This document shows, piece after piece, positions 1-64,000 of a stretch of 64,000 nucleotides of DNA. The stretch's first letter is position 1, and each line of letters opens with the position of its first letter. The notes under the pieces are model-generated. The model ran no database searches. It was not told where the DNA came from and worked only from the letters and a program-made list of their open reading frames with translations. This DNA comes from Eledone cirrhosa (taxonomy: Eukaryota): positions 319,052,001 to 319,116,000 of the forward strand of contig OZ024743.1 in NCBI GenBank assembly GCA_964016885.1, read 5' to 3'. Both the position numbers and the translations under genes were made by a program.

Positions 1-339
1 TTTCTAATCTGTTTCCTTCAAAATAAAATATGTCCGTAATGTTGAAAATAGTTAACAGATATTTTTGTGTGTATATATATTTATACATATATATAAAACT
101 GTAGTTGTCTGTGTGTGTGTGTCCTTATTTGTGCAAAAAATATACAAATCCACATTTCTACTCCGATTGACTTGCATTTATATATTCTTTGCGGTCTAAA
201 GATATTAACTGCAGCTTTTATTTTTCAATTTTCTGTTGTTAAAGAGGTGTTAGGCGCCGGTTATCGATCTCCGTCGCGCCCATCTGTCTGTATGTCTGGC
301 TGTCTGCATTACGACATTATAACAAACATTGATGACGTT

Positions 340-545
340 TCATCTTTGCTATTTTCCGTTCATTGCCAGGGAACGTCTTCACGAACCAAAGTATTGTCTT
401 CCTGTTTTCCTTCGGTTGCAACGTTTTTCGAAATATTTACTTCTGCGTTCACAGATTGATTTTATTTAGTTTCAGAAGATCCCGTTAAGGGTGAAAGCAG
501 CGATTCTTTGCTTAAACTTTAAGCTGTTATTTTAATATATAATAT
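340..545 (+). mobile_element. Penelope pseudo-LTR fragment (family C)
   Basis: Closely matches ~31960-32150, which leads into a Penelope ORF start, and the reverse complement of ~30975-31165; contains an HHR motif. Confidence 0.7.
468..518 (+). ncRNA. Type I hammerhead ribozyme, variant CAGAAGA core
   Basis: agttt-CAGAAGA-t.ccc.gttaa.ggg.t-GAA-AGCA.gcgattctt.TGCT-T-aaact: stem I agttt/aaact, stem II ccc/ggg, stem III AGCA/TGCT, CUU triplet. Confidence 0.65.
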
Positions 546-1235
546 AAGCGAGGCAAGCCAGCCCAGTTTCACTTCTTGCCAATAAACATTAACCCTTTGT
601 GCGCCATTCATCTAACTGTAGACCAACAAATACCAACTAAACGGAGCATTGACAAGAATGATGGCGAATGAATCTTCGAGGTAAGCAGTTTCCTCCCGAG
701 CTGTTAGTTCACGCGGGATTCTCTACTACACCTTTTCGTAATAATACCGAACAACGTACTGCTGGTCACTCCTTCCTCCAAAAGCCGTACAAATCGGACA
801 TGTGCATAGATGGATCGGGTGCAAATCTACACCAGGCCTACGCGAGAAATTCGCAAGGGACTGCACCGAGACAGGGATAGAGAGAAAGAGTAACTTAGTG
901 GAAAGAGTGCGAATGAACTTTTGAGGTAAGTAGCCTACGCCTTACTGATATGACACTGGAACCTTCTGCCAACTTAACCTGTGACTTTCTCTTTCACATT
1001 TACTCCAAAAGGCCAAAACAGAGGAGTATGAAAAGAAGGGGCTCAACAATATTTCTATGAACAATGCACGTAGACAGCTAAACTGTACTTTCAAGTTCTT
1101 AATTTTCTCCAAATAAAACAAGTTTCCTCTCGGTATATTTTCGTGAGTTTTTAACAGGCACTCACAAATAAACGTTTCTCATTGTAGGTGCTATTACCAA
1201 TGTTCTTACCCGTGCAACGCCGGGATACACTGCTA

Positions 1236-1236
<1 letters not shown>

Positions 1237-1309
<73 letters not shown>

Positions 1310-1330
1310 GCACGCACACACAAAACACAT

Positions 1331-1379
<49 letters not shown>
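1237..1379. repeat. (TA)n/(CA)n microsatellite
   Basis: Direct reading. Confidence 0.95.
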
Positions 1380-1382
<3 letters not shown>

Positions 1383-1740
1383 TGTGGAGCGAGAGACTCC
1401 TAGTCTTCATTAAGACATCTCTCTAGCACAAGGCCACTCTGACATGAAACCTGCAACTTCGTTTGCATCCAATGTTGTCGACCAGTTCTACCTTTTGGGT
1501 AAATGCATTCGATGTTCAGAGTGTGGGATTGACCCCATGCAGTGCCTTTCCTCGCTTAAAAAAGTTTCAGGCACAGGCATCGCTTGATATGTAACAATTT
1601 TTGCGATGAATGACATTGCTGGCCATAGGCAAGTTCTTGGCAAGAATAAAAAGCCACGTCCGTGATGCTCATGCTTAAGTATCCAGCGATGGTATTACTC
1701 GAAATAGAGTTGCAGCCATCATCATGTATCTATGTATGTT
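1380..1740 (+). mobile_element. Partial non-autonomous retroelement with (ATGT)n tail
   Basis: Shares 'aaacctgc...gatgttg...agtgggatt...cttaaaaaa...ggcacaggcat...gccatcatgta' with 2428-3020 and 3026-3697; an inverted copy lies at ~6160-6490. Confidence 0.55.
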
Positions 1741-2330
1741 CTTCTGGTTTTATAATTTCATAAATTTTTGCCAATAGAGAAAGAGAGCCAGTGTCTTACA
1801 TAGATACAAGACTCTCTCATTGGAATTTACACAACATCAACTAGGTAGATATGTATGCATGTCTGAATGTGTAGGTATGGATGTTACTGTATGTGTGTAT
1901 GTGTATGTTTTGAGTTATACGCTTTGTATCTGTACATGTGTATATGCAGTTATTAGATGCAACATTTTTGGAATGTTTTACATATTTTTACTGTTCCATT
2001 AATGGATTGTACTTGTAATTTCCTAACTAGTTGTGTTCTTTCTGTTCCTGTGAAGCCTAGCTTCTCAAGATTTGTATTGAGGCAGTTACTAACATATCCT
2101 AGTGCCCCAATAATTACAGGCATAAATCTGAAGGTGTAATCAAGGTGGCAGATTTCTCATTAGTTCTGCATAAATATTCTCCTTTTCGCTAATCTTTGAT
2201 ATTATATTGGCATCTGCTGGGCAGCTAACTTCCACTACTGTGCATGCTTTCTTTTCCCTGTCCCATATCATTATATCTGGTCTGTTATGCCTGCATTTTA
2301 TTGGGGTTTTTACTGGAACATGTATGTGTG
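1740..2330 (-). mobile_element. 3' fragment of an RLE-type non-LTR retrotransposon (R4/Dong-like)
   Basis: ORF 2140-2358(-) has RHNRPDIMIWDREKKACTVVEVSCP, a PD-(D/E)xK restriction-like endonuclease motif; the segment is duplicated at ~3698-4110. Confidence 0.75.
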
Positions 2331-2427
2331 CGCGTGCATATGTTTTGTATCTGTACATGTGTAGATGCAGAATTTTTGGAATGTTTTACAAATTTTCACT
2401 GTTCCATTAATGTATGTATGTATATAT

Positions 2428-3697
2428 GTCGGGTCCGTCTTGAGTGCTACTGGTAATATGTAACCCAGTACAATCTGTTGCATGGTCGAGTCGTCGGCGA
2501 CTAAACTGGCAACCCCACCAAGTTTACTTGGTGAGGAGGGTGATTTTGGACACCCTGCAGGACAAAAACAAAACCTGCCAAAGGGCGGAAGAATTCATAA
2601 GAGTCAATGGCCATCCAAAAATGTGTAAATATGTATATGAATTTATATATATGTGTATATGCGCGGGAAGATAGAAATAATCGAGCTGGATACCCAATCG
2701 CGCGGTTAAACCACTGGGAGTGAAGGACCCCTAGACTTTGTCAGGGCATTCTTCTAGGAGAAGGCAACTCAGAAACTGGGATAACTCCGACATAAAACCT
2801 GCGGCTCAGTAGTTACCGATGATGTTGATCTTTTCTTCTTTTCGGGTTATAGCTACTGCTGCTCAGAGAGTGGGATTGGCTCGGTACACAGTCTTTCCTC
2901 ACTTAAAAAAATCTTCACGCACAGGCATTGCACGATAGCTTAATTGAGGATTATTAATAATGTTATATCGTCAATGGCCACACTCGATAATGAGGGGGAA
3001 GCCATCATGTATGTATGTATGTTATGTCAGGTCACCAATTGGTGCTACTGGTAACATGTATCCCAGTACAACCTGTCTCATGGTCGGGTCGTTGGCGACT
3101 AAACTGGCAACCCCACCAAGGTTTCTTGGTGAGGAGGGTGACTTTGGACATCCTGCAGGACCAAAAAAAAAACCTGTCAAAGGGCAAGAGAGCTCTTAAG
3201 AGTCAATGGCCATCCAAAATAACCGAGAGAGATGACCCCTTAGGCCTTTGTCAAGGCAGAATTCTAGGAGAAGGAAAACTCTGATATAACACCTGCAACC
3301 CTGATGGTATCCAATGATGTTGACTTGTTCTTCTTTTTGGTAAATATCATCTTGGTTAAGAGAGTGGGACTGGCTTTGTGCAGAGCCTTTGCTCACTATA
3401 AAAGCTTCACGGCACAGGCATTGCTTTATATCTGGAGATCTCTCTGCACTTGTCGTCACATGGTACCATGGGCCCAGCACTATGTGTCAATAATTGTCAC
3501 AAGTGTAGTGTTTGTACCAGAGTTTCCAAGTCGCTGGCTGGACTAAAAGTCACACTCGTTCAGCGCATCGGTAGGGGTTCTCCTACATGGATATAAAGTA
3601 GTGGCCGTACTCGAAAACGAGTTGGCAGCCACCATGTATGTATGTATGTATGTATGTATGTATGTATGTATGTATGTATGTATGTATGTATGTATGT
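2428..3697 (+). mobile_element. Two stacked ~600 bp non-autonomous elements (2428-3020, 3026-3697), RTE-5'UTR-like, each ending in (ATGT)n
   Basis: Mutual similarity, e.g. 'ggcgactaaactggcaaccccaccaag' and 'ctaggagaagg'; each starts right after a tatg repeat. Resemblance to RTE 5' UTRs is from recollection. Confidence 0.55.
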
Positions 3698-4912
3698 TCT
3701 TCTGGTTTTATAATTTCACAAAGTCTTACCAATAGAGAGAGAGTCGGTTTCTAACATAGACACAAGACTCTCTCATTGGAATTTACACAACATCAACTAG
3801 GTAGATATCTATGTATGTCTGCATGCATGCATGTGTAGATATGGATGTTATTGTATGTGTGAATGTGTATGTTTTGAGTTGTATGTGTGCATGTGTATAT
3901 GCTTTGTATCTGCAGATATGGAGTATCTGCAGATTTCTCATCAGTTCTGCATAAATATTGTCCTTTTCACTAATCTTTGATATTATATTGGCATCTGCTG
4001 GGCAGCTAATTTCCACTACTGTGCATGTTTTCTTCTCCCTGTCCCATATCATAATATCTGGTCTGTTATGCCTGCATTATATTGGGGTTTTTTACTGGAA
4101 CATTCCACCAGTACTCTTTCATATTATGTACTCCACATTGTTGTAGCTTTTAATGTGTTTATCATCGGGGCTATCTTTTTTACGAACTGCATTGTACAGT
4201 GTTTTGGCCACTACATCATGCCTCATAGGTAGATAGTACCGCAATGACATCTTTGGGCAGCTGCTGATGACATGGGTGATATCCTCGATGTTAGTTCTGC
4301 AGAGTCTGCACTTGTTATCACATCTAGGTGTTTTGCCTGCATCCCTATCTCTTTTGTGAATCAGGTATTTCGTGCTAATCTCCTGTTCTTGGATTGCAAA
4401 AGCGTATCCTTCAAAGTGGGAGCCAATATAGCGGTTGTTGGTCCAAGATAGACTACTTTCCTTATCTATATTACTCTCACTCTGGAGCTTCCTGGCAACA
4501 TATCCATGCATGATTTTTTTGCTGATAGGCATGCAGTTTTTCATCCATGGACTCACTGCGATACTGCTGAGCGACATCCCTGGGTGTGAGTTTCTGATTA
4601 TCACACAGGGAATATCTCTCAAGGAGTTCCTTCCCAACTCTCATGATCTTATCTGTTTCATGCAGATAGACTTGCTCGAGAAGCGGGCTCCTACGCTTCG
4701 AGGTTCGTAGATGTTGTCGGAGAGATATGATGCGACATTCAAATGTTGTCTGGACTGATGTTAGACCTCTGCCTCCCTGCTTACGTTTCAAGTAAAGGCG
4801 GTCTATGTCACTGTTGATGTGGAAGTTTCCGGTGTTGTTCAGTATTTTTCGAGTTCCAACATCAACTGCTCGGATTTCGTCTATCGTCCAATTGAGTATT
4901 CCAAACGTTGGT
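3698..4912 (-). mobile_element. Decayed R4/Dong-clade LINE (late RT region, CCHC knuckle, RLE)
   Basis: Peptides LKRKQGGRGL, CRLCRTNIEDITHVISSC..RHDVV and IWDREKKTCTVVEISCP; frameshifted. Confidence 0.8.
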
Positions 4913-5590
4913 GTATGTATGTATGTATGTATGTATGTATGTATGTATGTATGTATGTATGTATGTATGTATGTATGTATGTATGTCTTCGCTCACTTAT
5001 TCCTGAGAGAGTTGTGGGGCAGAGTTCTCAAACATTCCTTCCAGAGGGTCCTGTCAGAAGCAACCACCTCTAATTGATCTGGCTGGATCCCCAAGCAAGG
5101 CCAGCGATCTACCCCTGGGTTTCCTGCCAGTTGGTTTTGCCCGTAAAATCTGTCCAGCAATTCTTTCTTGAGACATTCTAACCACATGTCTGTAGTACAG
5201 GAGCTGTGATCTCTCAAATCAGAGAAGTAACGGCTTTACATAGAGCACCTCTCTCATCTCTGAACCACGCACACTATCGAGAAACGTTACTCCAAAGACT
5301 CTTCGGAGGAACCCAATTTCGGCCGTTTCTATTTGCGAACGTATTCGTTCGATCATTGCCCAAGATTCATGAACATAGATTATGTTTGGCATGAACACCG
5401 AATTGAAGATAACGATTTTGGCGTTTTTAAACCTACCTCTTCTGATTACCGATTGCTGAAGCTAGCGCATTACTGCAGCAGCGTGTTTCATCATTTATTG
5501 ACTAGAGAAAATACAGTAGTCCAATATTAGGGCATATGAACCATCATAACGGAGAATTGGTCATCAACAAATGTGGGAATGGAGCTCATT
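4913..5590 (-). mobile_element. RTE-clade LINE 3' fragment with (ACAT)n tail, interrupting the R4-like element
   Basis: Reverse complement of ~10420-10960; decayed RTE C-terminus. Confidence 0.65.
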
Positions 5591-5696
5591 CCTATTTACT
5601 GTAGTCACTATACAGTAAAAGCCTCTAATTCTATTTTCAAATTTGTTTCTATCTCCGCCATATTCAAATGCACACATTATTACATATTTACCGTGG

Positions 5697-5890
5697 GCGG
5701 TGGATTGGCAGTATCGGTAGAGAGTCGGACACCATGCTTTGAAGCATAGAGTTACGTCCCTTTATGATCTGAGTTCAAATCCCGCCGAGGTTAACTTTGC
5801 CTTTCATCTTTACGGGGTCGATAAAATAAAGTACCAGTAATGCACTGGGTAATTGCTGGCCTTGTGCCAAAACGTAGAAACAATTATTAC
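5697..5890 (+). mobile_element. tRNA-derived SINE (abundant octopus-type family)
   Basis: ggcggtggattggcagtatcggtaga...gagttcaaatcccgccgaggttaactttgcctttcatc..ggggtcgataaaataaagtaccagt; B-box GTTCAAATCC; many copies in the window. Confidence 0.8.
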
Positions 5891-5945
5891 ATATTTAGCG
5901 CTCTTGACCTTATAGCTTCTAAATTTAACGGGAGCTCGTAGGATT

Positions 5946-6015
5946 GGTAAGTTGGTGTAATCGGCTAGTGCACTTATCGTAAAGACACAGTGATGTGGGT
6001 TCGATTCTCTACGCA
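5946..6015 (+). pseudogene. tRNA-like remnant or SINE head
   Basis: A-box-like TGGTGTAATCGG and B-box GTTCGATTC at tRNA-like spacing; no intact cloverleaf. Confidence 0.4.
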
Positions 6016-6899
6016 TGCTTATTCCCATTTTTTTTTCATTATGGATGTTCATATGCCCGAATATTAGATTATTTTATCTAGGTCAAGATGCGATGAAACT
6101 TCTATTTCCTCTCTCTCTCTTTTTCTACACACACACAAACATATATATATATATATATATGATGGCTGCATCTCGATTTCGAGTAATGTCATCGCTTGAT
6201 ACTTTACCATGAGTACGTGGCTTTTTACACCTGCTAGGGACTTGTCAGGTATCGCAAAAAAATGTCATATATCAAGCGATGCCTGTTCCTGAAGCTTTTA
6301 AAAGTTTTTTAAGTGATGAAACGCTTTGCACGGGGCTAATCCCACTCACTGAACATCGAATGCATTCACCAAGAAAGTAGAACTGGTCAACACCATCGGA
6401 TGCGAACGAATTCGGAGGTTTTATATTACAGTGACCTTCTCCAAAAGAGATGTCTTAATTAAGATTAGGGTTCTCTCACTCCACTGCACTCCCACTCGCC
6501 AAAAATATGTGTGTGTGTGTCTGTCTGTGTATGTCTGTTTGTCTGTCAGTGTGTACCTATATAAATGTGTGCGTGGGTCTGTGTCAGTATTTATGTTATG
6601 TACCTTAGCCGTTCGACAAAAAGATCAATATATTAATTACCACACTTGCAAAATATAAGTAATAGCATCTGTATTACCGATGAAATCTTTTCATGGTCGT
6701 GCCCTAGTACGATCGCAGACTAATGATTGAAAACAGTAAAAGAATAAAGTGCTTAATGTATCCACCATATAAAAGCGCAATTGAGATATAATTTTAACGG
6801 CGCTACTTTATCGTGTGACGTACCTCAGTACCTGTGATCTACTTTGTGTAATGTTTTGACATGACAACTGGGTTGCAAGCATGGTCTCGTAATTCCTGT

Positions 6900-8320
6900 A
6901 GGAGTCGTGGGGGCGCTGTCTTGACATACGGCGTCTCTAGGGCATTTTTTAAAACCTGGCGGAGCCCACCTCCTCTCCAGGTCTGAATACATTAGATTTC
7001 TTCCAGAGAAAGATAGAGAGTGAAATAATGGAAGTGAGGGAGAGATATAGTTGACGAATCTACACCAATACTTGACTTGTACTTTTATATCCACCGAGAA
7101 TGGATGAAAGGCAAAGCTGACCTCGGCGAAATTTGAACTTAGAGAGCAGAGAACCGAAACGAATAACGCAAAGTATTTTACTCGATATTCTAACCACTGC
7201 CAAATTCGTCGCCTTATGACTACTGGGTTAGGGTAAGATTAGTTTTTGTAGTTGAATTAGACTGCACGCTGAACTGTAAATTGTCTTTACTAAAACTTCC
7301 CCTGGGTAATCTCATGATCAGCAATTTTTCACTCTGTATAGGAATTTAGATACTTTTCAAATTCTAACAACTTCAATCGGTTTTTATAATTATGAGTCTC
7401 CCCTTTCACTTAGAAAATTAAGAACCACGCATGCTTGTTTAAACAAGAGATAAGAGAACCATCTCTTAAGATAAGATTAAGAATGTGTGTGTGTTTTTCT
7501 TATTGAAACAACATCTCTGATTTTAAGAGGAGAAATAAAAATGAAATACAAGAGCCTTTCTTAAAGGTCTATTCTACCAAACTACCAAACTCTATCGGTG
7601 TGTATTTGAGATTACGAAACAGGTGCTCGACAACCATTAATAAAAGACACAAATAACAGTATTAGCGCTCATATCTCCTCAACAATTCTAAAACAGTAAA
7701 GCATTTTTTTCTAGTTTTCTAAGAATTTTGTCTACAATGTCGCCTTATCTTTGCTATGCAACCGTGAAATCATAACATTTTCTCTCTGTTCAGAAATCCT
7801 ACATGCCTAAATGTGTTTGGTTATGACAAGTAATTTACTCCTTTGAAGTGAAACACCAGTTTAAAATCAATTTTACTCAAGAAACTTAACGGAGAATTAA
7901 TAAGACAGTGTTTCTTATTTTTAAACATAAGACTTTGAAGAATCTTTGAAGAATCTTTGTTGGCGGGGAATTGTTACAACTTTAGAACAGTAGATGTATG
8001 TAAGGATAATAAGGATAAATATGCCATAACTCCTTATGGAGTGGTAGAGGCACCGTCAAACGGTATATCTAAGGAATTTTTAAACCTGGCGGAGCCTAAT
8101 ACTCTCCAGGTCGGAACGTAGCCGATTTTTTCTATGGAGGAAGAATCGACCATCCCAGTAATGGACTGGTACTTTTTGTATGTATGGTCAGGTAACGTCT
8201 GATGGAGCCGTAGGGGTGCCGAATTGACATACGGCGGCCCTAGGGCAATTATTAAAAACCTGGCGGAGCCCCTCCCCTTTCCATGTTTAAATACAGCAGA
8301 TTTCTTCCACTGAAGGAGCG
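6900..8320 (+). repeat. Three dispersed copies of a ~120 bp repeat ('tagggc..ttaaaaacctggcggagcc') with SINE fragments between
   Basis: Copies at ~6900-7020, ~8035-8140 and ~8200-8320; minus-strand SINE pieces at ~7070-7215 and ~8365-8480. Confidence 0.55.
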
Positions 8321-8889
8321 AAAGAGTGAGAGAATGGGAGGGAGAAATAGATATAGAGGAAAAATCGACCCTCGTACTAGACTGGTACTATTTTTTTTTA
8401 CCTTAAAAGACAAAGTTGACCTCGGTGGAATATGGCAAATCATTCTATCCGATCTCCTAACGGCTCTACTAATTCGCTGCCAATAGAACAGTAGATACTG
8501 ATATATAAAATATTCTTTGCAGCATTATTTCGGTTCTTCCGGTGCGATGAAAATAAATGATAAATAGAAAGTGAATTTACGAACGTTGCGTGATTTTTTT
8601 TTAAAGGTTAAAAATATTCTTCTCCTGTGTAGATATTATAATGTAACTGTTTTCTATACTTCTTAGTGTACGTTGGTTTAAAAATATATTGTACGAGCGG
8701 TAAATTTATTTTGGAATATGTTGTTGGACATCTGTTGGCGACGAGTGTACCTTTTGTTTCAATAAAACAATGTGCAGAATTAACGCGCAAGTGGCTGAGC
8801 ATTATACGAGAACATGTATCCTTAATGTTATTCTCAGGGAGATTCATGGTGGCACAGTAACAAGGCTGGAACTTTGAATTACAGGTAAA

Positions 8890-9300
8890 ACTAACTATTT
8901 CCAGCTGAGTGAACTGGAGCAACGTGAATTAAGGTGTCTTGCTGGAACGAATACCGCAAAACATTCTATTCGACGTTCTAACGACTCTACCAATTTGCCA
9001 CCCTAAGTACCCACATACCGAGGTATATTTAGAAGGTCCCCGTCGGTCACTAATGACCATGGTTTTGCACGTAGAAATTTTCCATCCGAGGTTTGTGGAC
9101 GACCAGCTGTCGCCCATGCATACCAGTCTCCCCTCTCCACATCACTGATGTTGTCCAAATGAAAGGCAATGGCCAATACAGCTTAGTCCCATTGACGTCG
9201 CAACTTATTTCTACAGCTGAGTGAACTGGAGCAACGCGAAATAAAGTGTCTTTCTCAACGCATCACCCGGTCCGAGAATCTAACCACTAAGCCATTCGCC
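8890..9300 (-). mobile_element. tRNA-derived SINE fragments (CORE-like family)
   Basis: Reverse complement reads ggcgaatggcttagtggttaga...aagacactttatttcgcgttgctccagttcactcagctg; related to 33838-33952. Confidence 0.65.
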
Positions 9301-10419
9301 ATTACTTAATTATATATTCTTTCCTATTCAAATACATTTTAATTTTATTTTAACCCTTTTTTCTGATTTTCTCTAAGATGACTAACTCTAACCACTTTCT
9401 TCTACTAGCTTTACATTTCATACTATACCATTTTTATATCAGAGTGTGTGTTTAAAATAGCAGTGTTTGATAGCATTACTATTTTCCATATTTTTTGTTT
9501 TTCTTTTATTCTTTTTAGAATTAAAAAACTCCATGTGCCTCCAAATCTTCTCCTTGGGACGCAGATTTCTAAAATTAAATCCGTTTTTCTCTAAGACATC
9601 TTTTCGTATCTCTTCGGTGACACACAAACACTCTCAAATATATAATAGATATTACAAGTAATTCAATAATTTTCTGAAGGATTAAATTAAAGTTTGATAG
9701 TTGCAAGATTTGAACCCAGAACGTAGAGGGATGAATCTCAATACTGATAGATAATTAGTCCGGCGCTCTACCATTTCTACCATTTTAGCACACTTGGAAA
9801 TATTTGTATATTATCTGAACATGTGATAATATTAGGTGGCGATATTGTATGTAATTTAACAGACCATTTCATGCAAAAACCTTTCTAATATTTTATTAGT
9901 AGTTTTAATGTTATTTTGGCGTCATGTACAGCTGTTTTGTAGAACACACAAGAATAAACGCAACGCAACGCTACAGTAGTAACATTGGAACAGAAAAATC
10001 ACAGAACTGTTAGATAATATCTTATATAAACCTTAGACAGTCTATAAAAACAATGATTAAGTAGTGAGTAATGAAAGGGAGTATTCAAACATATCGCGTT
10101 TGTGTGTTTATTTAGTTCATTAATGCAACAAGAGTGTGTCAAACTTGTTTTCCAAAGTTTCTTTCTGATAACACCACTCGCGCTTAGCTCATTGCAACAA
10201 TATGTGTACTGTTTATCATGATCGCCATAATCCTTTGAAGATTTCAAATATTCATATTATTTATATGTAACTCCAATAAATGCTTTGAATTTTTCCAATA
10301 ATCTAAAACCTGCGCAGGGCACTCTACGTGTGAATGGAGTTCCATTGAAGCAGGTGGAGAAGTTGAAGTATTCCGAGCCGTGTTCACGAGTGATGGAAAG
10401 CAGGAGACTGAATTGAGTG

Positions 10420-10962
10420 CAATAATTGCAGGAGCTGGTGCAGTAATGTGCCAGCTTCAGCAATAGGTAATCAGAAAAAGGGAGATAGCTGTAAAAAAGC
10501 CAAACTCGCTATCTTCAATTCGGTATTCATGCCAACCTATAATCTTGGGTAATGACCGACAGAATACAACCGCGAATAAAAGCAGCGGAAGTGAGGTTTC
10601 TCCGATGGGTCTTTGGAGTAATCTTACTCGAATTAATGTGCAACTCGAAGATGAGAGAGTCACTCCAGGTAGAGCCGCTACTTCTCCGAATTGAGAGATA
10701 ACAGCTCTGATATTACGGGCATGTGGTTAGAATGTCTCACCAAAGAATCGCTGGAGAGATTTTAGCGATAAATCTAACCAACAGGAGATCCAGAGGTAGA
10801 CCCTGCGCAAGATGGTTGGATAACATCTACGAGCTCGACTGATCTCGCGAGGATCCAGTCGGACCAACTGGAGATAATTGCTTTTGACAGGACCTGCTGG
10901 GAGGAGTGTTTGAGGAATGTGACCCCACAACCCTCTCAGGAGTATGTGGACGAGGATGAACA
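10420..10962 (+). mobile_element. RTE-clade LINE 3' fragment
   Basis: Decayed translation KKAKLAIFNSVFMPT..AAEVRFLR..ESLQVEPLLLRIER..YGHVVRM..RGRP. Confidence 0.75.
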
Positions 10963-11524
10963 TTAATTTATAGAGTAATTCATTTACATTCAACAAAACC
11001 TGATTCCCGTAATCCAATGAAGAGTTTCAATATTAACTGTATTTAATATAACATTCAAATAAATGGTTCAAAGCTTTCCAATAATTTTTGAGTCATCTTA
11101 AGAGTAATCTTATACAGTGTAACCAATCATTTATTATACATCTCGTTTTTCATTCAGTTATAATTACCAGATTTTCTCATCTTCATGAAATATATACATA
11201 CCGGTAATAACTCACATTTTCGCCACTATTGTCTACATCAAAATATACTTCCAATCCTATTTTCATTGTTGTTATTTCATTGAGGAACTGGAATAATATG
11301 AATTCAAACAAACGAATTTCAGTGTCAAAGGTCCTCTTCTCCTCTCATTGGTCAGTTATTAGAACATTCCTCATTCTAAGTGTTGTTATTGTTGGAGTTA
11401 GCTTAAAAAATTGATAAAATGTTAGAAGGGACAAGGTGTTAAAGGAACAAAATAACAAAAAAAGTGTCAAACTTCCCATTGGTCAGTTCTGAGAGCATTC
11501 CTCAGTCAGAAGTCTATAGAATTC

Positions 11525-14860
<3,336 letters not shown>

Positions 14861-14962
14861 TAAAACTGAAGCTTGGAGAGAACAGAGAAGATCTTAGTGA
14901 AATCGGACAAAACATACCTCTAAATATGGTTTTATAAATATAGTTTTCATTTGTTTAATATC

Positions 14963-15085
<123 letters not shown>

Positions 15086-15282
15086 CATATATCCTTGGGC
15101 AGACTTTATTATAAATATGTGTTTTGAAATGAATTTTAGAAACTTATTCTGCAGTTTTAGTACAGAGGCCTATTTGAATCATAATACTGTAATTTGAATA
15201 ACTTTACTCTTCAGGCGCTAACAACTGGTAAATATGATATCTTAATTTTACAGTCCTTTACAAGAAATCTGTGTTGTGTATT

Positions 15283-15389
<107 letters not shown>

Positions 15390-15504
15390 CATTAATGCCT
15401 TATTGAATTATTTTAATTCTTTTGATTATTTTAACTCTTTCGGTCATCAAGAAAAACTTGTTAAGGCGGACATCACACAAACACATATGAATATATCTGT
15501 GTAA

Positions 15505-15830
15505 TTCGAATCCCCCCCGAGGTTAACTTTGCCTTTCATCCTTACGGGGTCGATAAAATAAAGTACCAGTAATGCATTAGGTAATTGCTGGCCTTGTGCC
15601 AAAAAGTAGAAACAATTATTTATATTGCCGGTGGATTGGGAGTATCGGAAGAGGGTCGGACGCCATGCTTTGCGGCATAGAGTTACGGCCCTTTGCAGTC
15701 TGATTTCAAATCCCGGCGAGGTTAACTTTGTCTTTCATCTTTACGTGGTCGATAAAATAAAGAACCAGTAATTCACTATGATAATTGCTGGCCTTGTGCC
15801 AAAAAGTAGAAACAATTATTTATATTGCCC
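15505..15830 (+). mobile_element. Two tandem octopus-type SINEs
   Basis: Same family as 5697-5890; second copy flanked by repeated 'aattatttatattgcc'. Confidence 0.8.
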
Positions 15831-16151
15831 CAAACTCCGCTATAGTTGAGTTAATCAGACGTGTGCTAACTGCCTTTTCTAGAAAATACGGTACTCGCTT
15901 ATTGTCCACCTTTACTACCCTTCTGTGACCACTGTATCACGCGTTAATTTCTCCCCCCAGCTCTCGAAAATTTCTCACTTGTTACAAACGCATCAAGAAA
16001 CAGTCCTTTTTGAGGGATCTCTTGATAAGCCATAACCTCACAGCCATAGCGCACTTCTATAGTGTATACATTGCGGTAAACGTATTCGGCGAAACTGCAG
16101 TCGGGACTTTGAAAAAAAAATAGGTATATTTTTGTCTATTATTTCCTCGTA

Positions 16152-16496
16152 CATATCGAGTGAGTTAGTCGGCCGAGCGTACTGAAAACGATAAATGGAA
16201 TAAATGAAATTTCATTTCTCACTCTTAGTACGGCTGATACTCAAATATAAGTATGTACATATATATATGTGTGCATGTATGTATGTATGTATATACATAC
16301 TACTGTACATCTGTATACATATATGTATGTACGTATACATACTTATATCTGAGTATCAGCCGTACTAAGAGTGAGAAATGAAATTTCACTTTTTCCATTT
16401 ATCCTTTTCGGTACACCCGGCCGACTAACTCACTCGATATGCAAATTAGGCTACTCAGCCGTTGATATGCATAAGGAAAGTATATACTTTCAAACG

Positions 16497-16497
<1 letters not shown>
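16152..16497 (+). mobile_element. Retrozyme-like family A fragment with 5' fold-back
   Basis: 16152-~16260 is an imperfect inverted repeat of ~16335-16441; 16255-16345 matches 28980-29065; 16458-16497 matches 28758-28797, just upstream of an HHR. Confidence 0.7.
16439..16486 (+). promoter_or_regulatory. Octamer (ATGCAAAT) + TATA-like module
   Basis: ATGCAAAT at 16439-16446 and TATATA at 16481; the same arrangement occurs at 29848/29889. Confidence 0.45.
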
Positions 16498-16859
<362 letters not shown>

Positions 16860-16905
16860 TAAAAGGAAGAATTCTAACTTTGTCTGATTTACTCGTATTA
16901 TTTGC

Positions 16906-17085
16906 AGGCGGTGGATTGGCAATATCGGTAGAGGGTCGGACTCCATGCTTTGAAGTACCTCCCTCTTATGATCTGATTTCAAATCCCGCCGAGGTTAACT
17001 TTGCCTTTCATCCTCATGGGGTCGATAAAATAAACTACCAGTAATGCACTGGGTAATTACTGGCCAAAAAGTAGAAACAATTATT
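16906..17085 (+). mobile_element. Octopus-type SINE
   Basis: Same family as 5697-5890. Confidence 0.8.
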
Positions 17086-17157
17086 TACAATCCTTTAAAA
17101 TGTATAATGGTATTAGAATGAAATAGTATAGTAGAATATTAAATGTTAAGTGCTAAT

Positions 17158-17196
17158 TGAACAAGTACTTTCATGCTTTCGCAATCATCAGGTACA
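17158..17196 (-). ncRNA. Type I hammerhead ribozyme (minimal, palindromic stem III AGTACT)
   Basis: tgtac-CTGATGA-t.tgc.gaaa.gca.t-GAA-AGTACT-T-gttca; the inverted partial copy at 17226-17252 retains tgaac, which would give a perfect stem I. Confidence 0.7.
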
Positions 17197-17268
17197 TATT
17201 CTGTGGTGACAGTTAAGTTTGCAATACCACAGAATATGAACCTGAAGATTGCTAAACAAATTCAGAAA

Positions 17269-17318
<50 letters not shown>

Positions 17319-17399
17319 TAAATCATGTCTTTAGAATCATCAGATAATAAAATATATACTATTTCTTCTTCTAATTAGCATAATTAACCATATAAAAAA

Positions 17400-18220
17400 T
17401 CAATTAGAACAAGCTATAGGAATAAATGCTCTTATGGAGAAATCTCCGACAAATAACCGAACGTAGCCTCTTCGCGGCGGCCTCAATCGAGTATTTATCC
17501 AACATTTCGACAGCATGTAGAAACTGACTAAATATACCATCAACCATACACAATTAGGTGTAAAATTAAACTTAGAAGAAATGCGCACACACCGTAATTA
17601 TATCTCTACCATGGTTTCTTCCTTATTTTTAGACATCCAAATAATAGGAATGTCCTGAGTTAGGATTCATCAAGAGACAAACTCAAAATCAGACATCTAG
17701 TTTTTCAATCCGATCCCGCCAAAAATAGGTTAAAAGAAGGAGACATGTGTTGAGATTTAATGTTATATCTAGGAAATTGACTATTCTATGGTTGTTCTCA
17801 GTTGTTGCAAACATAGATTAAACTCAACGTTTAAATATAAATTTAAATTTAAAATGTAGTATATTTAGTTTGATTTATATTTATATGAGAACTAGCCGAT
17901 AAATTTTTTGATTCCTAAATCTTTGATTCCCTCTTTTTACTCTTTTTTTATTGTTTTTTTATTTTATTTATTTTTATTTTTATCTAAACATTCCTCATGA
18001 AAAATTAAGCTACCCTAAAAGCCGATGTTCCAAATTTTTTGAATTAACCTTACACTAGATAAACTTCTATATTAAATATAGGAACATATGTAGACATAAT
18101 TGGACATCATAATCTTTTTGAGATGTTCTTTGCTAGATGTGATTTGATAGATAATTTTTGGCTTTGTCTTGTAATGAACTTGGCAATATATTGTCAATTA
18201 ACTTTGAAGGGTTGTTCTTT
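17400..18220 (-). pseudogene. Highly decayed Penelope RT fragment
   Basis: Minus strand ~17750-17790 encodes IVNFLDITLNLNT, cf. KIVNFFYVTLNLNS in the Penelope at 36678-37055; extent approximate. Confidence 0.5.
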
Positions 18221-18933
18221 GTGGTTTATTTTTATTTTTATTTTTATTTTTATTTTTATTTTTATTTTTATTCTTTTAGTATTGTAGTATTCTATAATAT
18301 TTTTTATTTTTATTTTATTTTTAATATTTTTAATATCTTTAATATGTAAATTTTTAATACGTAATATTTTTTAATACGTAGTATTTTTAATATGCAATAT
18401 TTTTATTATGTAATATTCTTTCGTAATATATTTTTTTAGTTTTCTATTCTATATTTTTACTTATTATTATCATTATTGTTATCTTTTTATTTTTAGTTTT
18501 GTTTATAATATAATATATATTTTTGATTGGTATATTGAAATCTGCTCTCTATTTCTGCTTGATAGATAATCTTGTAGAGTAATCGCAAGAATAATAATAC
18601 GCTCAAATTTTTATACCACATTGAGAATGTTTTCCGGTAACTTAGAGTTTGCAGAGTGAATCAGTTGGATTCACATTGATGTTTGTAGCTGTCACATAAA
18701 CATATGAATTTTTTAAAACTAAACATAAGATAATGAATTTTCACACATTATGGATACTTGTTTCATTCAGGAATACTGATATTTACAATATAGTGTAAGT
18801 TTTATAAATACTAATACATTAAAACATAGGGTTTTCTACGCCTCGAATATGTCTGGCTATTTTTAAATTTTTTTTTCTCTCTCTATATCTCTCTATATCT
18901 CTCTATATATCTCCCTTACATTAATACTTGAGC

Positions 18934-18964
<31 letters not shown>

Positions 18965-19320
18965 ATGTATCATTGATACACTTACTCAAAATGACCTCCC
19001 ACTACCTAATTTTCTATATATATATATGTATCTATCTCTATTTCCACTCTCTCTATATATATATATATCTTTTTGTTTCTTTACATGAAGCTCTTCGCTT
19101 TATCTATTTTTCCATCTCTCTATTTTGTTCCATGCATTTCTTCTTTTTCTTTTCCTTCTTTTTCTTCCTTTTCTTCGTTTTGTCTTTCTTTCTTTTTTCT
19201 CCCTTTTTTTTCTCTCTTTCTTTCTCTCTGTATTTTCACTGCTAGCGTAAACCTCTTCAAATGAAGTCGATGTTTATTACGGTATGTCGAATATATTTAT
19301 CTATAAAACTGTTTATATTG

Positions 19321-19386
19321 TATTTTGTCTGATGAAGGCATAGCATATTGTTAATATGATATCCCCGAAATATATATAATGAAATA
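19321..19386 (+). ncRNA. Type I hammerhead ribozyme
   Basis: tattttgt-CTGATGA-aggcatag.catatt.gtt.aatatg.atatcccc-GAA-ATATATAT-A-atgaaata: 8 bp stem I (two GU), palindromic stem III, AUA triplet. Confidence 0.7.
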
Positions 19387-19424
19387 AATATGGTTTTATA
19401 AATATAGTTTTCCATTTATTTAAT

Positions 19425-23724
<4,300 letters not shown>

Positions 23725-23918
23725 ATACCTGGGGAGGGTCATATTTGTGTAATATTGCCAGAATTAATAACAGAACACACTCACTGTTTGGTTGGTATTT
23801 GCTTTTCGCTTCTGTGTCTTTTATATCGGTAATCTAATTTATTCGGTCCTCAATTTTGCCATTGACTGACCAGCGGTCAAAAATAATACAGATACAATAT
23901 AGACACAAACACATACAT

Positions 23919-23971
23919 ATAGTTTATCAAAGTTCTTTCGTTGCACATCTGCAACTCGTCAGTGGTGCTAT
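23919..23971 (-). ncRNA. Type I hammerhead ribozyme in the Penelope 3' UTR
   Basis: atagcacca-CTGACGA-gttgca.gatg.tgcaac-GAA-AGAACT-T-tgataaactat: perfect 6 bp stem II, near-palindromic stem III, CUU; stem I imperfect. Confidence 0.7.
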
Positions 23972-24223
23972 TGTTTCCTCCCGTTACATTGTATTTTCTA
24001 CGCCATCTTTATTTAGTCTGTTTATATATTTATTTATTTGTTTATTTTATTTTGTCTTCTTTGCGCATGCATTTGCGTGTGTGTATAGTGTTTTGTTTGA
24101 TGTGTGTTCGTGATTGGGTGACTGTGTATTGGTTAATGCATTCTATCTTTACTAGTGTGTGTTTATATGTGTTTGTTGTTATTGTGCTTGTGTATATATT
24201 TATTTATTCATCTATTTATTTAT

Positions 24224-27200
24224 TTATACTTCTCTTAGGTCAGTGTTGTTTGTTTGGGTGTTGTTGTTATTCCATTCATTCTTTCTGTTTAGCCTTGGCC
24301 TTCTAAGTTCTATTTCACTGGCCTCTCTGACTTGCCTATCTGCTGGGTCATTTCTATGTTTAGATATCATTCTAATGTCTATGTTGTCTATGTTACCGGC
24401 GTGTTGTTGTTTGGCATGTTCGTATAGTACTGACCAGTTTTTTCGTCCTTTTAGTTCCCCCCAGTGTTGGTCTATCCTTTCACCTATGCTACGAGCTGTC
24501 TCGCCTATGTATGTTGTTGTCATGTTTCTGCAAGTACCCTCTGTACATCTTATGCTATAGACTACGTTTCTAGTTTTACAGTTTATCCGGGGGTTTACCT
24601 TACATATGATACATTTCATATTAGGACAGCGCGTTTTCTTAAAAGGGTAGGTTTTGCTGATCAGGGATTTTATGGTGGTTCCTGGCTTTTCTACCACCTT
24701 AATCTTTAAGTGGGTCTTTCTCAGGGCCTTTCTACACTGGTTAGCTAATTTCCCTCCAGGGGTAGCGTCCACAAACATGACACTCTGGTATCTCTGGTTG
24801 TCGTACCATGAGGGGGCTTTCCCTATCTTATGTCTAGCCCTATCTAAGCTATTCCATGATTTGCTCCTGTATAATGGGCAAATTTCTTTCATGTCCAGTT
24901 CTATGAGGGTCTTATACTTCTCCATGGCTCCTTCGTATACTCTGACTCTGTCTCTTTGGTTGTAGCCAGAGAACTGCATGCGGTTGATGAAGTGTTGGAT
25001 GTGTCTTTCCATTTCTGTTGGGTCGCACATGCGGGACACATTCTTCATCACTCGTACCAAATCTGCGATCAGAATATTAAACTTAGCACTACTGGACATT
25101 GCTGAGTTTTTGAGTATCAGGTATTTGGAGGCCATGCGTTTAGCATAGTGTGAGTGGAGGATTTGGGCTCTCTCGTCTATAGTGTTAATCCAGAGTTCCG
25201 TGTCTAATACAGGTAGTCTATTGTTAGGGTGTTTGGAAGGGCAGTCGATAGTTACAGTTATACTCTGGTGTATGGAATTAGCTATCTGCTGGATGCTTTC
25301 CATTGTGCTACGTTCTAAATCAAACTTGTTAGTGCTCTCTAGTGGGGATGTTCTTATAACTATATAGATATCGTCTACGTAACGAGAGTACATGATGAGG
25401 TCTATGGAGCTCTCATTAAGGAGATCTTTAAGTATCCTTTCCCACCATACCATAAAAAGGTTGGCAACATCACCATTATGCTGATGCCAATGGCTGCTCC
25501 CTCATTTTGGGTGTAGATCTTCTCGTTGAACGTGAATATGTGGACCTTTAGGGTAGTTTTGATACTAGCCCCTATTGCATGTGCGACCATTTTTCTTACC
25601 TGATCATTGTTTTGGGGGTCCGTATAGCTTTGGTCCACCCAATCCACCTTCCCATGGGAGTCTTTTTAGCCATTGAAGTTATGGTGGGGGGGGGGGGGGG
25701 GTCTACCTCTTATGGGTCTACTGGGGAAGAAATGTCTAAGATCATGGCTGTCTAGGTAGTCAGTGTCGTAGGTAAGTCTAAGTAGGAGGCCCAGTTCGTC
25801 TGTGTCGACGTCGCAGAACTCCACCTCACTCTCAATGATCATCTCCACACATTTTTCCACAGCAAAATCAATGTTAATGGATGGGTACAATGATACCACA
25901 TCCATGCTGCCTATTATGCAGTTGGATAGGTTCCTGTTTTTGTTGCACTCACTGATTCTGCTGAGGAGGTCCTCTGTACTATCACATACATCTGGGGACA
26001 TCTTGATTATGGGGCGTATAACCATTGAGAGGAAGTAGGAGATCCTGTAGTTGCTAGCTATATTTGCTCCGCATAAGGGTCTTGTTGGTGGTCCTGTTGT
26101 CGGGTCGTCGACTGTCTTGTGGTCTTTGCGGAGCCCATACAAGGGTGGTATGCCATTGTTAGACGCCTGGAAGTTGTTGGCAGTGCGTCTGCTTGGCTTT
26201 AGGATGTCGGTCCACATCATCATGTGAGCGTTGAGGATTTTCTCTCTCCCATCATGTGTTTGCTGTGCAATTTCGCTCGTGTTGGTGATGTGGGGTTGCA
26301 TAGCCTTGATGTAGTTCGGCATGCTATCTATTGACATCCTACCAGACTTATCCGTGGGTAGACATACTACCTCACCATCCCTTGTGCGCTGCTTGAGGCT
26401 AACCAAGCATTCTACAGGTTTCCTCCCAAGTTGTTGAGCCTCTGGTCTGCTCTGTCTCTTAGTATACCGGTCTACTATTTGTCTAATCTTATTTCTAGCT
26501 ATGGTGAACTGTGCCTCTGTCTCATCATCTATTTGTTGTGGTATGCAAACTCTTTTATCAAAGGGTAACCTCGTAGGATAGATATTGCCCATCTTATATG
26601 TTTTGTCAGCTGGGTTGAAAAATAGTTTCTCTAAGGGGTTGTCATTATATCTATCGTGATAGTTGTGTGTGTTGCTATTATTGTTATTATGGTGGTTGTT
26701 GTTGTTCCTATCATTAGCATTATTATTATTGTTATGATTGCTAGATGTATTGTTGCTGTGATTGTTAGATGTATTGTTGTTATGATTGCTAGGTGTATTG
26801 TTGCTGTGATTGTTAGATGTATTGTTGTTATGATTGCTAGATGTATTGTTGCTGTGATTGTTAGATGTATTGTTGTTATGATTGCTAGATGTATCGTTGC
26901 TGTGATTGTTGTTTACTTCACCGTTATTGTTGTTGTTACTGTTATTTCTACCATTGTGGTTGTTACTTTTATTATGTTTCTTGTTTTTGTTGAGTCTATC
27001 ATTAATGTTGCTACATGTATTATTTCCATTATTACCACTGTGATTGTTGTTGTTGTTGTTCGTATTGTTACCGTTATTACTACTGTGGTCGCTGCTGCTG
27101 TGTCTGTAGTTAATGTTTCTATTATTATTATTATTGTGGTTGTTGTTGTTGTTCTGTCTATCATTAGTATTATTACCATTATTACTATTTCTCACTCTCC

Positions 27201-27858
27201 TGCTATTGTTATTGTTATGACTATTACTATTATAGCTGTTATTTCTATACTCAGAGTTATTGTTTATATTACTACTACCGTTATTATTGTTGTTGTTGTT
27301 GTTTACTTTTGCATTCCAACGTATTTTTGTGAAACACTTTTCCAGCTCCGTTTTGCACTCAATAGGGTTAATCTTTTTGTAGATGGCAAATTTTGGTGGT
27401 AGCTGCAGGATTTGTTGTTCTTGTTCACTGATTAAAGTGTTCCCATAAATATTTACTGTGTGGTCATTGGTAAATTCTTCTGGTAGTTTTACATCAGTCA
27501 TACGGATATTGTTGATGTTATCTGGGTATTTTTGAGAATACTCTATTTTCCTTTCTTGTAGTTTTTTCTTATTCATCCATTCTAATTTCTTATTGAAATG
27601 CCTATTGCATTCGTTTCGGGCGTATTTCGTTTCACGTCGGATGACGCTCATGAAGTCATCCCTTTCGTTTGGTGTGGTGAGATTTTGGACTTCCTTACCG
27701 TTAATGCGTTTCTGTCTGTAAAGTTCGTTGACTTTTGTGTATGTTGTTCTTTTCATATTAACTGTTATTGTGTGTTTTAATCGTTCAGCTTGTGTTTTGT
27801 TCAATAATAAATTATTTACTTGTTTTGATGTTTGTTGTGTATATTTTGGAGGAAACAC
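24224..27858 (-). pseudogene. Penelope polyprotein (RT + GIY-YIG) split by 2-3 frameshifts
   Basis: TDKSGR, LYGLRKDHK, RPLCGAN, SMDVVSLYPSI, GAAIG, RYVDD, MQFSGY, CPNMKCIIC, VVYSIRC..YIGETARS..H..H, LNRKNEW. One break lies at the G-run 25687-25701. Confidence 0.9.
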
Positions 27859-28316
27859 AGTGTTTTAAGAAGCGGATTTGTTCTGTTGTTATTGTAGTTT
27901 TTATATAACAGAAAACAGTGTCTGGCAATATTACACAAATATGACCCTCCCCAAGTATAACAATATTTGTTTCGACACACGATTTCATATCAAAAACCTC
28001 GCAAAACTATATATATATATATATATATGAAAGTTTTCATGAAATAGTTTTTAAGACTATACAGAGCATTTGAAGTTTATCCAAATTGAAGGATGAGTAT
28101 TTTAGACTTTATTTTATCATGAGTTAAGGCTCTATTGATTTTTCCCTGGATTTCACTAAATTCTGTGGATGAATTTATATCCTGATTCTCTTTGAGATGA
28201 GTTTGAATTGTTTTTCCCACATCTTACGTTAACTATTTTTCCCAATTTGACGCTATAGTCACTTATATATTATGAAGTGCTGTTGGCTTTTCGCTGCAGT
28301 GTTTTCTATACCTTTC

Positions 28317-28394
<78 letters not shown>

Positions 28395-28689
28395 ATATAT
28401 ATGTGTGTGTGTATATATATATGTATATATATGTATATGTATATATATGTATATATATATATATCTGTGTATATATGTGTATATATATATATTTACACGC
28501 ACACGTGTGAGATACTGTGCGTGTGTGATCTTGATACATGATTTCAGGACTAGTATACTTGTTGACATTTCTACGTGTTTGTTATATAATATTAAATATT
28601 TTTGATGTGTTTCCTTAAATGTTTCAACTACATAAAGTATCACACAGCAACGTCATAATCAAGTACAACTAGTTCACTATCACAACTAG

Positions 28690-29065
28690 TATACTTTCCT
28701 TATGCATATTAACGGCTGAGCAGCCTAATTTGCATATCGAGTGAGTTAGTCGGCCGACCGTTAATATGCATAAGGAAAGTATATACTTTCAAACGTTCAA
28801 TCATCTGACAGGAAGGTATACGATGCTGACGATGGCTAATAAGCTTGAAACTAGTTCATCGTTCCTGTGTCAGTGTTGAACAAAAGGGCGACGATGGTTG
28901 CCGAACACTGTACGGCTTAATTCGGGGTATTTGTTTACAAACAAACCGAACATTATAATAAATGTTCGGTGAACCCATACGCACATATATATGTGTGCAT
29001 GTATGTATATATATACATACTACTGTACGTCTGTATACATATATGTATGTACGTATACATACTTA
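28690..29065 (+). mobile_element. Retrozyme-like family A copy with 5' inverted segment
   Basis: 28690-28757 is the reverse complement of the octamer/TATA module; the plus-strand copy from 28758 runs through an HHR into sequence shared with 16255-16345. Confidence 0.75.
28805..28873 (+). ncRNA. Type I hammerhead ribozyme with extended bulged stem I
   Basis: ctgaca.ggaa.ggtata.cgatg-CTGACGA-t.ggct.aata.agct.t-GAA-ACTAGT-T-catcg.ttcc.tg.tgtcag; GUU triplet, predicted cut after 28856. Confidence 0.85.
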
Positions 29066-29066
29066 C

Positions 29067-29149
<83 letters not shown>

Positions 29150-29302
29150 AAATAAAGTTAAATAAAAAGTCAAATGCTTAACATATACTCAAAATCTATA
29201 TATTATATATATATATATATATATTTTTTATATATCTATAAATATATATATATAATTAAGTTAAAGTGTACATCTATATATGTATACGGAAGTATCAGTA
29301 TG

Positions 29303-29348
<46 letters not shown>

Positions 29349-29488
29349 TAAATACACATATGTATACATATGCACATGTACCGAGCTTTTCACTAGACAC
29401 TTTACAGTGAGTGTCCAGCTAGTCTGTATGTAAACAGACGAACCGGGTTTTAGAGTCATACGAGTTTTCAAGGAAACACATTTCCTCT

Positions 29489-29584
29489 ATTCTCCAGAGA
29501 GCCAGACAGGAATATTGGACTAGTTTCGATGTTATTACATCTCATCAGCAATATATACCTATCTTTCCGGCTTCTCTGGAGAAT
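29489..29584 (-). ncRNA. Type I hammerhead ribozyme (reverse-complement copy of 29913-30008)
   Basis: Same sequence as the plus copy, by eye. Confidence 0.9.
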
Positions 29585-29847
29585 TGTAAAAGCACATATC
29601 GTTATATGCTTTTTCTATGAAAATCAGTAGTGGGCAGACTAATTTGCATAGAACGTGAGTCATTGTACGCACCGGTTCAGCGGAAACGATAAAAACGAAT
29701 AACGAAACGAAATTAAATTTCGTTTCGCTTCTAACTCACTTTTGTATGACTGACGCTTAAACAATTAAGTTAAAGTGTACATCTATATATGTATACGGAA
29801 GTATCAGTATGCATACATATATATATATGTACAATGACTCACGTTCT

Positions 29848-29895
29848 ATGCAAATTAGTCTGCCCACTACTGATTTTCATAGAAAAAGCATATAA
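29848..29895 (+). promoter_or_regulatory. Octamer + TATA-like module
   Basis: ATGCAAAT at 29848-29855 and CATATAA at 29889-29895, upstream of the HHR. Confidence 0.45.
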
Positions 29896-29912
29896 CGATA
29901 TGTGCTTTTACA

Positions 29913-30008
29913 ATTCTCCAGAGAAGCCGGAAAGATAGGTATATATTGCTGATGAGATGTAATAACATCGAAACTAGTCCAATATTCCTGTCTGGCTCTC
30001 TGGAGAAT
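29913..30008 (+). ncRNA. Type I hammerhead ribozyme, canonical core
   Basis: attctccagaga..agatagg.tat.atattg-CTGATGA-gatgt.aata.acatc-GAA-ACTAGT-C-caatat.t.cctgtct..tctctggagaat; GUC triplet, predicted cut after 29979. Confidence 0.92.
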
Positions 30009-30142
30009 AGAGGAAATGTGTTTCCTTGAAAACTCGTATGACTCTAAAACCCGGTTCGTCTGTTTACATACAGACTAGCTGGACACTCACTGTAAAGTGT
30101 CTAGTGAAAAGCTCGGTACATGTGCATATGTATACATATGTG

Positions 30143-30214
<72 letters not shown>

Positions 30215-30435
30215 CATACTGATACTTCCGTATACATATATAGATGTACACTTTAACTTAATTGTTTAAGCGTCAGTCATACAAAAGTGAGTTAGAAGCG
30301 AAACGAAATTTAATTTCGTTTCGTTATTCGTTTTTATATATATATATTTTAACTGATATATATATATATATATATAATATATATAATATATATATATATA
30401 TATTTTAACTTATATATATATATATAATATATATA

Positions 30436-30466
<31 letters not shown>

Positions 30467-30471
30467 TTTAA

Positions 30472-30529
<58 letters not shown>

Positions 30530-30534
<5 letters not shown>

Positions 30535-30745
30535 CAAATAGTGAAAACAATGAAATTAAACAAAATACGGGTAATTCATATTAAAACTCATTATTTTACG
30601 ATCGTTTCTGGTGAGTAGTTCTCCGTATGTACATTCTATTAGTGATCTATGTAAAATATATTACCAGAAACGATCCTAAAATAATGAGTTTTACTATGAA
30701 TTACCCGTATTTTGTTTAATTTCATTGTTTTCACTATTTGTATTA
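30530..30745. repeat. 83 bp inverted repeat (2 mismatches) containing an HHR 3' half
   Basis: Arms 30530-30612 and 30663-30745; left arm on minus reads GAA-ACGATCGT-A. Confidence 0.85.
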
Positions 30746-30993
30746 TTTTGACTCTGCTTCCAATGAATTATATCGTTGAAAATCTGTATTTTAAACTTTG
30801 CTTCACGACATATTCTACATATGGATTACATTGAGTTCTTCATAAGGCTTGGACCCTACCATTATTTGGTGGATTTATCTGTATATAATATATATATATA
30901 TATATATATTATATACAGAGGGCTCGATAAGGATAAATATATATCAAATATATAAGAACCGTAGAGCAAATATTTATTAAAATAACAGATTAA

Positions 30994-31044
30994 ATTTTAA
31001 GCAAAGATTCGCTGCTTTCACCCTTAACGGGATCTTCTGAAACT
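30994..31044 (-). ncRNA. Hammerhead ribozyme, CAGAAGA variant
   Basis: Reverse complement of the 32080-32130 motif; one stem I mismatch. Confidence 0.6.
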
Positions 31045-31193
31045 AACAAAGTCAAGCTGTGAACGCAGAAGTGAATATTTAAAAAAAACGTTGCAACCGG
31101 AGGAAGACAGGAAGACGATACTTTGGTTCGTGGAAACGTTCCCTGGCAAAGAACGGGAAAAAACGAATATAATAAGTCATTATTTGGAGCGGT

Positions 31194-31371
31194 TATTGGC
31201 AGTATCGTAGAGGGTCGGACGCCATGCTTTGACGCATAGAGTTACGGTCCTTGCCATTCTGAGTTCAAATCCCGCCGAGGTTAACTTTGCCTTTCATCCT
31301 TACGGGGTCGATAAAATAAAGTACCAGTAATGCACTGGTTAATTGCTGGCCTTGTGCTTAAAGTAGAAACA
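31194..31371 (+). mobile_element. Octopus-type SINE with 15 bp TSD
   Basis: attatttggagcggt at 31179-31193 and 31372-31386; empty site present in the paralogous copy at ~31930-31946. Confidence 0.85.
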
Positions 31372-31689
31372 ATTATTTGGAGCGGTGAAAAACAATTACA
31401 CGCAAAGACAAAACCATGTTTATGGTATAAAAGAAGTCGTAGACTAATTATTTTTACGCGTATTTGGTGTATACATTCGTATGCGTGCGGGTACAGGCGT
31501 TGCGTGGGTCCTGTATATGCGTGCGGGTTTTTTTTTGTTTTTTTTTGTGTACGTGCGTGTATTTATATACCTATGGCGAGTGTTTTCGCGTATGCTTGTG
31601 TATGTATTTATATGGATGCGTGTATGTATTTATTTAATTTCAATTACCTCTGTATTTTATTTACTTTATTCTTAACTCTGAAGCCGAGA

Positions 31690-32623
31690 ATCATTCGGTT
31701 TCCTAGTTAGAATTTTAGTCTACGACTTCAGTTATACCATTTACGTGGTTTTGTCTTTGCGTGCAATTGTTCTCCCCGCTCCACACATGACGTATTATCT
31801 CCACACATGACGTATTATCTTTTTTTCGTTCATTGCCAGAGAACATCTCTATGAACAACCTAATAGAATATTAGTCTACGACTTCTTTTCTACCATAAAC
31901 GTGGTTTTGTCTTTGCGTGTAATTGCTTTTCACCGCTCCAAATAATGATGTATTATATTCGATTTTTCCCGTTCTTTGCCAGGGAACGTTTCCACGAACC
32001 AAAGTATCGTCTTCCTGTCTTCCTCCGGTTGCAACGTCTTTTTAAATATCCACTTCTGCGTTCACAGATTGACTTTGTTAGTTTCAGAAGATCCCGTTAA
32101 GGGTGAAAGCAGCGATTCTTTGCTTAAACTTTAATCTGCTATTTTAATAAATATTTGCTCTACGGTTCTTATATATTTGATATATATTTATCCTTATCGA
32201 GCCCTCTTTGGATTTTAGTCTTCAAATTTATTATTATTACTATTTGGCTCCCTCGGTTGAGCACTCTATTGACTTATATTCAACATGCAGAAACAACATC
32301 TGAATATTTCTACAAAGAACATACCCGTATCAAGCAGGAAAACATACCTAAAACTCCTGATACAGAAAACAGACGCGTTCATTAAAAGGTTGCGTTGGCG
32401 TGCCTTTTATTTCGATAATCAGGGAAAAGCAGACAACAAACAGGATAAATTTGGATTTAAAACCTATAATAACTCTCCGAGTAACCCAGCATTGCTACCC
32501 TTCGAAAATGATGTCTTGGAACACATACGGAGTATCAAATTTCGGAATAGGAGCTATTCCTTCCAGCAGGACCTGAAGAATAGAATTCGTTCTATTAAGG
32601 ATTCTAATGCCAGATTACATTAA
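31690..32623 (+). mobile_element. 5' end of a Penelope element: pLTR with ~155 bp internal duplication, HHR and ORF N-terminus
   Basis: ORF 32285-32623 (STKNIP..YLKLLIQK..FIKRLRWRAFYF..FGFK..FENDV..IKFR..FQ) resembles Penelope N-termini; truncated by (TA)n. Confidence 0.75.
32080..32130 (+). ncRNA. Hammerhead ribozyme, CAGAAGA variant
   Basis: Same fold as 468-518; ~155 nt upstream of the ATG at 32285. Confidence 0.65.
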
Positions 32624-32642
32624 TACATATATATATATATAT

Positions 32643-33370
32643 AAACATAAATTATCGAGATTCGCATTTCGGCCCACGAAATAACGAAAAACAACCTCCG
32701 AGATGTGAGGCAAGTGCTCAATGATTCAGATGAACCAGAGCTATAACAAACGCTAATGGCCAAACACAATGAGACGATGGTTAAATAATCATTCGCATAG
32801 CCAAAAAAAAAACCATCAAGTAATTCGGGTATTGTAAATTTACCCGGACCCCTGGAAGATTGGTAAAATCCAGTATTTGGGTTTCTGCGGCTCCTAAATC
32901 AAGTACCGTCCGCTTACATAAATAATGTCAGGTTTCTGGTAAGATGATTGAACAAGGAAGCCACTTTCTGAACAGGTTTTAGTTCAATGTTAATACAAGG
33001 ACTGACTATTGCTGACTCCACGTGGGGATCGGCAAGGGAGGCAGCCCCTATATCAGGCGAATAAATTCAGTTGTGTATATTTTTGCAAGAATGCAAAAAC
33101 ATCACAAATCGAATAGAGTTCTCAACAGAAGGGTTAAAATTAACATAAGCTATTCATCAGTCAATAGAATCAACTAAAAAATAAAGAAAATTAACTGGTC
33201 AATAGCTAGAGTCTGGAGATAAATACAAACATAAATTATCGAGATTCGCATTTCGGCCCACGAAATAACGAAAAACAACCTCTGAGATGTGAGGCAAGTG
33301 CTCAATGATTCAGTTGAACCAGAGCTATAACAAACGTTAAAGGCCAAACACACTGAGACCATGGTTAAAC
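32643..33370. repeat. ~730 bp element with ~145 bp terminal direct repeats, flanked by (TA)n
   Basis: 32643-32787 matches 33228-33370 with a few substitutions. Confidence 0.8.
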
Positions 33371-33832
<462 letters not shown>

Positions 33833-33837
33833 TGAAG

Positions 33838-33952
33838 ACGTGCGGCTGAGTGGTTAGATTATTGGATTCGCAATCATAAGGTTGTGAGTTCGATTCCTGG
33901 ACCAGGCGATGCGTTATGTCCTTGAGCAAGACACTTTATTTCACATTGCTCC
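33838..33952 (+). mobile_element. tRNA-derived SINE 5' part
   Basis: A-box-like CGGCTGAGTGG, B-box GTTCGATTCC, then gtccttgagcaagacacttt. Confidence 0.8.
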
Positions 33953-34061
33953 TTCTACCTGGAGTTGCGACCGATAGATAGTATTAGTAATTGGAAAGAC
34001 CAACGGAAACATTGTTTCCTCGGTCCGATTTGACGAAAGTCGATCGTTCCTTAAAAATATA

Positions 34062-34104
<43 letters not shown>

Positions 34105-34398
34105 ACATATATTATATATATATATATATATATATACAAATGAATATATGAGGGATGAACACCTATACAATTATACATGTGTTCGAATTGCAAATGACCA
34201 AGTTAGCTAGGTTGAAAAATACTAATTTAACATAATATAGTTTGACTGTCTCGATTTAAAATAATATATATATATATAATATATATATATATAATATATA
34301 TATATATTATATATACATATATATCTATATCTATATCTATATATATATATTATTCAGAATAATAATAAATGAAGACGTTCACATAATCAAAATATATG

Positions 34399-34460
34399 TT
34401 TTATTATATTTATTTCGAAGGTACTGTACTGTTTATTCAGTACGTCCTCGTCAGATAAAA
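34399..34460 (-). ncRNA. Type I hammerhead ribozyme downstream of a decayed Penelope
   Basis: ttttat-CTGACGA-ggac.gtactg.aataaa.cagtac.agtaccttc-GAA-ATAAATAT-A-ataaaa; AUA triplet. Confidence 0.7.
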
Positions 34461-35613
34461 TACATGAATTTATGTATGACATACCTCAACTGTCTTGATA
34501 TTTCAATTCCAGTATTGGCAGTGATTTATTACAACAAATCTCAACATTTATATACCACAAATAATAACATGATACACTTAAATTTGAAGAAGAAGAGGAT
34601 GTGGAGCGAGATATGGGTATATGGGGAAATGCAAGAAGAAAATGAATAAACACATACATACATAAGTATTTAAATGAGTAAATAGAAGTATTAGGGAATA
34701 AATATATAAAAAGAAAAAGGAAGAGAGAGAGAAGAGAGAATAAGAAAGAAGAAATAACGACAAAAAAGAAAGAAAGAAATGATGTGAATCGGTATAAAGA
34801 CCGTTGTTTGCAAATATTAAATCAAATTGAGGCAACCAATTAGATAACTTGAAATTTTTAATATCTTTTTTATTTTGGTTATGTTTAAGCTAATTATACT
34901 TATATATTATATCAAAATTAAACAATAAAAAAAGAAAAATTTTCTTCTATAGCCATCAGATACATAGTTTAATTAAGTAATATATTCATTAAATATTTTG
35001 TTATAATAATTAAAAACATTTTTATCTTTAAAGCATATTTAAATAATTATTAAATATGTATAAAGATATCTATTCAAACATATGCATATATCAGCATCAG
35101 TATATATATTTTATATTACATTAAGATCATTTATTATCTGAATTATTCTATTTTCTTTATAAAATCATTTCAATTGTCATTTCATTACAGGATTAATTTG
35201 TAGTTATGATTAATCTCAAAAGTTTTATTATTTCTAATTTACTTCCATAATTACTTATTATTATATATAGTTTCCTTTAAGGATTACCATATATTATTAG
35301 ACTGATATAAATCATGTTAAATATACGTTAGCAAGCTATTCGGACAGAACAAAATTATTTACGAAGAATCTAAACAAAGGAAGATAACTCGTTCATCATA
35401 TGTGAACATTTAAAACATTTAAGTATTTTGAAAAACAAAAAAGATATTTCAAAACGCAAATCAAGAAATTTCTAGTTAAACAATGACCTTTCTAAATCCA
35501 AACATAGGATACTGAGACACATCATGAGATTAATTTACTAGATAAAAGCGGCAAACAATTTTTACCGGTAAGGCAAAACGTTATATATATAATTTTTTAA
35601 GAATTATTAATAG

Positions 35614-37650
35614 TCAATATTTTTTCGAAATTTGTATAATGTTTGAAAAGTTCTTCCCAGACTTATGTTGACAGCTGCTAAATAATTCATTTTTCTTATT
35701 AATTAAATTACCATAATTTGTAATTATCAATAGAGTCTCTAAATTGCAAAGATTGCAAATTGGTGAAATGGATGCATTTCGGTTGGAATCAGAATTTTTT
35801 AACTTACTCCAAGAAATTGAGAATTTGATATTTTTTTCTTTCAAAGACCATATTAATTTCTAGAGTGATGTAGAAAATGTTTTATCCGAATTAGAAAAAG
35901 AATGTTTATGATTGTAAAAAGGAAACTTAACCTTAGATGAAGTGGCACCAATGTAGTTATATGTATTATTATTATTAGTTTTAATGGTATATTTATGCAC
36001 TAGATTCTTTTCAAGGCAGTTAATTTGTAAAGGGCATTCGGATTTCCTTCTACAGTTACAATTCATTTCGATGTTATTTCTATTCGTATTATTACTATTA
36101 TTTAGAGGTGTTCTACTATTATTCGTATTTAAACTATTATTATTGTTATTCCAATTAACTAATTTATTATTATTATTATTGTTATTATCGCTAATTATAT
36201 GTTGGTTCAAATTAAGATTTTTACTATTTATTTTTGCTATGTTTTGAGCAATATTCATAGTTGTTGAATAAGAGAGTTTAACTGCGTGTCTATTGAAGAT
36301 AGAGTAATACTTATGTGATCTAGGGAAACATTTATCCAAGGCTTTAAAAAATAAATGTGCTAAAGGTGTTTTAATAGCTAAAGATGCTGGCGGAGCATAC
36401 CAAATTATAGATCTAGTCCTTATTTTTTTCCTCAATTTATTCCTCGAATTGTTGTTTTTACAGTCAATTCTGTTATTATTATTATTATGAATACTGCGAT
36501 TATAATTAATATTATTTTTTTCTACATACTCAATATTAATTTTATATCCTGCTTTATGTAACGCTTCATTATAATATACAGCTTTACTATTAAATATGAT
36601 CTATTAGCGGATAATCTGGATATTCGTTGTTGGACACTGTTGACTATTGCATTTTTAACACTTTTAGGATGATTAAATTAAAAACTAACATAATTTAAGT
36701 TTTCATTTAGTTTATGGAAGGGGTAATAGAGGCCTGAGTTCAAATTAAGAGTTACATAAAAAAAATTAACTATTTTATTGTTATTTTCTACTTCTAATTT
36801 CAGGTCATAATTTTTAAAGAATTCTATAATTATTTTCTTTACTCTATTTAATTCGCTATTATTATGTCTATCTACAGTAAATGATATGTCGTCTCTATAT
36901 AAACCACCGGTAATCTCAGGCAGTTTTCTATTTATCATATTAAGGATGAAAATTCCCACAAGATCGGTAACTTGCGCCGAATCAGATGAGCCCATAGTAA
37001 TGTCAAAGTTCTTCTGCCTATCAGATCTAGTCAAAAAAATCATTGTTAAAATCAATCAAGGTTCGCCTTGCCGTTAAAATGATATTTATCTCGTCACTAG
37101 ATAGATCCGTGTATTTATATGCATATGAAAGCGCCTTATTTAGTAAGTTAGGAGTTATTGAGGAATAATAACTCGCTATGTCCATTTGAATGAATTTATG
37201 ATTTTTCTTATTTTCGATATTATTGAACCAATCTATGACTTCATTAGTGCCCTTTCATAGGTTAAGCCTTGACCTCAATTTTAACATTGGCAAAATCCTA
37301 TTTATTATGTTTTTACTAATTATTCCAAGATCTGATTTCGAAGGTGCAATAATAGACTTATTGCAGGTAAGTCCTCTTCAAAATTTCTTTTATGGTCTTT
37401 AAAATTTATCCGCGGTTGCCTTGGTATGAAAGGTTCGGTCTTCCGTTCTAATCAAAGATTGGTGATAATTTCAAATGCATCATTATTAATGTCCAATAAA
37501 TCCTCATTCGGAGACTTTCTGTAATTTTGTCTCAATTCTTTTTAAATTAAGTCATTAAATTTTGTTTTTTCAATCCCATATAGGTTGTTGGTTTTGTCTG
37601 ATTTCACTAATATTTTATTTACTTTTTTATGTCATTAATTTTTTCCCTTA
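35614..37650 (-). pseudogene. Decayed Penelope RT + GIY-YIG (YRDD type)
   Basis: KSDKTNNLY, FKDHK, ITMGSSDSAQVTDLVG, GGLYRDD, IIWYAPP, CNCRRKSECPL, YNYIGAT..NHKHSF, CNLCNLE. Confidence 0.85.
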
Positions 37651-37729
37651 GACCTCTAATTATATACATAAATATATATATGTGTGTGTGTATATATATA
37701 TATGTATGTATGTATATAATATACATAAT

Positions 37730-37760
37730 CTAGCAGAATGGTCTGGCGTTGCTCGGGATT
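37730..37760 (-). mobile_element. Helitron 3' terminus
   Basis: Minus strand: cccgagcaacgccagac..CTAG; a better copy at 38569-38600 reads cccgagcaacaccgggccattctgCTAG|t. Confidence 0.6.
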
Positions 37761-37877
37761 TTCTCTAAGGTTCTTATATATTTGATATTTATTTATACTT
37801 ATCGAGCCTTGTGAAATAAATACGTTTGTTTATATTTTGTTATTGTGTATGCAAAAACATCTGTACACGAATATATC

Positions 37878-37935
<58 letters not shown>

Positions 37936-37976
37936 CGAAACATAAGTCAATTGCATGAACTCATAATCCTTTATTT

Positions 37977-38032
37977 ACTGCTATATATATTTCAATGGTA
38001 GCCATTGAGTGGCTATGACCTCATCAGGCAGT
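37977..38032 (-). ncRNA. Type I hammerhead ribozyme at a Penelope 3' end
   Basis: actgc-CTGATGA-ggtca.tagcca.ctcaa.tggcta.ccatt-GAA-ATATATAT-A-gcagt; upstream minus strand encodes YKPQLN, resembling a GIY-YIG C-terminus. Confidence 0.75.
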
Positions 38033-39020
38033 TAGTCAATTCTTAGATATGCCAGCTCTGTGTTTATGGTGTTGATTGTATCAGAGCCTTGGGACATATG
38101 ACCTTGTTAGGAATAATTTAATGTTGTCAGCAGGAATAATCTTAATTCTCATTGGTCAGTTTGTAGATGCTAGTAGGGTTGGTATTTGACCTAAAGTTCA
38201 AACCATCAGGCAAGATGACAATAATTCCATACGACTGATTTTCACAAAAAGCATTCCTGGTCATATATATATTCAATTGGGGTTTATAGTATGAAATTCG
38301 ATACTACAGGTCAATCTTAAATTGAGGAATTTATGTAGGGTGGTACTACTGAAAATTATGGTTAGAGTAGAATACTAGAAAATTTACATATATGTTTCGA
38401 CAATGGCTCGAACTCTGCCGTCAATGTCTTGAACATTTTCCTATTACCCACTCTACTACCCTAAGTATTGAGTACTCTGGTGCGTTATGGTCCACCTGGT
38501 TCCTTACCACACCTCCTTCGTTATTCTATATTATCTATATTATACTATATTATCTAATATATATATAATACTAGCAGAATGGCCCGGTGTTGCTCGGGAT
38601 TCTAAACATAGATTGGCATGTTTATCCCTCCTTTCTGAAACAGTTTCGTCGTATGTTCACCAATTGGTGCAGAAGTCCTAATAAAAAGTGAAGTCGCCTT
38701 GGGTGAATAGGCAAATAATTTTCCATTAAGATTTTTCAAAAGCATGTAATTGCGTTCCCCCTCTTTTTTGTTGTTGTTTTTGCTGCTGTTGGTGTGATAG
38801 CAGCTGTTGGTCGTACTACTAACACAGCCTCATCCTTCTTCAGCCAATAGTGTATATCCCCTTCTGCCTCGTCAGCAATGAAAACAATATTTGCTCTAGG
38901 GTTCTTATATATTTGATATATATTTATCCTTATCGGGCCTCGTGAAATAAATACGTTTATTTATATTTTGTTATTGTGTATGCAAAAATATCTGTACACG
39001 AATATATAATTATATAATTT

Positions 39021-39290
39021 TCAAAGCTCTTTCATCGCACATTCTATGACCTCCTCAGTGACTGGGTTTATATTTTGTGTCCCTCTTTTGTTCTGTCCTA
39101 CACGATCTTGTTTTTGTGTGTTGTGTGTTGTGTGCAGAACCAACCAATCAACCGGGAATTTATAATAAATTGAAGTGAAAGCCAACAGATGCGTGTGTTT
39201 TTATTGGCAACATGACCCTCCCAAAGTATAACAATATCTGTTTCTACACAGGTTTTCAGATAAGAAATCTTGCAAAACAAATTCACATGT
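39021..39290. mobile_element. Naiad-like pLTR remnant with decayed HHR
   Basis: 39211-39280 resembles 27940-28005; minus 39021-39061 reads tca-CTGAGGA-..-GAA-AGAGCT-T-tga. Confidence 0.5.
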
Positions 39291-39649
39291 AAAGTTGCTA
39301 TAGTTTCAACTAATATTTGACTTAGAACAAGGAATTTACATGTCTCAGAGTAGTTACACGATTTAAGGGAAACAGATTTCACTGGGAATGTCATGCCAAG
39401 TATTTTGACGGATGTTTCTCTCGGGCAATCCTGAACTAACCACTGAAAACTAAAGATTTTTCTATCGCTTCCCCAGCCAAGTAATTCTTTTTTTTATAGA
39501 TAAGAAGTGTGTATTGACGTGATTAATGAAAATGGTAACGCTCAACTTGCCAATGACTATACATTTTGCTTTCAGAGAGTTAAAAACATGCGCGAACATA
39601 TACAAATATAAGAGATAAAGAGGGCATATAATTCAGAACAAGAAAGATA

Positions 39650-39724
<75 letters not shown>

Positions 39725-39850
39725 CAGTCGAATAGTAGTGTAACGTACCTAGCTAGCAAACGAGAAATATGGAGAGTTGTGAAAATAGTGCGCATATTTG
39801 GCTATCTGTCTGTCATCTTTATGTATGTCTGTAGTAAGTATCTATCAACT

Positions 39851-40006
<156 letters not shown>

Positions 40007-40287
40007 AGATTTATGTATGTACCTTTCAGACATGTGCCGTAAGTAAATACTCAAGGTCGGTGATAGACATCAAACATGACTATATAAAAACAAAACTACA
40101 AATGCTTGTTTTTCGTGCTTATGTCTGAACAATATTACACATCTAATTAGCTATTTTCTTATCGTTACTTTGGCAAGTTCAAGGAAATTTCTATTTCGCT
40201 GAAGAGGACTGGCAATAGTGAAATATGCCCGCATATGGAATTGTCTTTTTTAGCAGGAAAAATCATTGAAATATCGCATATTTTTTT

Positions 40288-40640
40288 TAGCAGTAACTAC
40301 GAGCCAGACAAAAAGTAAAATCTTTTTATCATAGCAGGCGCATTTTTTTTATAGAATGCGCCTGCTATGATAAAAAAGATTTTACTTTTTTTATAGAATG
40401 AGTTGAAATTTGACACAAAGGTAAAGTCACATATCTTCTTGAGACTAAAATATCTAAATTTGGCTTTCGGATTTGTATGAGTGATTTAAAGATGGCGGTC
40501 CCTTTGGATGTCCGTCAGAAGCAAAGAACAGTAATTGAATTCCGTGTTGCTGAAAGAAAAACATTCACAAGAGACTAAAAAATAGTTATAAAGACGTACT
40601 TGAGTCAAGAAGGCAATCGATGGAATGGCGTCAATCGAGG
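40288..40640 (+). mobile_element. Mariner transposon 5' remnant
   Basis: TA|CGAG start; decayed MDVRQKQRTVIEFRVAE..NIHKRLKN (mariner HTH N-terminus); internal inverted duplication at 40311-40390. Confidence 0.6.
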
Positions 40641-40929
40641 TCTCCAAAAACCGTACATCCTACATTGTTCACTGCTTCTGATTTTTAAGACAGCAGGGAG
40701 GGGGTTATTTGATGGAATTTGGCTGCTATTTCTAGGAAGCCGAGCTATCACATACAGTCACCCTCATGGATTTGTAAAATATTTTTTTCTTTTACTTAAA
40801 TTGGCGGAATCAGCTCCTAGGTATATTTCAATGTGTGCCACCTTCTCTCACTTATGAGCCCCCCACCCGCTTCTCCCAAATATAATAATTTCAATTTACT
40901 GTTTGACAAGTAGACAAACCTAGTTTCTG

Positions 40930-41100
40930 ACGTGGAAACTTTTGGTGTCCTTGGCTCTAAGTCCTCTTCCCTACTCACCACTCTCGGCACAGAGTTGGCT
41001 ACCCGCAAGCGTGAGCCTCGCGAGCAGGAATGGCTCTTCCAGCCCGTCTCTTTCACCATCCTCCGGGGAAATGCCTTCTCTATTATGCCCGCCGGGACCG
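40930..41100 (+). mobile_element. CRE-like (RLE) non-LTR retrotransposon 3' fragment
   Basis: VETFGVLG..LG..REQEWLFQPVSFTILRGNA matches the recalled CRE endonuclease C-terminus. Confidence 0.65.
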
Positions 41101-41756
41101 CGGGGTGGCCCTTGCATGGACTCCCATTTGCTCATAATAGTGAGAGAAGGGGAGAGCGGGAGAGACGGAGGCAATGACATTGGGAGTTTGGTTCCTTTGT
41201 GTTCGGACCTGGTGTATATGTATGTTTCACGGACACACACTCACCATCCATCTAGTATCACTTAACAAAAGTTCTTAAAATTATGATGGAAGGTTTTTAG
41301 ACAAATATAAACACTTTAACACTTTTATATGACAGGTCATATAGCTATGCGACCCTTTCCATCACTTTGGTTATTTCCACAATACTTGCTATACAATAAA
41401 GATGTTTATCGATTTATTTATTGATCGCAGAAAATTATTACATATTTGTTCTAATTATAATGTTTTTTTATAAAACTGTGATCCTTTAAAGTTCAGTAAT
41501 GTGCATTTCGTGATCTGTGTTCAAGGCGGCTGCCTAGTTGACCTTAGGGTAACGCCAAACCTGCATACTGGAACACCACTTTCTAAGGAATTAGTCAATT
41601 ATATCAACCCTAGTACTTATTTTATAGATGGGTACTGGTATTCATTTAATGTATTTCCATCAGTGCGTAAATATTTCTAGTTAGATGCCTGAAGATGACT
41701 ATATTAATGTATTGACTCTGGCTAAGCCATGTAGGCGCCTAGCTTAATGGCTAGAG

Positions 41757-41951
41757 CAGCGTTTCTCAACCCTTTTACCCTTGTGGAACCCTTGCATTAG
41801 TTTTCATGTCTCAGGGAACACATGCATACAAATTATTATATACCATTATTACTAAAAAATACATTAGCTTATTTATCATTGTTTCTCACGGAACCCCTCG
41901 CAACTTCTTGCAGAACCCTAGGGTTCCGGGGAACACCGGTTGAGAAACTTG
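41757..41951. mobile_element. hAT/Charlie-type MITE inserted in a tRNA-SINE (41733-42035)
   Basis: TIRs CAGCGTTTCTCAACC / GGTTGAGAAACTTG; degenerate 8 bp TSD ggctagag/ggttagaa; removing it restores the SINE head. Confidence 0.8.
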
Positions 41952-42396
41952 GGTTAGAATGTTCGGCTCACGATCGTAAGATCGTGAATTCGATACCTGG
42001 TAGCACCTTGTTTCCTTGAGCAAGACACTTTATTACTAGCCTATTCCAGTATATTTTAACACACCACAACTAAATTCTAGCACAAAGCCCCCCCCCCCCA
42101 AAAAAAAAAACAACAAACAAACAAACAAACAAAACAAAAAACAAAAGCCCTTTCGTTACCAATACCTCATGAAAGACTCTCTTTGTGACTTTCAGTTTTT
42201 AAAATAATAAAGAATTTGGAGGGATTTGTAACTAAACTTCTCGTTATTAAGTTGGTGTTTGGAACATAACATAACAAAGGTTTAAAATTAAATATGAACA
42301 CTTTAAAACAAATGGTTTTTATCAGTTTCAGCAGGATTGGTAACAAAATGAATTAAATCTTGAAAATGAATGATTGATAAATCCTGCGTGTGTGAC

Positions 42397-42418
42397 AGAG
42401 AGAGAGAGAGAGAGAGAG

Positions 42419-42510
<92 letters not shown>
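42397..42510. repeat. (GA)n microsatellite
   Basis: Direct reading. Confidence 0.95.
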
Positions 42511-42515
<5 letters not shown>

Positions 42516-42942
42516 AGATATGAAATAACTACAGTCTTATCCAGAAACACACTGACATTCAGACAGACACTCACGTATTGAAGATAAATCGCAGCTGGAG
42601 AATGACATCATAATGACATCCAGAGCTAGATAGGCCGATTAGTTTAATGTCTCAGTCAACTGAAATGAAATATTTTCTTATGTGCCAAGTTTTCTCACTT
42701 GTGTGTCCTTATCTGACATCACTTAGGATGCAAGCCTTTATTAATTAGATTTAAAAGAAAAAAGCAATTAAGCATAATCATGTCATTCATCATGCTTTCA
42801 AGCTAGTCATTGCCTAGACACAGAGAAGAGTATTATAGAGTTATCAAAGTAGAAATTAAAAGCATATACACTATAGTATAACAAAAACAATTAACAACTT
42901 ATAGAAGAAATAATTTTACTGATATACAGTGACATAGACATA

Positions 42943-43125
42943 AGAGGGTCGGCTGAAAAGTTCACAGGCTGACTACGAAGGAGTGATGATGCTAGCATGG
43001 ATTAATTTCAACTCTTATTAATAACTGCATTGTTTCTTTCTAGGGACTATGTTGAAAAATAAATATCATTTGGTCATTTCATGAGAGTATCTTGGTCAGC
43101 CTATGAACTTTTTAGCGGAGCCTCG
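42943..43125. mobile_element. Tc1/mariner MITE
   Basis: TA|agagggtcggctgaaaagttcacaggctgac ... gtcagcctatgaactttttagcggagcctcg|TA. Confidence 0.8.
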
Positions 43126-46016
43126 TAGTCTATATGCAAAGGAGAGAAAACAAAAGAGAATTTAAAGATATAATTTAAAAAGAAATCGGTGATTAATGCT
43201 TCCTTCCAGGTAAAAATAACTGAATATGCAAATGCGTCCGACTAGAAACGGATTCAAGAATTTTTACAATCGTCTCCTTTTGAATCATTCTGGAGATGGA
43301 AAGAGAATCTACATTGTAAACAAAGAACCCAGCCGAGTTCTTGGATGTTATCCATCCATCTTACTCAGGGTCTACCCCTGGCTTTTTCGCCGGCTGATTT
43401 TGCAAAAGATCAAAGGAGACACCTATAATGAATCCATTTCTAGATGAACATTTTTCTCCAGTCAGTCATTCTTATCTCTAAACATGTATATTTAGGTATT
43501 TCTTTTGCTTTCTTGTACTGTTTGGAGCACGGGTAGATGGCAAAGCTACTGTTTTTGTGTGGATAATCACATATATCAAATGATAGGTAGATAGATGGAG
43601 AGGGTTGCATAAAGTAGCTAGAATAATAATAAATGATGAGTGGATGGTTATTTCCGTTAATATGTAGTAAATTGATACACGAGATGTTGCTAGTTGCACT
43701 AACAATAACAAATATCAACTTCTCCAACATGGAACACTATACTAAACGAAATATCTATAAATGAAGCTAATTCGTCTGGATTGTCAAACTGAAGAAAGAC
43801 GTGAAGGTGAATACTCTAAATATATATTGTTCAGTAGTTAATTGTAACTAATTATGTGTGAAAATCATCATATAAGTTAATACATGCATAATACCCCTTT
43901 CTGCCTACTCAAAGAAACATGGCTTCCCCCATGTCCCTCTCATACCACTAGCACTCTTCTTTCTCAGCTTCTTCTCCTTTGTCTTTTTCTTCCTCGTTTT
44001 TCCCATCCCCTTCTTTGCCTACTCTTCATTAATCAAGTGACTCTCTCCCCATTCCTCCTCCTCATCCCCCACTAGATACTTGCTCTATTAGATATAACTC
44101 ACCCACCCTCAACTACCAACTTTATCTGACATTCCTGTTGATTTCATACGAATGAAACAGTTCTAGTCATGTAGAAGTCATTTCTCTCTCTATATATACA
44201 TGTATGTATCAGAATAAGGTGTTAACCGACGCAGATAAAAAGAAGTGTTCAACGACCTGAGCATTATACATTATTAAAAGATCGGAGGCCATAATCAGTT
44301 GATTCAGGTTTATTTAAAACTCCGTTATGCATATTTCACTGAGGACTATAAATTATGATAGCCTGAAAAACTTATAAAAAGTTGAAAATATTGAAAGTTC
44401 CTAAAAGGAACTTTATAATAAAAAAAATAAAAATCCAAAAACTTACTCAAAAAAAGGGGAGAGGGTCTCTCTCAGAAGTGTTCGTCCTCCCATGGATAGC
44501 CACGGGTTAAATTCCATAAAGTGTTGTCCATGGTCAGGGGATGATGTTATCTTGAGTGTTTTGCTAGTCTATAGGATGAGCTGGGTCCTCTGGTAAGCTC
44601 TGGCAATCAAAATGAATGAAATATTTAAGTCCAGTCTATTGCTACGTGACATGTGATTCGGGCAGAGCATATGAATTCATCGTTCAACTTAATATGAGCA
44701 TTATATATCATCAATAAAGTATCAACTGGGGTGTCAATGTATAATAAACAGAGGATGTACACTTAAAACCGTCTCTCTTCTTTATAATATATATATATAT
44801 TAGGGGCGGTGGAACTGGCGATGGCAGGTGCAGGGAGGGGGGCATGCACCCCCAGTTATTACATTTGTCTCCCAAAACTACTAAAACACATCTATTTGTA
44901 TATGCGTTACAATTTATGTACATGTTATGAGGGGCAGATGGGAGAGGTAGATATAGATATAAAGAAGGGAAGAATTTGGTGGTAATTGATATAGAAAGGA
45001 AGGTTGGGAGAGTGTGTTGTATATTAGATATAGAGAGAAATTAATGTTTATTGATATAGAGAGAGGAATTTGAGAGTTCCGTGTAGTAGATATACAGAGG
45101 GTGAAAATGTGGTGCTAAGTGACATATAGTGGGGGAATGGAAGAGAGTACCGTGTAGTAGATATAGAGAGGGGGAGAGTTTGGTGTTAATTGATATAGAG
45201 CGGGGGATTGACAAAAAATCTGATAAATTAATAAGCGAGTGGTGGGGGACGATTATTCAAGACTTGAGAGTACGTGAATTGCTGACGGACGTAAGAATGA
45301 AAATTCAATACCGAAGTAGTTTAAATATTCATTTATTATGGCTAAGCCTTGTTACTCAGGAGTCTGACCTGCGTACTCACCAGACAAGACTGGTGATCCT
45401 GTGAGTGCGCAACGGAAACTTTAGAGTAACAAATCTCACCAATCTTATATATAATGATTGGAGGACTGTGAGACTGTGTCAGGGATATTTTTTTCTGAAC
45501 ATGTTATTAAAATAAGTTGGAATACTTTCAATAAATCTTGTAATTTATCTACGAAATTTCGTAGCTGTTGATTATACATACATATTCTTATATATAGTGA
45601 TTGCTTATTTTAAGATTCACTTCTTTTAAAATTTTAAAATGTCAATACTTCCGGTTATGATATAACGGACGCTATATCATATCGCTTATATAAACGTTCA
45701 TATATTTGCATCAAAACGTTTATATTTCTGTCACTAATTTTCTCCTTTTTCGTTTTCATTACATTTCGCCGTAATGCAGTTTATATATAATATCGTCTGA
45801 AACTAGCAGTTGAAATGGCAAGAGCTCAGCCGTCGGGGTACCGACTCTTTCATATAACCAAACGATCCAGATGGGTCAATTTTGTTTCATCAATTTTTTG
45901 CTATTCTCTGGATACATGGTTGAATATTTTAAGCTTGTAGTTACGTGTGTATTTTATTTAATCTTAATTGTGGTTTACATTCAAGTGTGTATATTATGTT
46001 TGTTTTATATTAATAA

Positions 46017-46616
46017 CTATCTGATGTACCCAGCTTCACCCGGATAAACAGATGATAAGAGAAGTCAGGTAGAAAAGAAAATGACTGTATGGGATGCGTT
46101 GTCTGGTTTACAGTATGAAGCGAGACCGCGGTGTGTGTGTTGGGGGGGGGGGGGGGGGGTAGTCAGAAAACAAAAACAAAAAATCTTCCAAATACACCAA
46201 ATTCTTTGTTTTACTGTTCGTGCATAGTGTGTAGTGTGTGAAGATTTATTGGTGTTCTCACTCGTGAATAACCTACACATAACTGTCCATAGGTAAAAAC
46301 TGATTCTCTCATATTCAATCCTACAATCAACTCATATTCAACTTTGAGACTCTGACCCTGGGCTTTAATTATGGTCTAACAGGTTCTAACAGGAAACTGA
46401 AATCTTGAGAATCTGAACGGCAGCTCGGTAGGGAAACGGATGTGAGGAATCTTGGGAATAAATACATTTTCTCCTTGGTGAATGCCTCCAAGAATAGTGA
46501 CTTCCGGGAGATGGTTCATCATCCGCCTGACAGTTAAGCGTGTGCCATTGGTTGGTTCACGTTTTTCGAAAGGATGATAGGAGTTCCAATCTTTTATATT
46601 ATATGTAAATATAGAT
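46017..46616 (-). mobile_element. Non-autonomous Helitron remnant
   Basis: 5' tctatatttacatataatataaaag; 3' hairpin ccgggtgaagctggg followed by degenerate (c>a)tagt. Confidence 0.5.
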
Positions 46617-46888
46617 ACAGATATACGGTATGTTTAATAAATAAACATTTTCAAAGCCAAGCTATGAATTGAAAGGCTGATGGCCAGCGTCGTCTAGAGG
46701 ATTCCAGCAGAATCAGCGGAGGATAACTGTCTATGCATTTCGAGCTCCGGCTTTCATTAAGACAGTGCTTCCCTTGCTCTCTGCTGGAACTTGAAACAGA
46801 CGAAAATCTATAGTTTTTTGCCTGAGTAGGTGGGTTGATTAGCCTGTATAAATTGAACCAACTTATACAGTTTCGTATGCAAATGAGG

Positions 46889-46984
<96 letters not shown>

Positions 46985-47862
46985 AGAGTGGGAGATTAAC
47001 AGAATTGATAGAGCGTCGGATAAAATGGCATTGCGCTACTTGTTCTGACTCGTTACACTCTAAGTTTAAATCTCACCAAGGTCAACTCAACCTTTCAGCA
47101 TTCCAGGGTCGATAAAATAAAGTACTAATCAAATATTAGAGTTGATTTAAAGAACTCTGTTCTTCCTCCATGATTTCTGGTTTTGCACCTAAATTAGAAA
47201 TCAATATCACATGATACCTATATTTAATGTCTGATTTCTAAAATTCTGTTCATAAGTTGGCCAATGCAAGAAGAAAAGAGCCATCGGCTCTCTTACGATG
47301 GCGAGATTAAACACAGCCAGTTTCCAACCACATCAGCAGTTCAAAGCTTGGATAATATGTGTGACGAAGAAACCGAGAGTCTAGTCTCAAATGGTTGCAA
47401 AAGATTGACCTTCACCTTCACTAACGATATCCAAAGAACAGGTTGAGGTGTTAAATAGGGTGATAGGTTTGGTTTATTGCCTTAAAACAGTCGCTGATAT
47501 AAATAAATATCGTATGTGAAGTTCGAATTTTTAAACTTACTAAGCGCAGAGGAAATAAAATTAGAAGATGGTAATATTTTCCCGTCTCTAGGGGTTTTGT
47601 CTGCTTTTTATAAGCTATTATATATCAACTAACTGTAATCGCAGCTATTTTCTGCATCTGAGCTTCCTAAATTGCTGATATCTCGAAGCCTATTAAAATC
47701 TACTTGCGTATATAAGTGTGACGATACAGTTGTTCCTCATACATTTATTTTGAAAAAAAAAAAAAAAAAAAAAAAAAATTCTAGATAAGACCATCCAAAT
47801 ATGTGCAACATATAAGTATACATAAAAGAAACCCAAAAAGTACATAACATATAGATATGTAT

Positions 47863-48087
47863 GCAGAGAAGATTTATGTCGTAAGCGTGTGTAGTGGTTA
47901 AACGAGATGGTCGTTCAGCGAGAAGTTGTATTTTATGCACAGAAAAGATTTATGTCGTAAGTGTGAATGGTCGCTAAACGAGATGGTCGTTCAACGAGGA
48001 GTCGTAATTTGTGCGCAGAAAAGATTTATGTCATAAGTATGAGTGGTAGTTAAACGAGATGGTCGTTCAACGAGGAGTTGTATTTTA
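47863..48087. repeat. Minisatellite, 3 x ~75 bp
   Basis: 'aagatttatgtcgtaag...taaacgagatggtcgttca' three times. Confidence 0.9.
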
Positions 48088-49107
48088 AAAACACCCACTA
48101 AGCATTTATCCGGATGATAGGCAAAGTTTCACTGAGAAAGAAACATGCTCTACCCACCACCAAAGGCTGGCTTGATTAGAATTGATAAGTAGATTAGCAG
48201 CGATAATGAAATGTTTTATGTCACGAATAAATTATATTTTAGCTAGTGCCAAAATATTTCATATAGCGATCATCAAATATCTAACTAAAAATATTTATGC
48301 AGTGAAGGAAATAGATTAGCTTAAAATCAGTACCGATGTATGAAATAATTACTACGGTAGATAGTGATACTCCAGAATAACCACGATCCAGTAAATAAAA
48401 CCTGCAAAAGAACGAACATATTTTACGAAACGAAGGAGTTTGTATATGAGGGCTTGGCTTGCTAGAAATAGCAGCCAAATTCCATCAAATACACTCCGCT
48501 GACTTAAAAATATGAAACACATTGAACAATTTAGTCCCTGATACACAAAAAGATGGGTTATTTTAATGACTTTAGCTGTTAATAAAGAAAATTCAGAATC
48601 CGGCTATATCTATGTATCATATGTCCTCCTAAGTGAAACAGAAATTTAACTGTATTTGCGAAAGTAACTAAGTAGATGTATAATATACGTACGAAAAGTA
48701 TGTACATTTAATGTTTTTATATATGCTAATCTTCACAACTACTATTTTGTCTGGGATAGTGAAGTTTAGATCGAAACATCTTCCGAATTGTCTCCCTTAC
48801 TAGCCGCAATTATTAAAATAATATTGAGATAATGTTTTTTCCCCGTTTCCAGGGCCAGCGCCTGGATATTTAGTGCTTTGGCTAGCCATAAATGTGCGAC
48901 CATTTCTCCTAAATAAAATAATTTAAACTTACTGTTTGGCAAGGTGACAAATCTAATGTTTGACACTTCTTGCTGTGACAGTACTAAGAAAATACTAGAC
49001 CTACATGTTACACTACGCAGTTCACATTCACCTACGTTAAATCACGTGATGGCACCTGGCAGAGATGTTTAGTGATTTCTTTATTGATCGCGCGAAATTA
49101 TAATATA

Positions 49108-49592
49108 CTATCAGAAAAACCACCCTAGGGTGGTTTTCTGCTAGCATGTGTAGTGTGTATATTGATATTATACGCAAGTATATATGCATATAGATATGAT
49201 ACAACAAATAAAATCGTAATTGATGATATACACAGATATTGAAGAGAGACTACGTTACACTGTCTTCTGTAATCAGTAAAGTAATCCATGATACATTTAA
49301 AAAAAGACGATATTATATATAAACTGCATTAGGAGAAAATTAGCGATATTTTTATAAGTGTTATAATATAACGGCCGCTAACCGGAAGTGTTGACATTTG
49401 AAAATTTTAAAGAAGTGAATCTTTAAATAAGCTATAAAATATATCTAATCAACAGCCACGAAATGTAGAACATAAATTATGCAATATTCATTCATTATTT
49501 ATTCAAAGTAATCCAACTTATTTTACAAACGGGGTAAAAAAAATATATTCTGGACGCAGTCCCGCACGCTTTTCTTTATTATAGTTAAGATT
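49108..49592 (-). mobile_element. Helitron-like element (also at ~45441-45790, +)
   Basis: 5' tcttaactataataaag; terminal palindrome cagaaaaaccaccctagggtggttttctg; internal match to 45440-45700. Confidence 0.5.
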
Positions 49593-50015
49593 TAATTCAA
49601 TTATACAAATTTGTATAAAACTTTGATACTTTAGGATTCTGTACTGAATCTCCTTGGGGCTCTTCTCCCAAGGTGGTTGTCTACTTGGCCTTAATGGTTA
49701 CGTCAGCTCTGCGGTTTTCCCCATGGATGGTTGTCTAGTTGGCCTTAATTGGAGCACCAGCCATCAGGTCTTTCCCATAGGTGGCTTTTTAGTTGGCCTA
49801 CATGGTAGCACCAGAACAACACCATAAGACCCTCTCCCAGTTGGCCTTAATGGTAGAACCAGCTTTGAGGTCTTCCTCCTAGGTGGGTGTCAAATTGCTC
49901 TTATTGGTAGCATCGGTCAACGGTAGCACTGACGTAACATCATACGACCCTCATCACCGCTTTATATATATTCACAACGCTACAAAAATGTTTAGCAAAT
50001 TATTGATCGCAATAA

Positions 50016-50442
50016 TCTATACTATAATAAAAGCCGTGTCAGTCAGTCCGTCCGTCACGCTCTCTATATAGAGGGAGGGGAATGCTACTCTACTTCTCAC
50101 TCACTCCCTCTCCCTCTCTAACTAACTAACTATCTAACTAAAACATTACGCCTGAACAAACAAAAATACGGAGTTTTTTGTGTTTCTGTATGTCCTTCAA
50201 CATATTGACAACACAACACAGACTTACAAAAATGACTTTCACTATAATGACAGGGTGTTGTTGTTTTATTTGTTATTGATAGAGAAATAGAGAGAGAGAG
50301 GTATATGAAAGATAAATAAATAGGTAGAGAGTGTTGTCACCTGAAAAGGCGAGGAATTTTAAGTGCAAGTCAGTCAACGAGTGTGGAAAAAAGTGTATGT
50401 GTGTGTTTCGGTATGTCCCAAGGAAAACCGAGCTAAAACTAG
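50016..50442 (+). mobile_element. Non-autonomous Helitron
   Basis: A|TCTATACTATAATAAAAG ... CTAG|T; both flanks match the uninterrupted paralogue at ~41420-41490. Confidence 0.7.
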
Positions 50443-51046
50443 TATTGTATAAAACTGTGATCCTTTAAATGTTAGTAATGGGTCTCTTTGAGGCATGACC
50501 CCAAAGTGGCTGCCTGGTTAGCCTTAATGGTAGCACCGTCCCTTGTCTAACCTCTTCCCTCTTAACCCTGAAATGTGTTTATCAGTTGGCTGTCACCAAT
50601 AAGTGGGTGTATACTCAATAATCCCTGATAACCCTGTAAATAACTGAACACTGACGAGATGTTATTCATCTAATCTACTATCTGACAGAGCATAAAGTTT
50701 CCGAGCCACTCAATACGCCATGTTCTTTTTTTTTTTTGTTTATCTAATAACAGATAGAATAGTGACGATACTTCCTCTCTATATGGCGATATTTCTTAGG
50801 AATGGCTCTAGCAATATATATATACACGCACACACACACACATGTATATATGAAACAATCCTTCCATGTGAGCTTATCGGAACTTCTAAATTTCCTTCGC
50901 TAGCTTGATTGATATTTGAACGAATGCTGTATTTGTACGTCCTCCACCTCACTCACCCTTCTCTGTGATATATATATATATATATATATATAAATCGGCT
51001 TTTAAATCAGCTTGAATTTTTTACTTTTTCCCTAAATCTATTAATA

Positions 51047-51222
51047 TAATTGTTTCTACTTTAGGCACAAGGCCAGCAATTACCCAGTGCATTACTGGTA
51101 CTTTATTTTATCGACCCCGTAAGGATGAAAGGCCAAAGTCAACCTCGGCGGGATTTGAACTCAGATCGTAAAGGGACGTAACTATGCGTCCGACCCTCTA
51201 CCGATACTGCCAATCCACCGCC
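51047..51222 (-). mobile_element. Octopus-type SINE with ~21 bp TSD
   Basis: ccctaaatctattaatataat on both sides. Confidence 0.85.
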
Positions 51223-51346
51223 CTAAATCTATTAATATAATATATAAACATATTGAGCGAATTCTGAGAGACGTGGAAATTATATACTATCATATATAAT
51301 TCTCTACATACATTTGAGCTTTGTATATTTATAGTTTTACCTTTGC

Positions 51347-51399
<53 letters not shown>

Positions 51400-52538
51400 G
51401 CATAAAAATACATACATATATATTTATACTTATGTACGTATATGTATATATATATGTATGTGTGTGTGCGCGCGCTTGTGTACGGATATATATATTGGGG
51501 AAAATAATAAAGATTTGAAGATGCACGTAATGCTTTTATATAAATACACTTTTACAGTACACGACGAAGAGAGATTAGTTCATACAACTTAATTTACATT
51601 TTTCAAAAATATGGCTAGGTTTTCAAAAAATGTGCACGCGCATATGCATACATGCATGTGTATGCATGTCTGGGTGGATGTATTTGTATGAACATGTCTG
51701 TGTAAGTGTATGCATATGTATGTGTAGATCTTCCATTTTTTCATATGTATATATGTGTAGCGTCTTAAGTATATATGCTTTCCTGAGTACAGCGTGTGCG
51801 TGTGTAGATATGTGTATATTTATCAAAAATACCTTTGAAATAACTTTTTTGAAAGGCTCTTTCAAGCATTCTTTTAAAAACGTTCTTTTTATAGGGTTCT
51901 TTTTTGAAATGTGTGTCTTTTAAGGTATTTTGAGGGTGTATTTTTCTGAAACGTTCTTTTAAATGTTTTTCCATAAAAAAAAAATATTTCTAAGTATTCG
52001 CTGCACATTCAATATTTACTGTGATTGTCGCATATAATACAGTTGCGGGTGTGTATGTGATCGTTGTGGGTGTATCAGTGCACATATGTATCACGCCTGC
52101 GCGAAACATGGACATGGGTGCGGGCGCCTACAGGTTGAGAAGGCTGCGACAGGGCGCGAGCGGTTCAATCATACAACCCCTTACCTCCTACAGTAGTAAT
52201 TCCGATTTAAGAAACAACTTTGATTGACAGGTGGCAAATGAAAGGAACTAAATATAGGACGGCAATAAGTGGCCAAAAATACCGATGACGTGTACAATTC
52301 TTGAGCACTCATCGAAAGACAACAACGGGATCTAAGCTGCCGAGTGAAGGCCGCGCGTGTAACTGGACATTTGGAAATTCTGCTTCGTAGAATCGAGACG
52401 TATCTGATGACCTTGCAATTTCAGCATCAGGTTCGATCATTGCATCGATCGTGTCTCGAGCTGGTCGCCAGAGAAACGATTGTAATAAACGAGTCTAATA
52501 AATTTTATTCGTCGCAACACTGATTCTCCGTTTCTTAT

Positions 52539-52630
<92 letters not shown>

Positions 52631-52681
52631 TAAATAAAATAACAGGAGGCTGGACTGGTGTAAATCCTTGAAAGGTTTATT

Positions 52682-52745
52682 ATACTATGATCATTTCAAT
52701 GACCGGATTCCATATGAATATGAATCCGGTGATATCATCAGGTAT
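52682..52745 (-). ncRNA. Type I hammerhead ribozyme
   Basis: atac-CTGATGA-tatc.accggattc.atattcatatg.gaatccggt.catt-GAA-ATGATCAT-A-gtat; palindromic stem III, AUA triplet; element ends in (TA)n ~55 nt downstream. Confidence 0.8.
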
Positions 52746-53756
52746 TCGAAATATAACAAAGGGATATGTAAAAAACCATGGGTCCGAAAAATCAGAGACA
52801 GAGAGGACGACTGACCAACTAGCTGCTTTCACCTCGGCCAGTCGCCCTCAAAGTGATGGCAACTCAGTCTAGTAATGACCATCTGGTGAGGGGGCGAAGG
52901 TTTATAATGCACTACCACCACTCCGTCAAAGAATAAAAAAGGGGAAGAAAGAAAGAAAAAAGGAAGAAAGAAGAAAAAAAGAAAGAAAGAAGTCAGCGTA
53001 AGGGTCACACTACAGTCATGCTAGAAAACGCCGCGAAAAATGTTATTCCAAAGAATCTATATTTTAACAAAGGCATATATAATGGGTGTCTGTATGGTCT
53101 AATGTGTGAACAGAAAATTGGAACGTTAAACTTATGTTACGAGTTATAGGATGAAATTAAATTAAAAAAATAATAAATTGAAAAATGATAAATTGAAAAA
53201 TAAATTAAAAAAATTAAAAAATTATTAGAAAATTAAAAGTTAAGGTAGCGAGATTTATTTAATGAACTTACAGAGAGAGTCTTATATGAAAAAGTTAAAT
53301 CTCGATAAGATATCAGGGTGGGATATAGAGTAAAGATTAAAGCCTTCGATTGTGAATCCCAGCCAGCACCTCCTAACCACGTGTCAGCCAGTTTCGAGTG
53401 GTATCGTCCAGCGAAAGAAATGGAAATTAATTTTTCCGAGTACTCTAGGAACGTAGCTACCTTAGGCCCCGGGTGTGCTAGTGGAAAGTCTACAATTTCG
53501 ACAGGCCATCGTCTATACCAAACCAATACTATTAATTCACACATGAGGGGTTTATTTGCGTGCCAGTAGAGGCATGATACAGCTAACAGTTATGTCTAAG
53601 CCTGGAGTTTATAGGTATAAGTATAATATGGCGGTCAAAACAGGCGGCGCGGTGGGCCCGGGGCAAAGCAAGCCGCTCCGAGTAATTTCGTTTACCGAAA
53701 GATGGGAAATTTATTTTTCCAAGCACTCAAGGAAGGCTGAATTTTCCGAGCGCCCA

Positions 53757-53795
<39 letters not shown>

Positions 53796-54002
53796 GGCGA
53801 CTTACGTAGTAAATCGTATCATCGTGAGCTCCGCAAAGGTTTGTTATTTCCGTTTGTTAAAAATTGCCATTTATGGAAAATTTTTATTGTTAACCATATA
53901 TAAGCGCACATACATTGTTTTCCGAAAAGGACACCCAAAAAGATTGGGCCTTGTGCCCAAAATTTAAACTTTTATGATTATCAAAAAATTTCTTTGAAAA
54001 AA

Positions 54003-55977
54003 ATGGCTAATTCACCTCTGCACCAAGCAGCTGAAAGCCTTTCTCACAAATTAACACCTCACACCGACACCACCATTGTAAATGTTACTACGTTTGCCAA
54101 CACTACAAAAAATATAAGCAGTAGCAATATTTTATATTTGTCTAAGGCAGACATTCATTGCCCGCCATTACCAATGACTTCAGGTGTTAAAGCCTCCACC
54201 ACCACCACCACCACCACCACCGCGACAACAGAAACAAAAGAAGAAAAAAATAAATTAACTCCTGATGTCGAAATGAAATCAAGCAAAATGGACTCTTCCA
54301 CACCAAAGACGACTGACGTCACCACCACCACAACTGAAACTAAAATTAATATTAAAACAAATAACGATAGCAACAACAACAACAATGACATTATAAAAAC
54401 ATCCCTCAGTTTTGCCAGAGTAGCAAAACAGTTCGAAGCATTTACGGTAACTCAGGAGGATTTAGAAAATGCCAAACAAATGGTAAAGAAAGATGGGTAC
54501 AGGGTCAGCCTCACCCCCCACCTAATAAAATGGAGCATCGGCGCCTATGCACCGTGTCGTATCGAACAATAAATGTAAAATCGCGCCGAGTGGAACGGGC
54601 ATCCGAGTCCCAAATCCAAAAAGCTTTGGGACATGTGTGGGCAAGAAAAACCCACATCAGACGTGGGCAGAAGTATGGAACCGTGGACGTGTTCTTTGAA
54701 ACACCAGAGGAGGCTAGAGAACACTCCATGGCCCCATTAAGAAGTGACGACTTCACACTCGTCCCAAGCTATTGTGGCCAGAGACTCGTAAAGATCAGGG
54801 TGACCCACGTTCCACCGGCCATCGAAATTCCCTGGCTAATAGCGGCCGTCCTCGCCGGCATCGAAGCCAACACAAAAATAATAGCAATAGCAAAAGAAAA
54901 GCAGGAGAACTGGTCCGGATCTGGGATGGAGCTCCTGATCCAAGCGGACCAAAAAAGCATTGAGGAGATCCCAGAGGTAATAGACCTCACTGACGGCAGC
55001 CACCTCACGGTAATTGTCGAGGGCAGAAGACCTAGGTGTGTCGTTTGTAGTGAAGGAACCCACCTAAGGGCTTTCTGCCCTCAGGCTAAAAGGTTGAGGC
55101 CACCTCTCCTACCCACCCCAGTGACACAACCATCAACACCACCAGTAGCAGAGATGGCAGCAACAACTGTAGCAGCAACAACAGAAGCAACTATAACAGC
55201 AACAACCCCAGCAACAGTAGCAAAACCAACACCACCACCACCACCAGAAAAACCAACACCACCACCAACCAACACTTCAGAACTAGCACCAGCGCCTACA
55301 CCATCCACCACGCCACAAGCAAAACTAACGCCTGTGGAGGATTTTCCACTCCCCGGCCTATCACAACTGGAGACAGATTGTGACGACGAGGAGTGGGAAA
55401 CGATATCCGGGGAAAAAAAAAAAACCAAAAAAGAAAAAATTCTCTTCCTTCCCCCTCCAAAAACAAAATACAGAGGGAAACAAATAAATTAAGAAACAAA
55501 AAAGTTAGGACAGATATGCCACCATTCACACCAGCATCACCAACCCCATCAACCCAAACACCAACACCATCACCATCATTAACCCCAACACCACCATCAC
55601 CTACACCACAAAAGTCACCAAAATGCGAAACAGAAACAAACCCACAACAAACGCAAACAAAACAAAACAACCAAAACGATACACACTACACAGCATTAAA
55701 TTTGAACAACAAGCAATTATTACACTACATCCAACACTATACCAGCATCACAGAAAAAGACTACACAACAACCCCAAAATTCACACCACCTCCACACATA
55801 CAAATCACTCGCATCACACAGAAAACGTACATGACACTAAAAAAAAAATTCCCCAAAGACATCGGAGACTTCCGACAAGCACTCTCCAGGAGGATTTATA
55901 AGGACATCCTTCCTGAGGAGGCCACAAGCAGTGAAAAGGATGGAAAAACCGTCCTTCCCCTACGAGAAGTAAGGTAA
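54003..55977 (+). pseudogene. LINE ORF1 (gag-like, CCHC zinc knuckle, Pro/Thr-rich), frameshifted
   Basis: CVVCSEGTHLRAFC knuckle; pieces 53994-54572, 54530-55492 and 55393-55977; one break at the A-run ~55413-55424. Confidence 0.75.
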
Positions 55978-56011
55978 GTGGTCTTTCCCATCTTTTCCAC
56001 TCCTTTTCAAC

Positions 56012-59000
56012 ATGACCTCACTCAGAATAGGCAGCATAAATGCGCGTGGCTTGGGGTCGTCATGGAAGCAGGGCCACCTGCTCAACGACCTCAGGTCACT
56101 AAACATAGATGTAGTGTCCATCAGCGAGACCAGAATCTCCGAAGCACAGGCTTTCGCACCGATCTTCGGCGGCTACGATGTGTACGCATCTCCCAGCCGT
56201 CCGGGATCGGGGGGAGGAGTTGCTGTGCTTTTTCGGAGAGGTTTGGATCTTGCCATACGGGTCATCTTCCTGGACCCAGAAGGTAAGTTGGTGGTGCTGG
56301 ACGTGACCAGCGGAGACGGGCAAGCTTTCAGGTTCGTGGCCGTCTATGCCCCAACAGGAGCAGGGCGGCCTGATTTCTTCCGGCGTCTGGAGACCTTTCT
56401 TGGAACGTCCCGCTCTTTAGTGTTAGTGGGCGACTGGAACGGGATCTTAGATGCACGCTGGGATTGTGTGGGATTAGTGGATAGGGAAGGAGGGTGCAAG
56501 AGTCTCACCAGCCTGCTCAGACGTTTTGAACTGTCTGACAGGTACCGAATGGATTTCCCGAATGTACCAATGTGGACATGGACAAATCGCATAGGGTCAT
56601 CCAGATCATATCTAGATAGAGTATTTTGTAGGGAAATAGATAGGTCTAGCATAGGCTGTCCACAATTCAAGATAGTCAGCTACACGGACCACAAATTCGT
56701 GATCTGTGTGCTTGACTTAGATAGGCTTTATAGACGAGGACCCGGCTACTGGAAGCTAAACGCGTCCTTACCAGCGCGCAAGGCCTACAGAGACCGGATT
56801 AGCGAACTAGTTAAGCGGGCGTTGACGGGGGCCATCGTCAACAACAAGTGGTGGTTTGCTCTGAAAAGAGCAATTAGAATAGAGTCCATTAGGTTTAGTA
56901 AGACTTTAGCAATAGAGAAAAATAGAGCAGAGGGAGAATTAGTTAGAAAATTAGATGAGGCGCTTAGCAAAGGCATCGCGATCGACGTACTTGCGGCGAA
57001 ATTGGCCCTTGACCAATTCTTCAATGCAAAGCACGAAGGCTGCGTTGTCAGAGCTAGGGTGCGTGCTCTCAGACACGGGGGGACGAAAGCCGTTCAATGG
57101 GCCCGACTTGCGGAGGCGCGTCGTGGCAACAAAGCCACGATCCGGTCTTTGGTGGACCACGACGGGCGCATGCTACTCGATCCCGGGCAAATGTGTGAAG
57201 CTTTTCAGCGACACTTCGCTCAACTGTTCGGGGGCAGTGGCGGGCCGGATCGAGGGATGGACTTTAGTGTCTACCTCGACGGACTGCCGCGGCTTTCGGC
57301 CACTAAGGCGGAGTGTTGCGAAAAGCCGATAACAACCGCTGAAGTACGGGATGCAATGACTAGTTGAACAAGGTGTAAATCGCCTGGTTTGGATGGTCTA
57401 CCCTATGAACTTTACGTACAAATGCCAGACTTGTTCGGAGGCCTCTTGGCGGACGTCTACTGCAACTGGCAACAGAACGGGAGAATTCCCAGCTCTGTGA
57501 GCCGAGGAGCGGTGGCGCTGCTGAGAAAGGATCCGAACAAGGGGGATAACATAGATAATTTCAGGCCCATAACTCTGCTAAACACAGAGTTCAAGATTTT
57601 GGCCAAGGTGCTAGCAAAGAGGTTGGCGCTTGTCGTTGGTGGTCTGGTGGGAGAGGCACAGACATGCGCCAATCCCGACAGATCCATCCACGACAACCTT
57701 CACCTCATGCGATACATCGTAGAGAGGGTAGCTAGGGAACCTGGCACGGGTGGGTCTTTGATCAATTTAGATCAGTCGAAAGCCTTCGATAGGGTCGACC
57801 ATCGTTACCTAGCGGCAGTCCTGAGGGCGGCTGGCTTTGGGCCCGTCTTCAGAGGCTGGATCGCTGCCATTCACAGCGACATCTGCTCTGTAGTGAGAGT
57901 GAACGGTCACCTTTCGGAACCGTTCAACATCATGCGCTCGGTCCGCCAAGGATGTCCCCTCTCGTCCCTCTTGTACGTATTGACTCTCGAGCCATTACTG
58001 CACAAACTGGAGACGTTGAGGGGGGTCCCGCGCGAACTAGGATGCGGAAGATCCGTGTCAGCATATGCCGACGATGTCACCGTAGTGGTGTCGAACGCCA
58101 AACACATCGAGGCGAGCGGCACTACACTAAGAGAATACGAAGCGGTGACAGGAGCAATGATCAACCATGAAAAGTCAGTGGGCCTGCAGCTCGGCACCTG
58201 GAGAGGCAGGTCCATGCCGTCCGACAGCGTCGTCGGGCGCTGGACGGACGGACCGGTTAAATTGCTAGGGGTCTGGTTCGGTCCAGACCTCCAGACGGAC
58301 AAAAACTGGGACGAGGTGACGATCAGGGTGGTTTCTCTCACCCAGAAATGGGCGGAGAGGAAGCTATCCCTGAAAGGTCGAGCGGAAGTGGCGAATGCGT
58401 ACATCGCATCCGTCATCTACTACCGCCTGACCGTCGTACCTTATCCTAAGCCCCGCCTGACTGCGCTGGAGAGTTTGCTCTTTCGCTTTTTGTGGAAGGG
58501 ACGCGCTCCGATGGTCAGGCGGTCCATATGCTGTCAACACCCGCTACGTGGAGGGCTGGGCATGCCGTGACTGATGATGTGCAGACACGCGCTCAGGCTA
58601 CAACATCTCCACCTCTTCCTCGACGGTGATCAGGTGTGGTCGCCGTTTGCTAGACACGTTTTTCCCCAGCTCGTCTCCTTGACGGAGCTGCAGTCCTGGG
58701 TGGAGCGAAGACCGAGAGGGAGCGCTTGGAGACTGGAATGTCTTCAGGCGCTCACAGCCCTCGACCAATCGGGCAATGTGATCGGTGGAAACTCCACCTT
58801 GGCGTTCTATAGGGGATTAGTGGAGGGGAAGAGCGACGACGTACTTGGAGAAACTCTAGGCGTCGACGAAAATCAACTAGCCAATCTCTTCGGAAAAACT
58901 TTCGGGCTGGGGCCTATGGACAACTTCCAGAAATCCCTGGCCTGGCAGTGCTACCGGGGAGCTTTGCCAGTTCGGGATAAACTCTACAGGCATAGAGGTG

Positions 59001-59431
59001 CCGTCAGCGGGGCATGTCCGAGATGCGCGCAGGGCGACGAAACCGTCCTGCACGCACTCGTCCAGTGTCCGAGCATGGCTGACTTCTGGGTTTATGTCGA
59101 ACACCTGCTGTCACGTGTAGGACGGATCCAGCTATCAGCTGAGTCCATCGTGAGGATTGCACTGCCCCCTTCCTTTAGCCGGGAAGGGCAGGCAGTTTTT
59201 ATCTGTCTGGTGGCCATGGCGAAAGAGATAGTATGGTGGACACGTTTGAAAGGGCTGAAGACGAGCACTTACCTCTTCGGTGATGCCCTGATTAACTTTT
59301 TCAAATTTCATTTGAAAAGGAAAATCAGGGTAGAGAGGGAAATGCTCTATTCCCAGCATTTTGTTGAAAGATGGGTGAGAGAAGCAAGTATGGCCCGAAT
59401 GAATGGGCCTTCTCTGAGTATGTGTCTGTAA
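56012..59431 (+). pseudogene. LINE ORF2 (APE, RT, C-terminal CCHC) in one frame with two internal TGA stops
   Basis: SINARGL, GDWN, TDH, WKLN, KSPGLDG, FRPITLLN, LDQSKAFDRVDH, VRQGCPLS, YADD, CPRC..H..C; TGA at 57365-57367 and 58568-58570. Confidence 0.92.
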
Positions 59432-59645
59432 ATTAAGGGTGGAAAACTGGGAGAGGGCACTTGCCCTGGTGATCAGGGTCACTGTGGTCTTTTAATGGGC
59501 TTTCTCCACAAATGTCCCTCGGAAGTCTCCCCCCTATTGGGGAATTTTTCTTTGTTATTTTATTTCATCCTCTGTTTTTACACGCAGAAATGCCCATTTG
59601 TACCGTCCTGTATTGTCCTGTACTGTCCTTAATGTCTACTTTATG

Positions 59646-62600
59646 TGGGAAACGGTATCTGGAAAAAAGAAAAGAAGAAACCAAAAAAGAAAAAATTCTC
59701 TTCCCTCCCCCTCCAAAAACAAAATCCAGAGGGAAACAAATAAACTATCAAACAAAAAAGTTAGGACAGATATGCCACCATCCACACCAGCATCACCAAC
59801 CTCATCACCACAAAAACCAACACCATCACCATCATTAACACAAACACCACCATCACCAACACCACAAAAGTCACCAAAAGTCACCAAAAAGCGAAACAGA
59901 AACAAACCCACAACAAACGCAAACAAAACAAAACAACCAAAACGATACACACTACACAGTATTAAATTTGAACAACAACCAATTATTACACTACATACAA
60001 CACAACACCAGCATCACAGAAAAAGACTACACAACAACCCAAAAGTTCACACCACCTCCACACATACAAATCACTCGCATCACACAGAAAACGTACACGA
60101 CACTAAAAAAAAAATTCCCCAAAGACATCGGAGACTTCCGACAAACACTCTCCAGGAGGATTTATAAGGACATCCTTCCGGAGGAGGCCACAAGCAGTGA
60201 AAAGGATGGACAAACCATCCTTCCTTTACGAGAAGTAAGGAAAGTGGTCTTCCCCATCTTTTCCACTCCATTTCAACATGACCTCACTCAGAATAGGCAG
60301 CATAAATGCACGTGGCTTGGGGTCGTCATGGAAGCAGGGCCACCTGCTCAACGACCTCAGGTCACTAAACATAGATGTAGTGGCCATCAGCGAGACCAGA
60401 ATCTCCGAAGCACGGGCCTTCGCACCGATCTTCGGCGGCTACGATGTGTACGCATCTCCCAGCCGTCCGGGATCGGGCGGGAGGAGTTGCTGTGCTTTTT
60501 CGGAGAGGTTTGGATCTCGCCATACGGGCCATCTTCCTGGACCCAGAAGGTAAGTTGGTAGTGCTGGACGTGACCAGAGGAGACGGGCAACCTTTCAGGC
60601 TAGTGGCCGTCTATGCCCCGACAGGAGCAGGGCGGCCTGATTTCTTCCGGCGTCTGGAGACTATTCTTGGAACGTCCCGCTCTTTAGTGTTAGTGGGCGA
60701 CTGGAAAGGGATCTTAGATGCACGCTGGAACTGTGTGGGATCAGCGGATAGGGAGGAGGGTGCAAGAGCCTCACCAACCTGCTCAGGCGTTTTGAACTGT
60801 CTGACAAGTACCGATTGGATTTCCTGAATGTACCAATGTGGACTTGGACAAATCGCATAGGGTCATCCAGATCATATCTAGATAGTGTATTTTGTAGGGA
60901 AATAGATAGGTCTAGCATAGGCTGTCCACAATTCAAGAGAGTCAGCTACACGGACCACAAACTTGTGATCTGTGTGCTTGAATTAGATAGGCTTCATAGA
61001 CGAGGACCCGGCTACTGGAAGCTAAACGCGTCCTTACCAGCGCGCAAGGCCTACAGAGACCGGATTAGCGAACTAGTTAAGCGGGCGTTGACGGCGGCCA
61101 TCGTCAACAACAAGTGGTGGTTTGCTCTGAAAATAACAATTAGAATAGAGTTCATTAGGTTTAGTAAGGCTTTAGCAATAGAGAAAAATAGAGCGGAGGG
61201 AGAATTAGTTAGAAAATTAGACGAGGCGCTTAGCAAAGGCATCGCGACCGACGTACTTGCGGCGAAATTGGCCCTTGACCAATTCTTCAATGCAAAGCAC
61301 GAAGGCTGCGTTGTCAGAGCTAGGGTGCGTGCTCTCAGACACGGGGGGACGAAAGCCGTTCAATGGGCCCGAGTGGCGGAGGCGCGTCGTGGCAACAAAG
61401 TCACGATCCGGTCTTTGGTGGGCCATGACGGGCGCATGCTACTCGATCTCGGGCAAATGTGTGAAGCTTTTCGGCGACACTTCGCACAGCTGTTCGGGGG
61501 CAGCGGCGGGCCGGATCGAGGGATGAACTTTAGTGTCTACCTCAACGGACTGCCGCGGCTCTCGGCCACTGAGGCGGAGTGTTGCGAAAAGCCGATAACA
61601 GCCGCTGAAGTACGGGAGGCAATGACTGGCTGCACAAGGGGTAAATCGCCTGGTTTGGATGGTCTGCTCTATGAACTTTACGTACAGATGCCAGGCTTGT
61701 CGGGAGGCCTCTTGGCGAACGTCTACTGCAACTGGCAATAGAACGGGAGAATTCCCAGCTCTGTGAGCCGAGGAGCTGTGGAGCTGCTGAGAAAGGATCC
61801 GAAGAGATTGGCTAGTAGATTTTTGTCGACGCCTAGAGTTTCGTCGTCGCTCTTCCCCTCCACTAATCCTTTATAGAACGGCGAGGTGCAGTTTCCACCG
61901 ATCACAATAACATAGATAATTTCAGGCCCATAACTCTGCTAAACACAGAGTTTAAGATTTTGGCCAAGGTGCTAGCAAAGAGGTTGGCGCTTGTCGTTGG
62001 TGGCCTGGTGGGAGAGGCGCAGACGTGCGCCATTCCCGACAGATCCATCCACGACAACCTCCACCTCATGCGATACATCGTAGAGAGGGTATCTAGGGAA
62101 CCTGGCACGGGTGATCCCTTGATCAATTTAGATCAGTCGAAAGCTTTCGATAGGGTCGACCATTGTTACCTAGCGGCAGTCCTGAGGGCGGCTGGCTTTG
62201 GGCCCGTCTCCAGAGGCTGGATCGCTGCCATGCACAGCGACATCTGCTGTGGTGAGAGTGAATTGTCCCCTTTCGGAACAGTTCAACAACATGCGCTCGG
62301 TCCGCCAAGGATGTCCCCTCTCGTCCCTCTTGTACGTATTGACTCTCGAGCCATTACTGCACAAACTGGAGACGTTGAGGGGGGTCCCGCGCGAACTAGG
62401 ATGCGGAAGATCCGTGTCAGCATATGCGGACAATGTCACCATAGTGGTGTCGAACGCCAAACACATCGAGGCGATCGGCACTACACTAAGAGAATACGAA
62501 GCGGTGACAGGAGCAATGATCAACCAGGAAAAGTCAGTGGGCCTGCAGCTCGGCACCTGGAGAGGCAGGTCAATGCCGTCCAACAGCGTCGTCGGGCGCT

Positions 62601-64000
62601 GGACGGACGGACCGGTTAAATTGCTAGGGGTCTGGTTCGGTCCAGACCTCCAGACGGACAAAAACTGGGACGAGGTGACGAGCAGGATGGCTTCTCTCAC
62701 CCAGAAATGGGCGGAGAGGAAGCTATCCCTGAAAGGTCGAGCGGAGGTTGCCAACGCGTAGATCGCGTCCGTCATCTACTACCGCCTGACCGTCGTACCT
62801 TGTCCTAAGCCCCGCCTGACTGCGCTCGAGCGTTTGCTCTTTCGCTTTTTGTGGAAGGGACGCGCTCCGATGGTCAGGCGGTCCATCTGCTGTCAACACC
62901 CGCTACGTGGAGGGCTGGGCATGCTGTGGCTGATGATGCGCAGACACGCGCTCAGGCTACAACATCTCCACCTCTTCCTCGACGGTCGTCAGGTGTGGTC
63001 GCCGTTTGCTAGACACGTCTTTTCCCAACTCGTCTCCTTGACGGAGCTGCAGTCCTGGGTCAAGCGAAGACCGAGAGGGAGCGCTTGGAGACTGGAATGT
63101 CTTCAGCCCTCGACCAATCGGGCAATGTGATCGGTGGAAACTGCACCTCGCCGTTCTATAGAGGATTAGTGGAGGGGAAGAGCGACGACGAAACTCTAGG
63201 CGTCGACAAAAATCTACTAGCCAATCTCTTCGGAAGGACTTTCGGGCCGGGACCTATGGACAACTTCCAGAAATCCCTGGCCTGGCAGTGCTACCGAGGA
63301 GCTTTGCCAGTTCGGGATAAACTCTACAGGCATGGAGGTGCCGTCAGCCGGGCATGTCCGAGATGCGCGCAGGGCGACGAAACCGTCCTGCACGCACTCG
63401 TCCAGTGTCCGAGCATTGCTGACTTGTGGGTTTATGTCGAACACCTGCTGTCACGTGTAGGACGGATCCAGCTATCAGCTGAGTCCATCGTGAGGATTGC
63501 CCCGCCCTCTTCCTTTAGCAAGCAGTTTTTATCTGTCTGGTGGCCATGGCGAAAGAGATAGTATGGTGGACACGTTTGAAAGGGCTGAAGACGAGCACTT
63601 ACCTCTTCGGTGATGCCCTGATTAACTTTTTTAAATTTCATTTGAAAAGGAAAATCAGGGTAGAGAGGGAAGTGCTCTCTTCCCAGCATTTTGTTGAAAG
63701 ATGGGTGAGAGAGGCAAGAATGGCCCGAATGAATGGGCCTACTCTGAGTATGTGTCTTTAAATTAAAGGTGGAAATCCGGGAGAGGGCACTTGCCCTGGT
63801 GGTCAGGGTCACTGTGGCCTTTTAATGGGCTTTCTCCACAAATGTCCTTCGGAAGTCTCCCCCCTATTGGGGAATTTTTCATTGTTATTTTTATTACATC
63901 CTCTGTTTTTTTTACACGCAGAAATGCTCATTTGTACCGTCCTGTATTGTCCTGTACTGTCCTTAATGTCTACTTTATGTAAACCCTTGTGGTTAATAAA
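59646..64000 (+). mobile_element. L1/Tx1-like LINE copy 2, 5'-truncated, multiply frameshifted, with an internal inversion
   Basis: Parallels 55392-59647; ends with AATAAA at the window edge. Confidence 0.92.

Follow-up and report, generated by a model that had tools for sequence, protein, structure and literature searches.

We analysed a 64,000-nt stretch of Eledone cirrhosa DNA (the window), in which repeats of two families, A and B, adjoin a (TA)n-rich tract (29070–29253) that was the common target of their insertions, lying tail to tail. Family B is represented by two arms arranged back to back. The minus arm (29254–29831, running from 29831 to 29254) spans 1.13 units, and its fixed short end at 29254 abuts (TA)n. 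A terminal redundancy of 69 nt (29254–29322 repeats 29763–29831 at 98.6% identity) gives a unit of 509 bp, in agreement with the first-pass annotation, which had described a non-coding unit of that length returning to its own start; the size holds for the window copy, whereas genome-wide family B units measure 463–469 bp without a TA expansion or 521–539 bp with one. On the minus strand, this arm carries a 12-mer with an octamer (29639–29650) that matches the upstream element of host U6, U6atac and RNase MRP genes, a TATA-like box (29602–29608) and a type I hammerhead (29496–29566, core 29548–29542). The plus arm (29829–30337) is 5′-truncated, and its long, tailed end at 30337 abuts (TA)n. Its own 12-mer (29847–29858, octamer at 29848) includes the octamer and has 15 nt identical to the upstream element of the host U6 gene L062; it is followed by the position of a proximal-element core (29864–29868), a weak match in family B, and by a TATA-like box (29889–29895; C-ATATA at 29889, +41). 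By the host −30 rule, RNA would be predicted to start at ~29919–29920. The type I hammerhead of the plus arm (29913–30007) has its core at 29949–29955, a palindromic stem III at 29973–29978 and a predicted cut after 29979, and its long extended stem I folds as originally described. Downstream lie the short-end site (30249–30268), at which other insertions end, and a ~70-nt tail with a hairpin and a T5 run (30264–30337) that finishes at the long-end site.

Family A lies on the other side of the tract as a 5′-truncated plus arm (28758–29069) whose fixed short end abuts (TA)n. This arm keeps a TATA box (28780–28786) and has lost its own 12-mer; a 12-mer sits instead on the minus strand (28736–28725), within an inverted family A piece (28690–28761). 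The family A hammerhead (28819–28863, plus strand) has its core at 28826–28832, a stem II that begins with a U-U mismatch, stem III at 28850–28855 and a predicted cut after 28856, at the triplet GUU. A further family A fragment, whose arms are inverted (16152–16500, plus strand, interrupted at 16500), retains both a 12-mer (16438–16449, octamer at 16439) and a TATA box (16481–16487, TATATAC at 16481, +42). The octamer-to-TATA spacing of 41–42 nt proposed at the outset is what we measured, at +41 in B and +42 in A. The cut positions proposed with it are likewise consistent with the placing of stem III (ACTAGT) at 29973 and 28850 and of the cores at 29949 and 28826. As every element in the window has a single hammerhead on each strand, these copies could not release a monomer and are likely dead ends. 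An Rfam scan of the window matched both family B arms to Hammerhead_HH9 (34.9 bits, E 4.9e-05, the gathering score of 52 not being reached), and the family A hammerhead was not among the matches; Rfam miRNA matches were rejected as TA-repeat noise.

A clan of hammerhead repeats

The cassette of 12-mer and hammerhead core matched exactly at 26,277 sites in the 3.0-Gb genome, against 0 for the reversed control pattern, and the matches are thus not due to chance. DNA searches returned 1,527 first-look candidates for family B and 2,431 for family A; 40 were scored in each case, with top matches 97–100% identical. When the main A and B distances were removed from the cassette pattern, 1,517 matches were left (0 in the control), and families C, D and E, found by requiring the 12-mer, emerged. 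The clan to which A and B belong comprises at least five families. Two families sharing a promoter–ribozyme cassette had been proposed: the cassette is common to A and B, but the clan is bigger than that pair. A closed family A unit, pieced together earlier at ~420 bp, does exist, although its actual size is 429 bp in two of three full units, the third reaching 501 bp through an internal insertion. Arrays contain many hammerheads, consist of tens of near-identical units and extend up to ~40 kb; such long arrays may have grown at the DNA level.

A structural parse of sequences following a 12-mer recovered 50 distinct type I hammerheads with good pairing. Across 14 sequences selected by hand from four families whose stem III is 6 nt long, 92.9% of 182 cells were paired and 44 cells had changed on both sides, a result reached by 0 of 500 shuffles in a test that kinship among the sequences inflates; slid controls were 22–40% paired. 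Stems that differ between families and yet pair, as had been claimed for A and B, are thus found across the set. The AATA loop II was not fixed, with AACA and AAGA variants present, and the ACTAGT stem III seen in window A and B is not universal, the clan having five different palindromic sequences at this position. In A and B this stem is palindromic with only 2 bp. In Penelope and newt hammerheads, a palindromic stem III is associated with dimeric cleavage (PMC6765202), and as it marks dimer-cleaving hammerheads of the Penelope type, cleavage as dimers is predicted here. Three predicted circular monomers folded with z-scores of −9 to −12 against 30 shuffles each.

Judged by sequence, the repeats agree with metazoan non-LTR retrozymes in all the criteria examined. 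The retrozyme-like class first assigned to them is upheld by a type I hammerhead, short tandem units, many copies, non-coding sequence (the longest Met-ORF in three dimers was 40–68 aa) and low GC (0.29–0.31 in window bins), and no LTR–internal–LTR layout was seen in 60 loci. The retrozymes described from coral, mussel and axolotl are likewise short, low-GC, non-coding tandem repeats with type I hammerheads, present in thousands of copies with a highly self-paired monomer, and Penelope elements have been proposed as their mobilisers, as here (PMC7229834, PMC7761336). The units here, at 429–539 bp, are slightly above the 150–450 bp quoted for those retrozymes. Expression and circular monomers have been shown for the coral, mussel and axolotl elements (PMC7229834), whereas in the present clan they are predicted from sequence.

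Promoter signals of the repeats and of host snRNA genes

To place the 12-mer, we compared host U6, U6atac, RNase MRP, U1, U2 and U5 genes. With 12 more U6 matches and 9 of 10 U6atac matches excluded, all without the 12-mer and resembling retrocopies, together with three U6 upstream types that also lack it (L067-type, L074 and L075), the 12-mer TATG(C/G)(A/T)AAT(T/G)AG stood at −77 to −79 in every one of the five distinct Pol III promoters (those of U6atac, MRP, a U6 array and two single U6 genes), with TATA at −30, and in 0 of 14 distinct Pol II promoters of U1, U2 and U5 genes (p 9e-5). Near-matches were absent from 11,742 control positions. In the U6, U6atac and MRP genes, the distance from 12-mer to TATA is 47–49 nt, and the host Pol III genes terminate in T5 or longer. 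What the Pol II promoters share instead (14/14) is the core YCART, located between −55 and −58; in 11 of the 14 a TATA-like box follows 25–27 nt later. A distal element near −260 is common to 10 U1, U2 and U6 promoters, scoring 11.6–25.9 bits; an octamer in distal position, the arrangement of vertebrate snRNA genes, was considered and rejected, the host octamer being proximal.

The conserved octamer–TATA–ribozyme cassette of the first-pass annotation is borne out, and its octamer proves to be part of this host Pol III 12-mer. In families A–E, the TATA-like box lies 41–44 nt after the start of the 12-mer, and a core-like pentamer is found at +17, which is 24–27 nt ahead of TATA. Scored with a matrix of the host Pol II core, the +17 position ranked 2 among 400 in both D and E, 9 in A, 23 in C and 84 in B, a match that is strong in D and E (the family E core, at 12.8 bits, falls within the host range of 6–22), modest in A and poor in B. 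The combined p of 4e-5 is overstated, since the position was noticed before the test and the families share ancestry. Judged from these distances, the promoter is a hybrid seen in no sampled host gene, with a 12-mer found only in Pol III genes and a spacing found only in Pol II genes. We identified no host gene with such a promoter among 27 loci, and an Rfam scan of them returned no snRNA-type family.

Several patterns of conservation accompany this layout. The 12-mer, which was outside the search query, differed from the majority by 1.5% across 28 family A copies, against 4.2% and 11% upstream, although truncated copies and CpG sites raise the upstream figures. The distances between 12-mer, core and TATA stay fixed while the intervening letters are replaced. 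A promoter-only pattern (12-mer, core and TATA, with no hammerhead) gave 104 matches against 0 in the control, and 24 of 48 fetched matches had a relaxed hammerhead core where one was expected, compared with 19 of 288 control windows, so that this layout by itself leads to additional, older lineages. The 62 promoters examined fell into 27 clusters.

Other parts of a host snRNA gene were not found in A or B. The best match to the host distal element scored 2.6–4.6 bits, well short of the host range, and no 3′ box was detected in either family; a TCAG motif past the short end was rejected as a 3′ box on scores of −9.0 and −4.1, compared with 5–19 in the host. Runs of T4–T6 were present in 3 of 3 family A units, and all nine full family B units had T5 on the sense strand along with two or three T4 runs.

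These DNA signals match those of host snRNA genes, and with them the repeats likely switch themselves on. We consider it fairly probable that the promoter works. If it does, Pol II would be somewhat favoured as the polymerase and Pol III the less likely of the two, given the Pol II core spacing, the T5 of the B units and the known role of the proximal element, whose position can set polymerase choice in other animals (PMC1761439). The element and its cycle could be the same with a U6-type Pol III promoter of compact form, able to work with a spacing 5 nt shorter and leaking through T4–T5. For such a promoter speak the 12-mer, a Pol III hallmark in this genome, the 15-nt identity between family B and U6 gene L062, an older lineage with the TATA TATAAATA at +48, which is Pol III spacing, the short and structured RNA, and the use of Pol III by schistosome hammerhead SINEs (PMC6765202). 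However, host genes hold the spacing at 47–49 nt where A–E have 41–44, the Pol II-type core sits at the Pol II distance, and T5 in every full B unit would end Pol III transcription before a whole unit had been read, so we regard a compact Pol III promoter as unlikely.

The 12-mer might also be kept for a different purpose, because it has an inverted partner with which RNA structure could preserve it. Such a partner, matching at 10–11 of 12 bases, occurs in 7 of 27 clusters, A, B and C included, and in these three families the T/G variant is mirrored; in folds the TATA arm also falls within a hairpin. On this account, the 12-mer and TATA-like box would be captured or vestigial, kept mainly as an RNA hairpin, and transcription would come by read-through from host promoters, in line with the prevailing model for retrozymes; the lack of a distal element in A and B fits it, as does the statement of a 2020 review, in the text available, that metazoan retrozymes seem promoterless (PMC7761336). 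Yet in the other 20 clusters the best inverted match is only 6–9 of 12, similar to the 7–8 of host genes, the 12-mer, core and TATA hold their distances despite the exchange of letters between them, and three independent host promoter features occur together in host order. A hairpin kept without promoter function is thus improbable, and a working hybrid promoter is the reading that we carry forward.

Insertion ends and Penelope-like elements

The insertions have an inverted, 5′-truncated arm adjoining a main arm, with (TA)n as the target. In family B, 32 of 32 scored arm rows (30 distinct) ended against microsatellite at one of two sites, 6–11 or 77–80 nt past the anchor, and two-armed insertions had one short and one tailed end in 12 of 13 cases and two short ends in the remaining one. 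Family A gave 25 end rows at 0–10, at least two of them false anchors, 15 at 58–67 and 1 elsewhere. We considered whether the long end is a Pol III terminator, but in family A 12 of 15 long ends lie several bases beyond the T run, and the idea was rejected. The end sites do not coincide with the ribozyme cut, which lies 210–290 nt upstream, so that the ends are inside the monomer, and arms run through several unit junctions. Penelope-like elements have likewise been described with truncated arms in inverted orientation, a tail on one side and microsatellites as targets (PMC8557442).

We found Penelope-like protein matches in 5 of 90 loci, and only in L009 was the match joined directly to a repeat; at this frequency, the units are not the ends of a coding element, nor merely terminal repeats tied to a Penelope ORF. 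In L009, one family B unit is fused to two pieces of a young Penelope family, a reverse transcriptase fragment and an inverted end, in a single stretch flanked by (TA)n. The junction of this chimera shows no microhomology. Since it is a single case that has two short ends and lacks junction microhomology, a deletion could also explain it. The young family has 3,224 candidates in the genome, the top 40 at 99%, and an intact 781-aa ORF with reverse transcriptase and GIY-YIG domains assigned from motifs judged by eye, Pfam having named none of the Penelope ORFs. Its two-ended copies have a short and a long end in 11 of 12 cases, and the long end finishes in TTTAT, as in A and B. This family is a candidate partner only. 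The Penelope copies neighbouring the repeats in the window, on which the first-pass annotation had supposed them to be parasitic, were rejected in that role: they have no sequence match to A or B, and the only direct link found is to another, younger family. The broader claim of Penelope-type mobilisation fares well, given the short and tailed ends, inverted arms, (TA)n targets and likeness to the young family, and on these marks the repeats are very probably mobilised by Penelope-type enzymes.

Whether the moving RNA is a circle is a separate matter. Units that were detached Penelope terminal repeats, moved as linear RNA and built into arrays by DNA recombination with no circles, would account for arrays of tens of near-identical units, and Penelope-type ends also arise in autonomous elements from linear tandem RNA, while Xenopus retrozymes derive from pLTRs (10.64898/2026.07.22.740005); this origin is nevertheless the least probable we weighed, as the ends of the three Penelope families compared match A and B in no more than the shared TTTAT, those families lack the 12-mer, the insertion ends fall within the monomer rather than at the cut, arms cross several unit junctions and monomers are strongly self-paired.

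A proposed life cycle and its precedents

Together, these observations suggest that the clan consists of non-coding, high-copy tandem repeats that probably transcribe themselves, are predicted to cleave themselves as dimers, likely form circles and are probably reverse-transcribed and inserted into (TA)n by Penelope-type enzymes. In such a cycle, the 12-mer, core and TATA would recruit the snRNA machinery, and transcription would begin ~30 nt past TATA, leaving another ~30 nt to the ribozyme core. The polymerase, meeting no 3′ box, would carry on into the next unit. Two hammerheads would then pair through the palindromic stem III, and the monomer would be cut out and ligated, a step that we hold to be likely, ligation having been shown for the coral, mussel and axolotl retrozymes (PMC7229834). 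A Penelope reverse transcriptase, primed by cut (TA)n DNA, would start copying at two fixed positions on the RNA and run round the molecule, which would produce inverted arms, one-sided tails and arrays. Because a whole-unit monomer holds inside it a promoter that is normally external, copies would regain the promoter. In its most specific form, which we put forward tentatively as a possibility short of an even chance, the clan has built a chimeric promoter from a Pol III octamer-like activator and a Pol II-spaced proximal element and TATA, without a 3′ box, that drives Pol II through tandem units; circles would internalise this promoter, giving a SINE-like parasite of Penelope reverse transcriptase that escapes the internal-promoter rule, with the young Penelope family as its engine.

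Two steps are open in the animal retrozyme literature. One is the mode of transcription, the 2020 review stating, in the parts available, that the elements seem to be without promoters (PMC7761336), whereas each unit here has a host-matched snRNA-type promoter cassette. The other is the mobilising enzyme, for which Penelope was proposed from co-occurrence and terminal-repeat homology in the sources as available; here Penelope end marks are found directly on the insertions. A recent preprint links retrozymes to Penelope elements, its available text covering neither molluscs nor promoters (Li 2026, 10.64898/2026.07.22.740005). In the literature within reach we found no account of this clan, of cephalopod retrozymes or of mollusc snRNA promoters, though the family may be listed in Repbase/Dfam, in subscription papers or in supplements. 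The clan makes both steps directly testable, since it offers a mutable host-matched promoter, a predicted start, fixed sites for priming and, as candidate partner, a family with an intact 781-aa ORF. Its tens of thousands of protein-free mobile repeats have host-like snRNA promoter signals in a class of element thought to be promoterless.

The promoter of newt satellite 2 reportedly contains an octamer. Like the repeats here, satellite 2 is a hammerhead tandem repeat with a short stem III and an internal snRNA-type promoter, which in the newt is read by Pol II (PMC2220036, PMC6765202). The present clan differs in having a proximal 12-mer, core and TATA within ~50 nt, in comprising at least five diverged families in another phylum, and in a 12-mer that is the hallmark of host Pol III genes. 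The Pol III promoter of the schistosome Sm-alpha hammerhead SINEs is of the tRNA type. In these SINEs, as here, each unit has a promoter and then a hammerhead, and tandem copies are needed to propagate, but their Pol III promoter is internal where the repeats have an upstream-type snRNA promoter (PMC6765202). Hammerhead repeats with a promoter of their own have precedents in satellite 2, read by Pol II, and the schistosome SINEs, read by Pol III. The clan shares with Penelope-like elements, and with the non-autonomous derivatives of these, tandem and inverted 5′-truncated copies, a one-sided tail, microsatellite targets and hammerheads with a palindromic stem III (Craig 2021, PMC8557442; Li 2026); the repeats differ from Penelope-like elements in having no ORF and a tail of 60–70 nt, as against the 30–40 nt given in the available text.

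Promoter elements in host snRNA genes and promoter-like motifs in retrozyme lineages

In the host Pol II snRNA genes (L081-L083, L111-L129, L167-L171, L187-L195), TATA-like boxes lie near -30 and the motif AATTAAA occurs near -88; a TTACCTCCCTT-like distal element, at -257 to -288, is common to the host U1, U2 and U6 genes. A motif resembling the host distal element was also found directly 3' of the hammerhead in three loci of family C and a related lineage (L137, L226 and L252), where it scored 8.9-12.1 bits; this motif may be no more than the 3' strand of a stem. Among the loci fetched from the whole genome, L208, L216, L238 and L240 (with L237 and L242 related to them) represent an older lineage carrying the octamer-containing 12-mer and the proximal core. 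Counting from the start of the 12-mer, these four have a TATA at +39 to +43 together with TATAAATA at +48, the latter position corresponding to Pol III spacing, and one of them, L208, retains the hammerhead core. This arrangement is possibly a relic of the ancestral promoter.

Penelope elements and their junctions with retrozymes

Within the window, a Penelope-type element occupies 23717-28007 (-) in two ORF pieces, one containing a long Asn-rich stretch (25666-27864, -) and the other the RT end and GIY-YIG (24224-25501, -). A hammerhead core lies inside this element at 23962; the element has its short end in (TA)n and also an inverted 5' copy with a tail of ~40 nt. A second Penelope family is represented by fragments, and more cores of hammerhead-like type occur, at 34454, 38027, 39058, 17191 and 52741 (-) and at 35860-37055 (-); all of these lack the 12-mer.

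Elsewhere in the genome, L257 (G000:C3:86.481 Mb) is a chimera in which a family B unit is joined to two parts of a young Penelope family: its short end, in inverted orientation, and a fragment of its RT. This young family returned 3,224 first-look candidates, the best 40 of them at 99%, and its 781-aa ORF is intact in three of the 14 loci fetched. At L058 / L258, a single complete unit of family A lies ~330 nt past the GIY-YIG end of a Penelope element and shares its strand, probably having inserted into the element's 3' region.

Arrays, adjoining copies and other repeats

Family B forms arrays of ~40 kb (G000:C1:95.647-95.687 Mb), with a short inverted arm kept at one end, and of ~14 kb (G000:C1:5.738-5.752 Mb). 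As judged by eye, inverted family E-like sequence lies immediately upstream of a U6atac retrocopy in L105. In the window, the fragment of family A is interrupted by a hairpin of 150 nt that contains a 52-bp duplication (16493-16647). Family B is followed directly on its 3' side by a palindrome of 220 bp (30529-30746). An unbroken LINE ORF of 999 aa (19879-22878, +), with endonuclease and RT identified by Pfam, has long TA tracts on either side; at 55393-63980, an element that we take to be L1/Tx1-like is present in tandem copies ~94% alike, with broken ORFs.
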